From IMG/VR virus record IMGVR_UViG_3300011008_000008: DNA of 64,000 bases. One strand, written 5' to 3'. Made by a program: the position numbers and the translations under genes. The notes below the pieces were generated by a model. The model ran no database searches. It saw nothing but the letters and a program-made list of their open reading frames with translations, and was not told the origin of the DNA. Below are positions 1-64,000 of this stretch, one piece after another. The number at the start of each line of letters is the position of its first letter. Position 1 is the stretch's first letter. This DNA is from a virus. Its lineage: Duplodnaviria > Caudoviricetes.

Positions 1-280
1 AATCACGATCCAGATGATGATAGGCCGCATCATTCAAGACCCACTGAAGATCTGCATCATCTGCATATGTGCCCATTGCAATACCAATGCCCTTATCCGC
101 AAAATAAGCATAGGTCACACAGTAATTGCGCCCATATTCGTCCGGCTTGGGTTCACCTATGTAAATGCATCCTTTCGCCTGTCTCATTTCGACATTGTGA
201 TACACCGCCTTGTCCCTGGTGAAATTGTAGGTGATCACCCTGTGCGTTTCAAACTGCGTGGACAAATCTCTGATCATCAT
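1..280 (-). CDS. hypothetical early protein (3' end outside window)
   Basis: ATG at 280 with AGGGAGG RBS, downstream of promoter copy 1; reads MMIRDLSTQFETHRVITY... open to window edge. Confidence 0.7.
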   Translation of the reverse strand, partial: MMIRDLSTQFETHRVITYNFTRDKAVYHNVEMRQAKGCIYIGEPKPDEYGRNYCVTYAYFADKGIGIAMGTYADDADLQWVLNDAAYHHLDRD

Positions 281-306
281 TATTATATCCTCCCTTTAAA
301 ATGTTT

Positions 307-356
307 CTATGTCCTTGTGACAGTTATATAATAACTCATCTTATATGTAATGTCAA
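307..356 (-). promoter_or_regulatory. early sigma-A promoter + conserved leader, copy 1
   Basis: TTGACA(351-356)-17bp-TATTAT(328-333) then AACTGTCACAAGGACATAG. Confidence 0.85.
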
Positions 357-530
357 GTAGTTTTTGTCTTATTTTATAAATTAATTTATTCTCATTTTTC
401 AATATCACATTTTTTGACTTCCTTCTTGTTTTTGAAAATTGAGAATAATTGCAGTTCGTTTTTGAAAATCAGATTATTCTGCTATAGATCAACGCCATAC
501 GGATTTACCGCATGGCGTGTGTCAAAGCCC

Positions 531-830
531 CTATTCTATCTCATTCCAGTACAGCATTAGCAATAGACCAATGTGTTTTACCTCGTCAATAGACAATTGC
601 CGCCCCGCATTATCGCCGCTTGTAAACTGTAATGCGTACTCTACCGGCTTTTCATCTACGTATTTTATCCTTATACCTATGCCAATTCTATTCATCAGCG
701 CAGCCGCGCCGCCGTCTCTCAAATAGTTGATGATGTTCAGTGCGTTCTCGGATAGTCTTTCCTCTGTTAAGGCAACGCCGGAATAAAGCCGGTTCCACAG
801 TTTCATATAGTCAATATAATTCGCTTTCAT
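531..830 (-). CDS. hypothetical protein
   Basis: ORF track 531..857; ATG at 830 after G-rich RBS; hairpin 492-517 downstream. Confidence 0.7.
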   Translation of the reverse strand: MKANYIDYMKLWNRLYSGVALTEERLSENALNIINYLRDGGAAALMNRIGIGIRIKYVDEKPVEYALQFTSGDNAGRQLSIDEVKHIGLLLMLYWNEIE

Positions 831-853
831 GCAAACACCCCCCCCATCCAGGC

Positions 854-1093
854 TCAAGCCATCGCTTCCAGTGCGAACATAAACGCTGCCGCTCCCCTGT
901 CGCTGGAAAGTATGTCGCCACGGTATTCGGCAAACTCTCTCACAAACCTGGCGCTGTTCTCATTCTTGAACATATCATCAAAAGCGTCTACCGCTTCATG
1001 ATATCCAGCAACTTGATCATAATTCTGATACAGAAAATCATATTCCTCGTTGAACCGGTTCAGAAACTCGTGAATGTTAATCGCCTTGGCCAT
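854..1093 (-). CDS. hypothetical protein
   Basis: GGAGG RBS before ATG 1093; first gene after promoter copy 2. Confidence 0.75.
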   Translation of the reverse strand: MAKAINIHEFLNRFNEEYDFLYQNYDQVAGYHEAVDAFDDMFKNENSARFVREFAEYRGDILSSDRGAAAFMFALEAMA

Positions 1094-1117
1094 CTCGATG
1101 CCCTCCAATCAATTTAA

Positions 1118-1167
1118 CTATGTCCTTGTGACAGTTATATTATATCTCCAGGTTTCTGTATTGTCAA
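1118..1167 (-). promoter_or_regulatory. early promoter + leader, copy 2
   Basis: TTGACA(1162-1167)-17-TATAAT(1139-1144), leader AACTGTCACAAGGACATAG. Confidence 0.9.
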
Positions 1168-1377
1168 TAGGTTTTTGTATTGTTATTTAAATTATTTTCC
1201 AGCTTGTCAGATCGCAGCACGCCCAATATTCTCTCATTTTCAAAAACAAATCCATTATTCTCTTGTTTTTCAAAATTACGATTTCTTGCACGCAAAAAAA
1301 ACAAATATTGAAAAACAAGAATATAAAACAAAATGGCAACGCTTCCGCTGCCATTCCGTTTTCCATTATTCATATTT

Positions 1378-1659
1378 TTAGAAGCACGGTTTCCAGGCTC
1401 CCATTTCATCCAGGCCAACACGACAATCTTTCCTCTGTCTCGTCGCGTCAATTATTGCTTCCTGCTTGCGCCCCATTCGCTTGAATAGCAAATCCTTTGC
1501 CTTGATAATCTCGATGCCCGTTCGATCCTTAATCGCGTTCCTGAGCGTCCTATAATCCACATATGCAGGTAAACCGAGCACCATTTTCCCATTGATCACC
1601 AGCGTGCAGTAATAGCTCCCGTCAAAATCCCGAACGATATCAGCATACCATTTATTCAT
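1378..1659 (-). CDS. hypothetical protein
   Basis: ORF with GGAGGG RBS in tightly packed operon. Confidence 0.75.
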   Translation of the reverse strand: MNKWYADIVRDFDGSYYCTLVINGKMVLGLPAYVDYRTLRNAIKDRTGIEIIKAKDLLFKRMGRKQEAIIDATRQRKDCRVGLDEMGAWKPCF

Positions 1660-1668
1660 AATGCCCTC

Positions 1669-1974
1669 CTATTCTTCGATAGTAAAACTTTCCACGCACC
1701 ACTCGAAAACTTCCGACAAATAATCCTCGATCTCTTTATTGCTCATGTAGCCATCAATAATGATTCTTTCCGGCAAATCGGCGACTTCCTCTCCGTCTGT
1801 GTCCCACTTGATATTGGTCACTTTGATATAATTCGTCGGCTCTATTTTGACAATTTCCATGACGGGATAAACTATATTCCCATCCAGGATAATATTATGT
1901 CCATTTGTGCTAAAGCTTATCTTGCTGCATTCCAGCGTGTTTCCATTGGTAAAGTGTACGGTCATCTTGTTCAT
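1669..1974 (-). CDS. hypothetical protein
   Basis: ORF with RBS in operon. Confidence 0.75.
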   Translation of the reverse strand: MNKMTVHFTNGNTLECSKISFSTNGHNIILDGNIVYPVMEIVKIEPTNYIKVTNIKWDTDGEEVADLPERIIIDGYMSNKEIEDYLSEVFEWCVESFTIEE

Positions 1975-2004
1975 GCTCTTTTATCTCCCTTCTATGCATC
2001 ATCA

Positions 2005-2301
2005 TTATTTATCTGTGATTCCATCGCAGTAAAGCCCGCCTGATTTTTTCGCACCCTGCATCAGTTCCAGGAATAAATGCATCAGACTTGCAAAATTTTC
2101 ATCCTCGACGTAATACCCTACGCCGAACCAGTCACCCTGTAGATCCTCGGCGTTGATTACCAAATCTCCATACTGTATATCCCCATCGGCAACGCCCTCA
2201 CTCAGCCATGACTCAAAAACTTCTTCATCGTTGACCTGTCGTGCAATGTACTCCATAGCCTTGACCATCTTAATGCGCTCAGCCCTGTTCATCATCTTCA
2301 T
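2005..2301 (-). CDS. hypothetical acidic protein
   Basis: ORF with GGAGG RBS. Confidence 0.75.
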   Translation of the reverse strand: MKMMNRAERIKMVKAMEYIARQVNDEEVFESWLSEGVADGDIQYGDLVINAEDLQGDWFGVGYYVEDENFASLMHLFLELMQGAKKSGGLYCDGITDK

Positions 2302-2307
2302 AACCTC

Positions 2308-2469
2308 CTATGCTCTCTCGCAATAGACCTTTGTGGTTGTGTCCTTGATATAGCATCCATCAGAAAACCATTCGCAGTTATCATCCATCCATTCTTCACG
2401 CGCTTCTTCCGTATAAAACGCCTTGATCACGTCGCCACTCAACCAGTCCGACACCAAATATAATCCCAT
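2308..2469 (-). CDS. hypothetical protein, 53 aa (not in ORF track)
   Basis: MGLYLVSDWLSGDVIKAFYTEEAREEWM...; fills the gap between neighbouring genes. Confidence 0.65.
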   Translation of the reverse strand: MGLYLVSDWLSGDVIKAFYTEEAREEWMDDNCEWFSDGCYIKDTTTKVYCERA

Positions 2470-2486
2470 ATACACAGCCGCCCCTC

Positions 2487-2663
2487 CTATCTGCTCTTTG
2501 CTTCACCAGACACTTTAACGTCGTGTCCGTCGATCTCATTGATATCATAATAGCCCTCGTCCAGGCGCTCCCATGCGATGCGCTCCGCTTCCTCGGCAGT
2601 CTCCGCCTCAATCTCGTCGGTCTCGATCAAGGTCTCATAAATTGTAACCTTCCACTTCTTCAT
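2487..2663 (-). CDS. DpnD/PcfM-like small protein
   Basis: KWKVTIYETLIETDEIEAETAEEAERIA pattern recalled for this family. Confidence 0.55.
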   Translation of the reverse strand: MKKWKVTIYETLIETDEIEAETAEEAERIAWERLDEGYYDINEIDGHDVKVSGEAKSR

Positions 2664-2690
2664 CGTTATTCCCTCCATTCATTCATTATT

Positions 2691-2927
2691 TTACATCCGT
2701 TCAATATTGTTCTTCAGCACAAAATTATGGATATGCGCCGTACAGCTTGCCAAATCTCCGTATTTAGCAATGATTTTCCTGTGCTTCATCGGATAACCGT
2801 ATTCACTTTGAGTATAGTACTCAGCATAGAGTCGAAACGGATTTGTGTTGGTCTTATCATCGTAATAGATTGTTGCAACCATGCCTTTGAGACTAATACT
2901 TCCAATCTTTTTCATAGGATACACCAC
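2691..2927 (-). CDS. hypothetical protein
   Basis: ORF in operon. Confidence 0.65.
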   Translation of the reverse strand: MVYPMKKIGSISLKGMVATIYYDDKTNTNPFRLYAEYYTQSEYGYPMKHRKIIAKYGDLASCTAHIHNFVLKNNIERM

Positions 2928-3041
2928 CTTTAATCATTCTGATTTATCCGCATTTTCGACCCTTCTGCGTTATGCCCTGACTCTCTGTATACTGTCGGGA
3001 CTCTCTCACGATAACGCTACTTTGGATCAAAATCCAAATTG

Positions 3042-3392
3042 TCAACCGGCGATCAGCTCACACTGGCTGGCCTTGAAGAAAAACGCAGTCTTTAAAAACA
3101 TCTTCATCTTGACGTTCTCGCCGTCCTGAGCTTCTTCTTCGGTCTGTTCTTCCTGCTTCTTCTTGCCCTTCCCAGGCTTCCAAATAGTAATTGCGGCGAC
3201 GTTCTTTTCTCCGCGCTTCACCTGATAGCCCAGCTTCTTCCAAACGGCGTAGGTGTGAATGGCTTCCGGCTCCATGACTTCGATCTCGCTGCCGTCCGGC
3301 ATTTCCATTACCATCTTGCGCCCCGTCGTTCCGATTACGCCATCCTCCATCAGCTTCACAGAAGCGTTGAAAATGATCATCTCGTTCGTCAT
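3042..3392 (-). CDS. ArdC-like N-terminal ssDNA-binding domain protein
   Basis: motif HTYAVWKKLGYQVKRGEK...ITIWK...FFKASQ; AGGAGG RBS. Confidence 0.65.
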   Translation of the reverse strand: MTNEMIIFNASVKLMEDGVIGTTGRKMVMEMPDGSEIEVMEPEAIHTYAVWKKLGYQVKRGEKNVAAITIWKPGKGKKKQEEQTEEEAQDGENVKMKMFLKTAFFFKASQCELIAG

Positions 3393-3414
3393 GGTGAAAA
3401 CCTCCTAAAAGTTT

Positions 3415-3465
3415 CTATGTCCTCTTGACAGTTATTATTATAGCTCCAGCCTAATGATTTGTCAA
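3415..3465 (-). promoter_or_regulatory. early promoter + leader, copy 3
   Basis: TTGACA(3460-3465)-17-TATAAT(3437-3442), AACTGTCAAGAGGACATAG. Confidence 0.9.
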
Positions 3466-3595
3466 TACTTTTTTGGATTATTTTATAAAAAATATTTCCT
3501 GATATTGGAAAACATCCGATCCACTTTTATTCCATTTTCAAAAACCAGTATTCCATAAAAAAAGAAAAGCGTTTGACCGCTTTCCTTCTGTCGAT

Positions 3596-4444
3596 TTAGT
3601 TTTTTGAAATGAGCTTTTCCCGAATATACTGATACCCCCTGTCACTCTCCTCGATGCTGTCATACTTCCTGTTTTTTGTATTATCCTCGAAGCGTTCAAA
3701 TGCTGCCATGACGCCGTAAAAGCCACTGCTAAAATACAATTTCTCCCCTATCCTGTTGACTTCCTCGGCTGTTTGCGCGTTTTCCAGGTCAGAAACAATC
3801 TGCTTCTTTCGCTCAGCGATCAGTGCGCGAAGCTCCTCCAGCTTTTCCGTTTGGTCTGCCTGCAAATAAGCTTTCTTTTTCCTGTCAGCTCGAAGCGCCG
3901 AAGCGCGGCGGCGCAAATCCTCCCGCTTGTTATCCAAGATGTAGCCGCTTTTATCAATGGTGTAACAGTTTGTGTCCCTGCTGTAATAACTCCAATGGTC
4001 TTTCACCGGCGCGACTTTATAGCGTGCGCTAAAATCAATCGTCCTTTCCTCCGGCTTGCGGATATACTTCTTATCCTGAACGATGATATAGTTTTCTATG
4101 TGCGGCATCTTGCGGCACATCTCAAAATCCCCTTTTCTGTAAAAGGTCTCGAAGCCGCAGCACCTATAATCAATTTCAATGCCGCTATAACGCAACCCGA
4201 CAATATGCAGTCTGGAATAACGCTCGGTTCTCGGATTGCGAACCAGCATAACCACCTTATCACCAGGGTGATACCCATATTCAGCGATTGCCTTGGCCAC
4301 TTTGTTGAGCGTAAAGCTCCCTTCCATCACGATACAGGCGAAGGGCTTTTCAAAGTCGAAGCCCGCCACGTTATGCAGTTTGACGAATGCCTTTCTGTCA
4401 ATCTTCGTCAGCCTCTTGATGTTCTCCATGCAATTATTCTTCAT
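3596..4444 (-). CDS. hypothetical protein, 282 aa
   Basis: long ORF, GGAGG RBS, terminator-like hairpin at 3557-3586. Confidence 0.8.
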   Translation of the reverse strand: MKNNCMENIKRLTKIDRKAFVKLHNVAGFDFEKPFACIVMEGSFTLNKVAKAIAEYGYHPGDKVVMLVRNPRTERYSRLHIVGLRYSGIEIDYRCCGFETFYRKGDFEMCRKMPHIENYIIVQDKKYIRKPEERTIDFSARYKVAPVKDHWSYYSRDTNCYTIDKSGYILDNKREDLRRRASALRADRKKKAYLQADQTEKLEELRALIAERKKQIVSDLENAQTAEEVNRIGEKLYFSSGFYGVMAAFERFEDNTKNRKYDSIEESDRGYQYIREKLISKN

Positions 4445-4474
4445 ATCTAAAAACCTCCATTCTTTAATCTTGGC

Positions 4475-4762
4475 TCACATGTTCGCAATCGTCGTTAGCT
4501 GCTTGACATACTTGATCAGCTTCTTGCGGCAAACCTCAGTCTGCTTGTGCGTCAGAAACCCAGTGCGATTGAAAAACTCGGCGAAGCTGGTAAGGATCGG
4601 CGCATCCACGCCATTGAATCCCGCGCCGTTGCGCTCGTTCGCGCTGCCCTCAATCCGTTCATCGGCGGTCTGGCGCTCGTACAGCTTAATCAAGCACTTG
4701 CAAACCATCTTGTCATTGACCAGGATTAGCTGCTTGATTTCTTCTTCCTTCCAAACACGCAT
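4475..4762 (-). CDS. conserved phage hypothetical protein
   Basis: LYERQTADE...NGAGFNGVDA motif; RBS before ATG 4762. Confidence 0.75.
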   Translation of the reverse strand: MRVWKEEEIKQLILVNDKMVCKCLIKLYERQTADERIEGSANERNGAGFNGVDAPILTSFAEFFNRTGFLTHKQTEVCRKKLIKYVKQLTTIANM

Positions 4763-4783
4763 TTCCAACGCCTCCAATCTGTT

Positions 4784-4834
4784 CTATGTCCTCTTGACAG
4801 TTACAATTATAACTCCAGCATCATGTATTGTCAA
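4784..4834 (-). promoter_or_regulatory. early promoter + leader, copy 4
   Basis: TTGACA(4829-4834)-17-TATAAT(4806-4811), leader conserved. Confidence 0.9.
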
Positions 4835-4882
4835 TACTTTTTTGCATTATTTCTTAAAATTACGTCATAACAATTTCTCATG

Positions 4883-5629
4883 CTATGCTAATTTTAAATT
4901 AGTATCTGTTATGACTTTTGATGTGTCTATGCCGCAATTCTCGCACATGGCCACAGCGATTTGCAGGGCTTTGGGCCACTCTCCAGGCTTGATATAGTCC
5001 AGGATATTTCCAACACCTTGCGCCCTCGTATGACGCGATTTGGCGTTAATGTGACCGTGATAAAGCAGGTTCTTATAATAGACTTTCCAGGCTTGCGCAA
5101 AATCATTATCTCGGCATCCGGCGAATGTGCGCACCAGTCTAACAACGCTCTGCCGATAGTCCAGCGTCAAGGCATCCAGTGCCAACGCCTTATTGGTCTG
5201 CACCAGCGCGGCATTCCGTTCTTGTTCGTTTTTCAAAATCTCTAAAATCTGAATGATCGTTTCCGGCTGTCGCATCAGCTCGGTGATCTTCTCCGGGGTT
5301 ATGTAGGCTCCGTGCTTTCGGATTGATGGGATAACATCATGTGTTATCCAGCGTTTGAATGCTTTGGCTGCTGGCAGTTTGGATGATAACACCAGGCTAT
5401 ATAAACCGGACTCATTGATAATTGCTAAATTCTGTGCTCCTCCAAGGGTGTCGCATTTTGCTACTCCCCTGTCTTCCTCGTCTACACGCTTTGCCAACGC
5501 ATCGCGGCTGTTACTATATCCCAGAATATCCGTCACATCTTTTCCAACAAACCAGGGTTCACCATCAATTGCCAAGGTTCTGATTGTTCCAAATTCATCG
5601 TTTTTGAACATCGTGATTTTCTGTTCCAT
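4883..5629 (-). CDS. BRO-N domain protein (antirepressor-like)
   Basis: FGTIRTLAIDGEPWFVGKDV...INESGLYSLVLSSKLPAAKAFKRWITHDVIPSIRKHGAY. Confidence 0.9.
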   Translation of the reverse strand: MEQKITMFKNDEFGTIRTLAIDGEPWFVGKDVTDILGYSNSRDALAKRVDEEDRGVAKCDTLGGAQNLAIINESGLYSLVLSSKLPAAKAFKRWITHDVIPSIRKHGAYITPEKITELMRQPETIIQILEILKNEQERNAALVQTNKALALDALTLDYRQSVVRLVRTFAGCRDNDFAQAWKVYYKNLLYHGHINAKSRHTRAQGVGNILDYIKPGEWPKALQIAVAMCENCGIDTSKVITDTNLKLA

Positions 5630-5703
5630 CGTTCTGCCTCCGTTCAGATAATCCTCGTTTTAAAAAACCTCCGCAAAATGCGAAATCTGCGGAGGCCAAT
5701 TTG

Positions 5704-5757
5704 AATGTACGGTTTTGCTTTTTCAATGTTCGGTTTTCCGCTTGAATGTTCGGTTTT
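5704..5757. repeat. three direct repeats AATGTWCGGTTTT at ~21-bp period
   Basis: copies at 5704, 5725, 5745. Confidence 0.7.
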
Positions 5758-5762
5758 CCAAA

Positions 5763-5939
5763 TCACAGGCAGCAAAACTCATCCATGTCTTCATCGGATA
5801 TTGAATCGTAAATCTCGCTCAGTTCATCCCATAACTTCTGTGTTGTTTCCTCAAATTTGTTCGGACCGTCCATCAGCACGTTGTAATAATTGGTTTCCAG
5901 GTCGTGCAGTTTCTTCACATCGATATCTGTGATCTTCAT
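5763..5939 (-). CDS. small acidic hypothetical protein
   Basis: GGAGG RBS before ATG 5939. Confidence 0.65.
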   Translation of the reverse strand: MKITDIDVKKLHDLETNYYNVLMDGPNKFEETTQKLWDELSEIYDSISDEDMDEFCCL

Positions 5940-6028
5940 TATGTAATCCTCCATTGTTTTTGAATATCTCGTTTTTATGCTTATGAATGACTTGCCCGCG
6001 TATGAGGCCCACGGGCGGGCATCAATTC

Positions 6029-6280
6029 TTAAAGGGTTTCGCCGGGGTGATTTTCCAGCCAGGAATCAACCAGTTCCTGTATGTATGCTTTTGCTTGCTT
6101 TAGCGTCATTTCGCCACCCTCAAGGTCTCCATCTACACAGGCTTCATAATAGATTTTCTGCGTTCCGTCCGGACGAATCAGCTTGCACTTCTCCACCGTG
6201 GCAACGCTCCAAGGCGTGATCTTCCTCGGCTTCCCCACTGTTCCCATGCGATATACAGTCCCGCCATAGGTGATTTTCAT
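6029..6280 (-). CDS. hypothetical protein
   Basis: GGAGG RBS; GC hairpin at 5993-6021 downstream. Confidence 0.7.
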   Translation of the reverse strand: MKITYGGTVYRMGTVGKPRKITPWSVATVEKCKLIRPDGTQKIYYEACVDGDLEGGEMTLKQAKAYIQELVDSWLENHPGETL

Positions 6281-6290
6281 AACGCCCTCC

Positions 6291-6653
6291 TTATGCTGAC
6301 ACTTTTCTACATAGCTCTTCCAGTGTCTTTTCGTAGTCTTCCAGTTCTCGCAAAATACGGGTCAATCCGAATTTGTGCAAACCCTTGTAAGCATTCCAAT
6401 AGGCCACCGCTTCATCGTCGGCATCAAACTCATTGTAAATGTCATACAATTCCTGCTGGATGTTCTCGGCAGTGACGCCATCCGCATAATTATGTGCGCG
6501 AAGGTCGATAAAGTGAACCATGTTGATCTCGATACCGTCTGTCCAGGTCATAATCTCATAACCGCACAGCTCGCCGTCCTCGTAATACTCGCTCACTTTG
6601 AAATCCTCGTCCTCGATGATCCGCAAAATCTCCTTGACGCTTTTCATGGTCAA
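6291..6653 (-). CDS. acidic hypothetical protein
   Basis: ORF in operon with AGGAG RBS. Confidence 0.75.
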   Translation of the reverse strand: MTMKSVKEILRIIEDEDFKVSEYYEDGELCGYEIMTWTDGIEINMVHFIDLRAHNYADGVTAENIQQELYDIYNEFDADDEAVAYWNAYKGLHKFGLTRILRELEDYEKTLEELCRKVSA

Positions 6654-6676
6654 TTCTCCTTTCCCCGCGCATGGCT

Positions 6677-7159
6677 CTAACGCAAATTGAGTTCTTCAGT
6701 AAAGACCTTTATGATTTTCCGCCCAGTGTATTCTTCCACGTCCTCGGTAACGGTCACGCGGAACAGACTCTTGTAATGTTCTGCAAATTTTTCCTTGTTG
6801 AGTCTCCACGATCCCTCCCTGTCGATCTTGTTGTAAATGAAATGGTTAGAATCGACGCCCATATCCCGAATGCCGATGTAATGCACATAGGCTTCATTTT
6901 CCACGCCGTCCATGATGTTCTCGCCGATCATCGCCATAGCGCCCTTGATGCTCTCGATATCGTAGATAATATCCGAGGCGTAAAACCGGCAGCTTCCCGC
7001 CTCCTGAATCAGCCAGGTAAAGGCCGTGGACGTGTTGCAATCTATCCGGATTTTTCCGTCGTTGCGGCGTTCCACGCTTCCCTCGGCAACATCTTCACGC
7101 AGCACCGGAAAATCCTTGACAAACTCGCTAATGCTGTTGATGATCTTGATATTCTCCAT
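6677..7159 (-). CDS. hypothetical protein
   Basis: ORF track 6677..7219; likely start ATG 7159 after AAGGGG RBS. Confidence 0.75.
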   Translation of the reverse strand: MENIKIINSISEFVKDFPVLREDVAEGSVERRNDGKIRIDCNTSTAFTWLIQEAGSCRFYASDIIYDIESIKGAMAMIGENIMDGVENEAYVHYIGIRDMGVDSNHFIYNKIDREGSWRLNKEKFAEHYKSLFRVTVTEDVEEYTGRKIIKVFTEELNLR

Positions 7160-7185
7160 TGTCGTACCCCTTTCTTGCGTCGTGG

Positions 7186-7339
7186 TGTCTTGCTTGACTG
7201 TGATTAGATTATACATCACATGTAATGCATTTGTCTATTGACGCTTTCCACAAAATTACATTACATGTATTGTATGTTCAGTACATTACATGCAATGTAT
7301 TTAAAAACTATTGACTAACTATTACATGTATGGTATAAT
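7186..7339. promoter_or_regulatory. divergent promoters with four palindromic operators (consensus TACATTACATGTAATGTA)
   Basis: operators at ~7212, 7257, 7282, 7318; + promoter TTGACT(7311)-17-TATAAT(7334); - promoter TAGACA(7232-7237)/TATAAT(7208-7213) with variant leader. Confidence 0.8.
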
Positions 7340-7362
7340 TCATACGAAAGGATGTTGATTAT

Positions 7363-7557
7363 ATGCCAGTATCAGAAGCAAAGAAACGCGCAGACGCCAA
7401 ATATAGGGCGAATAAACGCAAGCAAATCCAGCTTGACTATTCTATAGAAGAATTTGAACGGATTAAGAACCATTGTGAATCCAAGCAAACACCAGTCGCC
7501 ACATGGTGTAAAAAGGCGATCAACGACGCCATTGACCGGGAAAGCAACGCCGACTGA
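7363..7557 (+). CDS. ribbon-helix-helix (Arc/CopG-like) DNA-binding protein
   Basis: MPVSEAKKRADAKY..KQIQL...FERIK..C......ATWCKKAI pattern; only + strand gene of the early region. Confidence 0.7.
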   Translation: MPVSEAKKRADAKYRANKRKQIQLDYSIEEFERIKNHCESKQTPVATWCKKAINDAIDRESNAD

Positions 7558-7714
7558 TTTCCTTGGTTTTTCAATATCGAATTTTCTTGCGGTTCTGGGT
7601 TCAGCTTTATCAGATTTTCAAAAACCACGATCTGTATAGACTACAATCTCTTATTTTTCAAAATAAGGATTTTTTGCTAAAGCGCCAGGATTACCCGGCG
7701 TTTTTCCATATGTA

Positions 7715-7837
7715 TTAATGAAACTGGTATCTCCGCTTGTTGTGGGTCTGGTTGTAAATCTTCTCCCGCGCTCGCATGATGCTGTCGATCAGCGCTTCAA
7801 CGATTGTCGCTCCGGTCAGTATAAAAATTATTGACAT
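7715..7837 (-). CDS. small hypothetical protein, 40 aa
   Basis: GGAGGG RBS; MSIIFILTGATIVEALIDS... Confidence 0.5.
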   Translation of the reverse strand: MSIIFILTGATIVEALIDSIMRAREKIYNQTHNKRRYQFH

Positions 7838-7852
7838 TAAAAACCCTCCATT

Positions 7853-8038
7853 TCAAAACTCGTTAAGCTGTCGTTCTTCAACATAAATGTATTTCTCCAT
7901 ATCCTCGTCGGTATACTCATGATCTCGCTGGATTGCACGCAGCATGTTTTCCAGATTTTCCGCGTCACAAACGCAAATCAGTCTCAAGCTGTCCCTTGAC
8001 TTCCACTCGTCGCAATCGAAAATAACAAAAACCTTCAT
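7853..8038 (-). CDS. hypothetical protein (paralog of 8073-8294)
   Basis: shares CD.E.L.NML.A...TDE.M..YI.VEE..LNE with neighbour. Confidence 0.75.
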   Translation of the reverse strand: MKVFVIFDCDEWKSRDSLRLICVCDAENLENMLRAIQRDHEYTDEDMEKYIYVEERQLNEF

Positions 8039-8072
8039 CTGTGTTCGCTCCCTTCTTCAAATCGTCCGTTGT

Positions 8073-8294
8073 TCAGCAGCCACGGCCAGGAAAGTAATCA
8101 CACTCCCATACCTCGTTAAGGTTGATTTCCTCCACGTTGATATAGTCGCGCATTTCCTCGTCGGTAAATCCGCAACGCGCTCGCACAGCGTGCAGCATGT
8201 TTACCAGGTGTTCAGAGTCGCAAAATCCAAGCGTCCGTTCACTGTTATTCGCTACATAATGCGAATAGTAAATCCGATAGAGTTTCAAAAGCAA
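8073..8294 (-). CDS. hypothetical protein (paralog of 7853-8038)
   Basis: AGGAGG RBS; same shared pattern. Confidence 0.75.
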   Translation of the reverse strand: MLLKLYRIYYSHYVANNSERTLGFCDSEHLVNMLHAVRARCGFTDEEMRDYINVEEINLNEVWECDYFPGRGC

Positions 8295-8313
8295 AGCCTC
8301 CTATAAAAAGTTT

Positions 8314-8364
8314 CTGTGTCCTCTTGACAGTTATTATTATATACTTTTTTGTCTTATTTGTCAA
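8314..8364 (-). promoter_or_regulatory. early promoter + leader, copy 5
   Basis: TTGACA(8359-8364)-17-TATAAT(8336-8341), AACTGTCAAGAGGACACAG. Confidence 0.9.
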
Positions 8365-8763
8365 TGGATTTTAATTATAATTCTTTGACTTATTTATTGT
8401 TTGAATTAGTCATCTGTACATGAATCAAACAGTTTTTAGAAATTGCATTTTCCAGGTTCAGCCCGTCAGAAAATCCAATATTGGAAAACATGATTCTGGC
8501 GCGTGAATGATCTATGGTTTTCAAATATCAGGATTTTAAAACCCTCTAATTTAGGATGTTTTTGTTTTCAAAAATCCGATAAAACTGTAATTTCATTGCC
8601 AGTTTTCCGGAATTTTCAAAAACCTGAGTATTTTCCAATCGTTTTGAAATATGGCGATTTTCTGCAATATTTCCAGCACGATCATTCATTTTTCAAAATA
8701 GATTTTTCCTGTACAGTTTTCCTTGGTGTTTCAAAATCCAAATTTTCTGTCACCCGCCCGCAT

Positions 8764-8795
8764 AAAAAACAGGATTCGGAAAACTCCAAATCCTG
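8764..8795 (-). terminator. rho-independent terminator
   Basis: CAGGATT...AATCCTG stem followed by T-run on minus strand. Confidence 0.7.
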
Positions 8796-8813
8796 CCAGG
8801 CCGGTAACGTCAT

Positions 8814-9080
8814 TTATTCCAGTATTCTAAATTCCTCAATGTCTCCATTGTCGATCAGGTTTCTGCAATAGTTCCGTATATAATCCTGCATCAGGTAAAC
8901 GTCCTTCAGGTTGTTGTCCTTCATATAGCGCAACAGGTTCAGCGCCATCACGATCTCGCCCTCGCTAAATCCCTCCCGGTCTTCAAGGTTTCCTTTGTGG
9001 TCATAGGATTCCACAAAAATTTCCCAGCCCTTGCGCCCGATTTCGATATAACCGCCATTGTTTACTTCAATACGCATCAT
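8814..9080 (-). CDS. hypothetical protein
   Basis: GGAGGG RBS before ATG 9080. Confidence 0.75.
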   Translation of the reverse strand: MMRIEVNNGGYIEIGRKGWEIFVESYDHKGNLEDREGFSEGEIVMALNLLRYMKDNNLKDVYLMQDYIRNYCRNLIDNGDIEEFRILE

Positions 9081-9081
9081 T

Positions 9082-9222
9082 TTAAAACCCTCCATTCTCC
9101 GTCAGCATTTCCAAGTAAATCTTATTGGCCAGCTTGTCAACGTCCACATGCTTTCCTTCTTCGCGCTCGCGCCTTGCAATGTCCAGCGCCAGGTTTACCG
9201 CGTCAGCCATTTTCCAATCCAT
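9082..9222 (-). CDS. small hypothetical protein
   Basis: GGAGG RBS before ATG 9222 (MDWKMADAV...). Confidence 0.65.
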   Translation of the reverse strand: MDWKMADAVNLALDIARREREEGKHVDVDKLANKIYLEMLTENGGF

Positions 9223-9239
9223 CTTAAATCCTCCCTTGA

Positions 9240-9455
9240 TCAGTCGTTGCCATGCTCGCGCATAAATTTCTCGATATCCGCGCCGGTATTCCACAATCCG
9301 TAATGATCCCGTACCCAATTCTCTACGTCAGCGCTCTCTCCCAGCTCGTCAAGATGAAAAATCCACCTTTCGCCATAGTCAGCCATCAGTTCACAGAATT
9401 TCTTAATGCAGCGTTTCTTGTCGCGCTCGAAAATCTCAAAATCACACTTCAACAT
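9240..9455 (-). CDS. hypothetical protein
   Basis: GAGG RBS before ATG 9455. Confidence 0.7.
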   Translation of the reverse strand: MLKCDFEIFERDKKRCIKKFCELMADYGERWIFHLDELGESADVENWVRDHYGLWNTGADIEKFMREHGND

Positions 9456-9484
9456 GTCGGTTATCCTCACTTTCAAAAAAGTAA

Positions 9485-9534
9485 CTATGTTTGCTTGACA
9501 GTTACTATTATACTCATCCTAATCCATTTGTCAA
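9485..9534 (-). promoter_or_regulatory. early promoter + variant leader, copy 6
   Basis: TTGACA(9529-9534)-16-TATAAT(9507-9512), AACTGTCAAGCAAACATAG. Confidence 0.85.
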
Positions 9535-9823
9535 TAGGTTTCTGAAAAAAGTTTTGATATTATTTTCTCCTATTTTTAGAAATTCTTCTTTTCTGTTCGC
9601 CAGGAACAAACGTTTTGGAATATAGGGATTTTCCGACAGCTCCCAGGTTTTCCAGGTGTTTTGAAATATCCGGTTTTCTTGCAGCCAGAAACCCGTTTTT
9701 TTTTGAAAATGGACTTTTCCTGCGCGGCAGCATCAAAAAGCGTTTGTTTTTGAAAATCCAGATTTTCTGCGCGACAAAAAAAGAAGGTTATGAAAAACCA
9801 TAACCCTCTTGCGCTGTCTCATC

Positions 9824-9976
9824 TCAGGCCGCTTTGCTCGCCTTTTTCCAAATCCTGTAAAACTCATTGCTCACGACTGCAAAACCTCCGTCAACCCGAA
9901 TGACGGTTTCTCCGGCGTTCCTTGCCTTGTTCGCTTCCCTCTTGGTCTCGTAGGTGATCAGATTCGACAGCGCCAT
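9824..9976 (-). CDS. small hypothetical protein, 50 aa
   Basis: GGAGG RBS; MALSNLITYETKREANKA...; terminator-like hairpin at 9777-9810. Confidence 0.65.
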   Translation of the reverse strand: MALSNLITYETKREANKARNAGETVIRVDGGFAVVSNEFYRIWKKASKAA

Positions 9977-10022
9977 GGTTTTATCCTCCCAACGTCAATA
10001 TGTTTTTGTCTTATTTCCTATG

Positions 10023-10361
10023 TTAAATCAAAGAGATCAGCTTGTTCAGGTTAAACCGATTTCCCGCTTCAAGCACGTTTTCCTTGACGCTCTTAGCGAA
10101 GACCCAGCCGTTCTTGGTTCCGTCCTTCTTGAACACGGATATCTTTTCCAGGTATTCTCCCCTGCCGTCGTAGTACTTCATATAGCACACCCGGCGCTCC
10201 GTGATCGTCGTTTCATCCTCTCCGATCTGCTTGATGAATGCGGGATAGTCATAGCCATACGCGGGATTGTGCAGGTAATTGGCCACATCAAACTTGTAAC
10301 CCTCCGGCAGCTCCATCTTGATCAGCTTCCTAATGTAATCCGGTTTCATGTTACGCGCCAT
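10023..10361 (-). CDS. hypothetical protein
   Basis: AAGGAGG RBS. Confidence 0.8.
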   Translation of the reverse strand: MARNMKPDYIRKLIKMELPEGYKFDVANYLHNPAYGYDYPAFIKQIGEDETTITERRVCYMKYYDGRGEYLEKISVFKKDGTKNGWVFAKSVKENVLEAGNRFNLNKLISLI

Positions 10362-10384
10362 TGTTGTAACCTCCTTAAAAGTAT

Positions 10385-10434
10385 CTATGTCCTCTTGACA
10401 GTTACTATTATACTCATCTTTTCCTTCTTGTCAA
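10385..10434 (-). promoter_or_regulatory. early promoter + leader, copy 7
   Basis: TTGACA(10429-10434)-16-TATAAT(10407-10412), leader conserved. Confidence 0.9.
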
Positions 10435-10778
10435 TACCTTTTTCAAAATTTTTTGATATTATTTATTCCGTGATTTTCCAGGTACATCAGCAGCGAATCA
10501 GGTTTTTAGATTTTCAAATTTTCTGCACACACCAGATCAGGCAGCAGCGCCAGGTCTCCCGCGAATTTCCGTTTTTAAATATCCGAATTTTCTGCGCGTC
10601 CAGATCGGCAGGAATGCCACGCGCAACAATGCATCGTTTTTTGAAAATCCATATTTTCTGTATCTGCTCCGGATCATCAGCGCAATAAATCCGAATTTTC
10701 AAAAACAAATATCTATTGACGCCCAGGCCAAAAGAAAAAAGCAACCCGTTTACAGATTGCTATTTTTCCACCAGCTCA

Positions 10779-11171
10779 TTAAAGGATCAGCACGCAGTTA
10801 CCGACGTTTGTCTTTTTCCCGTCCTCGAATCTGCAATAATCCGCAACCCAACGTTGATAGCGATCATATACCGGGTAAACCTTAACGACTTTTCCGACGT
10901 AACCACGCGGAATGTTCCGTCCCTTAACCACCATCACGCGCTCCCCAGGCTGGATTATTCCATGCTTGCGATTGTAGGCCCGCAGCGCGTCCGCGTCAAT
11001 GCTGGCGTTATACCAGTAATCGCAATCCCTGCTGCAGTCTCCATAATCGTAATCCCTAACCACAATATTTTCCTCGTCGCCGGTCAGGATGTTGTAAAGA
11101 GTCGCTATTACAAAAGTTCCGCCATTTTGCGCAATTTTCCGCCATCCATTGGAATAAACCAGGTTTTCCAC
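10779..11171 (-). CDS. hypothetical protein with KOW/SH3-like C-terminus
   Basis: IQPGERVMVVKGRNIPRGYVGKV; GTG start with GGAGGG RBS. Confidence 0.7.
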   Translation of the reverse strand: MENLVYSNGWRKIAQNGGTFVIATLYNILTGDEENIVVRDYDYGDCSRDCDYWYNASIDADALRAYNRKHGIIQPGERVMVVKGRNIPRGYVGKVVKVYPVYDRYQRWVADYCRFEDGKKTNVGNCVLIL

Positions 11172-11187
11172 GTTCAGCCCTCCCCTA

Positions 11188-11313
11188 TTAATAGATTTTC
11201 TTCAATTCACGCTTTAAGCGCCTTTTCAGAATCGCGTCAATTACAATGTCAGTGATCAGCAGCCAAACACAAACGAACACCATGCCCCAAACCATCCAAA
11301 TGACCCAATCCAT
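11188..11313 (-). CDS. small membrane protein, 41 aa
   Basis: MDWVIWMVWGMVFVCVWLLITDIVIDAILKRRLKRELKKIY; AGGAGG RBS. Confidence 0.65.
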   Translation of the reverse strand: MDWVIWMVWGMVFVCVWLLITDIVIDAILKRRLKRELKKIY

Positions 11314-11336
11314 CTTCAAATCCTCCTTAAAAGTAA

Positions 11337-11386
11337 CTATGTCCTCTTGACAGTCACATAATAACTCCTCTTTTCTGTTTTGTCAA
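11337..11386 (-). promoter_or_regulatory. early promoter + leader, copy 8
   Basis: TTGACA(11381-11386)-17-TATTAT(11358-11363), GACTGTCAAGAGGACATAG. Confidence 0.85.
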
Positions 11387-11754
11387 TACCTTTTTGTCTT
11401 ATTTTTTGAATTTTCCTAAGAATATTTTTTGTTTTCCGATATTGGATTTTCTATTAGCACGCTAATCATTTTTCCTTATTTTGAAAAATTCCAAATAATT
11501 GTACGCTGTATTTTCCGTTTTTAAATATCCAAATTTTCTGCAATGGGCTATTTTTGAAAATGAGTTTTTCCTAATGAGATTTGATTTTTAAATATTAGAT
11601 TTTCCTGTTTACCGGGTTTTCCAATATGAGATTTTACAGCATCGCCGCATCCAATTTTCCGCAATTTTGAAAAACATATATTTCGATTTTCCACCAGGCC
11701 AAAGAAAATCCCGGCAAACTTTACAGCCTGCCGGGTTATGTATCAAATTTTCTA

Positions 11755-12102
11755 TTAGTCCTCGTCGCTGTATTCGATATCCACAAGATCAAATTCCTGC
11801 GTAGTCATTTTGTACAGAACAGACTCTTGATTGAAACGTTCACGAAATGCGCGGATCATGGGAATAATTTCCCGGCGCTCAACACCTGCAATCTCAATTC
11901 TTATTGACGGTTCCTTAACTACCGTACCGTCTTCGTGGCGGTAGATTCCGAAAACGCCTTCAGTGAACAGGGTAGCACAAAAGCCACGGTTACAAATCTC
12001 ATCTTCGATAATTCGCAGGTAATCGGCTTTTGTGATTTCCTGCTTTTTCGTCTCTTGATCAAACATCCCTATTGTGATGATGTGCTCATTGTAGATTTTC
12101 AT
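11755..12102 (-). CDS. candidate S-adenosylmethionine lyase (T3 SAMase/DUF3574-like)
   Basis: GIYRH...KEPSIRIE...FNQESVL resembles the recalled SAMase G-x-Y-R..E-x-T..Q-D/E-x-V-L pattern. Confidence 0.55.
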   Translation of the reverse strand: MKIYNEHIITIGMFDQETKKQEITKADYLRIIEDEICNRGFCATLFTEGVFGIYRHEDGTVVKEPSIRIEIAGVERREIIPMIRAFRERFNQESVLYKMTTQEFDLVDIEYSDED

Positions 12103-12133
12103 GGTGTGTGCTCCTCTCATTTCGTCGTCGTTA

Positions 12134-12184
12134 CTATGTCCTCTTGACAGTTACTATTATACAGCATGTGATAGGGTTTGTCAA
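12134..12184 (-). promoter_or_regulatory. early promoter + leader, copy 9
   Basis: TTGACA(12179-12184)-17-TATAAT(12156-12161), leader conserved. Confidence 0.9.
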
Positions 12185-12492
12185 TACTTTTTTGCATTAT
12201 TTTATAAATTATTTTTTGCCGGGTTTGAATGCAGAATCACCAGCAACAGAACAGCCATAACAGCGAATTGATGTTTTTAAATATCACGATTTTTTGAAAC
12301 CATAGAACAGAAAAGCGCATATTTAAAAATGCCACTTTGCAAACAGTCGTTTTTAAATATACGGATTTGTTGCGCATGCCCAAACAGAAAACCGGCGTTT
12401 TTGAAAATTAGGATTATTTGCGCGGGCGATCCTGTCATTTTTCAAAACGCAAAAAAAGACAGGGTTTTCACCCTGCCTGTTATCGGTTTGGA

Positions 12493-13332
12493 TTAGAGCA
12501 TATCCGCGTACTTGTGAAACTGCACAACAATCTTTTTCGCGGCAACGCTGGCCTTGTGCTTGCGGTATTCGGTAGCATTGCTATAACGCTTAGTGTCGAA
12601 GTCGTTGTCATTGAAATGGGCGACGAAGTTATTAACAACAGCTTCAGCAGCAGCCCGGCAGAATTTCACAGCGGCCATGTACTGTTTAGCGTTCTCAAAC
12701 TTGACGATCCGGAACTCCAGGGTGTTATCATGCTGGGTGTTGATAAAGTTGGTGTGCTCAGTCGGGGAAACGTTGTTGTTAATAGGCCGCGCCCAATGTC
12801 CGAAATCGCGCCCGAACAGCTTCCGAACCTTTTCCGGGTTAGCTTGCATTTCATCCGACAGGGCGACAAACAGAGAATGATAGAATCGGCGAATATATCC
12901 CATGGTGACGGCGTTGATCATGGTACGGTGTCCGACGTGGGTATGAGTCCCGCAATCGTCGTTGATCTCCAGCTCACCAGCCTGCATCAGGCGTTCAATG
13001 GTGACGGACTGCTTAGAAATAGCGTTCAAGCCCTTGAAAATGGGGGACTTGTACTCAACATCGACGGTGCAATCAGAGGTAGGAATGTAACCATTCAGCA
13101 GGATCTCAGCGCGGGACTTCGGCGTGCTATAGGACGTTTCAAGCTCGATCCCGAAGGTCCAAGGGTTAACCTTATCAGTGCCGAAGGTAGAGTCATTCTC
13201 ATGGCTATAACCATACAGCCGGTTAGCATGAAACGCGCACATATAAGCGGAGCGACCACCGCGCCTATAGGCGTCAACCTTGACAGTGCCAATGTCGGAG
13301 CACTCGGAGCAGCAGCAAATGGGAGTAGACAT
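12493..13332 (-). CDS. putative amidoligase (COOH-NH2 ligase family)
   Basis: TFGIELE, SDCTV..EYKSP, CGTHTHVG, TLEFRI motifs. Confidence 0.8.
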   Translation of the reverse strand: MSTPICCCSECSDIGTVKVDAYRRGGRSAYMCAFHANRLYGYSHENDSTFGTDKVNPWTFGIELETSYSTPKSRAEILLNGYIPTSDCTVDVEYKSPIFKGLNAISKQSVTIERLMQAGELEINDDCGTHTHVGHRTMINAVTMGYIRRFYHSLFVALSDEMQANPEKVRKLFGRDFGHWARPINNNVSPTEHTNFINTQHDNTLEFRIVKFENAKQYMAAVKFCRAAAEAVVNNFVAHFNDNDFDTKRYSNATEYRKHKASVAAKKIVVQFHKYADML

Positions 13333-13396
13333 TAAGAAAACCTCACTTTCAAAATCGTTACTGTGTCGGCAACATTGTTACCCGGTCGATGGCAAT

Positions 13397-13445
13397 AATA
13401 TACCACGGTCAAATGGGTTTGTCAATACTTTTTTGCATTATTTTT
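13397..13445 (-). promoter_or_regulatory. early promoter, copy 10 (no full leader)
   Basis: TTGACA(13420-13425)-17-TATATT(13397-13402); upstream A-tract matches copies 4 and 9. Confidence 0.75.
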
Positions 13446-13739
13446 TAAAATAAATTTTTTGTGGCGTGGCCTTATATAGAAGCAATTGATTTTTAGAAAT
13501 GGGAAAAATGTGGGAAATAGGGGAAATATGAGTATTTATCATGGATTGTGATTGATTTATTAGATTTATTTATAATTGCCTGGTGTACAGTCTCAAATGC
13601 CGAAAAATCAAATTTTGGTTTTTGAAAATGGGATTATTTTGTATTCCAATTTTCGACTCCATCACCGGATGTATTGATACAGTATAGGCCATACACCTAT
13701 ACCAGTTTGAAGTCTATATTTTGATATTATGTAGACTTG

Positions 13740-14650
13740 ACCTAATTTAGAGTGATTTATATAGGGGGATAGGTTTACATTATAGGTTTATATACCAGGT
13801 TAGTAAAAGGAAGAAGGTGTTCCACTTCCCTCTGCTCTCAAAAATTCCCGCCATATCCCCATTTTCAATAAAACAAGTTCACCCAATTTTTCGCCACCAT
13901 AATCCTCTAAATAAGAAGTCTACCGAATGTCGTTTTTAAAAATCGCAAAAAGCTCTAAATTCGCTGATTCTTACATCTGCCCGAATAATTCATTTTTGAA
14001 ATTTACCTCCCGAAAAATTCCTCTAAACAAGAGTGTTTTTTAAATCCGGATTCGATCTACCGAAAATTGCAAAACGACGATTAAATTGTCGCAAGAATTT
14101 TTCGGAAATCTATTCCTCTAAATTACAGTGTTTTGATTGAGAAAAATGACAATAAAACAACTTGTCATTAATCCTGAGTCGCCAGACGAGGGATTAATGA
14201 CAAGCCTTACAAACGTTGAAATAGTAATAATATCTCTAAATTACAAGATTCGTAATTGAACGTGCAATACGCAGATGAATTCATTTTTCATGTGGTTTTG
14301 CCTTCAGACTTCTTGGAATGAATTCAGTTGCGTAATGACATTTAAAATAATACTTATCAGAAAAATACTTTAGTATGAAACAGTATTATTTTAAATGTCA
14401 TTTTAATCATACTGTAGTATATAAATACAGAATTTCATACATCAATCTTTTATCAAAGTATATCTTTATAAATTATATAGATTTTTCTTTATATATTATA
14501 TATAGTCATCTATATATTATAATATACAGAAGTCTTTTATATATTATATATATAATATAATAAGAAAAGAAAAATCTGTCCGGCGTTTCAATTCCCTCCG
14601 GTCATTGAATCACCGCCAATCCGTCATTCCCTTCGGTCATGGCGTCTTGG
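13740..14650. other. non-coding strand-switch region, putative origin/terminus
   Basis: CTCTAAA repeats at 13745(rev), 13905, 13953, 14021, 14116, 14234; 14-bp perfect inverted repeat 14161-14203; very AT-rich 14340-14570. Confidence 0.45.
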
Positions 14651-14718
14651 TATCCATAGCCCAGCTTCATTTTCTTCTTCAGCTTCAAAATAATTTTAAA
14701 GATAATATCAAAAAGTAC

Positions 14719-14747
14719 TTGACTTATTTATTGTGAAGAGTTATAAT
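14719..14747 (+). promoter_or_regulatory. sigma-A promoter of RNAP operon
   Basis: TTGACT-17-TATAAT. Confidence 0.8.
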
Positions 14748-14804
14748 AACAATAGTATTTAGTATACTCCAGCTTGCTATAAGGAGGTTGATCTTATAAT
14801 AAAC

Positions 14805-15188
14805 ATGGACGAGCATAAATTTGGAAATCTAACATTGCGCAGACCGTCGAAATCATTGACCGACGCTGAATGGCAAATTTACTTTGAAGCCATGCGCGAC
14901 AGCATACAACCGTCAAATGATCGCATTATGCAGAAACCCAGGTTAAACCCTTCGCCAGATGAAGTACATGTGGTCGAATCGCATATTTCGATAATTAACA
15001 GCCAGCTCGGAAACTACTGTGACTTTATCAACAGCATACTAAAAACAATTCGCTCTGGGCACGACGATTATTGCTATTTCATATATCAGGTTGCTGACCT
15101 GCTTCGATATGAACGAGATCGTTTGCGTTCAGAGTATTTGCCAGACGATGGCTGCATAAGGGTTTGGCTTTCAAGATCAAGCGGATAG
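14805..15188 (+). CDS. hypothetical protein
   Basis: ORF after promoter and AGGAGG. Confidence 0.75.
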   Translation: MDEHKFGNLTLRRPSKSLTDAEWQIYFEAMRDSIQPSNDRIMQKPRLNPSPDEVHVVESHISIINSQLGNYCDFINSILKTIRSGHDDYCYFIYQVADLLRYERDRLRSEYLPDDGCIRVWLSRSSG

Positions 15189-15207
15189 ATGAACATGAGA
15201 AGGTGGG

Positions 15208-17979
15208 ATGCTATTGGAACTAAAATCATGTCATAAATTGATATACAAGATACATAGCAAACAACTAAAGAAAGCAAAGTGGAATCTAACTTTGGATCTG
15301 AATACTGCGATGCGCGAAAACTCGGAATGTGTCGTTGCCCTTAACAACAGTCAAGCATTGCGGTTCATCGACGAAATCAACGGCGTCGAAAACATCACGA
15401 GCAAAGTTAATCACTTGTATAATCGAATCAAGGCAGAAAAGAAGAAGCAGCGGAGCAAGGAAACCAAAGTCACGATACGACAACTCTATCAGACTTTGTA
15501 TGACCTCCAGTTTCAAAAAGACTATGTTTGCATTATCATGGACAGCAACGCCGACTATGACCGGGCGAACAAAGGATTTACAATCAACGGAGTAAAGTAC
15601 AGGAGATTGCTTGGTACAAACGGCGGAATTAAGAATTCGACGATTGTCTATGTCAGCGAAGCTGTATATGAGCCATTGAAGAAAAGGATGGACAACGGCA
15701 GAGATATGTCTAAGCAGCTTGTGCCCGCCAAGCTCGAAGCGTATCAAGCATTAATTTGTTCAGGGTCAACTCCCCTACCTCCGCCGCGAGGATTCATTGT
15801 GGTTAAAGACTGCATTACGCATTTCAAAGATAATGTGATTATGATAAATGATGAAGCTGATGGCGAACCTGTTCTAACCTACGAGAACAAGTATGAAATA
15901 GAGCATAATGATTCAGACGGCTATGGTCTAATGTCTCCTGCGTATTCAAAGATTGTCAATGGGTTTCTGACCGGCGATGATCAGCATACCATCTCTGGTA
16001 TGAACACCAGGTATGCATGGACTAAGGGTATGGTTTACACGTTTGATTTTGTAGAGTTTGCGGAGAAGATAGCTGGCACATATCTGATCGAGGATGTTTG
16101 GGGTTGCATCCGAGACGTGCGAGACGCCGATGTTATCCTTACAGAATCAATGCTTAAACTCTGGGATAGCTATGATAGCTGGGAGGATTATTATCGCAAC
16201 TGCGAAGAAAACCATTATGAGTTTTCAACACCGAAGATTACTCCGGAGAAATTGGAAAACGTGCGAGACACAAACTACCAGTTCTTGCAGAGCTATGAGT
16301 TTTCTGACGAGGAAATCAAAGAGCTGTGTGAGCCTACGTTCTCAGAGATTAATGACGCTCTTGGACTGGATTATAAAAAGAGCTTGACGTTTATGACCGG
16401 GTATGGCTTAACAGATGAAAGCGCAAGTCTTGAAAAATACAGCGCTCCTATTCAGGCGTTGATGATTGAACCAGGATTAATCAATGATTCATTCATTCGC
16501 CGGAAGATTTGGAGCATGATTGAGCGTCGAATAGAGATGGCCAAGCGCGGCGCGATTCGCGTGAACGGCAACTATGCAATGATATCTGGAGATCCATATG
16601 CTTTATGCCAAAGTATGTTTGGTTTGGAAATTACAGGATTGCTTAAAGCTGGCGAAGTTTATCACAAGTATTGGATAGACAAAGGGGCAGATGAAATAGT
16701 ATGTTTTAGAGCGCCAATGACTTGCCACAACAATATTCGTCGGATGATTTTAAACAAGTCTGTTGAAGTGCTGCATTGGTATCAATATATAAAAACGGCT
16801 CTAATCTATAATGCGTTTGATACAGCGTGTGAAGCAATGAACGGTTCTGACAAGGACGGGGATACGAATATGTGTACGGATAATCCAATTTTGATTCGTA
16901 GGACATTAAACTTGCCCACAATTGTCTGTGTGCAGCGCAAAGCTGAAAAAAAGATTGCATCAGAGGATGACATCATACAGGCTAACAAACTTGCATTTAA
17001 TGATGATATAGGAGTGATAACCAATCATGTAACAAGTATGATTGAGCGTCAGTCTGGTTTTGATATTGGGAGTAAAGAATATGAAACTTTGTCTTATAGA
17101 ATAATGTGCGGTCAGCTATATCAGCAGAATGCTATAGATCGCGCAAAGGGCATTATTGCAAAGCCAATGCCGACATACTGGTACAGCTATAGAGACTGCT
17201 TGCCGAAACCAGAAGATAAACCAGAAGAGCATAAAGCGAAGGAACTTAATATTCGTATTGTAGCTTCTGAAAAACCATACTTCATGAAGTATGTATATCC
17301 ATCATTGAAGTCGAAATATAATTCCTTTATGCAGAATAATAAGTATAAAGCAATCCGTCTATTCTCTGATAAAGGAATTAGGAACCTGGATGATCTCGAA
17401 CAGTATCCAGATAAGACAGATGAAATGCGTGAATTTCTCGAACACTTCCATAGCCATATGGTTGTTGGAGAAAATGATTGTGTGATCAATAGAATTTGTA
17501 AGCTTGCTGAAAACGAGTTCTCAAGTTTTTCAAAACTAAAATCAAGTGATCTATTGTTTGATTATAGCTCTTTGAAATGTGGCGTTGAATATTCTGCGAG
17601 TTTATATAACACAATCCATAGTATATATCATGAATACAAAAGAAGGGTAGAAAAGAAGAAAAATCATCTGAGCAACTTGAAGTCTGAAAAGAATATCGAT
17701 TATGATGATAAGGCACTATTTGTTGAATGGTTTAAAAGGCAATGCGCCGAGGTTTGTACTAACGAATACGAGCTTTGTGATATATTACTTGACATCTGCT
17801 ATCAAACAGAGGGAGATAAATCATTTGTCTGGGAGGTATGCGGTGATACAATAGTAAACAATCTATTATCTAAAAACGAATGGATGTTTAGCTACCCGGT
17901 AGAAACCAATGAGGATTCTGATTTTGTATTCTGCGGTAGAAGTATGTCTTTACATAGAAAGAGAGTCGATCATGATTAG
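15208..17979 (+). CDS. yonO: YonO-like single-subunit DNA-dependent RNA polymerase
   Basis: two-barrel polymerase motifs SDGYG, R..WTKG, FRAPM and catalytic GSDKDGD; size and position upstream of HU/terminase as in SPbeta. Confidence 0.85.
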   Translation: MLLELKSCHKLIYKIHSKQLKKAKWNLTLDLNTAMRENSECVVALNNSQALRFIDEINGVENITSKVNHLYNRIKAEKKKQRSKETKVTIRQLYQTLYDLQFQKDYVCIIMDSNADYDRANKGFTINGVKYRRLLGTNGGIKNSTIVYVSEAVYEPLKKRMDNGRDMSKQLVPAKLEAYQALICSGSTPLPPPRGFIVVKDCITHFKDNVIMINDEADGEPVLTYENKYEIEHNDSDGYGLMSPAYSKIVNGFLTGDDQHTISGMNTRYAWTKGMVYTFDFVEFAEKIAGTYLIEDVWGCIRDVRDADVILTESMLKLWDSYDSWEDYYRNCEENHYEFSTPKITPEKLENVRDTNYQFLQSYEFSDEEIKELCEPTFSEINDALGLDYKKSLTFMTGYGLTDESASLEKYSAPIQALMIEPGLINDSFIRRKIWSMIERRIEMAKRGAIRVNGNYAMISGDPYALCQSMFGLEITGLLKAGEVYHKYWIDKGADEIVCFRAPMTCHNNIRRMILNKSVEVLHWYQYIKTALIYNAFDTACEAMNGSDKDGDTNMCTDNPILIRRTLNLPTIVCVQRKAEKKIASEDDIIQANKLAFNDDIGVITNHVTSMIERQSGFDIGSKEYETLSYRIMCGQLYQQNAIDRAKGIIAKPMPTYWYSYRDCLPKPEDKPEEHKAKELNIRIVASEKPYFMKYVYPSLKSKYNSFMQNNKYKAIRLFSDKGIRNLDDLEQYPDKTDEMREFLEHFHSHMVVGENDCVINRICKLAENEFSSFSKLKSSDLLFDYSSLKCGVEYSASLYNTIHSIYHEYKRRVEKKKNHLSNLKSEKNIDYDDKALFVEWFKRQCAEVCTNEYELCDILLDICYQTEGDKSFVWEVCGDTIVNNLLSKNEWMFSYPVETNEDSDFVFCGRSMSLHRKRVDHD

Positions 17980-18865
17980 TCCGATTATTAACGAAAAAGA
18001 TTATGCTGAAAGATTACTTCACGATCTATGCACAGATGATAATCCGTACTATGCTTTATCTATTATTGCACGATACTATTATCATAATGCTGGATATAGG
18101 AAAAAGCGAATAATTACTTTACTGACAAAATACTTGTATAGCCACTATCTTGTTGAGGAATACGACAAGCTTGATTGGAGCGAACGCATTGAGAGGATTT
18201 CAAATAATGCCAGGAAAAATCCTCTCATTGATGTCAGCAGTATTAAGATTACTTCTGCTGAAATGAAAACGGTTGATTCAATCACAGGAGCAGCGTTGAA
18301 GCGTTTGGCATTTACATTGCTATGTTTGGCGAAGCTGAATAATTTAAGAAATAAGAAAAACAACGGATGGCTGAATTATAGTTCTAAAGATGTATTCGCT
18401 TTGGCAAATATATCATGCAGCTCATATGAACGTGAAGTGAAGTTGGGGATTCTATACAGATATGGGTTGTTGGAATTTCCTAAAAGAAATGACAACCTAA
18501 GCTATCGTGTAACCTTCATCGATAATGAATCAGAGCCAGTGATGTTTGTCGATGATATTCGAGTATTAGGGTATCAGTATATGAATTATCATGACGGCGG
18601 TTTTGTTCAGTGCTGTGAGTGCGGAGTTTATATGCGCGATAAAGCTGGAGATAATACGCCAGGGCGAAAAAGATTGTATTGTGATAATTGTGCTGCCCCT
18701 AAGCCGATGGAAACCAAGATAGTCAAGTGCTCCGATTGTGGAATACAGTTTGTTGTGAATAGTAAAAACAATGTCAGCAAGAGATGCCCCTACTGTTCAA
18801 ACGAGCACCGCAAAGAATATTTAAGAAAATATATGAGGGATCGTCGCGGTTCAGAAATTGTGTAA
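17972..18865 (+). CDS. hypothetical protein with C-terminal zinc ribbons
   Basis: overlaps RNAP stop; CxxC x4 (CCEC, CDNC, CSDC, CPYC). Confidence 0.8.
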   Translation: MISPIINEKDYAERLLHDLCTDDNPYYALSIIARYYYHNAGYRKKRIITLLTKYLYSHYLVEEYDKLDWSERIERISNNARKNPLIDVSSIKITSAEMKTVDSITGAALKRLAFTLLCLAKLNNLRNKKNNGWLNYSSKDVFALANISCSSYEREVKLGILYRYGLLEFPKRNDNLSYRVTFIDNESEPVMFVDDIRVLGYQYMNYHDGGFVQCCECGVYMRDKAGDNTPGRKRLYCDNCAAPKPMETKIVKCSDCGIQFVVNSKNNVSKRCPYCSNEHRKEYLRKYMRDRRGSEIV

Positions 18866-19173
18866 ACATAACAAAATAAAAAATAGGGAAAAATCACCTT
18901 CAATTTTCCCTCTTATTTAGAGTTGTTTTTGAGTCAAAAATAAATTTTGTACGATTCCCTATTATGGAAGGAAAGAACAAACAACCTTCTGTCTCATTTC
19001 TTTTCTTTTTCTCTTTCTTTGTGGCGGTACTGGTATGATGTATCATTGTGCCAGTACTGTATTCATTTTAGAATCCTCTCTTATCATGGACGGCTGTAAG
19101 AATCATCCTTCTAATAGCAAATGCTAAATACTTGGATATACTTTTGATTCTTTGATTTCCGTTCATTTCTTAA

Positions 19174-19250
19174 TGCGGGGTGACGCAGTTGGTTAGCGTT
19201 CCAGCCTCATAAACTGGGTGTCAGGAGTTCGAGTCTCCTCCCCGCAACCA
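19174..19250 (+). tRNA. tRNA-Met(CAT) (or Ile2)
   Basis: cloverleaf, anticodon loop CTCATAA, TTCGA T-loop, encoded CCA. Confidence 0.85.
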
Positions 19251-19316
19251 GATCGTACATAGCATACCTACGGGCGCTATGTCTTTTATCTATGACATTG
19301 CTGTCATAGAATTTTT

Positions 19317-19393
19317 GGTGTCGTAGTTCAATTGGCAAGAATACTGGCCTGTCACGCCAGAGGTTGAGGGTTCGATGCCCTCCGACATCGCCA
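19317..19393 (+). tRNA. tRNA-Asp(GTC)
   Basis: cloverleaf, CTGTCAC loop, G73, CCA. Confidence 0.92.
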
Positions 19394-19426
19394 CGGATTG
19401 GAGTATCCCGGAAAAACTCTTTATAT

Positions 19427-19511
19427 GGGTAAGTCGTATAGTGGCAATTACAGAGGACTGTAAATCCTCCCCTTTCGAGGTTCGTTGGTTCGAGTCCAAC
19501 CTTGCCCACCA
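19427..19511 (+). tRNA. tRNA-Tyr(GTA)
   Basis: cloverleaf, CTGTAAA loop, long variable arm, ACCA. Confidence 0.92.
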
Positions 19512-19524
19512 TAAACCTGATTAT

Positions 19525-19602
19525 GGACGCATAGCTAAATTGGTAAAGCACTTGACTGTTAATCAAGAGATTTTTCTTTGGGTTCGAGTCCCAATGCGTC
19601 CT
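19525..19602 (+). tRNA. tRNA-Asn(GTT), atypical
   Basis: GGACGCA/TGCGTCC acceptor, CTGTTAA loop; 10-nt variable loop, no CCA. Confidence 0.75.
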
Positions 19603-19631
19603 CTCGTGGGATTAATTAAAATTGAAAGAGG

Positions 19632-19817
19632 TTGTTTACTATTAAGAAGATTACTGTTGAAGAAATGAGATTACTTGAAAAGAACGGTATTATTAGAAAT
19701 ACTCAGTATGGTTATATTGATCGTAATGGAAATGTGACAGGCTATTATAGAACTCGTCATAAGGCATATATCGAAGATAAGTATGCAGACATTGCGAAGA
19801 AACTATCTTACAATTAA
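19632..19817 (+). CDS. hypothetical protein
   Basis: TTG start with GAAAGAGG upstream. Confidence 0.65.
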   Translation: MFTIKKITVEEMRLLEKNGIIRNTQYGYIDRNGNVTGYYRTRHKAYIEDKYADIAKKLSYN

Positions 19818-19833
19818 AACAGAGGTTATAAAT

Positions 19834-21036
19834 TTGGAATTTAAAAGATTAAACAATGAAAGCGAAGAACAATTCTTATGGCGTATAGGTCAAGCAAAAG
19901 ATAATGGTTTGATCGACTGCGACTGGTCTGATATCGCTGATATTATGAATAGCGAATTCAGAACTGACGAATCAGAATATCGAACAGAGGCCGCGTATCG
20001 GAAACCATATCAACAGGCCAAGAGATTTTTTGACGCTGGAATCTTTAAAGATCATAATGATAACACTTACATACAAGAACTACGCCAAACCAAAGAAGAA
20101 CTTCGCAAAGAAAAGCAAAAGTTATTTGATGAACGAACTGAATTAAACAGAATACTACGGAACGAAGCACGAGTTGAAAATGATCTTGCTTATCTTGAAA
20201 CTATTATTTCAGACAGAAGCAAAGCAAGATATATACCGCAAGAAATCCCACATATAGATTCAGACAACGATCTTATAATATGCGTGTCTGATTTTCATCT
20301 TGGTATTACGAATCACAATACATTTGGTCAATATGATTCAGACATTGCCGTTGATCGGCTTGCTGAATACTATAATCAGATTGCAGACATTGCAGATAAC
20401 CATAAATGCAAAGATGCATATGTTGTATTCCTTGGCGATCTTATCAATGGAGAAATCCATCTTACCTCCCAATTAGAGAACAGGGAGAATCTAACCGAAC
20501 AAGTACAGAAAGCAGCAGAAAGTTTATCTGATTTTGTTCATTTGCTTAGTGGTTTGTTTGAAACAGTTTATATCAATGGTGTTGCCGGTAATCATAGTCG
20601 TACTTCTTTTAAGGACGAAGTACTTCGCGGAAATAAACTTGACAATCTGATTCCGTGGTATATGAAAGCCGCACTGAAACACATTGAGAATATCAAGTTT
20701 ATCGATGAATATAATTATGATCCCACAATAGGCAAGATCGATATTCGAGGAAATGAGTACTTGCTTGTACATGGAGACTTTGATCAATTCAACGAGGCTG
20801 GCGTATCCAAGCTTGTTATGATGATCGGTCATAAACCGTGTTCTATATTAATGGGTCATATGCATCATAATAGCTATGATGATATCAATGGTGTGAAAAT
20901 TATTCGTAGTGGCAGCTTCGCCGGAACAGGCGATGATTATTGTATTACGAAGAGACTATATGGGAAGCCAAGCCAGATGGCTGTAGTGGTAAATGACAGT
21001 GGCGTAAAATGCTGCTACCCAATTGATTTAGTTTAA
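19834..21036 (+). CDS. calcineurin-like metallophosphoesterase
   Basis: SDFH, GDLING, GNH, HGD, GHMH motifs; start 19834 (or 19783). Confidence 0.85.
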   Translation: MEFKRLNNESEEQFLWRIGQAKDNGLIDCDWSDIADIMNSEFRTDESEYRTEAAYRKPYQQAKRFFDAGIFKDHNDNTYIQELRQTKEELRKEKQKLFDERTELNRILRNEARVENDLAYLETIISDRSKARYIPQEIPHIDSDNDLIICVSDFHLGITNHNTFGQYDSDIAVDRLAEYYNQIADIADNHKCKDAYVVFLGDLINGEIHLTSQLENRENLTEQVQKAAESLSDFVHLLSGLFETVYINGVAGNHSRTSFKDEVLRGNKLDNLIPWYMKAALKHIENIKFIDEYNYDPTIGKIDIRGNEYLLVHGDFDQFNEAGVSKLVMMIGHKPCSILMGHMHHNSYDDINGVKIIRSGSFAGTGDDYCITKRLYGKPSQMAVVVNDSGVKCCYPIDLV

Positions 21037-21053
21037 GAAAGAAGATAGAGAAA

Positions 21054-21332
21054 ATGAAAAAGAGTGATTTGCTAAATAATATTTCAAAGAAAACCGGTAT
21101 TCCGAAGTCGGAGTGCGAAACTGTAATTGATGCTATGATATATGAGATTACTGATTCGCTTATCAATGGTGAGAAAGTATCTATTAAGAGCTTTATGACT
21201 TTTGATCTTGGTTTGCGTGCTGAACGCAATGCCAGAAATCCGTCCACCGGCGAAATCGTGAAGTTCCCTGCCGTTAGGACAGTAAAGTGTAAAATGAGCA
21301 GAGAAATAAAAGACGCAATTAATAACAAATGA
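21054..21332 (+). CDS. HU family DNA-binding protein
   Basis: MKKSDLL..IS...ERNARNPSTGE...PA..TVK. Confidence 0.92.
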   Translation: MKKSDLLNNISKKTGIPKSECETVIDAMIYEITDSLINGEKVSIKSFMTFDLGLRAERNARNPSTGEIVKFPAVRTVKCKMSREIKDAINNK

Positions 21333-21345
21333 TTGGAGAAAATAG

Positions 21346-22131
21346 ATGAAGAAGTGTGATTTAACAGATATATACGAACTTGCAGATATAATCTATGATC
21401 AAGCAGCAGATGGTAATTGGGTTTATGCAACTTTATTTTATGACGATGCTACAGAACTAATGAGGGCGTTACTTGATTATGAAGATGTTTCTGTTCAATG
21501 TATTGATATCGCAGACGATACCATAGATGGATACAACAAAGAGTATCATGTTGCTTTAGATCCTAATCTGTCCCTTGCCGTTGAACATGCTTGGCAGGAT
21601 AAGAATGAATGGAATGAAGCTGGTTATTTATACTTTGAGGCTGATGTCTTGTATATTGATGGATCAGCTAATTATGCCGTTGTTAAAAGGCAGGGCAATC
21701 CAGAATGTGATGTTTATGAATTAGAAATCGAAGATAGTATAGAATTTGATGATGAATCAGATGAATCAGATTTTTGCAGTCTACTTGACTTTTTATTGGA
21801 TGTTATCGAAGGTGCTATCTCCGAAGATGATTCAGAGTATGACGAAGATAAAAACGATGAGGTTTTAGAGTTTATTCATCGTAGATTCCCGTGGGAATTA
21901 ATATGGGATTATGAGAATTGTTATTATTTTGCACTCATCCTAAAAGATAGATTCCCTGGTGGAGAAATTTTCTATGATGTAATCAACGGTCATTTTTCTT
22001 ATAAGTATAAAGGCAAGCATTATGACCACACAGGCGTAATTAATCCGGACGGCTACTTGGTGAATTGGGAAAAGTTTGATGATTATGATTCAATACAAAA
22101 GAAAAGAATTATTCGTGATTGCATAAAGTAA
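21346..22131 (+). CDS. acidic hypothetical protein with C-terminal Cys-His-Asp domain
   Basis: NCYYFALIL...NGHF...YDHTG after acidic linker. Confidence 0.7.
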   Translation: MKKCDLTDIYELADIIYDQAADGNWVYATLFYDDATELMRALLDYEDVSVQCIDIADDTIDGYNKEYHVALDPNLSLAVEHAWQDKNEWNEAGYLYFEADVLYIDGSANYAVVKRQGNPECDVYELEIEDSIEFDDESDESDFCSLLDFLLDVIEGAISEDDSEYDEDKNDEVLEFIHRRFPWELIWDYENCYYFALILKDRFPGGEIFYDVINGHFSYKYKGKHYDHTGVINPDGYLVNWEKFDDYDSIQKKRIIRDCIK

Positions 22132-22164
22132 TTCAACGATTCACATAAATAGGATGATGATAGA

Positions 22165-23064
22165 ATGCCAAATGTAATACAAAGTGATAAATATACCTGT
22201 TGTGAGTGCGGCAATTCATTACCAAAGAATAAATTCTTTAAAAGTTCAAGCAGTATATTTTCAGGCATTGGGCATCTTCCTATATGCAAAGACTGTTTGG
22301 AACGAGAATTAAAAAAATACAAAATTGAATATCATGGCGATAACAATAGAGCTATGCAGCGCTTATGTATGATGTTTGACATATACTATGACGCTGCATT
22401 ATTTGAATCCTGTGATGGTAATGATGAGAAGGTTGTCGGCAACTATATTAGAAAAACAAACCTTGGACAATACAAAAACAGAACGTTTGATACTTCTGTT
22501 GAAGAAGGATTTGTCTTTATCGACGGCAACTCTTTAGAAGATAATTCAAAGCCAGTAGTCGAAAATCCTCCCAATCCAAAGTTGGTTGAAAAGTGGGGCG
22601 GAGGTTTATCGAATATAGATTATGATGAACTTGAAAAGCATTATAAGTATTTAAAATCTGCCAATCCAAATTGTGATAGTAACCAAGAAATATTTATTGT
22701 AGAGCTGTGCTACACAAAGATGCAGCAAATGAAAGCTGTGCGTGAGGGGCGCGTAGATGATTACAAGAAACTCGCTGATTCATACCGACAGTCGTTTTCA
22801 CAAGCTGGTTTGAAAACTGTGCGAGACACAAGTGCCAGCGAAGGATTTACTATAGGCGTCAATGCAGAATTAATTGAGAAGTACACTCCAGCAGAGTATT
22901 ATAAAAATAAACAGCTTTATAAGGATTATGATAATATCCAAGATTATATTGAGCGCTTTCTATTACGTCCGCTTCGCAATTTGAAATTTGGTTCAACTGA
23001 TCGTGATCATGAGTATTATGTAAAGGATGAAGATGATTCAGATGATTTCATCGACGATGAATAA
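22165..23064 (+). CDS. zinc-finger protein upstream of terminase (YonG-like; possible small terminase subunit)
   Basis: CCEC...CKDC; synteny. Confidence 0.55.
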   Translation: MPNVIQSDKYTCCECGNSLPKNKFFKSSSSIFSGIGHLPICKDCLERELKKYKIEYHGDNNRAMQRLCMMFDIYYDAALFESCDGNDEKVVGNYIRKTNLGQYKNRTFDTSVEEGFVFIDGNSLEDNSKPVVENPPNPKLVEKWGGGLSNIDYDELEKHYKYLKSANPNCDSNQEIFIVELCYTKMQQMKAVREGRVDDYKKLADSYRQSFSQAGLKTVRDTSASEGFTIGVNAELIEKYTPAEYYKNKQLYKDYDNIQDYIERFLLRPLRNLKFGSTDRDHEYYVKDEDDSDDFIDDE

Positions 23065-24880
23065 AAAGCGACCAGTCAATTGCGATGCAGACGAAAAGCA
23101 ATCAAGTTTATATACATTATTTCCGCCAGATAGTCTATTGGGAGACGAAACTTTTACAGATCATTTCATACAATGGGTAACTTTTTTTAGGAGAAATCTA
23201 CATAGGTTTGCAATGGATTATCTTGGATTGAAACTGCACTTATATCAGATAATCATGTTATATCTGATGGGCATATGTCAATTCTTTGTTGTCATTGCAA
23301 GCCGTGCATCTGCCAAGTCATTTATTATTGCCCTGTACGCTTGTTGCAGATGTATACTATACCCAAATTCAAAAGTTGTTCTTGCATCGGGTACTAAGGG
23401 GCAATCTAAACTATTAGTTTCTGAAAAGATACAAAAAGAATTGATGTCCTTGTCCCCCGCCCTATGCAAAGAGATTTTAAAAATCAAAGATAATCAAAAT
23501 GAAGTAATTGTCTATTTCAGAAACAATAGTACAATCACTGTTGTTCCCGCCAATGAGAATGCGAGAGGTTATCGTTCAAACGTTATTGTTCGAGAAGAGT
23601 TTAGACAAATCAAGAAGTTTGTTGACGATAGTATTTTATCTCCTTTCCAAATTATAAGGCAAACACCATATATGAGCGATTCTTTTTATTCTGGCAATAA
23701 AGATCTGCAGGAAGAATCTGTTGATATTTATATTAGTTCAAGTTGGTTTGACGATGGTCAAAACTGGATGTGGAATATTGCAGATCAAGCATACGATGAT
23801 ATGCTCAAGAATAAGCAATCATATCTTCTCGCATTTGATGAATCAATTGCTTTGAAGCATAATATCAAGTCAATGCGTTATTTCCAGACAGAGAAGAAAA
23901 AGCAAGACCCTATCACATGGCAAATTGAATTTCTTAATGCTCGATTGCGCGAAAACCATTCTGCGTTCTTCACCTATAATATGTTACAGCAGAACCAGCG
24001 GGCCAAGAAACCATTTTATCCCAGGACATTGCTTGACTTTAGAATGAACAAAAAGAATCCTTATGATATACCAAAGCAGAAGAACGAGATACGAATAGTA
24101 GCTTGTGATATGGCTTTTATTGAAAATAAAAAGAACGACAATTCCATATACTCTTGTATTAGATTGCTTCCTGAATGTACTACCTATAACAAAGCGGCTA
24201 CCGAGGAAATCACAGTAGACAACGGTTATAGAAGGATAGTTCCATATATGGAATCTGCTCAAGGCGGAGATGTCGTAAGGCAAGCTACGAGGATCAGAGA
24301 ATTATTCGATGACTTCAGCGCGGATTATATTGTTCTCGATATGAGAAACGCCGGTATCGCAATATATGATCTATTAGCAAAAGTCATGTACGATGAGGAT
24401 AGAGGTATTGAATACTCTCCTCTATCTTGTATGAACGATGATTCAATCGCAAATAGGATAAAGGTAGATGGAGCCTTGCCCTGCATATTTGCAATTAATG
24501 CTTCACAGAAATTGAATAGCGATATTGCATTAGATTTTAGGCGTATATTAGAAACTAAGAAGATTGATTTCTTGGTTTCTTTTGAGCAAGCCAACGAGGA
24601 AATATTACCAAACATAAAAGAATATGTTGGATCGCCTGATGCGGAAACACAAATATTTTATGAATCTCCATTCCTGGAGACACAGGCTTTAATTAGTGAA
24701 ACGACAAGTCTGATATATGAGAAGAAACAAGATACCGGTGTAATCGTTGTGCGTGAGCAAGGAGTAAACAGGAAGGATAGATATACAAGCTGTAGCTATG
24801 GTTCCTACTTCGCGTCTCTATTGGAAAAAGATTTAGTTTCACACAACGAGGATTATGAATTTGCTACTTTTATAAATTAG
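23027..24880 (+). CDS. terminase large subunit
   Basis: LHLYQ Q-motif, ASRASAKS, ARGYRSN..VREE, nuclease CDMA...KDRY; precedes portal. Confidence 0.88.
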   Translation: MKMIQMISSTMNKKRPVNCDADEKQSSLYTLFPPDSLLGDETFTDHFIQWVTFFRRNLHRFAMDYLGLKLHLYQIIMLYLMGICQFFVVIASRASAKSFIIALYACCRCILYPNSKVVLASGTKGQSKLLVSEKIQKELMSLSPALCKEILKIKDNQNEVIVYFRNNSTITVVPANENARGYRSNVIVREEFRQIKKFVDDSILSPFQIIRQTPYMSDSFYSGNKDLQEESVDIYISSSWFDDGQNWMWNIADQAYDDMLKNKQSYLLAFDESIALKHNIKSMRYFQTEKKKQDPITWQIEFLNARLRENHSAFFTYNMLQQNQRAKKPFYPRTLLDFRMNKKNPYDIPKQKNEIRIVACDMAFIENKKNDNSIYSCIRLLPECTTYNKAATEEITVDNGYRRIVPYMESAQGGDVVRQATRIRELFDDFSADYIVLDMRNAGIAIYDLLAKVMYDEDRGIEYSPLSCMNDDSIANRIKVDGALPCIFAINASQKLNSDIALDFRRILETKKIDFLVSFEQANEEILPNIKEYVGSPDAETQIFYESPFLETQALISETTSLIYEKKQDTGVIVVREQGVNRKDRYTSCSYGSYFASLLEKDLVSHNEDYEFATFIN

Positions 24881-24892
24881 GAGGACGATTTA

Positions 24893-26557
24893 ATGAAAGA
24901 AAACATTACGACCTCTAATGCTGCCAAACAAGGAAATCGTCCTCGCAAGTCTAACACTAAACAGCCAAATGTTGGTCTTAGAGAAGATAAGAAGGTTCAA
25001 AACGAATTCAATTCTTATATTGGTTCTAAAGAATATTCATACTTCTATTTCGGTCTTAATATTTTAGATATGTATAAGCCGGAACAATTGGCGGCATTAG
25101 TTAAAGACCCTATAGCTAATAACAAGACATTACGAGATATTTCCTTAATGCTCTATGGTACTAATGGTACATATACAAATGTTGTTGATTATATGACATC
25201 TTTACCAACGTTGAGCAAAGTCATTATACCACATGGAAAAAGCGAAAACAAAAAGAGGAAAAACAAGTCATTAATGATTTCTGTCCTTAGAGCAATCAAG
25301 GATAAAGAGTTTATCCGAGACGCTCTATTTAAAGGAATGGTTGAGGGCGTTGCTTTCTATTATTTTGAAACGCAAGGAATGCCTACAGACAACAAGAAGT
25401 TTCTCACAGACTATGATGTTTATAATGTATTGGAAATAAACGAGCTTGGTTTTAATGCCAGCATCATTCCGCTTCCAGTTGATTATACTCAAATTGTTGG
25501 TTTGAAGAATAACGATTATGTTCTTGCTTTTAATCTGGATTATTTTGATATTTGCCCAAATGAACCAGTTGAGCGTAAGCTTAGGAAATATCCAAAGGAA
25601 ATCAGAGATGCTTATTACAAGCGGCGCAATCAAGAGCAAGAGTCCGATACGGGCAATTGGGTAATACTTGATAACACAAAAACTATTGTTCATAAGATAA
25701 GGTCAAAGTCCGAGGAAAAGTTTGGTAGGCCACTTGTACTTGCGGCAATCATGGATATTCTTTATAGGGATTATTTCACTGATACAAAGCGGAATGTGTT
25801 GGATGAAATCAATAACCGCATTGTTTATCAAACATTCCCGGAGGGCAAGGACAAGGGCACGTCTGCATTGACAAAGGTTCAACAGGAGAATCAGCACAAT
25901 GCTGTAAAGAGTGCTGTATTAAATAAGAATAATCGTGGTGGCGTATCATTCTTTTCTATCGCCGCTGGAACAAAGATTACTGCCTTAGACACAACCAATA
26001 TAGATATTTTCGATGAGAAGAATGAAGCAGACCTCGACAACAAAATTGCCTTGGCTCTTGGCTTCGCTGGAAATGCTCTGTCCGGAAGCGGCAGCGGTAG
26101 TTATTCTGCCCAGGAATCAAATCTTGAACTGGTTACTTCTCAGATCTATCAGTGGATCGGACAAATTCAGAATGAGCTGAATAAGTGTATCAATGCCAAT
26201 ATAATCAAAGATTCACGAAATTGGGTTGATGTTGAATACCTTCCCATTACTCATTTGAATAAAAAGAGTATGGTCAATTATGCCAAGGAACTGTATCTTG
26301 AAGGTAGTGGCAGCTTATCACTATGGGTTGCGTCATGTGGTATTTCTCCAGATGCTTATTTTGCATTACTTGATGAGGAACTTGAAAATAATATTTATGA
26401 TAAGTACAAGCCACATCAGACTTCATATACATATTCCAATAAAACATCTTCTACGGACAAGGGTGGCAGACCTGTTTCTGATACACCATCTGATAGCACT
26501 ATATTATCCAGAAGTAATAATGGTAATGCCTTGCCTACTCCGAGCGATAATGAATAA
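24893..26557 (+). CDS. portal protein
   Basis: 554 aa after terminase, GRP motif near C-terminus; synteny. Confidence 0.8.
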   Translation: MKENITTSNAAKQGNRPRKSNTKQPNVGLREDKKVQNEFNSYIGSKEYSYFYFGLNILDMYKPEQLAALVKDPIANNKTLRDISLMLYGTNGTYTNVVDYMTSLPTLSKVIIPHGKSENKKRKNKSLMISVLRAIKDKEFIRDALFKGMVEGVAFYYFETQGMPTDNKKFLTDYDVYNVLEINELGFNASIIPLPVDYTQIVGLKNNDYVLAFNLDYFDICPNEPVERKLRKYPKEIRDAYYKRRNQEQESDTGNWVILDNTKTIVHKIRSKSEEKFGRPLVLAAIMDILYRDYFTDTKRNVLDEINNRIVYQTFPEGKDKGTSALTKVQQENQHNAVKSAVLNKNNRGGVSFFSIAAGTKITALDTTNIDIFDEKNEADLDNKIALALGFAGNALSGSGSGSYSAQESNLELVTSQIYQWIGQIQNELNKCINANIIKDSRNWVDVEYLPITHLNKKSMVNYAKELYLEGSGSLSLWVASCGISPDAYFALLDEELENNIYDKYKPHQTSYTYSNKTSSTDKGGRPVSDTPSDSTILSRSNNGNALPTPSDNE

Positions 26558-26624
26558 AGCTATTATTTGATTGTAATATATATTCCTTACAACAAATAGT
26601 TATTTTAGAAAGGTGGTGTAAGTT

Positions 26625-27836
26625 GTGAAAACATTTGAACTCTCCAAGCAGATGAGCAGAAATGGTCGAAGAAAATTCACTATGGTTCTGCATGAAATAT
26701 ATCCAGACGATTGCGTTGATGAAAGTATTGAACAAGGCACTGTTTATAATAAAAACGGAATTACATGGATACGTGAATACTGCGAAAATGCTCTTGATTC
26801 AATTAAAGATATGAGTCTACGCGCTGAGTTTCTGGACGATGATCGTACAGAGATTTGCGGCCACGGCGAAACAGGCGTAGAAGATGGATTGCCTATTTTT
26901 GAAAATGCTGATATTCTCGGACATTTTACTAAAGGATATATCGATACAATTACAGACGAAGATGGAATAGAACATACTGTTATGCTGGCAGATGGGTATA
27001 TTGATGAAATGTGCCACAAGAACTATGTTAAGAAGCTGGAAGAAGACATCGAAAATAATAATCCACCTTTCGGCAGTGTCGAGATATTCCGAACAGATAA
27101 CAACGATAGGATTATATATAAATACGGTTACAAACGTGAAGGGAGAATACCTACAGAGTTTGTATATAGTGGCTATGCCCTATTGGGTGTTACACCCGCC
27201 GATGATCAGGCTAAGATCATCGAGCTAAACGAACAAAACAAGGAGGATGGATGTACTATGACTGAGGCTGAAATCAAGGCTCTCGTTGAACAAACAGTTA
27301 ATGAGATGTCTAATCATACTGCCGAAATTAATGAGTGCAAGCAGAATTGCGAGGCGCAGATAAATGAAGCCAACGCCGCGAAGGATGCTGCAATTAATGA
27401 AAAGAATGAAGCGATTGCTAATTCTGAGCAGATTCAGGCCGCGCTTGATGAATGTCGTAACGAACTAAGCGAGGCTTATAGGAAGATTGATGGTTTATAT
27501 GCCGAGATGAATGTTTTAAATGAGGAGCTTGGCAAGGCTAAGGCTAAGGAGCGCATTGGCGAATTGAATGATGCTCTTTCTCGTTTTAACGATGAACAGC
27601 GCGAATATGCCAAGGATGAAATCGAGAGCTTTAAGGCTGATCCCGTCAATTCTGAATTGAACGCAGTCGTGGATAAGATTCTAAGAGAGATTGGTAATAA
27701 GACTATGGAGGACGCTGCCGCCAAGGAAGCTGAAATGATTGCTGAACAGAATGCAGCAAACATTAGTGATATAGATATTTTTAGTGGCGTAGCTAATCCG
27801 GTTGAGCCAAATATTGAAGATACCAATATCTTTTAA
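26625..27836 (+). CDS. prohead protease/scaffold
   Basis: NKNG...HG...GSVEI protease-like N-terminus with coiled-coil C-terminus. Confidence 0.7.
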   Translation: MKTFELSKQMSRNGRRKFTMVLHEIYPDDCVDESIEQGTVYNKNGITWIREYCENALDSIKDMSLRAEFLDDDRTEICGHGETGVEDGLPIFENADILGHFTKGYIDTITDEDGIEHTVMLADGYIDEMCHKNYVKKLEEDIENNNPPFGSVEIFRTDNNDRIIYKYGYKREGRIPTEFVYSGYALLGVTPADDQAKIIELNEQNKEDGCTMTEAEIKALVEQTVNEMSNHTAEINECKQNCEAQINEANAAKDAAINEKNEAIANSEQIQAALDECRNELSEAYRKIDGLYAEMNVLNEELGKAKAKERIGELNDALSRFNDEQREYAKDEIESFKADPVNSELNAVVDKILREIGNKTMEDAAAKEAEMIAEQNAANISDIDIFSGVANPVEPNIEDTNIF

Positions 27837-27860
27837 TTCATTGAAAGGAAGGACAATACA

Positions 27861-28313
27861 ATGATTAAGTGCGAAACTGTTGGAATGATTGAAGTTTCTA
27901 AGAATAACCCCCTGCTAACATCCGAAAAAGATGTTGCCAATTATGATTTTATTACTGTTGATGAGCTCCTGTATCTGATTTGCAACACCATAGTTGGTGA
28001 TGATGCCTATCGTGATGCTGTCACCATCAAGGCTGGCGAGTTCCTGAATGGTTATCAGGTAGATGCTTGGGTTGGTCAGAAGCTTGTCGTGGATGAGTCT
28101 CATATCGCTTATGCCGATGGCAAGACTTATGCTGATTTGAAAGTCGCCGATCCTGATGCTGATCCCGCCGTTGAAGCTACTCTTCTGACCGTGAACGACG
28201 AAGGTAAGCTGGCCGTTGCTGCTTCTACTCCTGCGTCTGGCATTTACTTCAAGGTGACTGATAAGGTTACTCTGACCGAAAAGGCTGTTAAGGTGCTTGT
28301 TTGTGCTGCTTAA
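27861..28313 (+). CDS. head decoration/structural protein
   Basis: between scaffold and capsid, highly biased codons. Confidence 0.6.
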   Translation: MIKCETVGMIEVSKNNPLLTSEKDVANYDFITVDELLYLICNTIVGDDAYRDAVTIKAGEFLNGYQVDAWVGQKLVVDESHIAYADGKTYADLKVADPDADPAVEATLLTVNDEGKLAVAASTPASGIYFKVTDKVTLTEKAVKVLVCAA

Positions 28314-28353
28314 TAGTTAGGTTATTCTAATTCTGAAAGGAAGGTTTATTTGC

Positions 28354-29454
28354 ATGAATACTTATGAACTAAATAACATCCGCAAGGATGCTGATATTTT
28401 TTCTGGTAAGTTCAATCAGCACTCTCCCGTTGTTGAGATTTTTACAGCGATGGTGAATGGTGAGGATTTGGCTCGCTTTGGCAAGAAGGGCGACGAGGCC
28501 GTTAAGTATATTAAGGGTCTGGGCGATAAGGCCGCGAACGGTGATACAAGTGCTGTTGCCGAGCTGAATACCCTGCGTCGTTTCATGATTGAAGGCCCCG
28601 TGATGGAGGAAATCAAGCTGCTGGGTATCTTTGGTTCTTATCAGAATGTTGGATACGATGAGACTATTGAGCGCGAAGTGTACACCGAGGGCGGCGAGTA
28701 TTCCCGCGAACAGGCTGCTAATGGCGATGTGGTGTTCCCGGTGATCACCAAGCAGGTCTATCCTGTGTCTTCTTTCACCATTTCTGGCGGCTATGCTGTG
28801 GACTATCGTCGGGTTGCCCTGGGCGATATGAGCAAGGAAAATGAGGGCATGGCTCATGTGCGTACTGACATTGCCAACCGTGCGAAGCTGGCTGTGGTGA
28901 AGCGCGTGTACGATGCTATCAAGAACGCCACTGGCGTGAAGTATATGTATGAGTTTGCTGGTCTGACCAAGGCTGGTGTGGATAAGGTGCTGACCGATGT
29001 CCGTCGTGTTGGCCGTCCTACTGTTGTCGGCGACTATGCTGTGATTTCTCAGTTTACCCCTTGGGCTGGCTATGTTGGCTCTATTAATAGCAATACCATT
29101 ACTGGCATTTCAGAGAAGATCATGAACGAGCTACAGGCCAATGGTACTCTGTCCATGTACAATGGTGCTATTCTGACTGAAATGGCGAATCCCTACAACT
29201 ACTTCAAGCTGAATGCTGCTGGCGATAACTTTGAGACCCTTCTGCCCGCTGGTCTGGCTTTTGTTATTCCTACTGGTGCTGAGTCTCCGATTGCTACCTG
29301 GACTCGTGGCGGTCTTACCAGCTTCACTGGTAACGATGTTAAGACTGGCAAGATTATCTCCCGCTTCGATCTTGAGGTTGCGGTGGATGTCGCTAAGACT
29401 AAGGAGCATCAGATTGGTGTTATCTATGACACCAATGTTGGTGGACTTCAGTAA
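28354..29454 (+). CDS. major capsid protein
   Basis: 366 aa, strong codon bias, followed by hairpin; synteny. Confidence 0.8.
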   Translation: MNTYELNNIRKDADIFSGKFNQHSPVVEIFTAMVNGEDLARFGKKGDEAVKYIKGLGDKAANGDTSAVAELNTLRRFMIEGPVMEEIKLLGIFGSYQNVGYDETIEREVYTEGGEYSREQAANGDVVFPVITKQVYPVSSFTISGGYAVDYRRVALGDMSKENEGMAHVRTDIANRAKLAVVKRVYDAIKNATGVKYMYEFAGLTKAGVDKVLTDVRRVGRPTVVGDYAVISQFTPWAGYVGSINSNTITGISEKIMNELQANGTLSMYNGAILTEMANPYNYFKLNAAGDNFETLLPAGLAFVIPTGAESPIATWTRGGLTSFTGNDVKTGKIISRFDLEVAVDVAKTKEHQIGVIYDTNVGGLQ

Positions 29455-29465
29455 TTGATAAACAC

Positions 29466-29501
29466 CTTAGTGCGGATTGTTGTTTGATAATCCGCACTAA
29501 G
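29466..29501 (+). terminator. stem-loop after capsid gene
   Basis: CTTAGTGCGGATT/AATCCGCACTAAG 13-bp stem. Confidence 0.75.
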
Positions 29502-29545
29502 TTATATATCGAAAGTGAAATAGGTTTAAGAAATGAGGTATAATA

Positions 29546-30034
29546 ATGGGCCAATCAACTGCGAAAAAGGAATTGAACCTTGACGAGAAAGTTACCGTCA
29601 GGAGTATTTCAAACTCTTTTATTGGGTTCCAACGTATAGCCGATGGTGCTATTGGCGACATTAGCATTGCCAAGCGCGGAACAGCCAGACTTACTCGAAA
29701 TGAAATTATTGCCCAAGTTCAGAATAACAATGTTTTGTTTACCGGAACTGACGGCAAGGGAAGCCACGCTTCATTAATAATAGAAGATGCTCCTACGCGA
29801 ATTGAAGTAGACTTTGAGACCGAGGATGGAAGCATTAAGCAGAATGTTTTCAGCACTGATTTGGTGAAGAGCCTATTTAAGATTTCAAATCAGGTTTCTT
29901 TTGAAAATAGCGTTAGGGACGCGATTCGTACACAAGACGAGAAGTCTGCAATCATTGATGCTATTAAGGAACTAAAGCTAAATGATTATAGTAAAATTAG
30001 ATTCATCGAAAACTATACAGGTTTTAAGATTTGA
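29546..30034 (+). CDS. hypothetical virion-assembly protein
   Basis: GAGGT RBS; synteny. Confidence 0.7.
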   Translation: MGQSTAKKELNLDEKVTVRSISNSFIGFQRIADGAIGDISIAKRGTARLTRNEIIAQVQNNNVLFTGTDGKGSHASLIIEDAPTRIEVDFETEDGSIKQNVFSTDLVKSLFKISNQVSFENSVRDAIRTQDEKSAIIDAIKELKLNDYSKIRFIENYTGFKI

Positions 30035-30063
30035 AAATACTAATTATTGAAGGGGATGATTTT

Positions 30064-30453
30064 ATGCAAACAAAAGCATCAGATGTAATTGAAAGCTTTG
30101 AATCATCTTTTCAAGATAAATGTGAAATACCTGCTTCGCTTGAATATCTTTGGTTAAAAAAGGCAATTGCACGATTCTGTATAGAACTCTCTGAAATCTC
30201 ACTGGATGATGAAAGCAAGTTATTTGATTCGGCGCTTAATCAGTATGAGATAGACACACTCGCAATGTTTATGAAGAAGTTTTACCAGGAACGCGAAGTA
30301 TCTAAAGTGAACAAGCGAGTATCTATTGTCAGCAAAGATCTGAGTATAGATGGCAATAACGGTTCTAAAACTGCTGCAAAAAATGAGTTGGATTATATAT
30401 GCAGCGAGTCAGAATACATGATAGCCAATCAGAAACCTACTGCATATGTATAG
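30064..30453 (+). CDS. putative head-tail adaptor
   Basis: size and position; ATG 30064 after AAGGGG. Confidence 0.55.
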   Translation: MQTKASDVIESFESSFQDKCEIPASLEYLWLKKAIARFCIELSEISLDDESKLFDSALNQYEIDTLAMFMKKFYQEREVSKVNKRVSIVSKDLSIDGNNGSKTAAKNELDYICSESEYMIANQKPTAYV

Positions 30454-30466
30454 GCGGTGAGTATGG

Positions 30467-31543
30467 TTGTCTAAGGAATGGTATTTACTTAAAAGACCGT
30501 ATGATCAATTAAGCGGGTATGAAAGTGACGCCCTGGTTGACTTTGGAGAGGATGGTTTTCTCGAAGCATTAGATTCGGAACTGGCAACTACTGTTGAGCT
30601 ATGCAATTTTGATTTGACTGAATGTACACCTATAAAGGCAATTATTCAGAATAACCATCAGGATACAAAACTGAAAACAATGCAACGAATGATGCTTGCT
30701 CCAATAGGAACATGTAAAGCAGGGATGTATGTCAAATATAAGAATAGATATTGGCTAATAGTAGGACTTGTTGATGATAACAAAGTCTTTGAAAAGGCGA
30801 TTTTATTGATATGCAACTATCAAATTAGTTGGATCAATAAGAGTGGACAAATCGTGCAACGCTGGGTCAACGCTGAATCCGCTTCACAATATAATAATGG
30901 TGAAACCAATATGAGGTTCTACTTTATTAGAAGTGACCAGCTAATGGTGTATTTGCCGGACGATCCAGAAAGTCTAATGCTTGATAGCGGTCAACGGTTT
31001 ATTGTTGATAAAAGATGCCAAGTGTATGAATTGGATTTTGGCGAGGATTTAGTCAAAGATACCAGCAATCCATTAATTGTTTATGATATAACTCGAAGCG
31101 ATACTGTTTTGGATAGCTACACAGACAGCGGTATTATTGGATTTATATTTACACAAGGCGAGCAGCATGAGAACGATGGTTATTATGTTGTAGACGGTAT
31201 AGGCTACTGGTTATGTGATATACCTTCTGAAATAAGTCAGGAAAAACCATTATCATGCGCTATCAATAGTGATTCCGATATAATTTATATCGATCTCGAA
31301 CCTGGTATGTATACGGCGGTATTCTATGATGCTGATGGTAATGAGATCAAGGAAAATTTGCCGGAATATGAATTTACCGTTGATCCAGAGTATGTTTCAA
31401 AACTTGACATCCAGCTCGTCAATCAATCAATGTTAATAGCTACTTCCGACAACAAATTAAATGGCAAGACATTCAACATCAATTTAGGAGCAGATGGATA
31501 TGAGTCAGTATCGAAAACAATTTCAATAAAGACATTTATGTAA
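30467..31543 (+). CDS. putative head closure/neck protein
   Basis: KAGMYVKYKNRYWLIV...CNY beta-rich pattern; synteny. Confidence 0.55.
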   Translation: MSKEWYLLKRPYDQLSGYESDALVDFGEDGFLEALDSELATTVELCNFDLTECTPIKAIIQNNHQDTKLKTMQRMMLAPIGTCKAGMYVKYKNRYWLIVGLVDDNKVFEKAILLICNYQISWINKSGQIVQRWVNAESASQYNNGETNMRFYFIRSDQLMVYLPDDPESLMLDSGQRFIVDKRCQVYELDFGEDLVKDTSNPLIVYDITRSDTVLDSYTDSGIIGFIFTQGEQHENDGYYVVDGIGYWLCDIPSEISQEKPLSCAINSDSDIIYIDLEPGMYTAVFYDADGNEIKENLPEYEFTVDPEYVSKLDIQLVNQSMLIATSDNKLNGKTFNINLGADGYESVSKTISIKTFM

Positions 31544-31558
31544 TACTGGAGAGATATC

Positions 31559-32047
31559 ATGGATAGAAAGAAAACAACCGCAGAACGTGGCTTGTTTAAA
31601 AAAGAAATCCATTCTGCTCTATATAAAAGCGATGATATAAAAGAATTATTGCTTGGTGATACATCGGAATTGAGCAGGGCGGATATTCAAGAGAAGTTTA
31701 AACAACATGTGAAGTCTCACTTGTTTATAGAGGATACAATCAAAGATGCGACAACATTTATTTTCTACGATGTGCGCTTCCCCACCCTACATTCAAATAT
31801 TAAAGACTGTACCGTGATAATGTATTTAATATGTCATAGAGATATATTAGAGAATTATTCTAAGGAAGGGTATTACGGAGATAGAATTGATATCTTATCC
31901 CAGATGGTAGAAGATGCGTTGATCAATAATAAAAATGTGTCAAACAATTTCGGCATTGGAGAATTGACTTTAGACAGCATCGATATATACAATGCCTCAC
32001 GGTTTTATGGCTGTGTAATGTTATTTAGTGTTCCAACATTCAGATGA
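31559..32047 (+). CDS. putative tail terminator/neck protein
   Basis: synteny; RIDILS motif. Confidence 0.5.
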   Translation: MDRKKTTAERGLFKKEIHSALYKSDDIKELLLGDTSELSRADIQEKFKQHVKSHLFIEDTIKDATTFIFYDVRFPTLHSNIKDCTVIMYLICHRDILENYSKEGYYGDRIDILSQMVEDALINNKNVSNNFGIGELTLDSIDIYNASRFYGCVMLFSVPTFR

Positions 32048-32847
32048 ATATTGAATTTGATTATGGTACGCTATTAAATAGGAAGCCAATCAAGCTGTCA
32101 ATTGGCACCCTAAGGAAACCAACTCTAAATGATATTTATGACATTTCATTTAGCAAGTTTGATTATTATGAATTTCTATTAAAGCTTACGCCGGAGTCAT
32201 ATTATACAATTATGCTTGGCGATGATGGTAAGCAAAAATGGGATAACTTTTCAGATGAAGAAAAAGGTAATTGCAAGTTATTTGACATAATTTTGAATGA
32301 TGAAAATCTTCAAAGTGCATATACTGACCTGCTAAATTTCTTCTTTGTAGAAGATATCATTTTTCTAAATCCATATTTTTTAATTTTAAAAGATGGCATA
32401 GCAAGTGATCGAAAGCTTACAACCGATGATATTATTTGTGCTGTAAACGATGAAACATTGCATATAATACTATCTTTAATTCAACAGATTTGTTGCATTT
32501 ATGAAAAGCCCACCCCATCCATTGATGATATGAAATTCAAAAATAGTATTGCAAGAAAACTATATGAAAAGATACAAAAAGCGCAAGAAAAGCAGAATAG
32601 GCTGAAAAAGAAAAAGGGTAATAAGGACTATATTCTTACAAACCTAATTTCTGCTGTTTCCAATAGACATCCAGATCTCAATCCTATTTCTGTTTGGGAC
32701 TTGACTGTTTTTCAACTTATTGATTCGTTCAATCGCTTACAGATTAATGCAGCATATGAGATCAACAAAACAAGGGTGTCAGTATGGGGGGATGAAAAGA
32801 AAACTTTTGATCCTGCGCTTTGGTATAAAAACAACAACGATAATTAA
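32044..32847 (+). CDS. hypothetical tail-module protein
   Basis: ORF, synteny. Confidence 0.65.
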   Translation: MNIEFDYGTLLNRKPIKLSIGTLRKPTLNDIYDISFSKFDYYEFLLKLTPESYYTIMLGDDGKQKWDNFSDEEKGNCKLFDIILNDENLQSAYTDLLNFFFVEDIIFLNPYFLILKDGIASDRKLTTDDIICAVNDETLHIILSLIQQICCIYEKPTPSIDDMKFKNSIARKLYEKIQKAQEKQNRLKKKKGNKDYILTNLISAVSNRHPDLNPISVWDLTVFQLIDSFNRLQINAAYEINKTRVSVWGDEKKTFDPALWYKNNNDN

Positions 32848-32864
32848 ATAGGAGGAAATTCATT

Positions 32865-33638
32865 ATGCCTGAACTGAATAAAGCAAATCGCCAAGTATGC
32901 GACGTGGATATTCGTATTCTAAAAACTAATGCTCCTTTCCTGTATTTTGAGACTGCGAACACTACAACCGCTGGCATTTCCAGTGATAACGTTTATGCGA
33001 TGGCGAAGGGTACTCGTAGAATTGCATTCCAGAATCCTATTGAGGGTACGATGTCAATTGAGGCCCAGGTCTATCCGTTTAAGTTCTTCTCTCTGTTTTC
33101 CGATGGTGAGATTACCAGCGATGCTGCGTATGCTGTGCGTACTACCGTGAAAGCTACAACTGCTGGTGAGCTGCCCCTGGCCGTTAGTTCTGGCGACTCT
33201 ATTGTGGCTGGTACAGTGTTTGTGTATCCGGTAGGTAGTTTCGGCGATGAGGATGCTCTGATCAAGGGTACTTTTGCCAGCAATAAGTTTACTGCTACTA
33301 CCAACTCTGAGATCGCTGTAGATACTGAATACGAAGTTGGCTTTGTTGTGAATCGTAATTCTGGTGTCAAGCGCATTACTTTCAACAACAAGAAAATCCC
33401 GAAGGATTATAAGATTTACATGAACACTCTGAATAAGGAAGAGGATGGTACTCTTGTCCCTTACCTGATGACTGCTTATAAGGCTACCATTCAGCGTAGT
33501 TTCGAGCTGTCATTTAGTTCCGACGGCGATCCCGCCTCTGTTACCATGAACTTCGATCTGTTGGAAGATAATGACGGTAATGTGCTGGATATGGTTGAAG
33601 TTACAGAAGAGCTGAAGATAAATCCGTCTGGCGACTAA
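32865..33638 (+). CDS. major tail (tube) protein
   Basis: strong RBS and codon bias; FELSFSSDGDPASVTMNFDLL C-terminus. Confidence 0.75.
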   Translation: MPELNKANRQVCDVDIRILKTNAPFLYFETANTTTAGISSDNVYAMAKGTRRIAFQNPIEGTMSIEAQVYPFKFFSLFSDGEITSDAAYAVRTTVKATTAGELPLAVSSGDSIVAGTVFVYPVGSFGDEDALIKGTFASNKFTATTNSEIAVDTEYEVGFVVNRNSGVKRITFNNKKIPKDYKIYMNTLNKEEDGTLVPYLMTAYKATIQRSFELSFSSDGDPASVTMNFDLLEDNDGNVLDMVEVTEELKINPSGD

Positions 33639-33705
33639 TCTTAAATGACATTTAGCGTGGATGATATATTCATTCACGCTATGGTCTTATAAGGAGGACG
33701 AATAT

Positions 33706-33987
33706 ATGATTCAGAAATGTCCAGTTCTTCTAAACAATGAGGCCGTCACAGTAATCAAATATGATAATGTCGAAGTACAAGTTCCATCAATAGAACGAGA
33801 TGCACAGTATGTTAATGTAAGTTTTGAGAATGGAAAATATACTGTTGTTGAAGATAATTATATTGAGGAGCCAATTGTGTTAGAAGAACCAGTGGTAAAA
33901 AATAGCAAGAAGAAAAATAAGAAAACAACTATTGAATATAATGCGATAGCAGAAGATGCGTTCGCAGAAATCGACGAATTAGGATAA
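33706..33987 (+). CDS. hypothetical protein
   Basis: AAGGAGG RBS before ATG 33706. Confidence 0.7.
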   Translation: MIQKCPVLLNNEAVTVIKYDNVEVQVPSIERDAQYVNVSFENGKYTVVEDNYIEEPIVLEEPVVKNSKKKNKKTTIEYNAIAEDAFAEIDELG

Positions 33988-34108
33988 AGGTTGTTATTGT
34001 ATTTAGTTAGGAAAAGATAACACATCTATATCCGCGATGCGTTGTCCTTTCCTATTATTTTGCGCTACATAAAGAGAAATATAATAGAAGTGGGTATGGT
34101 GTATTAAT

Positions 34109-34333
34109 ATGAAAACATTCAAATTTGAATCACTTGAAGAATGTATCAAGTGCTATGGCAGAGAAAACCTTATTGCAATCGATAATTTGTCACAGATTAT
34201 TTTTTATACAAAGTCTGGATTCCAACCTAAATTTGTTTTTGAAAACGAAAATAAACCCGGCAAAATCACATGTTGGTTTTTGAAAACAGAAACTAATTAT
34301 GTATATAAAAAGTGGATGGAAAGCAGACCATAA
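34109..34333 (+). CDS. hypothetical protein
   Basis: ORF track. Confidence 0.65.
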   Translation: MKTFKFESLEECIKCYGRENLIAIDNLSQIIFYTKSGFQPKFVFENENKPGKITCWFLKTETNYVYKKWMESRP

Positions 34334-34339
34334 ACATTC

Positions 34340-34855
34340 ATGAATGTTGGCAAGAAGTTTGAGGCAGACTTTGAAAAATCTGTCCCCAATGATATTTTAC
34401 TATACAGGCTCCATGATCCTGCTCAATCATTCGGCAGGGAGAATAGTAATCTTCGATTCAGTTTAAAGAATGAGTTTGATTTTATCCTATACAATCCTGA
34501 AAGCAGAAACCTATATGCGCTTGAATTGAAAACAGTTGAAGGTAATTCTATTTCATTTGAAAGAGACAAATCGCAGAAAGGGCGCATACACTTTCATCAG
34601 ATTGAAGGGTTGAAAAAATGGGATCAGTATAATGGAACCATTTGCGGATTTATTATCGAGTTTCGGAAATCAACTACAACTATATTCATTCCAATTTCCG
34701 ATTTTGAAATACTAATTAATTCTACAACCAAGAAAAGCATTTCGCTGGACGATATTACTACCAGCAATATAAATTACTGTATTATTCCTCAAAGCAAAAT
34801 TAGAACAAGATATAGATACGATATTCAATCGTTTTTAGATAAAACGAGTAATTAG
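34340..34855 (+). CDS. recU: RecU-like Holliday junction resolvase
   Basis: GKKFE...FDF...ALELKT...HQI PD-(D/E)xK motifs. Confidence 0.8.
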   Translation: MNVGKKFEADFEKSVPNDILLYRLHDPAQSFGRENSNLRFSLKNEFDFILYNPESRNLYALELKTVEGNSISFERDKSQKGRIHFHQIEGLKKWDQYNGTICGFIIEFRKSTTTIFIPISDFEILINSTTKKSISLDDITTSNINYCIIPQSKIRTRYRYDIQSFLDKTSN

Positions 34856-34885
34856 TGAATTGCCAATTATTATGGAGGTTTATTT

Positions 34886-35494
34886 ATGAAGAATAATAAG
34901 AACATGATTATCAACACGAAACTTAGTCTAATAGACTACGTAACTTTAGTTGATTTACTTGTGGATGATTACTTTGACATCACAGGAAAATACCAGCCAC
35001 ATTATGGTATGGCTAACGCAATGCGGCTATTCTATAACCTATGTGTAAAAGATAGTCAGTTTGAAAATGAAATCCCACATGATTTTTCTGATATTACTTT
35101 AGTTGAGAAACTTGCTTCCGATATTGATTTTATAGATGAATTTAATCAGGCGATTTATGACGAGAAAGCTGACTTTTCATTTGGTTCTGCTTATCACAAC
35201 GCCTTAGCTATTGTTAATCAGAAGAATAATCCAATGCAGAGTCTTGTGGGCGTTGTTGATCGCTTCCTTTCATCATTTTCTACTGTAATATCAGATGTAA
35301 TGACCCCCGACAATATAAAGATCACACAGAGTATTGCTAATGATATTGCATCTGGAAAAATTGATTTCACAAAACTAATGACTGCATTTTCTCAATCTCC
35401 TGAATTCGAGAAGATTATTTCATCTGGCGAGAAGGACGACCACAAGGATGAGCCAGCTTCTACAGATAATATTACTCCAATTACCGGTAAATAA
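34886..35494 (+). CDS. hypothetical protein (possible tail chaperone)
   Basis: GGAGG RBS; position. Confidence 0.65.
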   Translation: MKNNKNMIINTKLSLIDYVTLVDLLVDDYFDITGKYQPHYGMANAMRLFYNLCVKDSQFENEIPHDFSDITLVEKLASDIDFIDEFNQAIYDEKADFSFGSAYHNALAIVNQKNNPMQSLVGVVDRFLSSFSTVISDVMTPDNIKITQSIANDIASGKIDFTKLMTAFSQSPEFEKIISSGEKDDHKDEPASTDNITPITGK

Positions 35495-35508
35495 AAGGGT
35501 GATTTTAT

Positions 35509-35970
35509 ATGGCAGTATGTAATAGTCTTGCCGAGCTTCAGCGGGCAATTCTAAAGGAAATGGAGAGCGCCATGAACTCGGCTTCAAAAGAAATCGAAGA
35601 TACGGTGAAGCAGGATGTGCAAAGCTTTTATTCGTCTGGTAGCCCGGTTATGTATGTACGTACAGGCAAGTTGGGCAAAACTCCAAAGACTTCTCCGATT
35701 AGTAATAATGGTGCTTCGGAAATTTCTTTTAAGGCTTATCTTGATCAGAACGGCGGTTATCCATCAATTACTTATACATACCGCGATGGACATCAGACAA
35801 CAAGTAAAGCCCCATCTATGACAGACGTACTTAATCTAACAAACTATGGAACAACTTCCTCAAGCGTAGGCAGATTGCATCCTGCTCTCGGTCAGAGTGG
35901 ATATTGGGAAAAGGCGCTTGGTAAAATGCAAGGTATTTTAGATAAAAATATGGGAAGCCATTTTAGGTAA
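35509..35970 (+). CDS. HK97 gp10-like tail completion protein
   Basis: YVRTGKL motif; size. Confidence 0.55.
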   Translation: MAVCNSLAELQRAILKEMESAMNSASKEIEDTVKQDVQSFYSSGSPVMYVRTGKLGKTPKTSPISNNGASEISFKAYLDQNGGYPSITYTYRDGHQTTSKAPSMTDVLNLTNYGTTSSSVGRLHPALGQSGYWEKALGKMQGILDKNMGSHFR

Positions 35971-35990
35971 CAAATAAAGGAAGTGATTAT

Positions 35991-37049
35991 TTGGGAAAAA
36001 CTAATCTAAACGCTGGTAGGTCAACCGTTTATAATTCAATTACCACACCGGAAAAGTTGAGCGAAGTGAACGAAGATAATATTCAATTAGAAAATGATTT
36101 TCTTGAATATCTTGCTTCCACCGACAAATCCAAAGAGACAATTAAACAATATCGTTCCAACCTCCACATTTTCTGGTGCTGGAATTTGGAGAACAACAAG
36201 AATAAATTCTTTGTTGATCTAACGAAGCGTGAGCTTACAAAGTTTCAAAATCACGCTTTGAATGGTTGGGGCTGGTCGCCACGAAGAATTAGAACAGTAA
36301 AAGCCACTTTATCATCTTTAAGTAATTATATTGAAAACATACTTGATGATGAATATGAAGGATATAAATCAATTATTGGTAAGATTGAATCGCCAATTGA
36401 CAGAGCGGTACGCGAGAAAACAGTTTTTCAAGAAAGCGATTTAATGCCTCTACTTGATTACCTCGTTGAAAATAAACAATATATGAAAGCTTGTGCTTTA
36501 TCTCTTGCCATGAACGGCGGTAGGCGTAAGGCGGAATTGCCAAGATTTAAGGTTGGTTATTTCAGGCCAGAGTTTACTATATGCAATGGTGCATTATATA
36601 AAACCCCGGAAAAAGTGCAGACGAAAGGCAGAGGGTTTGAGGGTAAACCCTTGGAGCTGTATACTATTGTCTCGCCATTTCAACCATATTTGGATTTATG
36701 GATGGAAGAAAGACAGAGGCTTGGGATTAATAGTCAATGGTTATTCCCGAAAAAGAAAGATGGGAAATGGGTTGATGAACCGATCCAGACAACAACTCTT
36801 GATTCATGGGCGCGTTCATTTAGTATATTCCTTGGGAAGCCTTTCTATTGGCATAGTTTAAGACATTACTTTACGACAAAGCTTGTGTCGTATGATATAC
36901 CATCCGCAGTAATTCAAGATATCGTTGGTTGGGAATCCGCAGATATGGTTAATCGTTATGACGATACTGAAAAGGATGAACGCTTTGAAAAATACTTTGG
37001 TGCAGATGGAATTAATAAGGTTAAAGCTACAAGACTTGAAGAACTATAA
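35991..37049 (+). CDS. tyrosine recombinase (SPbeta YomM-like)
   Basis: SAM-like N-terminus; GRRKAEL, KG, HSLRH, VGW, RY catalytic residues. Confidence 0.88.
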   Translation: MGKTNLNAGRSTVYNSITTPEKLSEVNEDNIQLENDFLEYLASTDKSKETIKQYRSNLHIFWCWNLENNKNKFFVDLTKRELTKFQNHALNGWGWSPRRIRTVKATLSSLSNYIENILDDEYEGYKSIIGKIESPIDRAVREKTVFQESDLMPLLDYLVENKQYMKACALSLAMNGGRRKAELPRFKVGYFRPEFTICNGALYKTPEKVQTKGRGFEGKPLELYTIVSPFQPYLDLWMEERQRLGINSQWLFPKKKDGKWVDEPIQTTTLDSWARSFSIFLGKPFYWHSLRHYFTTKLVSYDIPSAVIQDIVGWESADMVNRYDDTEKDERFEKYFGADGINKVKATRLEEL

Positions 37050-37108
37050 CTCGGCAATCTATTACATAGGCGAGAGCCATTTATTGATTGCCTGAAAGGA
37101 TGATGTAA

Positions 37109-39289
37109 ATGGCTGACTTTGAGGCAAGAGTACTTGCCAAATTAGATTTATCAGAGTTAAATGGTGAGCTGTCAAGGCTATCAAGCTCAAATAATAGGAT
37201 GACAATCCAGCCGCGATTAGATACAAGCGCAATAACAAGGCAGATTGATAATATTGAACAAAGGCTTCGCGCACTTGGAAATATTAGAATTAATCTTGGC
37301 GGAAACACCCGTCAGAATTACAATGGTGCTGATTCATTGCGTGCAATGCAGGAAATGCAGAGCATTATCCGTCAGATCAATTCGACGGAGCTTAAACTAT
37401 CCGGGTTGGATATGGGCAAGAATGCATCACAGATTACTGAATTAAATAACCAACTAAATGTTTTGCAACAGCGCCTTACCAGCGTAATGACATCTCAATC
37501 AAATAATTTAACGGCTGGCCAGTTTGATCAGTTGAATCAATCAGCGCAAGAAGCACAAAATAGGTTGGCTGAAGTTGATGCAAAACTTGCTGATACAAGA
37601 AATCAAATGGCACAGAAAATACAGATGGATATTGATACCGGCAAGATCGATACATCTATTACTTCTGTGACAGAAAAGTATAGCAAATTAAGTAATACTG
37701 GACACTCCAGCTTATCTGCAATTAAAGCAGATATTGAAGAACTCGGAAATCTTCAAGCGGATCTGAACAATGCCACATCGAACGAGCAACTAATCAGCAC
37801 ATACGAGCGTTTCCAGCAAACGCTATCTAAGGTCAAGAATAGCCTATCTACTGTAAGTTCAGAATCAAAAATGATGGCGACATCTTTACAAATTGGCCAG
37901 CTTGATAATAAAATGTCGCAATGGCTATCCAACAATTCAAAGGCTACTAAAGAATATGGTGCTGCCATTAACGCATTGAGATCACGTTTGTCTGAACTTG
38001 CTTCTTCTGGCACTGCGACAACAGCAGACCTACAAGCTCTCGACAACGAGTTTAAACAGATTGTAGTTGATGCAACCGCTGCAGGATTGACAGGCAAATC
38101 CTTTGGTGACATCATTAAGAGCACGGCTCAACAGATGGTTGGGTTTGTTTCCATAGCATCTGTAATGTCAACAGCAATTCGACTATTTAAGGATATGTCG
38201 AAGGAAGTTCTATCTGTTGATACAGCAATGACCGGCTTATATCGTGTTACAGATTTATCGTCCGACCAATATAAGCAGATGTATAGCGAGATGGTAACAT
38301 CTGCAAAAAGCTATGGTTCTACTCTAACCGATATTATCAATGGTACAACGACATGGGTTAAGCTTGGTTTTTCACCGGAAGAAGCGCAAGGCTTATCTGA
38401 TATTACTGCAATATACCAGCATGTTACTGATCTTGATACAGAAACAGCAGTCAAGAATCTTGTAACTGCCTATAAAGGCTATGAGGAACAGCTATTAGCA
38501 TTGACCAATGGCGATTCTGTAAAAGCCACTGAATACATAGCAGATATCTTTGATAAACTTGGTAACGAGTTTGCAGTCAGTGCAGCGGATGTCGGCGCTG
38601 GCCTGGTAAATTCCGCATCTGCTTTAAACGTTGCTGGTAACTCTTTGCAGCAGTCGGCGGCTATGATCACCGGTATTACCGAAGTTACTCAAAATGCTTC
38701 AAAGGCCGGTAATGCTGTACGTACTCTTTCTATGAGATTAAGAGGCGCTACTGCGGAAGATCTGCAAGAGCTTGGCGAGGATACAGATGGTTTGATTACA
38801 TCTGTATCAAAATTGCAAGGAGTAATCAAAGGTCTGACCGGGGTAGATATTACAGACGTTAATGGCCAGATACGTTCTACATTTGATATTATGGACGATC
38901 TTGCGGGAGTGTTCAATGATTTAAAAACAAACGATCAATCATTCCTGCTTGAAACAATCGCCGGTAAAGCGCGTGGTTCTGATATCGCAGCTCTATTGAA
39001 GAATTGGGATCAGGTTAAAGCTGCATATGAAGCAGCGAATAACGCTTGGGGTACAGCTTCAAACGAGCAAGCGGTTTATATGGAATCTCTACAAGGTAAG
39101 ATAAATCAGTTTAAAGCATCCTGGCAATCTTTAGCGAATACAGTACTTTCTTCTGATTTCTTGAAAGGCGCTGTCGATACTGCGACAACATTACTTTCCT
39201 TACTTGATTCTATTGTTGGAAAACTTGGGACAATTCCAACTATAGTAGGCGCTATAACCGCCGCAACATCCCTTAAAAACGGCGCAGGT
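37109..39289 (+). CDS. tape measure protein, exon 1 (727 aa)
   Basis: TP901-type TMP core (VDTAMTGLYRV...DKLGNEFAVS...AGNAVRTLSMRL); ends ..GCA GGT at 5' splice site. Confidence 0.9.
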
Positions 39290-39747
39290 TGAACAGATCA
39301 ATCAGTTCACACATCCAATTATACTACGGAGAATATGCCTGCGAAGCTCTCTAATGGCAACATGAACGAGACTGTCTTATAATTCGCTTGACAGTCAAGA
39401 GGGGCTAAGACATCGAGTGTACTTTTGCCACATGCAAAGGTCTACTCGATAATGGGTTAAACTGGTAGGGGTGATTACCTACCACATAAGACTGGGACGA
39501 ACCGTGGATGAACCTACATACAATAATCCACGGAACTATCAGCAGCCATATCCCGATGCGAATACGGGAAGGTTCAGAGACTATAAACTCACACGGTTGT
39601 TAATCGTGAATGTATAGGCCAAACTGTACTCGGCAGTAGGAATAGCCGAGGTAAAAGATCGACCTGGTAAGCCAGCCAGGGTATAGGAATTGGCGGGTGT
39701 CCCCTACCCCGTTGTGCTTGAGACGAAAAGAGGAAATATGGTATTAC

Positions 39748-39996
39748 CTACCATTTATAGCCGCAATTTTTGCACTCGAATTGTGCCCTTGCTGTAGGAT
39801 TGGTAATACCAAAAGCAAAAGCATTTAGTGAGCGTCGAGTATTAGACACTCTGTTTATATTTGTCGAATGACAAGTTGGGCATTCAATAGTATCTGGCAA
39901 GGCTGTTGCTAACTTACCGCCGCAAATCATACATTTATTTCCGTTATAATCATTCAGTCTAATACCGCATTTTGTACAATATTTTTTCTGCCCCAT
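39748..39996 (-). CDS. double zinc-ribbon protein (intron cargo)
   Basis: CTKC, CMIC, CPTC, CKNC; GAGGTG RBS; own promoter. Confidence 0.85.
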   Translation of the reverse strand: MGQKKYCTKCGIRLNDYNGNKCMICGGKLATALPDTIECPTCHSTNINRVSNTRRSLNAFAFGITNPTARAQFECKNCGYKW

Positions 39997-40015
39997 TTAT
40001 TATCACCTCTTCATT

Positions 40016-40044
40016 ATTATACCATTACTTTACCTGCATGTCAA
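40016..40044 (-). promoter_or_regulatory. sigma-A promoter of intron cargo gene
   Basis: TTGACA(40039-40044)-17-TATAAT(40016-40021) with extended TG. Confidence 0.85.
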
Positions 40045-40080
40045 TTAATTTGTGTATAAGCAGCACATTTAGACAGTTTG

Positions 40081-43000
40081 CTATTCTCTTCATTTGCAGA
40101 TAAAGACGGAAATAATAAAGTTACTTTCTTAGGTAAAACTCTTTCCGATATTAAGGGCGGAAAACTATTTACTAATGATAAAAAAGCATTGTCAGAATAT
40201 ATTAAGGCGCTACAATCCGGGCAATCCCAACAGGAAGCATTTGATTCTACAATGTCTGGTGCGAGTGAAAAGGCACAGATATTTGCAAAGAGTATTGATA
40301 CAAGTAGTGAGTCATTACAAAAATATTCAACTGAAGTCCAGAATATATCTGCGGGATCAAAACTATTAAAAGTAGGGCTTGCTGCTTTAAATTCTATTGC
40401 AGTTTCACTGCTTGCGTCTTTTGCTCAATGGGCTATTTCAAAAGTTATAGATAATGTAGTTAATCGTGTTGAAAACGCTTATAACAAAGCCAAGAAAATA
40501 GCAGATGAAACAGCGACAACAGCTACGAAGTCAACTGAAGATAGTAAAACTCTCGACGAGCTAATAAATAAATATAAAGAGCTTAGAAGTAGTGAAAACT
40601 ATGGAGCGTCTGAAAGATCGCAAGTTGCTACAATACAGCAACAGATTGTTTCTTTAGTTGGTGAGGAAGCGGCTGGTCTTGATCTTGTTAATGGGAATCT
40701 TGAAACACAACTCGGTATTTTAAAGCAAATCTCCGCTGAAAAACTACAAAATGCAATTAGGGATCAAAAGATAGCTACGGATGCCGCAATTGAAGCCGCA
40801 AATGCAACTCCATCTTTGAATAAAACATTGATGGCGCATAACGCATATAAGGGCAATAGGAATGACGAAGCAGCGGCGGCGCTAACAAAGCATGGTATTT
40901 ATAACGTTGGTGGGCCATTTAGCTTTGTCAATGATTTTATTAACGGTTTTCGGATTGACGATGGTACTGACAATGGCGCAACGTTAATGACGCGCTTGAA
41001 CTTTTTAAAACGAGTTCGCTCAGCATTAGAAAGTGAAATCACAGATTTTCAAAGCAATGATGTCTGGGTTGGAGTATCTAAACAGATTAGTGCTTACGAT
41101 GCAGAATTGTCAAAAGTTACTACCGAAGTAAATAAGCAGATGCAATTGCTTACTATGGAAGCAATGCAAAGTAATGGCGATCTGGAAAGTATTGCAAAAG
41201 ATACTGCAGATGGATTTGAGCAATATGTAGATATAATAGTAAGTCAAGTATCAAAAAGTGGATGGTTTGATGATTACATAGACCAAGGATTTATTGATCT
41301 TGATTCAATTCGAGATTATGTAATTACTCAACTATCTTCTATAGAAGACTTCTCTGCTGGTAGAGATAAGTGGAATAAAGAAAATCGAAAAAATGACATT
41401 CTTGATTCAATATTCGGCGCTGGTAGTTTAGGCAGAGCTAAATCCCAGACTGTTGGTGAAATCTCTAAGTTTATAGATTCATTACCAGATGAAGATTTAG
41501 AGATAGCTTATACAGTTGCATTAGATAAACAATCTGAAATAGAAACTGTCGATCAATTTAAAGAGCTTATAGATAAAGCTAAAGAAGATGCTCTAAATGC
41601 CGATTCAATTTCGTTTAATGAGTTTGTTTCAAGCGATACAATCAAAAATGATCTTGAACCAATACTAAAAGAGTATCAAGAAATTGCTGCCGCCAGGAAG
41701 AAATTACAATCTGGTGAAGCCACCGAATCAGATTTGATTTATGAGCATCCTTCTTGGGCTAAATATGCTGGCAATCTTGAAGCTGGATTAATCGATCATG
41801 CTGAAGAATTAAAGAAAAAGGCTGAAACAGAAATTGGTAAAATAGTTATCACCCCTGAAATAGATGAAGATGGCACAGACAATATTGCTGCTTTTGAAAC
41901 ATGGAGAGATTCTTTCTTAAAACAGTTTGAGGAAGAAGGAGTAATAACACTTCCAATAGACATTGATGCTGAAACAACTGGCATGAACAATGTAATGAGT
42001 GCTATTAAATCCTCAGTTTCAGAAACAGGTCTTGCAGCAGACCAAGTTGAAAAGCTAAAAGAAAGATACAAAGGTCTAACTGATGCTGGTGACAGCCTGA
42101 ATAATCTTTTTGACAGAACTACAAGCGGTATCCACCTAAACACAGATGCACTTCGCGAACTTGAAGATGCCTACCAGAAACAATTAACAGATAAGGTTTC
42201 TGTCGATCTTGAAAAGCAACGTAGGCTTTATCAAGAACTGACAGAGAGCATAAATAATGCTGGCGATGCTGATACAAGTGGTCTTGAAGCTCAACGTGCC
42301 GCTGCCGCAAATGCAATACGTGAACTTGAAAGCCTGTCCGCCCAGCTTGCGGGTGTTACATCAAAGTACAACAAGTGGAAGCAAGCAAGAAGCGGTGGCG
42401 AAGAGGGCGATGCCTATGTTGACACCACATCACAGCTAAAGGATCTACAAGAGCAGCGCAAAAAAGGTCTTGTAGGAACAAATGAATTCCGTTCCGCCGT
42501 AGAGTTTATGGCTGGCGGTGTTGAAGATGTAGATTTGTCAACTGCATCAGTTGATCAGTTGGTAGCTGCTTATGATAAGGCATATCCTAAGATGCAGCGG
42601 TATTTCACCGAGAGCAATAAGGGCACTCAGAACTTCCTGAAAGATTTGGAAAAGGCGGGCAAAGCTTCCAAAGATGCCGAAGGCGTATGGTCGTTTGACT
42701 TTGGCGAGGATGGTATGCAAGGCGTCGTTGATGATCTTGGAATTAGTGCCGAGGCAATATATCAGATACTTGGTCGGTTAAAAGATTATGGCGCTGAAGT
42801 TCATCTTGAATCTTTATTTCCAGATATTGATTTACAAGCGGATAATATAGCGGACGCCATTACAGAAGTCGATGAAAAGATTCAACAGGTAAAACAGGAT
42901 ATTGCAGACGGTAAAGTTTCTGAAGAGGCTGGAAATGAACAGATAGAAAAGTATAATGAAGCAAAAGAAGCTTTACAGAATATGGACGTTGGTGCAGAAG

Positions 43001-46000
43001 TAAATACTCTTTCATTAGATGAAGCTTTGGCCAAAATCCAAGAACTTGAAGGAGCTATTACTACACTAACCTCAGCTGGTATTGAAATTCCTGTTAGTAT
43101 TGCTGGGCAATATGATGAGCTTCAGACATTTGTTCAAGAATATAGCGAGAAGAAAAATATTGACGTTGAAGTCAAGGTTAATGTTAGCGGAGATGCGCAA
43201 GAAAAGATTGAAGCTATCAGTAAATCCATCGACGATCTTGGCAAGAAAAAAACTACACTGGAGATTAATGCAACAGATAAGGTATCTACTGTTGTCGATG
43301 GAGCCAAGGAAAAGCTTGACAATACCGCTGAAGGCCTATACAATGCTACTGTTTCTGCTCAAACTGATAGTACGGTAGCGGCAGTTGCGAAAGCGCTCGA
43401 TGAAGCTGCCGAGGATAGAACAGCTACTATTACTACAAAATATGTCGAAGCGCCCGTAACTGGCGATGAACCAGATTATGTTGACAATACTCACATAAAT
43501 GAGGATGGCGTAACAGTCGGTTATAGTGGTGTTCTACCCTATAAAACCCGTGAGCCAGACAAAGGTAAAGACGCTGAAATAGTGCCTATTGAGCAAACGT
43601 GGCAAAATTCGCCCGCCCCGAAAAACCTTGATGTTGAAGTCGAGGCAAGCGAGGATTCCGGCGAAAAAATTGTTGAGCAAGTTCAGGACGATATAGACGA
43701 ACAGCCACCTATTGAAGAAAAGATTATAAACAATAGTGATGGAATGATCATGTTCCCTGGTGACGAGGGGTATGATATTGATGTTGATGTTAATGCATCA
43801 GATCCATCAAAACCTATTGAACAGGTTAAAGAAGCTGCCTCATCTAATCCGATTGAAATCGAGCTTACTAAAAACGACACTAATGATGCCGTTGAAGCTG
43901 CGAATAGTCTTATTGGCAAAGCTGATGAACTTGGTGTGGGTGACATGGAGGGTGGCCCAGAGTTAATCAGCAATCTAACGACTGCATATAACGAGCTTTA
44001 CCAGGCAGAAGTAAAAGCTGCGGAAGTAGCTAAGACTGGCGATAGTTCTGGTGCAACAGAAGCCGCAAGCGAATTACAGTCGGCAGCGCAATCGTATATG
44101 GATGCGTATAATTCCTTATCCGATGTATTATCGTCTGGAATAGAGCCATTAGAAGTTGATGCAGACACAGAGACGGTGTTAAGCAAAATCCAGGCTTTGG
44201 CAGATATAGACCCAACATTAGTTGTTGGTGTAAATGATGTAGCAGTCAAAGCATACCAATCTGAGAATATTGATAAGGATGCTAAGGTTAATTACGCTCT
44301 TGGTAAAACTCCTGACTATAATCCGCAAGATATAGACAGAAATCTTACTTATCACATTAAAACGGTTGGTTCGGTTTCTGGAGGTGCTGGTGCAACTGGT
44401 ACAGCTCACGCTCGTGGCACAGCGTTTAAGTCAGGAAGATGGGGAGTCCGTGGTGAAGGTGACGCATTAGGTGGTGAGACCGGCGAGGAGCTGGTGGTAA
44501 GAGATGGTAGGTTCTTTACTATAGGCACTAATGGCGCAGAATTCTTTCACTATAAAGATGGCGATATTATTTTTAATGCCTCACAGACTAAAGAACTCCT
44601 CGAAAGAGGAAAGATCATTTCTGGCAAGTCTCGTGGAAGGGTATTTGGAAGTGGCTCCGCTTATGCTGAAGGTTTGGCATTTGATGAACCTTCAATATAT
44701 GGTTCAACTAAAGATTATTCCGATAACTCTGGCAGTAGTAGCGGTAAGAAAACCTCCAAGAAGTCAAGTAGTAAAAAGTCCAGTAAATCCAGTAGCAAGA
44801 AAAAGAGTAGCAAGAGCAGCAAAGACTCCAACGACATGATGGATTGGATCGAGGTTGCCATTGACCGTGTTGAACTTGCAATCAAGAAACTTGCAAGAGT
44901 AGCCGACAGCACGTTCAAAGGACTTGCAACCCGACTATCTGCTACCAACGATGAAATAGGCGAAATCTCGAAAAAGATTTCCATTGAGCAACAGGGCTAT
45001 GATCGCTATATGCAGCAAGCGAACAGCGTTAAGCTGACCGATGCTACAAAGCAAAAGATCATGGACGGAACCATTGATATTACTCAATACTCCGATAGTC
45101 AAAAGAAGCGTATTGACGAATTCAAGAAATGGTACGACAAAGCCCAGGATTGTGCCGATGCTGTTGAAGAATTAAATGAAAATCTTGCAACGCTTTATAA
45201 CAACAAATTCGGTGCGATTTCAAAGGATGCTGACAATCAGATTAAGCTGCTGGAGCATCTGACCAACTCATTCAACGATGGCTTAGACTTGATAGAGGAG
45301 CGCGGCTATAAAGGCGGTGCTACCCTGTATGCGTCAATGCAGAATGTTGAGCGTCAGAATATCGCAGTATTCCAGAAAGAGCTTGCCGATCTAACACAAG
45401 TCATGAACGAAGCCGTCAATTCCGGCAAGATTCAGGAAGGTTCCGAAGCATGGTATGACATGCAGCAACAGATCAATTCTGTCAAAGAATCAATCCAAGA
45501 ATCCGAAACAGCCATTGTCAAATACGGCAATGCCATTCGCCAGGTCAAATGGGATTTATTTGATTACACGCAGGATAGAATTGCTACACTTACATCCGAA
45601 GCGCAATTCATGTTTGACCTAATGGAAAGATCTAAGCTGTATGACGATAACGGCAACTTCACCAGCACAGGTAAAGTGCAGGTAGGTATGACCGCGCAGA
45701 ACTATAACGTCTATATGGCACAGGCCGACATGTATGGCGATGAGGTCAAAAACATCACTGCCGAGCTTGCCAACGATCCTAATAACACCAAGCTCATTGA
45801 CCGGCGTGAAGAATTGTTGAAGCTCCAGCAAGAATCAATTTCATCCGCCGAGGATGAAAAACGCGCAATGGCTGATTTGGTTGAGGAAGGTATCAACGCG
45901 CAACTTGACGCCCTGAAGGATTTGATTGATGCCTATGAGGAGTCCCTTAGTAACGCGAAAGATTTATACGACTATCAGAAGAAGGTTAAGAATCAGACAA

Positions 46001-47178
46001 AGGAAATTGCTTCGATACAGAAACAATTATCTGCCTATCAAGGTGATACGTCCGAAGAAAACCAGGCGCGTTTACAGAAGTTGAAAGTTGATCTTTCTGA
46101 TGCAGTCGAAGATTTGCAGGACACCCAATACGACCAATATATTAAGGATCAGAAGAAACTATTGGACGGTCTGTATAGCGATTATGAGGAATTGCTGAAC
46201 AATCGTTTGGATGATATCGACGCGCTAATGCTTGAAATGATTGATTACGCAAACGCGAACGCAGTTGAGATTGGTCAAACCATTTACGATGAAGCCGCCC
46301 AAGTTGGATATACCATTACAGACAATATGAACGAAATCTGGAATAGCTACAATACAGATAATGTATTAGAGAAATATGGTGAATCTATTCTTGGACAGTT
46401 TGGGTCTGTGACCAACGTTATCAACGGAATAGTCAATCAGGTTGCTGCAATAAACAACGCTGCGAATGCAATTGCCGCGCAGGTTCAAGCGAAGGTAGCC
46501 GCGAGTGCTGCAGCTTCAACTGGTGGTAGCGCCGCCGCGATAGTATCATCACCTTCGGTAGCTGCCGCTGCATCAGGTGGACAAAAGGTTACAGTCGCAA
46601 ACGGACAATGGTGGCTGTACAAGAATGGCCCAAAGAGTGGACAGACATCTGATATTGTTCATACCGGTGAGAAGTATGAATATCTTGGTGAGGATAAAGC
46701 CTCTAACGGCGAGAAGTATACCAAGATCAGCTACAAGGGTAAAGTGCGCTGGTTCAATTCTAAAGGTAAGGGCAAGCTGGGCTATTCCCAGGGTGGCTTT
46801 ATCGCAGATCTCCAGAAGATTGCTTATCAGAACGGCGATGATATGTTGACCTTCAATACGCTAAAGCGTGGCGAAGCAGTATTGACGCCGGAGCAATCTA
46901 TACAGTTCAAGAATCTGACAGATCATTTGCCACAGTTGCAAGGCATTATAGATATGTCTGGCCATATGCAACAAATCAGATCGGGTAGCAATGCCTCCAG
47001 CGGAGAAATCAGAATCGATGTCGGAGGAATTACTACCACGGTTGAGAATGTGCAGGACTACAATGACTTCCTGCGGCAAATGAGAGACGATAAGAATTTC
47101 GAGCGCATGATCGATGCGATGACACTTGATCGCTTGGTTGGTAAATCCAGTTTGGCGAAAAAGAAGTATTTCAGTTAG
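40081..47178 (+). CDS. tape measure protein, exon 2 (2365 aa; spliced total 3092 aa)
   Basis: long helical/coiled-coil ORF, GETGEELVV motif, SH3b-like segment near C-terminus; no RBS of its own. Confidence 0.88.
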   Translation, partial: LFSSFADKDGNNKVTFLGKTLSDIKGGKLFTNDKKALSEYIKALQSGQSQQEAFDSTMSGASEKAQIFAKSIDTSSESLQKYSTEVQNISAGSKLLKVGLAALNSIAVSLLASFAQWAISKVIDNVVNRVENAYNKAKKIADETATTATKSTEDSKTLDELINKYKELRSSENYGASERSQVATIQQQIVSLVGEEAAGLDLVNGNLETQLGILKQISAEKLQNAIRDQKIATDAAIEAANATPSLNKTLMAHNAYKGNRNDEAAAALTKHGIYNVGGPFSFVNDFINGFRIDDGTDNGATLMTRLNFLKRVRSALESEITDFQSNDVWVGVSKQISAYDAELSKVTTEVNKQMQLLTMEAMQSNGDLESIAKDTADGFEQYVDIIVSQVSKSGWFDDYIDQGFIDLDSIRDYVITQLSSIEDFSAGRDKWNKENRKNDILDSIFGAGSLGRAKSQTVGEISKFIDSLPDEDLEIAYTVALDKQSEIETVDQFKELIDKAKEDALNADSISFNEFVSSDTIKNDLEPILKEYQEIAAARKKLQSGEATESDLIYEHPSWAKYAGNLEAGLIDHAEELKKKAETEIGKIVITPEIDEDGTDNIAAFETWRDSFLKQFEEEGVITLPIDIDAETTGMNNVMSAIKSSVSETGLAADQVEKLKERYKGLTDAGDSLNNLFDRTTSGIHLNTDALRELEDAYQKQLTDKVSVDLEKQRRLYQELTESINNAGDADTSGLEAQRAAAANAIRELESLSAQLAGVTSKYNKWKQARSGGEEGDAYVDTTSQLKDLQEQRKKGLVGTNEFRSAVEFMAGGVEDVDLSTASVDQLVAAYDKAYPKMQRYFTESNKGTQNFLKDLEKAGKASKDAEGVWSFDFGEDGMQGVVDDLGISAEAIYQILGRLKDYGAEVHLESLFPDIDLQADNIADAITEVDEKIQQVKQDIADGKVSEEAGNEQIEKYNEAKEALQNMDVGAEVNTLSLDEALAKIQELEGAITTLTSAGIEIPVSIAGQYDELQTFVQEYSEKKNIDVEVKVNVSGDAQEKIEAISKSIDDLGKKKTTLEINATDKVSTVVDGAKEKLDNTAEGLYNATVSAQTDSTVAAVAKALDEAAEDRTATITTKYVEAPVTGDEPDYVDNTHINEDGVTVGYSGVLPYKTREPDKGKDAEIVPIEQTWQNSPAPKNLDVEVEASEDSGEKIVEQVQDDIDEQPPIEEKIINNSDGMIMFPGDEGYDIDVDVNASDPSKPIEQVKEAASSNPIEIELTKNDTNDAVEAANSLIGKADELGVGDMEGGPELISNLTTAYNELYQAEVKAAEVAKTGDSSGATEAASELQSAAQSYMDAYNSLSDVLSSGIEPLEVDADTETVLSKIQALADIDPTLVVGVNDVAVKAYQSENIDKDAKVNYALGKTPDYNPQDIDRNLTYHIKTVGSVSGGAGATGTAHARGTAFKSGRWGVRGEGDALGGETGEELVVRDGRFFTIGTNGAEFFHYKDGDIIFNASQTKELLERGKIISGKSRGRVFGSGSAYAEGLAFDEPSIYGSTKDYSDNSGSSSGKKTSKKSSSKKSSKSSSKKKSSKSSKDSNDMMDWIEVAIDRVELAIKKLARVADSTFKGLATRLSATNDEIGEISKKISIEQQGYDRYMQQANSVKLTDATKQKIMDGTIDITQYSDSQKKRIDEFKKWYDKAQDCADAVEELNENLATLYNNKFGAISKDADNQIKLLEHLTNSFNDGLDLIEERGYKGGATLYASMQNVERQNIAVFQKELADLTQVMNEAVNSGKIQEGSEAWYDMQQQINSVKESIQESETAIVKYGNAIRQVKWDLFDYTQDRIATLTSEAQFMFDLMERSKLYDDNGNFTSTGKVQVGMTAQNYNVYMAQADMYGDEVKNITAELANDPNNTKLIDRREELLKLQQESISSAEDEKRAMADLVEEGINAQLDALKDLIDAYEESLSNAKDLYDYQKKVKNQTKEIASIQKQLSAYQGDTSEENQARLQKLKVDLSDAVEDLQDTQYDQYIKDQKKLLDGLYSDYEELLNNRLDDIDALMLEMIDYANANAVEIGQTIYDEAAQVGYTITDNMNEIWNSYNTDNVLEKYGESILGQFGSVTNVINGIVNQVAAINNAANAIAAQVQAKVAASAAASTGGSAAAIVSSPSVAAAASGGQKVTVANGQWWLYKNGPKSGQTSDIVHTGEKYEYLGEDKASNGEKYTKISYKGKVRWFNSKGKGKLGYSQGGFIADLQKIAYQNGDDMLTFNTLKRGEAVLTPEQSIQFKNLTDHLPQLQGIIDMSGHMQQIRSGSNASSGEIRIDVGGITTTVENVQDYNDFLRQMRDDKNFERMIDAMTLDRLVGKSSLAKKKYFS

Positions 47179-47205
47179 TGTGGAGGGAGATAATCTCTCC
47201 ACACT
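47177..47205 (+). terminator. stem-loop after TMP
   Basis: AGTGTGGAG/CTCCACACT. Confidence 0.55.
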
Positions 47206-47220
47206 TTAGGATGTGAAAAG

Positions 47221-47511
47221 ATGTTTAATACGAAACCAGAACGACGCCTTGAATTATTACAAAGGCGATATGATAAGCTTGCTTCAAAACATGAAGTATT
47301 GAAAAAAGAGAAAAAGGAATTAGAGAATGAGCTTGCTATTTATAAAGAAAAACTTGAAAGCTCTGAAAATACCTATGAGGAATTAAAGGCGGCAATTCAA
47401 GAAGCCAGACAGATTCAGGCAGAATATAAGAAAGCCTATGATGATCTTGTTGCAACAAAAAATAAATATACCTCAGAGGTAAAGGCATTGATTAAAGAAA
47501 TTAAGCATTGA
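47221..47511 (+). CDS. coiled-coil hypothetical protein
   Basis: heptad-rich ORF with AGGA RBS. Confidence 0.7.
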   Translation: MFNTKPERRLELLQRRYDKLASKHEVLKKEKKELENELAIYKEKLESSENTYEELKAAIQEARQIQAEYKKAYDDLVATKNKYTSEVKALIKEIKH

Positions 47512-47575
47512 ATTGTTCGCATAATATGATTCAATGATGCAAATACAATTATATTATGAAAAGGAACGATGATAA

Positions 47576-48385
47576 ATGTATGCATTAGATTTTGAATATG
47601 ATGGCCAGTTGTTAAGCAACTTCGGATTTATGATATGTGAGTTTGACGGATCATATGGTGTTGATATGCTGGAAACAGGATTTAATATCACATTCGACAA
47701 AGCATCTCGCAACAACGGCAAAAAGAATAGCTTGATAAGTTCGCATTACGATGAATGTTATACTACGTCATTTCACATTTGCAAAGACCCAAACAAGTAT
47801 GATGATTTAAAAATATCGAGTGACGAATATAGAGAATTGGTTCGTTGGTTAGGGCGTAGTGAGTTTTTGAAATTCAGGATTATCAATGAAGATGATATTG
47901 GCTGTGCGCCATGTTATTATAACGCCAGTTTCAATTTTCAAAAGATAACCATCAACGACATTCTATATGGGCTTGCATTAACAATGCAGACAGACGCTCC
48001 ATTTGGTTATGGCGATCCTTACGAGAATACTTGGGAGGTCGAAGCCGGAGCAACGATTAAGTTTGACGATCAATCAGATGAAATAGGATTGATTAATCCA
48101 GAAATCACAGTAGTTTGTAAAGCAACTGGCGACCTGGTAATTACCAACACAAGTTTTGCAAGTTCTATGATAATCAATAATTGCAGCGTTGGAGAAGTAA
48201 TTAGCATAAGCGGTGATGCGCAAATAATCACAACCAGCTTTCCATCTCATAAGATATTCAATGATTTCAACTATGAATTTCTCGCCATTGGCAATAATTA
48301 TGATAACAGAACTAACGTTATTAGTTTTTCACAACCATGTACTTTTACTATAAAATACAATCCTATTATTACAGGAATAATATAG
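47576..48385 (+). CDS. distal tail protein (Dit)
   Basis: DFEYDG..LSNFG, TDAPFGY motifs; follows TMP. Confidence 0.75.
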   Translation: MYALDFEYDGQLLSNFGFMICEFDGSYGVDMLETGFNITFDKASRNNGKKNSLISSHYDECYTTSFHICKDPNKYDDLKISSDEYRELVRWLGRSEFLKFRIINEDDIGCAPCYYNASFNFQKITINDILYGLALTMQTDAPFGYGDPYENTWEVEAGATIKFDDQSDEIGLINPEITVVCKATGDLVITNTSFASSMIINNCSVGEVISISGDAQIITTSFPSHKIFNDFNYEFLAIGNNYDNRTNVISFSQPCTFTIKYNPIITGII

Positions 48386-48410
48386 ATTCTAAGAAGAAGG
48401 TGAATTATGT

Positions 48411-51400
48411 TTGGCCGTAAAAATTAAATTTGACAATAATCGCATCCCGCTACAACCAACATTTGTATTGGCAAATAAAAACGGGAATAAGCTTGGCTGT
48501 ATCCCTGCAAAGAACATAAGTTTTGCGGACAAGTTTAATAGCGCCTCCGAGTTGCAGTTTAAAGTATACAAAGAGGAAAGCGGCGTTGTTTGTCCTCTTT
48601 GGGATGAGATTATTGACTTTAAATTGGTTTGGTGTCCTGAATGGGATGAATGGTTTGAAATTCATGTTGAAGTAAATGAAAGCAACAGTATAGTTAAAAA
48701 TGTTTCTGCCATGTCGGTTGGAGAATCAGAGCTATCCCAAATCAACCTTTATAATATTGAGATTAACACAGAAACAGACATTTCGAGAGATGATTATGTC
48801 GTAACTGTTCTTTATGATGATGAAAACCCCAAAGCTTCATTATTGAACAGGATCACAGAGAAAGCACCACATTATGGAATAGGGCATATAGATAGTACCA
48901 TCGCCGATATACAGCGCACGTTTACCTTTGATGAAGTAAGCATTCTGGACGCGCTTTATCAAATCGGTGAGGAAATTGGCTGCATCTTTATTATTGATTC
49001 TGGCACGTCTGCCGATGGCAAGATTGCCCGAACAATAAATGTATACGACCTGCAATCCTATTGCTATGACTGCGGATACAGGAATGTGTTTACCGGCGCT
49101 TGTCCGAAGTGTGGGAGTGATAACGTTTCCTATGGATACGGGCAGGATACAAACGTATATATTTCAAGGGAAAATCTGACGGATGAAATCACATATACAT
49201 CCGATACAGATTCAGTCAAGAATTGCTTCCGCCTGGTTGGTGGTGACGATCTTATGACCGCCACGATTGCGAATTGTAATCCCAATGGCGGAGGTTATTT
49301 GTGGTATTTTTCAGATGAAATGAAAGAGGATATGTCCGATGAGCTTCGAGCAAAGATAGAGGAATATGACAAAGAATACCAGGAATATGTCAATAACCGC
49401 GAGTATGTTTTTCCCGCCGAGTTGGTTACAAAATATAACGAGCTGGCGAGCAATGAATTGTATAAAACAGTTAAGCCCACTCTAAAGACGATATCCAATC
49501 CTATCGTTGGCTATTCTGGCTTGATGCAAATCTATTATGACACCATTGATTTTGAAATGCTGTTGAGATATGATTTGATGCCGTCCATAGAACTATCTGG
49601 AACGACTGCCCAACAGGAGCTTGCGAAGCTGACGAGCGAAGCCCTCTCCCCCGTCGCCGTTGCGAATCTGTTAACGTGCTCATCTTCGACGGCAACAAGC
49701 GCTGTATTAAATGTTGCGAAGCAAATTGTCAGATCAGATTACCAAGTAAAGGTTGAATCAAGTTCGTTTAGCGGCGAAATATGGAACGGAAAGTTTATAG
49801 TTACAAACTATTCCGATGATGAAGATACCGCTACTAATGATGAAAATATCACAGTTACTATTTCTGGCGATCAGCGCGAATATCTTGAACAGCGAATGGA
49901 AAAGGTGTTAGCGGGTAAAAGAGAGGATATAAATGATATTGTCAGTATCTTTAAACTGAACTCTGATGATTTTAGAAATGAAGAAGTCAAGAAATATAGT
50001 CTTTCTTGTTTGGAATCTATGAGAGATAGTTGTCAATCCTGTTTAGATATACTTATTGAGAATGGCATCGCTGACAGTCAATCGCAAGATGATCCATCAA
50101 TATCCCGATTATATAATTCATTATATTTGCCATACTTTGAAAAGCTGAATATTTTAATTGAAGAAGTTGCTATACGCGAAAGTGAGCTGGCGACAATTGT
50201 TGGAGAGTATGACGAGAATGGCGGTATATTAACCGAGGGTATGCAAACCGCTATTCAGGATATCAATTCAGAAGTACAATCTTATCTTGATTTTGAAAAA
50301 TATCTCGGTCATGATTTTGTTTCTGAACTTGCCGCATATCGCAGAGAAGATAAATACCAAAACGATAACTTCATTTCAGACGGCCTTGACAACCAGGAAA
50401 TATTTTCAAGAGCGCTTGAGTTTATCGAACTTGCAAAGACGGAGATATATAAGTCGGCAACATTGCAGCATTCCATATCATCCACGCTAAAGAATCTTCT
50501 TGTTATGAAGGAGTTTACACCCATCGTAGATACCTTTGAGGTTGGAAACTGGTTGACTATTCGCGTTGGCGATAAGTCATATAGGCTTAGACTTACATCT
50601 TATGAAATAGATTTTGAGGATTTGACAACGCTTAATGTCGAGTTTTCGGATGTAGTGGAAACAGTATTTGGCGCAAGCGATGTAGAAAGCATTTTAAAAA
50701 GAGCTTCATCTATGTCCTCTGCATTTGGTTATGTGAAGCGTCAAGCGCATCGTGGCGAACAGTCACATGAACAGCTTTCCGATTATATGGAAAAGGGATT
50801 GGCACTAACTCAAATGAAGATCGTGAGCAATCCAGAAAATCAAAATGTCACTATGGATCACCACGGTTTGTTATGCAGAGAAAAATCAGAATACGAGGAT
50901 GAATACGACGAACGCCAATTAAAGATTATCAATAAGGGATTGTATTTGACAGATGATGGATGGAGAACCGCTAAATCCGGTATAGGTCAATTCATTTATT
51001 ACGACCCTAACGATGAAGAAAATCATTATAAGGTCAAATATGGCGTGATTGCAGATGTGCTGATTGCCCCACTAATTTTGTCGGAAGATGTTGGAGTTTA
51101 TAATCTCAACAATACTATAAGACTAAATAATAACGGTTTGACGATTATATCCAAGAATGACGATGATACTTCAAAGCAGACTGTTTTTAAATTACAAAAA
51201 GCAAAAACGGTTGATGGCGAAGAAGTCATTACAGATGTTATATTCTTTGATGATAATGGTAACGCCCATTTTGAAGGATTACTGGATGCATCGAATATAC
51301 AAAGCGGAGATTTGCTGGCGGATAGAATTAAAGGTGGTATATTATCGCTTGGTGGAGTAGATAATGATAATGGCATTATTTATATGTTTGATTCTGCTAA

Positions 51401-52352
51401 AAAGTTAATTGGTATTTGGGATAATAATGGCATTAGATTTGGATTAAATGGCATTGATTTGAGAGAAGATAATTGCCAATATGCTCAGTTTAATTCTTCT
51501 GGCTTTAAGCTTTCATTAGAAAATGGCGAAGTTGCAACTGGTTTATATGGAATTGGCAATACAGAATACTCATGTCTTTTGGTGCAAAACAGTTATGATC
51601 GATCAGTCATTCTTCCTCAATTAATGCGTGTTGAATCACGATCAAGAGAAACAGGTTCATATGCGGGTGTTTACTTTGAGGCAAATAACGATGATTGTGT
51701 ATTGGATTGTTCTATTACAGATGATTGGAGCGAAGAAATACACGCCTTTAGAATGTGGAAAAGTGATCCGGATGGAAATGTACCAGATGGTTCGATCACA
51801 TATAGTGGCAGACGGGGTGTACATGATACAAAAAGTGGCGGAGTAGTTATGACAGTATCTGATGACGGATTACATTTGTCTGGTTCGTTTTATGTTGATG
51901 GTGGGAACATTAATAAATATCGTGTCATGTCAACAGAACAATATTCAAAACGTCTTTTGTCAGCTTATGAAACACCAACCCCGATGTTCGGAGATGTTGG
52001 TGAAGCGACTATTGGCGAAGATGGAAGGTGCTATGTTTGGTTGGATGCTATTTTTGCGCAGATGATTTCTACAGATCAATATCAAGTCTTTTTGCAGAGA
52101 TACGGAGATGGAGATTGCTATGTCACTGATCGTAACCCCAATTATTTTGTAGTCGCCGGAAGTCCTGGGCTACAATTTGGATGGGAAATTAAGGCTAAAC
52201 AACGAGACTTTGATCAAAAACGTCTCGAAAAATATGAAAAGCAATTTAAGGTTAGTCCACAAACATACGATATACAAGCGATAAAACATATCGAGGAATT
52301 GAAGGAAGGAAGAATAGAATATGAAAGTGATAACGAGTGTAACAATATTTAA
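48411..52352 (+). CDS. tail spike/Tal-like baseplate hub protein
   Basis: 1313 aa after Dit; SELQFKV N-terminus; C-terminal ETPTPMFGDVGE...FGWEIKAKQ domain. Confidence 0.75.
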   Translation: MAVKIKFDNNRIPLQPTFVLANKNGNKLGCIPAKNISFADKFNSASELQFKVYKEESGVVCPLWDEIIDFKLVWCPEWDEWFEIHVEVNESNSIVKNVSAMSVGESELSQINLYNIEINTETDISRDDYVVTVLYDDENPKASLLNRITEKAPHYGIGHIDSTIADIQRTFTFDEVSILDALYQIGEEIGCIFIIDSGTSADGKIARTINVYDLQSYCYDCGYRNVFTGACPKCGSDNVSYGYGQDTNVYISRENLTDEITYTSDTDSVKNCFRLVGGDDLMTATIANCNPNGGGYLWYFSDEMKEDMSDELRAKIEEYDKEYQEYVNNREYVFPAELVTKYNELASNELYKTVKPTLKTISNPIVGYSGLMQIYYDTIDFEMLLRYDLMPSIELSGTTAQQELAKLTSEALSPVAVANLLTCSSSTATSAVLNVAKQIVRSDYQVKVESSSFSGEIWNGKFIVTNYSDDEDTATNDENITVTISGDQREYLEQRMEKVLAGKREDINDIVSIFKLNSDDFRNEEVKKYSLSCLESMRDSCQSCLDILIENGIADSQSQDDPSISRLYNSLYLPYFEKLNILIEEVAIRESELATIVGEYDENGGILTEGMQTAIQDINSEVQSYLDFEKYLGHDFVSELAAYRREDKYQNDNFISDGLDNQEIFSRALEFIELAKTEIYKSATLQHSISSTLKNLLVMKEFTPIVDTFEVGNWLTIRVGDKSYRLRLTSYEIDFEDLTTLNVEFSDVVETVFGASDVESILKRASSMSSAFGYVKRQAHRGEQSHEQLSDYMEKGLALTQMKIVSNPENQNVTMDHHGLLCREKSEYEDEYDERQLKIINKGLYLTDDGWRTAKSGIGQFIYYDPNDEENHYKVKYGVIADVLIAPLILSEDVGVYNLNNTIRLNNNGLTIISKNDDDTSKQTVFKLQKAKTVDGEEVITDVIFFDDNGNAHFEGLLDASNIQSGDLLADRIKGGILSLGGVDNDNGIIYMFDSAKKLIGIWDNNGIRFGLNGIDLREDNCQYAQFNSSGFKLSLENGEVATGLYGIGNTEYSCLLVQNSYDRSVILPQLMRVESRSRETGSYAGVYFEANNDDCVLDCSITDDWSEEIHAFRMWKSDPDGNVPDGSITYSGRRGVHDTKSGGVVMTVSDDGLHLSGSFYVDGGNINKYRVMSTEQYSKRLLSAYETPTPMFGDVGEATIGEDGRCYVWLDAIFAQMISTDQYQVFLQRYGDGDCYVTDRNPNYFVVAGSPGLQFGWEIKAKQRDFDQKRLEKYEKQFKVSPQTYDIQAIKHIEELKEGRIEYESDNECNNI

Positions 52353-52515
52353 TGACGCTATTGGCATGAGGATGTCAGCGACCTATTCAGAAATTGATGA
52401 TTCAACTGGTCGCGTGATTAGTGACAACAATCGTTTTGACAGAGTTGTTACCGATAAGACCGCCAAGGAAAATGGAAACGCATTGCTGGAATATGCAGGA
52501 ACATCCCTTGACTAA
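52321..52515 (+). CDS. hypothetical protein
   Basis: ORF overlapping upstream stop. Confidence 0.65.
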   Translation: MKVITSVTIFNDAIGMRMSATYSEIDDSTGRVISDNNRFDRVVTDKTAKENGNALLEYAGTSLD

Positions 52516-52585
52516 AGGATAGTGAGATTTTGCGAACAAAACGCGCAAAAGATAACGCACAGTTATATTTACACAGGAGGCTACT

Positions 52586-52984
52586 ATGAACATTTTAATA
52601 GGCATTAATCGGTTTTTGAATATTATCAATGAGAACTGGACTACCATCGTTGTGATGATTGGACTGGTTGTAGGGATTTATCAGAAGATTCGTTCTTACT
52701 TGCAGTACAGCAAGGAAGAGCGCGTTGCAATTGCCAAGGCTCAGATCCGCGAAAGCATACTAAGCATGATTACCAAGGCCGAACTTGATTTCGCTGATTG
52801 GAATCAGGCTGGCAGCATCAAGCGTTCGCAGGTCATTCAGCAAATCTATACCGAGTATCCGATACTGTCCAAGGTCATTGACCAGAATGCCCTTATCGGT
52901 TGGATAGATGATGAAATCAATCAGTCTCTAAAGACATTGGTTGAAGTTACTGCAAATAATGAAGATAAAGCGGCTCTTGAATAA
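52586..52984 (+). CDS. putative holin-like membrane protein
   Basis: N-terminal TM helix, AE...G.IKRSQV pattern of LL-H-like holins. Confidence 0.55.
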   Translation: MNILIGINRFLNIINENWTTIVVMIGLVVGIYQKIRSYLQYSKEERVAIAKAQIRESILSMITKAELDFADWNQAGSIKRSQVIQQIYTEYPILSKVIDQNALIGWIDDEINQSLKTLVEVTANNEDKAALE

Positions 52985-53016
52985 AAGAGCTGCTTTATTT
53001 GCATGGAGGGATGTTA

Positions 53017-56000
53017 ATGAGTAAAATTAACGTCAATGTTACAAATCAAAAAATATATTTAGTTTCTACAATGGGCGGCTTTGTATCGGGTTCGCAGAAG
53101 TTTGTCCAGTTCCATTTCAACATGGATTCTGGTTGGGACGATCTACGAGTATTCGCGCAATTCGGGCAAAACGGCACATTCTATAATAACTACTTAGACG
53201 AAAACAACGATACATATCTGCCCCCGGAAATTGGCCCCGGTACATTTACACTCATGCTTTATGGTAGTGATGAGGACGTAATTGCTACTACGAATTATCT
53301 AACGATTTCCGTTGACGAAAGCATGTTCGTTGGCGATGCCAGCAGTACCGAGATCTCCGAAACACTTTATACCCAATTGGTGACTAAGGTCAATGCTCTG
53401 GAACGTGAACTTCAATCGCAGAGTGATTCCAGGGTTTCTGAATTGACTACGAGGATAAATACGCTGGACACTTGGGCGCATCAAAAAGCTGCTGATTTAG
53501 AAAGTGCTGATAGGTATTTAACTGGACAAGTCGCAAATAAAGCTGACATGGCAGCTCTTAATAGTGAGGTCAGTCGAGCCATATCAGTTGAACAGTCCAT
53601 CATGAATACCTTGAGTCTAAAGGCCAGCCAGTCAGAGGTTGACGAGCTGACATTAAAGGTCACAGAGCTTGAGAACAACGAATACGTTGCCTCGCTGATT
53701 GAGAATGCTGTCCAATCTGAATTAGCAGAATATCTTGAAAGCGGCCAGCTCGCCAACATGACCATAACTGACGGCAGCGTTTCAAGGGATAAGGTCGATG
53801 CAGACTTTGAAGCAACCTTAGTCAAAGCAGATACCGCAATGCAAAAGTCCGTGTACGACCCGCAGAATTTAGGGGTTGACGTATTCTCCTATGCGGCGGC
53901 TCATGCCGATACTGTTCAACACAATCTTGACAACGTAACTGCCGAGATCAGAGATGCTTATTCTCTTACGGATACATTAAAGTATACTACTCTGGGCGAT
54001 GCCGTTCGCGGCGCGGTTACTCTGTCAAGAAATTATACCCAGGCGTTGCTTGCCGACTATAAGGCATTTACCATTGTGATTATGGATGAACTGCCCAATG
54101 CTGGTGATCCAATGACATTCTATCTTGTGCCCAATAAGAGCAATTCAGGATATGATAAGTATTGGTGGATTACAGATAATGACGGTGTTTCAAAATGGGA
54201 TGCTTTCGGTAGTTCCTCTACGCTCGTTGTAACCGAACTGCCAGAAACCGGTGACGAAGATGTTGACTACGTTTTGAAGTCACCTTCAGGATGCCTCTAT
54301 TATAAGTGGATTGACGGCTATTGGCAGGTTGTCGCGGGTTCTATCGCGTCTGTTTCATCAACGCTTCCGGAAACCGGCAACGAGTTTACCGATTACTATA
54401 TCCTCAATGATTCTGGCGTTTATGTACATTATCGGTATATCAACGGCGCTTTCCACAGCATCGGCACAGAGACTTATACCAGCGATGAACTTGACGCATT
54501 ACTGGCTTCAATCAGAGAGAACGTCGAGCGCAATGCGCAGGATATTGAAAGCATCAATGCAAACATTACGGCGTTGAGCAGAACCATTGAAAGGGTTTCC
54601 CAGGATTTGGCCAGCCTTGATGTCGAGGGGTATCAATATGAGGCTACGCTATCTCAAAGCGACGGCAATTATATTTTCACGCTTTATGAAATCAAGGATG
54701 ATGTGAGTACGGTCAAGAGCCAGTTCACATTGCCGAGTGGTGGCGGCAGTGGCCCTTCTTCGACAACAAACCTGGTCGTTGAGAAGATTACCCCTTCCCC
54801 GCTGATTGTGACTTCAACAGGTTCAGTTGTCATAGAAATCGACTATTCTTCTACAGATAATGACGGAGAAGAAATCGACGGTACATACACTTGGAAGCTG
54901 GGCAACACCACAATTCTGACTGGTTCGCTGGTGCAAGGAAGAAACTCTTTTGATCTGACGGAATTCTGTTCAATCGGAACGCAGAAGTTTACTCTGACTG
55001 TCGTTGACGAGGGTGGTTCTACCAACGTGAAGTCATGGACTGTACAGGTTGTCGATGTCAGAATTGAATCTACCTTCAATGACAGAAACACCTTTGATGT
55101 CAGCAGGTCTGTCAACTTCACCTACACCCCATACGGCTCTGTGTCCAAGACGATTCACTTCATATTGGATGGCGTCGAACTTGATCCCGTTGTTACCTCT
55201 GCATCCGGTACATTGCAGTCATATACCCTGGCTCCGCAGACGCATGGAGCGCACTTGCTTGAATGCTATATTACTGCCACAATCAACAATATGAGCATTG
55301 AAACCGATCATATCTTCAAGGACATCATTTGGTTTGACAGCACATCCAACGTGCCAGTTATAGGCTGTATCTATAGATATGACCATTATGGCAAGGTTGC
55401 TGCGAGGCAGTATAACACCACGAATATCCCCTATGTTGTGTATGACCCAAGCACAAGCTATCCTACGGTAACGCTGAGTATAGATGGCGAGTTGAACAGC
55501 ACATTGCGGTTGACGAGCGCTACAAACTCTTGGTCATACAAATCTGATGAAGTGGCCGAGCATGTTTTGACGATTGCTTGCGGGGAAACTTCGGTGGATA
55601 TTCACATGGACATTCAAGAGCTTGGCTATGACATTTCGCCCGTAACTGCAAACCTTGAGTTCGATTTTAACCCGACTGGCATTTCCAACAGCAGCGAAAA
55701 TAAGCTCTGGAAGTATTCAGCCAATCCCGCAATCCAGCTAAGTGTTTCCGATAACTTTGACTGGAATAACGGTGGCTATCAGGTTGACGAAAACGGCAAT
55801 CAGTATTTCTGCGTCAAGTCTGGCACACGCGCCTATTTCAGCTACAATTTGTTTGGCACTGATCCGAAACAAAATGGTTCAACGTTTGAATGCATCTTTA
55901 AAACAGAGAATGTGCGTGACAATGAAACAACGTTTTTATCGTGTATTCCGGACGAGGATACGGTAAAAGTTGGTCTGCAAATGCAAGCTCATGACGCTTT

Positions 56001-59000
56001 TATTTATAGCTCAACTTCTACTTTGCAATTCTCTTATAGTGAGGAAGATATTATTGAGTATGAATATATCATCAATCCTCTTGACACAGAGAATCCAGAT
56101 TCAACCGCGTACATTATGACGTATGAAGATGGTGTTGCTGCGCGTCCGATGATATTCGATGATTCACATAGATTGTATCAGTATACACCTGTTCCCATTA
56201 CCATAGGATCAGACGATTGCGATGTCCATATCTATAGAATGAAAGCGTATTCTGCTGCGCTGTCAAGTTCGGACGTTTTGAAAAACTTCTATGCTGACGC
56301 GCTTGATTCCGAAACCATGATCGCAAGGTATGAGCGCAATCAAATTTATGACGAGAACAATACCCTCACACCTGAATCTGTTGCGGCAGCTTGCCCTAAT
56401 CTAAAGGTGATTAAGATCGATGCACCTTATTTCACGAATGATAAAAAGAATTATGTGAAGTATACCAATGTCGAGTGTATTCACAAGAATGGTGATCCTG
56501 CCCTGGATAACTGGAAGTTCACGAATGGCTATCATGCCGGACAGGGTACAACTTCAAACGAATACGGTTTTGCCGGAAGAAACATCGATATCATTTTCGG
56601 ATTTGATGGACAGCATCAGGTGACGAGCAAGATCCCGCTTGAGGCAGATTACATTTCTGAGTTGACACTTGGAGATGGAACCAAGTATTCTGACGGCAGC
56701 GGCAAAGTTGCTTTGACACGAACCTCAGTTCCTAATACATGGTTCAATATCAAGGTCAATATTGCTTCATCCGAGAACACCAATAATGCTTTGCTGCAAA
56801 AGCGCTATAACGATTATATCCCCTATCAGACTCCCGGCATGCGTAGAAATCCATTTGTTAAAAACTCAATGGAGTTCTATAACTGTGTTATCTTCATTCG
56901 AGAGAATAATACGGACTTGTCAACACATAGAGAGTTTGCTGATACCCAATGGCACTTCTATGGCATTGGAAATTTGGGAGATTCCAAGAAAACAGATAAC
57001 ACCCGCGTAAACGACCCAACGGATATGAAGGAATTTGTGGTTGAGGTTTCGGATAACACCTTGCCCAACTCTTGGTTCCAAACTGGCGTCTATAACACGG
57101 TAAACTCTGATGACGAAGAAGAACTTGCAAAAGGAGAAATCACTTTTGACCCAGAGATAGGAAAGAAAGTTGTCTATCCCATCACGAAAGAACAGTGGAA
57201 TGATTCTCGCAATCTAAAGCGCAAATCGCTTTATGAGAATTGGGATGATTCTTTCGAGTTCAGATACGATATGGGCACTAAGGACGGCGAAACTATTTCT
57301 GACGCTGAATTGGAAGCCCAGCAGGAATTGTCCAAACAGGTGTTCCGCGATATGTATGAGTGGGTTATCACTTCAACAGACGAGGAATTTGTTTCTGAGT
57401 TTGGTAATTGGTTTATTACTGAATCACCATTGTATTGGTATCTGTTTACAGAGCGCTATACAATGATCGACAACAGGGCGAAAAACTCATTCTGGCATTG
57501 GGGCAAGACCTATATTACCGAAACTGAAGCTGAGGAAATGGGCGACGATGCTAAGAATTATATCATTGATAACGATGCGGCGGCAATCAACAATGGTTAT
57601 AGATTTGATCTATGGGACTATGATAACGATACTGCCCTTGGTATCAATAACTCCGGTGAGCTTACCATGCCATACGGAAAAGAAGATATTGATTTGAAGA
57701 AAGATGATGATCCTAACTCTGGTTATATCTTCAATGCCGCAGAAAGTGTTTTCTGGCGCAGAATCCGTAAATTGATGCATTCACAGTTACAGACTTTATA
57801 TCTGAATCGTGAAAGTGCGGGCTGTTGGAGTTCTGCTTCACTGATTCAAGAATTTGATGCATGGCAAGAAATGTTCCCAGAAGAATTGTGGAGGCTGGAT
57901 ATTGAAAGAAAGTATATTCGTACTTATGAAGCTGGGACTACTCGCTTCTTGAATGAGATGGCGAATGGCCGAAAGAGATATCAGCGCCGCCAATTCGAGA
58001 GGGATATGGAGGCTTATATCGGGACAAAATATCTCGGCACAACCGTTACGGCTGACCAGATCATGTTTAGATGTAATACTCCGCAATCCGCAGTAGTATC
58101 TCCAGATTATACTTTGAGCATCGTTCCATATTCTGATATGTATATTTCTGTCAAATATGGTAACTCGCCTGATGTAAAACAGGTTAGAGCAAAAGCAGGT
58201 AAACCCTATGTAATTACGACTGAGCTGACGCAGATGGATGATACCGCCATTCTGATCTATTGTGCCTCTCGTATTCAAGCATTGAACGACTTATCCGCAT
58301 GCTATATCCATGATAATGATTTCTCAAAGGCTTCAAAGCTGAAAACGCTGATTATTGGTAATACCACGGAAGGATATCAAAATACATTCCTGACCACTTT
58401 GAACATGGGTAACAATACGTTGCTTGAAACTCTGGATATTAGGAATTGTCCAAACCTTACTGGTTCAATCAATCTAAGTGCTTGTGCAAATCTAATTAGG
58501 CTTTATGCAGAGGGAACAATTATTACATCTGTTCTATTTGCGAATAACGGCAAGATTGTTACCGCGCATTTGCCGAGCACAGTAAACGGTTTGACGCTTA
58601 GAAACCTGAACTATCTGACTGATCTAATTGTCGCGCAAGATAATGGCGTAGACTATCCAAACCTTGAAACCTTTATTTGCGAGTATTCCGTAGTAGATGC
58701 TTTGTCTATTATCAGCAGTGCAATCAGCACTTTGCAGACGATCAGAGCACTCGGAATCAGTTGGGAGTTGGCAGAAACTACACTGCTCAATAATATTCTG
58801 AAAAAGAATAGTTCGCTGTTGAGTGGTTCGGTCTACGTTTCTGGTCAAATCAGAAATAAAGAGCTGGCTGATTATGAATATAACTGGCCTGATCTTGATG
58901 TTACTTACAACTCCGCAAATATTGTTACTCAGTATGAAGCAACATTCCTCAATGCGGATGGATCGCCGATTACCCGTAAAGATGGTGTAACTCCTTACAC

Positions 59001-60822
59001 TCAATATGTTGACCGTGGTGAAGCGCCATATGATCCTATTGAGGCCGGGGATGTCAATACACCTACGCAGGAAAGCGACGATGAATATGACTACACCTTC
59101 TCCCATTGGGATAACATTTCAGAGGAGATGCTTGCCCCAAGAACGATAACGGCGGTATACACAAAGACCGTGCGCGTCTATCGCGTTACATGGTATGCCC
59201 GTGCTGGATTGCCATTAAAGACGGTGTATAAGGAATATGGCTCTGAGGCTGTATACGATGGCGACATTCCGACGAATACCACAGGTGAAAGTTCTTATGT
59301 ATATAACCTTTTCACTGGATGGGATAAGAGCACAGGCTTTATCCGTGGCGATACTGATGTCTACGCAGTCTGGGCAACGGCTGAATTGCCAGCCACAACA
59401 AAGGATTTGTCTGATATGTCAATGGCTGAAATATTCGCCGTGGCTTCATCTGGACGTGCCGCTAACTATTTTGAAGATAAAGATTACTTCGACTTCAACA
59501 TGGGTAATGACTTTAATTTCTCAAATGTTGAAAGTCAGGTGTTATTTACGGATAAGTATTTTAATGGCGCAGAAGCTATTGATACTGGCATAAAGCTGTT
59601 TGGCGACAACCTGAAATCCTTCACTCTTGCAATTGACTTCACATGGAACAGCACCGATACGGATAATACGTTGGTGTCTTGTTTCGAGGAAGATGGATCA
59701 GAGGGATTCAGATTAAGGTATAATTCAGGGCCTAATGTACAATGGGGCAATCGTAATATTGCTGTTGGCAATTATAGCGGTACTACTCATTATCGTGATA
59801 TTGTCGTGCTGCGGTATAACAAGAATGAGAAGGATAAGCTTTATGTCTACCATACGAATAATGCGAGTTCGCCGACTATGTTCAACCCATCTGTTCTGGT
59901 AACAGAACTGGTGAGAACAAGAGAGACGAATACAAATGCTTCGCTGGTCTTTGGCGCTATGAAGTTCCTTGAGGATGGTTACTATGACTATTATGGCAAA
60001 GGAACAATTCATTGGTGTAAAATCTGGTATGACGATCTGGGTGATGCAAATTGCCAGGAACTTGCCGCATGGTGTCATGAGCCGTGTCGTGCGCACTATT
60101 ATGGTGCCGGAAGATATAGGCTTGCCGATTCAAGTCTGCGTTCTAATGCAAGCTTCATTTTCAATAATGAGTTGGCCGGACGTGGATATTATATGAATCC
60201 ATCACCTAATACCAACGCTGGTGGTTGGGATGCGAGCTATAACCGTGCATTCTGTAATGGCAGATTGTTTAATGGTTTCCCCATCGCGCTTCGCAGTATG
60301 ATAAAGACCGTTAGAGTAAGCGCTTCCGCTGGATCGCAGTCAACCGAGATATTAGTGTCACAGGATAAGATTTATCTGGCGGCAACAAAAGAAGCTAATC
60401 CAAATAATACCGATACTACATATAATTCTGAAGTGTCCGCAGGTATCTCTTGGTTTACTTCTAACCTAACGAGGGTTAAGTTTAGAGGCAGGATCATTAA
60501 AGAGGGCGCTCAATACTTTTCCACTAATCAGGAACCTTCTTTAACGTCTACAAACAATGTCAAGCCTGGTGACATCTGGATTAATACTGGAAACGAAAGC
60601 AGAGGATATATGTACGTGACGCAGGATGAAATCGATCAGTTTGGTTTAACTCCTGCATATACCGCAAACATTGGTGGAGGCTGGGTAGCTTCCGCGGGCT
60701 GGTGGTTGCGTTCGCCGGGTGTGTCCAGCTCGACGTCCTTCTGGTTTGTCTACACCTATGGCGACATGAGCACCAACGGCGCGAGCAACGTGTTTGGGGT
60801 TGTGCCCTGCTTCTCTATCTAA
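53017..60822 (+). CDS. giant tail/receptor-binding protein, DGR target
   Basis: BppU-like N-terminus, LamG-like, CotH-kinase-like and LRR segments, C-terminal C-type-lectin fold WWLRSP...GVVPCFSI containing VR. Confidence 0.85.
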   Translation: MSKINVNVTNQKIYLVSTMGGFVSGSQKFVQFHFNMDSGWDDLRVFAQFGQNGTFYNNYLDENNDTYLPPEIGPGTFTLMLYGSDEDVIATTNYLTISVDESMFVGDASSTEISETLYTQLVTKVNALERELQSQSDSRVSELTTRINTLDTWAHQKAADLESADRYLTGQVANKADMAALNSEVSRAISVEQSIMNTLSLKASQSEVDELTLKVTELENNEYVASLIENAVQSELAEYLESGQLANMTITDGSVSRDKVDADFEATLVKADTAMQKSVYDPQNLGVDVFSYAAAHADTVQHNLDNVTAEIRDAYSLTDTLKYTTLGDAVRGAVTLSRNYTQALLADYKAFTIVIMDELPNAGDPMTFYLVPNKSNSGYDKYWWITDNDGVSKWDAFGSSSTLVVTELPETGDEDVDYVLKSPSGCLYYKWIDGYWQVVAGSIASVSSTLPETGNEFTDYYILNDSGVYVHYRYINGAFHSIGTETYTSDELDALLASIRENVERNAQDIESINANITALSRTIERVSQDLASLDVEGYQYEATLSQSDGNYIFTLYEIKDDVSTVKSQFTLPSGGGSGPSSTTNLVVEKITPSPLIVTSTGSVVIEIDYSSTDNDGEEIDGTYTWKLGNTTILTGSLVQGRNSFDLTEFCSIGTQKFTLTVVDEGGSTNVKSWTVQVVDVRIESTFNDRNTFDVSRSVNFTYTPYGSVSKTIHFILDGVELDPVVTSASGTLQSYTLAPQTHGAHLLECYITATINNMSIETDHIFKDIIWFDSTSNVPVIGCIYRYDHYGKVAARQYNTTNIPYVVYDPSTSYPTVTLSIDGELNSTLRLTSATNSWSYKSDEVAEHVLTIACGETSVDIHMDIQELGYDISPVTANLEFDFNPTGISNSSENKLWKYSANPAIQLSVSDNFDWNNGGYQVDENGNQYFCVKSGTRAYFSYNLFGTDPKQNGSTFECIFKTENVRDNETTFLSCIPDEDTVKVGLQMQAHDAFIYSSTSTLQFSYSEEDIIEYEYIINPLDTENPDSTAYIMTYEDGVAARPMIFDDSHRLYQYTPVPITIGSDDCDVHIYRMKAYSAALSSSDVLKNFYADALDSETMIARYERNQIYDENNTLTPESVAAACPNLKVIKIDAPYFTNDKKNYVKYTNVECIHKNGDPALDNWKFTNGYHAGQGTTSNEYGFAGRNIDIIFGFDGQHQVTSKIPLEADYISELTLGDGTKYSDGSGKVALTRTSVPNTWFNIKVNIASSENTNNALLQKRYNDYIPYQTPGMRRNPFVKNSMEFYNCVIFIRENNTDLSTHREFADTQWHFYGIGNLGDSKKTDNTRVNDPTDMKEFVVEVSDNTLPNSWFQTGVYNTVNSDDEEELAKGEITFDPEIGKKVVYPITKEQWNDSRNLKRKSLYENWDDSFEFRYDMGTKDGETISDAELEAQQELSKQVFRDMYEWVITSTDEEFVSEFGNWFITESPLYWYLFTERYTMIDNRAKNSFWHWGKTYITETEAEEMGDDAKNYIIDNDAAAINNGYRFDLWDYDNDTALGINNSGELTMPYGKEDIDLKKDDDPNSGYIFNAAESVFWRRIRKLMHSQLQTLYLNRESAGCWSSASLIQEFDAWQEMFPEELWRLDIERKYIRTYEAGTTRFLNEMANGRKRYQRRQFERDMEAYIGTKYLGTTVTADQIMFRCNTPQSAVVSPDYTLSIVPYSDMYISVKYGNSPDVKQVRAKAGKPYVITTELTQMDDTAILIYCASRIQALNDLSACYIHDNDFSKASKLKTLIIGNTTEGYQNTFLTTLNMGNNTLLETLDIRNCPNLTGSINLSACANLIRLYAEGTIITSVLFANNGKIVTAHLPSTVNGLTLRNLNYLTDLIVAQDNGVDYPNLETFICEYSVVDALSIISSAISTLQTIRALGISWELAETTLLNNILKKNSSLLSGSVYVSGQIRNKELADYEYNWPDLDVTYNSANIVTQYEATFLNADGSPITRKDGVTPYTQYVDRGEAPYDPIEAGDVNTPTQESDDEYDYTFSHWDNISEEMLAPRTITAVYTKTVRVYRVTWYARAGLPLKTVYKEYGSEAVYDGDIPTNTTGESSYVYNLFTGWDKSTGFIRGDTDVYAVWATAELPATTKDLSDMSMAEIFAVASSGRAANYFEDKDYFDFNMGNDFNFSNVESQVLFTDKYFNGAEAIDTGIKLFGDNLKSFTLAIDFTWNSTDTDNTLVSCFEEDGSEGFRLRYNSGPNVQWGNRNIAVGNYSGTTHYRDIVVLRYNKNEKDKLYVYHTNNASSPTMFNPSVLVTELVRTRETNTNASLVFGAMKFLEDGYYDYYGKGTIHWCKIWYDDLGDANCQELAAWCHEPCRAHYYGAGRYRLADSSLRSNASFIFNNELAGRGYYMNPSPNTNAGGWDASYNRAFCNGRLFNGFPIALRSMIKTVRVSASAGSQSTEILVSQDKIYLAATKEANPNNTDTTYNSEVSAGISWFTSNLTRVKFRGRIIKEGAQYFSTNQEPSLTSTNNVKPGDIWINTGNESRGYMYVTQDEIDQFGLTPAYTANIGGGWVASAGWWLRSPGVSSSTSFWFVYTYGDMSTNGASNVFGVVPCFSI
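60688..60813 (+). repeat. DGR variable repeat (VR)
   Basis: 126-nt copy of TR; 16 of 17 mismatches at TR adenines. Confidence 0.95.
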
Positions 60823-60844
60823 AAATCTAAGGAAAGGGAAATAT

Positions 60845-60883
60845 GGTGGGCAAGAACACAGATTATCTGGCGGCTTGCCCGCC
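60845..60883 (+). promoter_or_regulatory. hairpin downstream of VR/IMH
   Basis: GGTGGGCAAG...CTTGCCCGCC stem. Confidence 0.6.
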
Positions 60884-60897
60884 TAATACTGTAAGAA

Positions 60898-61692
60898 ATG
60901 TCTGTTTTGAAAAACGATAGAGTAATCGCGCCTTATGAATACGAAAGGACGTTCGGATTACTCTATCAATTCAGCATGAAAAACACATCTAAAGCATCCA
61001 AGCGCAGAAAACGCTGGATATGTGATGAAATAGATGGTCGAATGAATGCCCTGTTTAATACCATAACAGGGCTATCTACAAATTACTTTGAGCCGTCAAA
61101 TAGGAAAGCATCTATTGCAGAAATTATTAAAGAGGCAATAGAAGGATTATGTCAATTACAAAAACCATTGCTTGCTTTCTGGAATATATCAGAATCAAAA
61201 ATAAGCACAATGGAACAATGGGTAAAATATATCAACAAGGATTTAAAATTACTAAATAATATGTTAGAAGAGAAAGTCGATTACGATCCGTTATTCATTA
61301 TTGATTATGATTCTGTTTCAAAAGCGGAATATGTAAAGAAGATGGCAGAACTACATAAGTATGTTCACGGAAAGATAGTTCATGCGCCGTTGAAATATCA
61401 AAACACCGGTTCAAATCTTATCATCAGTTTGATAGATGATGCATTGTACAATGTAATGAGTGCAAATGTACGGATTCCTAAAACTGCTGAACAATACAAG
61501 AAACGGCGTAAGAAAATATCAAAAGCTATTTCAGATTTGAACAAGCTTCAAAGACCGCTTTCAGTATATTTTGTAATGCTTGAATACAGCGAGAAGGAAA
61601 TAGCAAAACTATCTTCTTTGATTCGTGAGGAATTAAAATTATTATACGGAATCAATAGATCGGATAAAGATCGTTTTTCAAATCTCAAATAG
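60898..61692 (+). CDS. avd: DGR accessory protein Avd-like, tandem double domain
   Basis: between VR and TR; MSVLK..R start and ..SDKDRF end; two helical halves each with LQ(K/R)PL and LKLL. Confidence 0.75.
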   Translation: MSVLKNDRVIAPYEYERTFGLLYQFSMKNTSKASKRRKRWICDEIDGRMNALFNTITGLSTNYFEPSNRKASIAEIIKEAIEGLCQLQKPLLAFWNISESKISTMEQWVKYINKDLKLLNNMLEEKVDYDPLFIIDYDSVSKAEYVKKMAELHKYVHGKIVHAPLKYQNTGSNLIISLIDDALYNVMSANVRIPKTAEQYKKRRKKISKAISDLNKLQRPLSVYFVMLEYSEKEIAKLSSLIREELKLLYGINRSDKDRFSNLK

Positions 61693-61720
61693 TTTTATAT
61701 AGGTTATATTCTGATATCGT

Positions 61721-61846
61721 GCTTCCGCGAACTGGTGGTTGCGTTCGCCGGGTTTGTCCAGCTCGACGAACTTCTGGAATGTCAACACCAATGGCAACAT
61801 GAACAACAACAACGCGAGCAACGTGAATGGGGTTGTGCCCTGATTC
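61721..61846 (+). repeat. DGR template repeat (TR)
   Basis: 12 AAC/AAT codons; matches VR. Confidence 0.95.
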
Positions 61847-62159
61847 CCACTTGTAAAGTAGCAGTTTATTTATAATCTGTGAAGCCAAAAACAAATGTGT
61901 TTTAACAAATGAGAAGGAGAATATGACCTTCTGTGTTACGTAAGTGAGCACAGCAAATGTTATTCTGGTCTGCTTTAAGATCAGAGCGCGACGGGCAGCG
62001 TTTCCTTGTACCTACAGTTGAAGCTTCTTGCATGGGTCAATTTTGATTATTGGATTGACTTTCATACTGACAGGTCGAGCAATCCACAGACAATAATCCA
62101 TAGAACTGATTGCCGGGAAGTACAGTCTCACTATTAATTGAAATAAAGAGGATTCTCGC

Positions 62160-63452
62160 TTGAATAACGAAGAACGTATTAAAGCACGTATTGAACGTGA
62201 TAAACTTAGACGGCAACAAAAGAAACAGGAAAAATATAAGCAATTCGACAACTTTGAAAATGTAATCAACTATACCAATTATTATTCTGCATTGAAGAAA
62301 TGTATAAAGGGTGTGGGCTGGAAGGGAAGCGTTCAAAGATATGTCCAGAATAGTGTGATTGAAATTGATAAGACGATTCAAAGCTTATATCAAGGTCAGC
62401 TTCCCAAATTTACAAGTACAAAATCAATTGTTATTCGGGAGCGCGGAAAGGCGCGGAAGATTGTGCCGGTTACGATCAGCGATAGAATGACACAAAGAGT
62501 GTTATGTGATTTCGCAATGACACCGGTTATCTATGATTCTCTGATTTATGATAATGGTGCAAGCATGCCAAATAAAGGCGTTGAATTTGCCAGAAAGAGA
62601 ATTGAGCATCATCTGCACCAGGCGATTAACGAATATGGCAATGATTTCTATGCTCTGGTTTTCGATTTTAAAAGCTACTTTGAAAGCATTCCGCATAAGC
62701 AATGCTTGAAAATATTGAAGAAGCATTTTATAGATAAGAGAATCGTCGGTTTGATTATGGCGATTATCAGATCATATGCAGTCCCTTCCATTAAGAAAAT
62801 AGAGGACGAAGAAACGCGCACGCAAATGTTGAAGGAACTGAGGCAGCACAAGTTCAACGGCATTTGTTTGGGTAGTCAAATATCGCAGGTTATGGCATTG
62901 GCCGTTCCGAATGAATTGGATCATTATATAAAGGATAAATGCGGATTCAAGCATTATATCAGATATATGGACGATGGCGTGGTTATCGCCAAATCGAAAG
63001 ATGAGCTTGTCAAACTGTATGCCGCATTGAAGGACATTGCTACCTCTATTGGCTTAAAGTTCAATGAGAATAAAAGTCATATCGTCAGTATCCATAAGGG
63101 ATTTACATTCCTGAAAGTTCGGTATTTCATTGGCCGCAAGAATAAGTTGGCTAAGGTTCTTGTGCGTAGCGGTGTTACGCGCATGAGAAGGAAGCTATTT
63201 AAATTTAGGAAGAAAGTTGATAGCGGCAAGATGTCCCTTGACGATGTTTATAATTCGTTGCAATCGTGGGTATCGCACAGTAAAATAGCATCTTCATATC
63301 ATACAAGGCGCAGGATGTTGTATTTGTATAATAAGTTGTTTGACGGTTATAGGATTAATGATTTAAAGAAAAAACAGACAAGGAGGAGATCTGGTGAGAT
63401 TCTACAAGATAATAGATGGGAACTCTTTTATTGGGATAGGGTCATCGCTTAG
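62160..63452 (+). CDS. DGR reverse transcriptase
   Basis: ERGKARKI, DRMTQR, FDFKSYFESI, GICLGSQISQ, YIRYMDD, GFTFLK. Confidence 0.93.
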   Translation: MNNEERIKARIERDKLRRQQKKQEKYKQFDNFENVINYTNYYSALKKCIKGVGWKGSVQRYVQNSVIEIDKTIQSLYQGQLPKFTSTKSIVIRERGKARKIVPVTISDRMTQRVLCDFAMTPVIYDSLIYDNGASMPNKGVEFARKRIEHHLHQAINEYGNDFYALVFDFKSYFESIPHKQCLKILKKHFIDKRIVGLIMAIIRSYAVPSIKKIEDEETRTQMLKELRQHKFNGICLGSQISQVMALAVPNELDHYIKDKCGFKHYIRYMDDGVVIAKSKDELVKLYAALKDIATSIGLKFNENKSHIVSIHKGFTFLKVRYFIGRKNKLAKVLVRSGVTRMRRKLFKFRKKVDSGKMSLDDVYNSLQSWVSHSKIASSYHTRRRMLYLYNKLFDGYRINDLKKKQTRRRSGEILQDNRWELFYWDRVIA

Positions 63453-64000
63453 TTTTAGGCGCTACCAAACAAAGCACAAAATACTATTGTGTTGCGATGA
63501 AACAGAGGGCGAATACATTGATTACAAAGAGAAGTTGTACCGCGATAGTTGGCTTGCTCCTCGCAAAACAAATGATATTCCATTTATGTCCGCTGATATT
63601 ATAGAGATTGATTTTGATGAATACAAGGCTCTATATGACGCCATAGAAAGAGACGAAGAAATAATACACGAGCAAACGCAGGATGAAGATTATGAAGAAC
63701 CGCCCGTTATTGAATATGATGATGGTATCACAATCGAAGCTGCAAAGGAAATGAAGAATACAGAAATGAACTATACTTGCCACAAGATTATTGAGGCAGG
63801 ATTTGACATTACTCTATCAGACGGAGAAACACATCATTTTTCATTGACAACACAGGATCAGCTTAATTTGATTACGCTGTCCTCTATGGTTGCTTCAGGC
63901 GCTGATCAAGTCCCCTATCATGCCGATGGAGAATTGTGTCAGTATTATTCTGCGGCTGACATCCAATTGATTGTTAATACTGCGACTGCACTAAAGACAT
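63394..64000 (+). CDS. tail-associated protein, DUF4376-like (partial)
   Basis: GTG start after AGGAGG; HFSLTTQDQLNL...YHADGELCQYYS; runs off window. Confidence 0.7.
   Translation, partial: MRFYKIIDGNSFIGIGSSLSFRRYQTKHKILLCCDETEGEYIDYKEKLYRDSWLAPRKTNDIPFMSADIIEIDFDEYKALYDAIERDEEIIHEQTQDEDYEEPPVIEYDDGITIEAAKEMKNTEMNYTCHKIIEAGFDITLSDGETHHFSLTTQDQLNLITLSSMVASGADQVPYHADGELCQYYSAADIQLIVNTATALKT

Follow-up and report, generated by a model that had tools for sequence, protein, structure and literature searches.

The window analysed here, a 64,000-nucleotide stretch of DNA from a virus of the Caudoviricetes (IMG/VR record IMGVR_UViG_3300011008_000008), holds a tape-measure (TMP) gene in two parts. 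Between them lies what is likely, when judged jointly with its reading as a safe location for accessory genes, to be a divergent group I intron that lacks a homing endonuclease gene, is old and is fixed at one site. On balance, we lean towards the further view that a clade of large gut phages has retained the intron for the safe site that its dispensable 3' region offers to exchangeable, promoter-equipped accessory or conflict cassettes, with the core and the P9.0/exon-2 junction serving as fixed recombination flanks. The cassettes would comprise zinc-ribbon, type III toxin, lipoprotein and membrane protein genes and, possibly, a type I toxin-like module. The interruption and its boundaries are laid out as follows.

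37109–39289, + strand: TMP exon 1, 727 codons, with a PhageMin_Tail domain
39290–40080, + strand: predicted group I intron, 791 nt
39328–39343, + strand: internal guide, consisting of the P10 strand GGAGAATA (39328–39335) and then the P1 strand GCCTGCG (39337–39343)
40073–40080, + strand: P9.0 3' strand ACAGTTT and the terminal omega G40080, with the 3' splice site directly after
40081–47178, + strand: TMP exon 2, 2365 codons plus stop

Exon 1 closes with the codon GGT, and its terminal CGCAGGT (39283–39289) forms the 5' strand of P1, in which the guide GCCTGCG pairs at all seven positions with U39289·G39337 as the wobble. The P10 strand GGAGAATA is complementary to TATTCTCT in exon 2 (40082–40089), giving 8 of 9 pairs in the window, and the opening bases of this exon, CTATTCTCT, take part in the helix. 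P9.0 is formed by AAACTGT (39621–39627) and ACAGTTT (40073–40079), with 7/7 pairs. Cutting out 39290–40080 fuses the 727- and 2365-codon frames in phase, joining GGT to CTA and NGAG to LFSS in a TMP of 3092 aa. This is the product given in the original prediction, and the elements that it listed were all found in the sequence where it had placed them. The first codon of the intron is an in-frame TGA, and a search of the window for Shine-Dalgarno sequences before the nearby in-frame start codons of exon 2 returned none.

Independent assemblies show the same element at the identical TMP site in another 14 distinct lineages (L007, L011/L012, L014/L015, L018, L140, L141, L142, L144, L145, L147, L148, L168, L257, and L258). 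These loci were recruited through the cargo protein or an intron motif, a sampling from which the share of intron-less close relatives is not inferable. For the window and 10 lineages, the two splice sites could be located; the predicted excisions there span 770–1816 nt, with lengths of 0, 1, and 2 modulo 3, and restore the phase-0 frame in 11 of 11 cases, at a junction that reads G followed by I or L. P1 is complete (7/7, with the U·G wobble) in all 12 loci scored, that is, the window and 11 others, across five different exon/guide sequence pairs, and the relatives have P10 helices of 5–9 bp and P9.0 helices of 6–7 bp. A terminal G is present in 10 of the 11 lineages with both splice sites, and also in L146 and L148/L149; the L007–L010 lineage has an A at this position, with no in-frame alternative. 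Nucleotide identity of the intron core is 68–79%, compared with 25–53% for the flanking TMP protein (66% in L141, over a short stretch only). No in-frame start with a Shine-Dalgarno sequence was found near exon 2 in the 11 loci scanned. Single unbroken TMPs, collinear with both halves of the window gene, are encoded by L002 and L003, and the TMPs of more distant phages are uninterrupted.

The alignment of these relatives was used to examine the predicted core, for which the principal features in the window are given below.

39290–39736, + strand: structured ribozyme part, from alignment, pair counts, and RNAalifold
39411–39450, + strand: hairpin of 40 nt between P2 and P3, unique to the window phage
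39453–39458 with 39586–39591, + strand: P3, TGGGTT with AACTCA, a pairing read from the sequence
39464–39483, + strand: extra hairpin PX (GGTAGG/CCTACC) between J3/4 and P4, with covariation in 4 of 6 pairs
39492–39547, + strand: P4 (CTGG 39492–39495 with TCAG 39539–39542), J4/5 (GACGAA), and P5
39571–39627, + strand: R/P7 5' strand, P3 3' strand, P8, J8/7, P7 3' strand (TATAGGCC), and P9.0 5' strand

The helices modelled are a hairpin in the P1 loop, the P10/P1 guide, P2, P2.1a (with a GNRA loop), P2.1b, P3, PX, P4, P5, P6, P6a, P7, P8, P9.0, P9, P9a, P9b, and P9c, together with a loop pseudoknot. A Q-like TCAGCAGCC lies at 39539–39547, R (GGTTCAGAGACTA) at 39571–39583, the two strands of P8 at 39592–39597 and 39603–39608, and the S/P7 3' strand at 39613–39620, the S element being diverged. 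In the relatives' alignment, 92.4% of cells are paired, and compensatory double changes occur in 47 of 96 modelled pairs as against 6–11 in slid controls, with none of 500 shuffles matching the observed count. Such changes are present in P3, P5, P6, P6a, P7, and P8, the P3/P7 pseudoknot included, and every one of the 8 bp of P5 covaries. P4 has just 4 pairs, all invariant, and so cannot be tested by covariation. RNAalifold, run independently, recovered PX, P4, P5, P6, P6a, and P8. Because related loci keep them by compensatory changes, the pairings are taken to go beyond chance, and the predicted fold is of the group I type, with P4–P6 and P3–P8 domains and a P3/P7 pseudoknot. The P7 of the window has G-C pairing with a bulged A, but an A·G mismatch lies beside the pair presumed to bind G; a simple alignment, of uncertain register, has G facing G at this position for the L014 and L142/L144 types. 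The PX hairpin is atypical of group I introns.

A search with a group I covariance model in Infernal had been proposed as a check, and its outcome was negative: RF00028 gave no match on the core of the window or of L011, even at E ≤ 10. In the lysin gene of the window genome, the same model does detect a canonical intron. Q (ATCAGCAGC) and R (GTTCAGAGACTA) fit exactly a pattern that is present in more than 120 viral contigs, and 15 of the 20 of these that were tested proved to be RF00028 introns. The reciprocal model R1, built on the present intron family, matched eight RF00028 introns at identical coordinates with 15–22 bits, in a test that is partly circular.

This failure of recognition, the weak P4, the non-canonical P7, and the terminal A in one lineage would fit the view that the two halves of the TMP are separate genes, split long ago and left unspliced, and that the RNA between them acts in regulation or processing, or is what remains of a dead intron, beside an ordinary divergent small gene. 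We regard this as improbable. The guide follows five exon sequences while keeping its U·G, and P10 follows exon 2, neither of which is expected of a relic or a regulator; the phase-0 junction is independent of insert length; the downstream half is without a Shine-Dalgarno start in 11 loci, in contrast to the strong ones of the cargo genes; and the core is better conserved than the protein exons. Assignment to the group I introns, as originally proposed, is supported by P1, P10, and P9.0, the terminal G, core covariation, phase-0 excision, and the unbroken TMPs of distant phages.

We infer from these sequence features that the intron self-splices. The ribozyme would be made up of the 5' 447 nt of the intron, folding on the late TMP transcript. 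Its guide would pair with the last 7 bases of exon 1, placing the U39289·G wobble such that an external guanosine attacks after 39289; P9.0 (AAACTGT/ACAGTTT) and P10 would then bring in the 3' end, G40080 would dock, and the exons would be ligated in phase. Without splicing, translation would halt at the first intron codon. The segment from the P9 peripheral domain to the last ~8 nt would be dispensable for the fold and houses a predicted independent transcription unit, which in the window is composed of the following features.

39748–39996, − strand: cargo gene, antisense to the TMP, encoding an 82-aa double zinc ribbon with four CxxC pairs
40003–40044, − strand: cargo promoter, with −35 TTGACA (40044–40039), a 17-nt spacer, and a TG-extended −10 TATAAT (40021–40016), followed by a GAGGTG ribosome-binding site
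39663–39680, − strand: terminator-like hairpin and T-run for the antisense transcript, on the opposite strand of the P9a helix; a weak match

The promoter (TTGACA-17-TATAAT) matches the consensus at 12/12 positions. Comparison of the cargo protein with nuclease families (LAGLIDADG, GIY-YIG, HNH/His-Cys, PD-(D/E)xK, and EDxHD) returned no match, and its family matches were to zinc ribbons only, all below cut-off. Both results agree with the earlier description of an antisense, independently promoted zinc-ribbon gene that is not a homing endonuclease. Its Cys pairs do not vary, nor does a C-terminal FGIxNPTARAQFECKNCGYKW block; the sole His is not conserved. With pN/pS values of 0.01–0.35, for which pS is saturated, the gene is under purifying selection as judged from the alignment, strongly so on the C-terminal module.

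The close homologues with readable context (P0003, P0006, P0007, P0009–P0013, P0016, and P0020) all lie inside this intron. The zinc-ribbon gene is widespread across the intron tree, on which the remaining cargoes are derived, and it is probably the ancestral cargo, seemingly long resident in the intron and not newly acquired. The confinement of these homologues to the intron, their spread on the tree, and the invariant, strongly purified C-terminal module might also be explained if the protein were a co-evolved factor of the intron itself, such as a new mobility, target-binding, or splicing-helper protein, and not passive cargo. This we consider quite unlikely, as the gene is missing in L140, L141, L142, and L168, in which the ribozyme core is still conserved. 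The gene also runs antisense from its own host-type promoter, and the protein has no nuclease motif, its only His being variable. Moreover, the C-terminal module is shared by 1834 other proteins whose N-termini vary; one of them, in L261, is free-standing beside a Peptidase_M78 gene, with no space for an intron.

When the related TMP loci were compared for cargo, as had been suggested, one intron was found to carry different cargo genes. Some copies carry the zinc-ribbon gene alone, and others add to it a TenpIN toxin or a small hydrophobic ORF. Elsewhere the cargo is a membrane/zinc-ribbon protein, a set of three membrane or small ORFs, or a lipoprotein, the lipoprotein or membrane proteins standing in for the zinc-ribbon gene. 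No homing nuclease or transposase (IS200/605 tnpA/tnpB) was found in the window or in the 10 lineages for which the whole intron was read. The TenpIN toxin of L144 matches NF047358 with 139.6 bits (cut-off 90), and upstream of it two copies of AAGCTCACTGAGAAGAA, recognised by eye, stand ~56 nt apart after a TTGACT..TAGAAT promoter; the only array that Tandem Repeats Finder reported is at another position. The cassette with the small hydrophobic ORF has convergent promoters on both sides. Because the accessory genes at this position differ from relative to relative, the intron is read as a safe place for added genes, which lends support to its proposed role as a landing pad for an accessory gene. 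The dispensable segment would accept insertion or replacement, with cassettes gained or swapped in related phages; both the timing of cargo expression and the functions of the cargoes are predictions from sequence.

Cargo promoters are near-consensus in all members (11–12/12), and an antisense promoter is retained in all, including those with other cargo. A mainly regulatory role might account for this: strong antisense transcription would start at the cargo promoter, continue into the ribozyme and hold back or gate splicing, thereby setting the time of TMP production, and the protein would be secondary. It would accord with the direction of the 12/12 promoter into the core, with the retention of the promoter despite cargo differences, and with the position of the sole terminator-like site for the antisense transcript within the ribozyme, at P9a. 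However, selection on the cargo ORFs acts at the protein level, TenpIN in L144 and a 226-aa ORF in L141 are cargo encoded in the sense direction, and L140 has a clear, strong terminator of its own ahead of the core; such a role is rather unlikely. If the safe-site reading is true, it would give self-splicing introns a new role in phages, and accessory-gene hot spots may hide within genes annotated as split.

Classical phage group I introns (T4 td, nrdB, and sunY; SPO1; Twort) owe their homing to sense-strand ORFs for nucleases of the GIY-YIG, HNH, or similar kinds. Like these and the RF00028-type viral introns, the window intron sits in an essential gene, has an in-frame stop near its start, loops an ORF out of a peripheral element, and shares the Q and R core sequences, but no nuclease was found in it or in the 10 whole-intron lineages. 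Morons sit between genes, mostly at module borders. The intron cargo is likewise small, has its own sigma-70-type promoter, varies among relatives, and includes conflict-gene types (a type III toxin-antitoxin toxin, a lipoprotein, and membrane proteins), with a terminator that is clear in L140 and weak in the window; it differs in that an essential structural gene surrounds it on both sides with coding sequence, where the intron would make it tolerable. A fungal mitochondrial rnl group I intron stably houses rps3, a host-useful non-nuclease gene, but that cargo is organellar, single, fixed, sense-strand, and intron-translated, without an independent promoter or turnover.

The IStron CdISt1 of Clostridioides difficile carries IS200/605 cargo, the transposases of which move the whole unit (PMC3984707). 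Both it and the window intron house foreign genes other than homing endonucleases between the P9 region and the 3' splice site, and splicing renders the insertion harmless in both, as predicted here for the latter. The window family, in contrast, has no transposase and occupies one fixed site, and its cargo, which varies among relatives, is for the most part antisense and independently promoted. The closest setting is that of the TMP introns TMP-IVS1/2/3 in Bacillus cereus-group prophages, which are of the IA1/IA2 types and contain homing endonuclease genes or remnants (Tourasse and Kolsto 2008, PMC2504315), some copies being without a complete homing endonuclease gene and passively inherited with the phage (PMC2504315). 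Those introns and the one predicted here both lie in a phage TMP, with P1/P10 adapted to the insertion site, whereas the latter is without P7.1/P7.2, has the extra pre-P4 hairpin and large P2/P9 periphery, is missed by RF00028, and carries promoter-driven non-nuclease genes. Group I introns in the TMP are already known; what appears to be new is a phage group I intron whose cargo is promoter-driven and exchangeable.

The window belongs to a 151.6-kb virus record that is complete and has terminal repeats, and the tail tape-measure protein (TMP) gene within it is divided by a predicted group I intron at 39290-40080, with the following layout.

Features of the tape-measure locus (window coordinates)
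37109-39292, TMP strand: TMP exon 1 open reading frame (ORF), 727 codons, with a PhageMin_Tail domain
39283-39289 with 39337-39343, TMP strand: P1, CGCAGGT with the guide GCCTGCG, wobble U39289.G39337
39328-39335, TMP strand: P10 strand GGAGAATA, directly 5' of the guide; partner TATTCTCT in exon 2
39453-39458 with 39586-39591, TMP strand: P3
39539-39547, TMP strand: Q
39571-39583, TMP strand: R
39613-39620, TMP strand: P7 3' strand
39621-39627 with 40073-40079, TMP strand: P9.0, AAACTGT with ACAGTTT, followed by G40080
39748-39996, strand opposite to TMP: cargo ORF, 82 codons, between the two TMP frames
40081-47178, TMP strand: TMP exon 2 frame, 2365 codons

P8 was also found in the core, and all elements named in the original prediction (P1, P10, Q, R, P3, P8, P9.0 and G40080) were recovered where it had placed them. 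The predicted in-frame joining was likewise borne out, as excision links the 727- and 2365-codon frames into a 3092-aa TMP frame with the ligated-exon junction word GGCGCAGGTCTATTCTCT. A hairpin of 40 nt, set between P2 and P3 (39411-39450), is unique to this phage's copy, which indicates that the periphery tolerates insertions. Elsewhere in the window, four tRNA genes are clustered at 19174-19602.

Homologues of the small cargo protein were found in metagenomes, and all of those with readable context lie between the N- and C-terminal parts of TMP in the same antisense layout. Searches with a family-specific DNA pattern gave further members with other cargo, for a total of 15 distinct lineages, including the window, from independent assemblies. 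A second contig scan, in which the pattern was overly loose, gave 106 loci, 100 of which were searched with R1, a covariance model built on the core of the intron family; only L168 was a real member. Annotated phages gave no BLAST match to 38700-40700, nothing was found when residues 1-340 of exon 2 were scanned against viral contigs, and a weak search with the 52-aa junction peptide gave no match among proteins of up to 2000 residues. In a search of sequencing runs, part of the stretch was seen in one gut-metagenome DNA study only, and in no RNA run. A tyrosine recombinase gene (PF00589 with a SAM-like N-terminal domain) lies directly upstream of TMP within the tail module (35991-37049, plus strand), and gene calls place such a neighbour also in L007, L011, L014, L018, L147, and L257.

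Splice sites were predicted by homology in the window and in the 10 lineages that allowed placement of both. The resulting intron lengths (770, 785, 788, 791, 878, 881, 980, 1130, 1138, 1518, and 1816 nt) fall into all three classes modulo 3, and in each of the 11 the predicted excision joins the long upstream and downstream frames at a codon boundary (...G|I/L-F/L...). All 7 of 7 P1 pairs and the U.G wobble are kept across five exon sequences (CGCAGGU, CAAGGGU, CGCGGGU, CGUGGGU, and CCUGGGU), with the guide matching each, and 5-9 pairs of P10 and 6-7 of P9.0 are kept as well. The distant TMPs of L002 and L003 (∼30% identity) are single uninterrupted ORFs, collinear with exons 1 and 2, and R1 did not match either locus. 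One rival reading is that no splicing takes place. TGA is the first intron codon, and unspliced RNA would give only a 727-aa N-terminal product. As to separate translation of exon 2, no Shine-Dalgarno sequence was found in the 11 loci at in-frame start codons within 450 nt of its start, in contrast to the cargo genes, which have strong ones. Between lineages, the intron core retains 68-79% nucleotide identity, whereas the flanking TMP protein mostly retains only 25-53%; this better conservation of the core argues that the RNA is under a constraint of its own.

The fold was examined by scoring a hand-drawn structure on an alignment of the 5' 450 nt of the intron from 13 sequences. Paired cells amounted to 92.4%, and both-sided changes were seen in 47 of 96 pairs, compared with 6-11 in slid controls; the observed count was reached in none of 500 shuffles. 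Covariation extends over P1, P2, P2.1b (7 of 7 pairs), P3, PX (an extra hairpin between J3/4 and P4), P5 (8 of 8), P6, P6a, P7, P8, P9, P9a, P9b, and P9c. P3 and P7 cross to form a pseudoknot, as is typical of group I introns. RNAalifold, run independently of the hand-drawn structure, predicted PX, P4, P5, P6, P6a, and P8. The first AAACTG copy after P3 was rejected as a P4 strand because it overlaps the covarying PX and varies; the second, AGACTGGGACG, is invariant and paired by RNAalifold, and was taken instead.

Rfam did not report this element: no group I match came from a gathering search of the whole window or, at E ≤ 10, from 39150-40250, 39440-39700, or the L011 intron. The Infernal check proposed with the original prediction was thus negative for the Rfam group I model RF00028 on the window core, even at this threshold. 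RF00028 does detect a canonical intron elsewhere in the same genome, outside the window (L150, G000:C1:53389-53639, 60.7 bits); R1 has no match there, which implies that the two group I introns of this phage are unrelated. The miss by RF00028 is likely explained by a P4 of only four invariant pairs (CUGG/UCAG), the covarying PX, the lack of P7.1/P7.2, a diverged S sequence, and an odd P7, in which an A.G pair lies beside the presumed G-binding G-C pair and, in two sub-lineages, G is aligned opposite G. The Q..R pattern is present in more than 120 viral contigs, and 15 of 20 tested carry RF00028 introns at gathering score. R1 also matches eight verified RF00028 introns at the same coordinates (15-22 bits), a partly circular result, as the loci were chosen by motif. 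Among the other viral contigs, L031 (IMGVR_UViG_3300035070_001968) holds four separate RF00028 introns within ∼1.7 kb (148-1763), and L025, which also has a group I intron, holds a Glutamine-II riboswitch aptamer (5330-5386, 58 bits). Topology, the logic of the splice sites, and the sequences of Q and R all point to a group I intron, and on this sequence evidence the element is filed as a divergent one, of unassigned subgroup, that is predicted to splice.

The terminal base is G in every lineage read except L007-L010, contigs from four runs of one study, which have a terminal A (3' end ACAGTTTA|ATATTC). To our knowledge, the terminal G of group I introns is universally conserved. A search of L007 for another in-frame 3' splice site ending in G found none, and a compensating change in P7 is absent from L007-L010, in which the A could reflect either recent inactivation or a variant that is tolerated. 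With this lineage, PX, the four-pair P4, and the non-canonical pair by the G-binding site, the core may be of interest to ribozyme structure specialists.

In place of a homing endonuclease, the intron had been predicted to carry an antisense, self-promoted zinc-ribbon gene, and this holds. The promoter (TTGACA-17-TATAAT with a TG extension) scores 12/12, the ribosome-binding site is GAGGTG, and the 82-aa protein, with two zinc ribbons, matched no nuclease family in Pfam, PADLOC, NCBIfam, or PHROGs; its sole His is unconserved. Over the C-terminal 46 codons, pN/pS is 0.01-0.35 at saturated synonymous change, which marks the ORF as a real protein-coding gene. AlphaFold2 models of the protein, alone and with 13 homologues, were too poor for a fold search (pLDDT 60-63), and the ESM Atlas gave generic zinc-ribbon clusters only, below 0.9. 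The C-terminal module (CPxCxS...FG...A.QFxCxxCGYKW; residues 38-82, 39748-39885), shared with proteins P0015-P0163, has no covering Pfam family and belongs to a large uncharacterised one, with 1834 representatives at E ≤ 0.001, many in longer proteins. It is widespread in phage and Bacillota proteins, frequently joined to further zinc ribbons or to membrane segments, and at least one protein with it is free-standing in a prophage-like context. A rival reading is that the protein is the intron's own factor; our tentative preference is for a small accessory factor that would bind nucleic acid and be expressed from a host-type promoter, independently of the late programme. An antisense promoter of 11-12/12 is present in every family member, separated from the 3' splice site by 35-110 nt. 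In the window, the P9a helix read in antisense is the only terminator-like site on the cargo strand. A further reading is that antisense transcription gates splicing. The cargo itself varies by lineage, which the original prediction had put forward as a check on related phages.

Cargo genes by lineage (L-numbers, loci on other contigs)
Window, L007, L011, L014, L018, L257: zinc-ribbon gene alone
L148, L258: zinc-ribbon gene present; intron only partly covered by the contigs
L144: zinc-ribbon gene and sense-strand TenpIN type III toxin (NF047358, 139.6 bits, cut-off 90)
L145, L147: zinc-ribbon gene and ∼300-nt module with a tiny hydrophobic ORF (intron positions about 437-745)
L140: 108-aa membrane/zinc-ribbon protein, clear terminator
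L141: three ORFs; one encodes a 226-aa membrane protein, another an 80-aa homologue of the L140 protein
L142: 154-aa lipoprotein
L168: PBECR4 nuclease-fold protein, tentative

The TenpIN gene of L144, recognised by NCBIfam only and not by Pfam, is preceded by a promoter of its own (TTGACT..TAGAAT) and by two repeats, all within 3780-3960 (minus strand as fetched). The repeats are copies of AAGCTCACTGAGAAGAA lying ∼56 nt apart and may correspond to those of an antitoxin RNA. In the L145/L147 module, two convergent perfect 12/12 sigma-70-type promoters flank an ORF (...TTYEIIMVLLTVVGLVIAVKK) with a strong ribosome-binding site, an arrangement that appears to resemble a type I toxin-antitoxin module. 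In L168 no 3' splice site could be located, so its PBECR4 gene is placed inside the intron only tentatively. PADLOC returned nothing on any cargo. In a midpoint-rooted tree of the intron core, built on a short alignment, the zinc-ribbon cargo occurs across most branches and the others are derived; this distribution suggests that the zinc-ribbon gene is an old resident and that additions or replacements followed at least four times.

In the proposed mechanism, the late TMP transcript would fold into a ribozyme and splice by the usual two steps. The stretch from the end of the P9 periphery (∼39736) to the last 8 nt would be free of structural constraint and could house independently transcribed accessory genes, as cassettes taken up or exchanged repeatedly. 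If splicing is true, self-splicing introns would let phages gain accessory genes with essential genes unbroken, some "split" tape-measure genes of metagenomic phages would be explained, the standard Rfam model would be missing an entire lineage of group I introns in phages, and the element would be a natural template for placing payload genes inside essential phage genes.

Phage group I introns are usually viewed either as carriers of homing endonucleases or as empty remnants. A non-exhaustive literature survey gave no description of promoter-driven, antisense, or toxin-antitoxin cargo in them, and no report was found of exchangeable promoter-driven cargo that is neither nuclease nor transposase. 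TMP group I introns are known from prophages of the B. cereus group (PMC2504315), and in IStrons the 3' end of a group I intron holds IS elements (PMC3984707). The location in TMP is thus already known, and what appears new, as far as the reports found go, is the type of cargo: a conserved intron that has no homing endonuclease gene carries, within the tape-measure gene, exchangeable self-promoted genes, including the toxin of a toxin-antitoxin system.

Follow-up and report, generated by a model that had tools for sequence, protein, structure and literature searches.

An antisense zinc-ribbon gene with its own predicted consensus promoter inside a putative group I intron of a phage tape-measure gene

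Phage group I introns are usually regarded as bare ribozymes or as vehicles of homing nucleases. The homing-endonuclease introns of phages, such as T4 td with I-TevI and those of the SPO1 DNA polymerase, Streptococcus thermophilus lysin and Cluster J mycobacteriophage capsid genes, lie in essential genes and carry a peripheral ORF, which can also have expression signals of its own. In the nuclear rDNA of fungi and protists, group I introns hold antisense endonuclease genes encoding His-Cys box nucleases, and the IStrons of Clostridioides difficile consist of a 5' group I intron fused to IS200/IS605 genes at the 3' end. Morons are accessory genes, each with its own promoter and terminator, that are inserted between phage late genes. 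Group I introns in phage structural genes, including capsid and tail genes, have been documented (PMC3706429, PMC3952083), and the lipoprotein Ltp of phage TP-J34 targets the tape-measure protein (TMP) to exclude phages (Bebeacua et al. 2013, as summarized in PMC3952083).

We analyzed a small cargo gene predicted to lie antisense within a TMP intron, in a window of 64,000 nt (the whole stretch of DNA examined) from the IMG/VR virus record IMGVR_UViG_3300011008_000008. Like the homing-endonuclease introns of phages, the locus combines an intron in an essential gene with a peripheral ORF, but the ORF here is antisense, has 82 aa, lacks a nuclease motif and stands behind a perfect host-type promoter. 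As in IStrons, the ribozyme core comes first, the protein cargo lies at the 3' end and the whole element is expected to be spliced out; unlike in IStrons, there is no transposase, and the cargo is antisense with its own promoter. The protein gene lies opposite the ribozyme strand, as in the nuclear rDNA introns, whereas the cassette here has a bacterial-type promoter and a non-nuclease product. The likeness to morons is that of an autonomous expression unit in a late region, with a putative promoter of its own (12/12 consensus positions and an extended -10) and a cargo that is present, absent or swapped among related phages; TMP genes of the PMBT24 type are uninterrupted, and one homologous intron (L081) carries a lipoprotein. 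The cargo differs from morons in that it sits inside a gene, within an intron, and not between genes, in its antisense orientation and in its doubtful terminator. That L081 lipoprotein also recalls the TMP-targeting phage accessory proteins of the Ltp type, but the likeness is one of analogy only, as the cargo protein of the window is soluble, lacks a lipobox and does not resemble Ltp in sequence. In the literature, we found no description of a TMP intron with such a cargo, layout or motif.

The interrupted tape-measure gene and its intron

The first TMP exon (37109..39289, plus strand) encodes 727 aa, ends with the codon GGT and contains a PhageMin_Tail domain, which was detected in the exon-1 ORF (37109..39292) as Pfam PF10145 with an E-value of 1.8e-20. 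The second exon (40081..47178, plus strand) encodes 2365 aa followed by a stop codon; its frame is open from 40060, and neither a Shine-Dalgarno sequence nor an ATG was found at its start. The two exons join in frame in the predicted spliced product (...SLKNGAG|LFSSFADKDG...). In Enterocloster phage PMBT24 the TMP is continuous (1508 aa), and exon 1 aligns with its residues 66-443; more distant TMP homologues are also uninterrupted across the intron position. Directly upstream of the TMP gene and inside the structural block, the window encodes a tyrosine recombinase (Phage_integrase and SAM-like N domain) at 35991-37049 on the plus strand.

The putative group I intron between the exons (39290..40080, plus strand) is 791 nt long and ends with G40080. 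Four homologous introns were found at the identical TMP codon (...K-N/S-x-G|), namely L011, L081 and L082 from IMG/VR and L085, the one locus given by the metagenome scan. Their lengths are 1063, 982, 2726 and ~2450 nt, and an nhmmer search with the intron profile returned five members. The exon join falls in phase 0 in all five intron copies despite lengths ranging from 791 to 2726 nt.

The 5' strand of P1, GCAGGU (39284..39289, plus strand), pairs with GCCUGC (39337-39342), and U39289, the last base before the predicted 5' splice site, takes part in a U.G pair. In the relatives, P1 reads GUGGGU/GCUCAC, GUGGGU/GCCCAC and CCGGU/GCCGG, with the U.G pair kept in all, and the helix is thus maintained by compensating changes. 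The internal guide (39331..39342, plus strand) consists of GAAUAU, the exon 2 partner in P10, followed by the GCCUGC that pairs with exon 1. In the window, the start of exon 2, CUAUUC, pairs with the former as UAUUC/GAAUA; the corresponding P10 is AUAUUC/GAAUAU in three relatives and GCAGUC/GAGUGC in L085, where 5/6 positions are paired. All intron copies end in ...cagtttG or ...cagtattG, the junction in the window being cagtttG|CUAUUC.

The predicted ribozyme core (39453..39710, plus strand) comprises, with all helices on the plus strand, P3 (39453-56 with 39588-91), an extra hairpin between P3 and P4 (39463-86), P4 (39492-95 with 39539-42), P5 (39499-536), P6/P6a (39544-74), P7 (39580-85 with 39613-18), P8 (39592-608), P9 (39624-29 with 39681-86), P9a (39630-49), P9b (39663-80) and P9.1 (39692-710). 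The P, Q, R and S elements are recognizable as AAGACUGGGACGA, CUAUCAGCAGCC, GGUUCAGAGACUAUAAAC and GAAUGUAUAGGCC. RNAalifold analysis of four intron copies yielded 113 pairs, 32 of them compensated. In the curated structure, which is the RNAalifold result with a manually added P3 pseudoknot, 95% of cells were paired, compared with 34-40% when the partners were slid; pairs with double changes numbered 33, and 2-7 in the slid controls. The P3 pseudoknot occurs in the variants UGGG/CUCA, UAGG/CCUA and CAGG/CCUG, and P3 and P7 each contain two covarying positions. By these comparisons, the intervening sequence has the anatomy of a group I intron. In its 3' periphery, between P9.1 and the 3' splice site and 36 nt from the latter, lies the cargo cassette.

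The Rfam group I model (RF00028) gave no match on 38500-41000 (E ≤ 1) or on 39270-39770 (E ≤ 10), and Rfam found no intron in 18 related loci; a blastn search with the intron region against GenBank phages gave no match either. The core departs from the textbook form in the hairpin between P3 and P4 and in an A.G mismatch in the window's P7, and these deviations may account for the Rfam miss. Since the curated RNA model misses this intron family, the TMP genes of such phages will be annotated as two genes. One might take that annotation at face value, with the TMP encoded by two genes and an ordinary divergent small gene between them, given that Rfam finds nothing and that splicing is here predicted from sequence. 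We consider this very improbable, as covariation extends to P1, P10 and the terminal G, the exons join in frame in all homologues whatever the intron length (791 to 2726 nt), exon 2 lacks both an ATG and a ribosome-binding site at its start, the core structure has strong support, and the TMP of relatives is continuous. A second group I intron of the genome (L084; G000:C1:53389-53639, minus strand), which RF00028 matched with 60.7 bits, interrupts a lysin-like gene; it is compact (~250 nt) and free of cargo and promoter.

The cargo gene, its protein and its expression signals

The cargo gene (39748..39996, minus strand) encodes an 82-aa protein with two zinc-ribbon-like CxxC...CxxC units. The initial annotation had placed this gene antisense to the TMP gene within its group I intron, behind a consensus promoter and a GAGGTG ribosome-binding site, and had described four CxxC pairs and a short AFAFGI segment in its product. 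The ORF, its motifs, the promoter sequence and the ribosome-binding site were confirmed, and the placement inside a group I intron was supported. The CxxC pairs are at residues 7-10, 22-25, 39-42 and 75-78, and AFAFGI (residues 59-64) lies between the third and the fourth. Thirteen homologues share 55-69% identity with a nearly invariant C-terminal half, and the motif CPTC(H/G)S..I..VSQT(R/K)R....AFGI.NPTARAQFECKNCGYKW is common to all 13, almost unchanged. In comparisons of the module with six relatives, pN was 0.24-0.35 and pS 0.65-0.99, values of pS that place synonymous sites near saturation. Judged by this conservation, the ORF is a real gene, and its protein is under purifying selection.

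A scan of IMG/VR with the single cargo protein returned no relatives, so that an alignment-based search was needed. A profile search with the zinc-ribbon module then matched 1834 clusters at E ≤ 0.001 and 244 at E ≤ 1e-10. Among the best 150 of the 1834 matches, in proteins of 69-280 aa, the module is C-terminal, with one exception that has 3 residues beyond it. A variable linker and an N-terminal ribbon (YYCPxCG...CxxC) are present in many relatives, and the window's protein is a minimal form, with a single N-terminal ribbon and the C-terminal module.

Searches of Pfam, PHROGs, NCBIfam and PADLOC with the cargo protein gave only generic zinc-ribbon matches, all sub-threshold, the best Pfam score being that of DUF7129 (23.3 bits, cut-off 30). 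The curated family nearest to the C-terminal module is the IS1595 transposase zinc ribbon (25.1 bits in L011, threshold 25.4). Against the PADLOC models there was no match, the best E-values being 0.027 for the window's protein and 0.0093 for the 13 members. Pfam detected no nuclease or other enzyme domain in ten antisense cargo proteins, nine of them with the zinc-ribbon module; LAGLIDADG, GIY-YIG, HNH, His-Cys box and PD-(D/E)xK motifs were absent from the 82-aa protein and from the ten, and no transposase domain was found in the cargo proteins. An HNH identity was considered and rejected, as conservation does not extend to the His that follows CPTC (most relatives have Gly there) and the HNH spacing is absent. 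The window's protein has no hydrophobic N-terminus, signal peptide, lipobox or membrane segment. The AlphaFold2 model of the protein was poor (pLDDT 63), and Foldseek with this model returned nothing below an E-value of 0.2; a sequence-profile search of the PDB gave nothing below 0.005, ESM Atlas gave only unnamed zinc-ribbon clusters, and tblastn with the protein against GenBank phages gave no match.

The predicted sigma-70-type promoter (40016..40044, minus strand) is perfect, with TTGACA at 40044-40039, a 17-nt spacer that contains TG at 40024-40023 (TGgTATAAT), and TATAAT at 40021-40016; it was the sole 12/12 match in a promoter scan of 38500-41000. The -10 hexamer ends 19 nt before the ATG, from which a leader of ~12 nt is predicted. 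The ribosome-binding site GAGGTG (40004..40009, minus strand) is 7 nt before the ATG, and an identical GAGGTGA precedes the cargo ATG in L011. Exact TTGACA-N16-18-TATAAT sites number 8 in the window, where 0.08 would be expected by chance, and 18 in the 151.6-kb genome, all 18 on one strand. The large ORFs are on the promoter strand at 0-52 kb and 105-151 kb and solely on the opposite strand at 55-105 kb. The cargo promoter is the only one of the 18 that lies inside the opposite-strand block (52-105 kb), and its orientation is that of the other 17. This block of ~50 kb presumably holds the late genes, and the genes on the promoter strand are presumably early.

All the other-strand genes are driven by promoters of the class to which the cargo promoter belongs, so that expression of the cargo independently of late transcription, which the initial annotation had proposed, would be the natural reading. 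Its further suggestion of expression in a lysogen found no support in our analysis; direct terminal repeats are present in the record, a genome of 151.6 kb. A 923-aa ORF (15208-17979 of the window, plus strand), which heads the late block, matches Pfam RdRP PF05183, of the two-barrel family, with an E-value of 1.9e-11, and it is a candidate for a single-chain two-barrel RNA polymerase resembling YonO. In SPbeta, YonO, a single-chain enzyme of this kind, transcribes late genes (PMC5467207), which makes it plausible that the genes of this phage are divided between the host polymerase and a phage polymerase. Four tRNA genes are clustered at 19174-19602 of the window (plus strand).

Transcription of the cargo would proceed towards P9.1, then P9 and then P7 of the plus-strand RNA, in keeping with the first reading of the locus, in which the promoter points into the ribozyme core. 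Past the stop codon, the cargo strand runs through the complement of P9.1 and then that of P9b, and U residues follow only the latter. This terminator-like element (39653..39680, minus strand) consists of the P9b complement (CCUGG...CCAGG; 39680-39663) followed by UCGAUCUUUU, with a 5-bp stem, an interrupted U tract and -7.4 kcal/mol. It is conserved in all four intron homologues examined, and the equivalents in L011, L081 and L082 have the better tract UUGAUUUUUA. The earlier statement that no clear terminator follows the gene therefore stands insofar as the hairpin in the window is unconvincing, but a weak, conserved U-tract hairpin is present. In L011 a strong terminator (-14.6 kcal/mol) immediately follows the cargo, and in L009, a locus of a different intron family, a terminator with an 11-bp stem lies ~200 nt past the cargo and before the ribozyme core; no terminator was seen after the cargo in L076, of the same family as L009, or in L085.

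With only a weak terminator-like hairpin behind the window's gene, antisense read-through over P7-P3 is possible, and the antisense transcript might itself be functional, an early RNA across P9-P7 and exon 1 that delays or tunes TMP splicing or expression. Consistent with this, five homologous introns retain the promoter hexamers although the downstream gene varies. We regard such control, which the initial annotation had raised, as unlikely, as the terminators of L011 and L009 both precede the ribozyme core, the L081 intron carries a lipoprotein gene in this position, and the protein is under purifying selection. Moreover, perfect promoters are the norm for the other-strand genes of this phage, so that the cargo promoter needs no special explanation.

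The intron slot in related phages

The position that the cargo gene takes in the window is filled differently in the homologous introns. In L081, the slot (1836-2351, plus strand) encodes a 154-aa lipoprotein with the lipobox IISGC (MKKKTIAIFIFIFAIVIIISGC...) behind a 12/12 promoter with TG, whereas L082 has a 165-aa zinc-ribbon-module protein behind a 12/12 promoter and L011 a 164-aa protein with the same module behind TTGACT-17-TGgTAAGAT (9/12). L085, the phage with the closest TMP exon 1, encodes two transmembrane helices fused to a C-terminal zinc-ribbon module in this slot (2536-3165, plus strand; promoter 12/12 with TG), and its intron also holds several small membrane-protein ORFs. The cargo is thus swappable among homologous introns, from the lipoprotein of L081 to the transmembrane fusion of L085. 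The sequences that flank the promoter hexamers could not be aligned between homologous introns.

L009 and L076 have a different intron sequence family at the identical TMP codon, with canonical P and Q elements and the P1 helices GUCGGU/GCCGAC and UUCGGU/GCCGAA; the profile of this second family found two members. In both, a zinc-ribbon gene again lies immediately inside the 3' splice site, preceded by promoters of 11/12 (L009) and 12/12 (L076). Intron-like sequences that match neither of the intron profiles built also occupy this TMP codon (...KNLG|, ...KNVG|) in L010/L067 (P1 UAGGU/GCCUA) and L061/L065, and they resemble further intron families. Two other loci have long TMP intervening sequences that hold genes in sense orientation, a 630-aa calcineurin-like phosphoesterase (L016:4498-6387, minus strand) and a SocA/Panacea-domain protein (L017:5090-5743, minus strand).

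The module could be located in 70 loci. In 49 of these, the opposite strand has a frame of ≥400 aa (mostly >1000 aa) from which a zinc-ribbon gene diverges near the 5' edge, starting 3-82 nt before that edge or overlapping it by 25-181 nt. Opposite-strand TMP exon-1 tails were found in 29/70 loci, mostly 0.4-4 kb past the zinc-ribbon gene, and 21/70 loci are away from TMP genes. Promoter matches of at least 10/12 lie upstream in 14/37 loci, compared with 6.7% of background windows. Judged from these comparisons, the layout of cassette and intron is conserved in related phages and recurs in dozens of large gut phages. Tandem zinc-ribbon paralogues, two or three in number, occur in many loci, and decayed modules with stops or truncated N-termini stand beside intact paralogues in L013, L063 and L067-L071 (~5140-5980 in each). 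Within ~1-2 kb of zinc-ribbon genes in related phages, Rfam identified skipping-rope RNA in two loci and 6A RNA in one (L010:6024-6107, L046:5129-5207 and L057:4765-4815).

The family stands almost constantly beside the 3' splice site of the TMP gene, in two or more intron sequence families, and this could reflect a functional tie to the intron or the TMP and not neutral parking. One form of such a tie is a protein that serves the intron, as a DNA-binding homing partner for a nuclease encoded elsewhere or as an RNA chaperone or maturase. Besides its recurrence at the same TMP codon in unrelated intron sequences, the family offers some features in favor of this role, in that the L011 module falls just below the IS1595 transposase zinc-ribbon threshold and the decayed copies and tandem paralogues resemble selfish-gene turnover. 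We nevertheless judge it decidedly improbable. All members tested lack a nuclease motif, the module is also found away from TMP genes and in 1834 clusters overall, and antisense early expression would be the wrong time and strand for a maturase. The L081 intron, being the same intron without a zinc-ribbon protein, argues as well against the splicing cofactor that the initial annotation had listed among its hypotheses.

Possible roles of the cargo and meaning of its position

Our data are best explained by an early accessory gene, expressed by the host polymerase and parked in the intron, and the protein, not an antisense RNA, is probably the selected product. Host RNA polymerase would transcribe the cassette early, alongside the other genes with consensus promoters and independently of the late TMP transcript; we infer both the strength and the timing of the promoter from its sequence. 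The insertion would be harmless in the intron, since splicing would remove the cassette from the TMP mRNA, and the antisense orientation would keep early transcription out of exon 2 and the tail genes. The cargo would then be a moron-like accessory factor that binds a nucleic acid or protein partner via its two zinc ribbons and would not be a homing nuclease.

A role of the intron slot in superinfection exclusion or defence, as first hypothesized for the cargo protein, is plausible. In its specific form, the cargo would be a TMP-tied competition or exclusion factor, made early, that blocks the genome entry or development of competing phages, and its location inside the TMP gene would let the factor and the spared TMP allele be inherited together. 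This form would accord with the classical-lipobox lipoprotein behind a perfect promoter in the slot of a homologous intron (L081), with the module carried on two transmembrane helices and accompanied by small membrane proteins in the closest relative (L085), with the exclusion of phages by TP-J34 Ltp via their TMP, and with the failure of tblastn to match the cargo in phages with an uninterrupted TMP. It seems rather unlikely for the window's protein, however, which has no signal peptide or membrane segment and no similarity to Ltp or any PADLOC model, and the linkage to the TMP could be simple descent. There is likewise some limited chance that the slot inside the 3' splice site is a dedicated platform for early factors directed at TMP-dependent genome entry or at competing phages and absolutely linked to the spared allele; zinc-ribbon, lipoprotein and membrane-anchored forms would be variants of such factors. 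If the platform reading were true, the zinc-ribbon family, with its 1834 clusters, would be a new class of phage-against-phage competition proteins.

On the preferred reading of an early accessory gene parked in the intron, the intron of an essential late gene would safely accommodate a gene that has a perfect promoter of its own and belongs to the opposite strand and the opposite temporal class. This suggests a route by which phages may fit early accessory genes into long late operons while leaving these operons intact. It also draws attention to a family of phage zinc-ribbon proteins that is both very large and unnamed, and for which the position of the gene offers a starting point.
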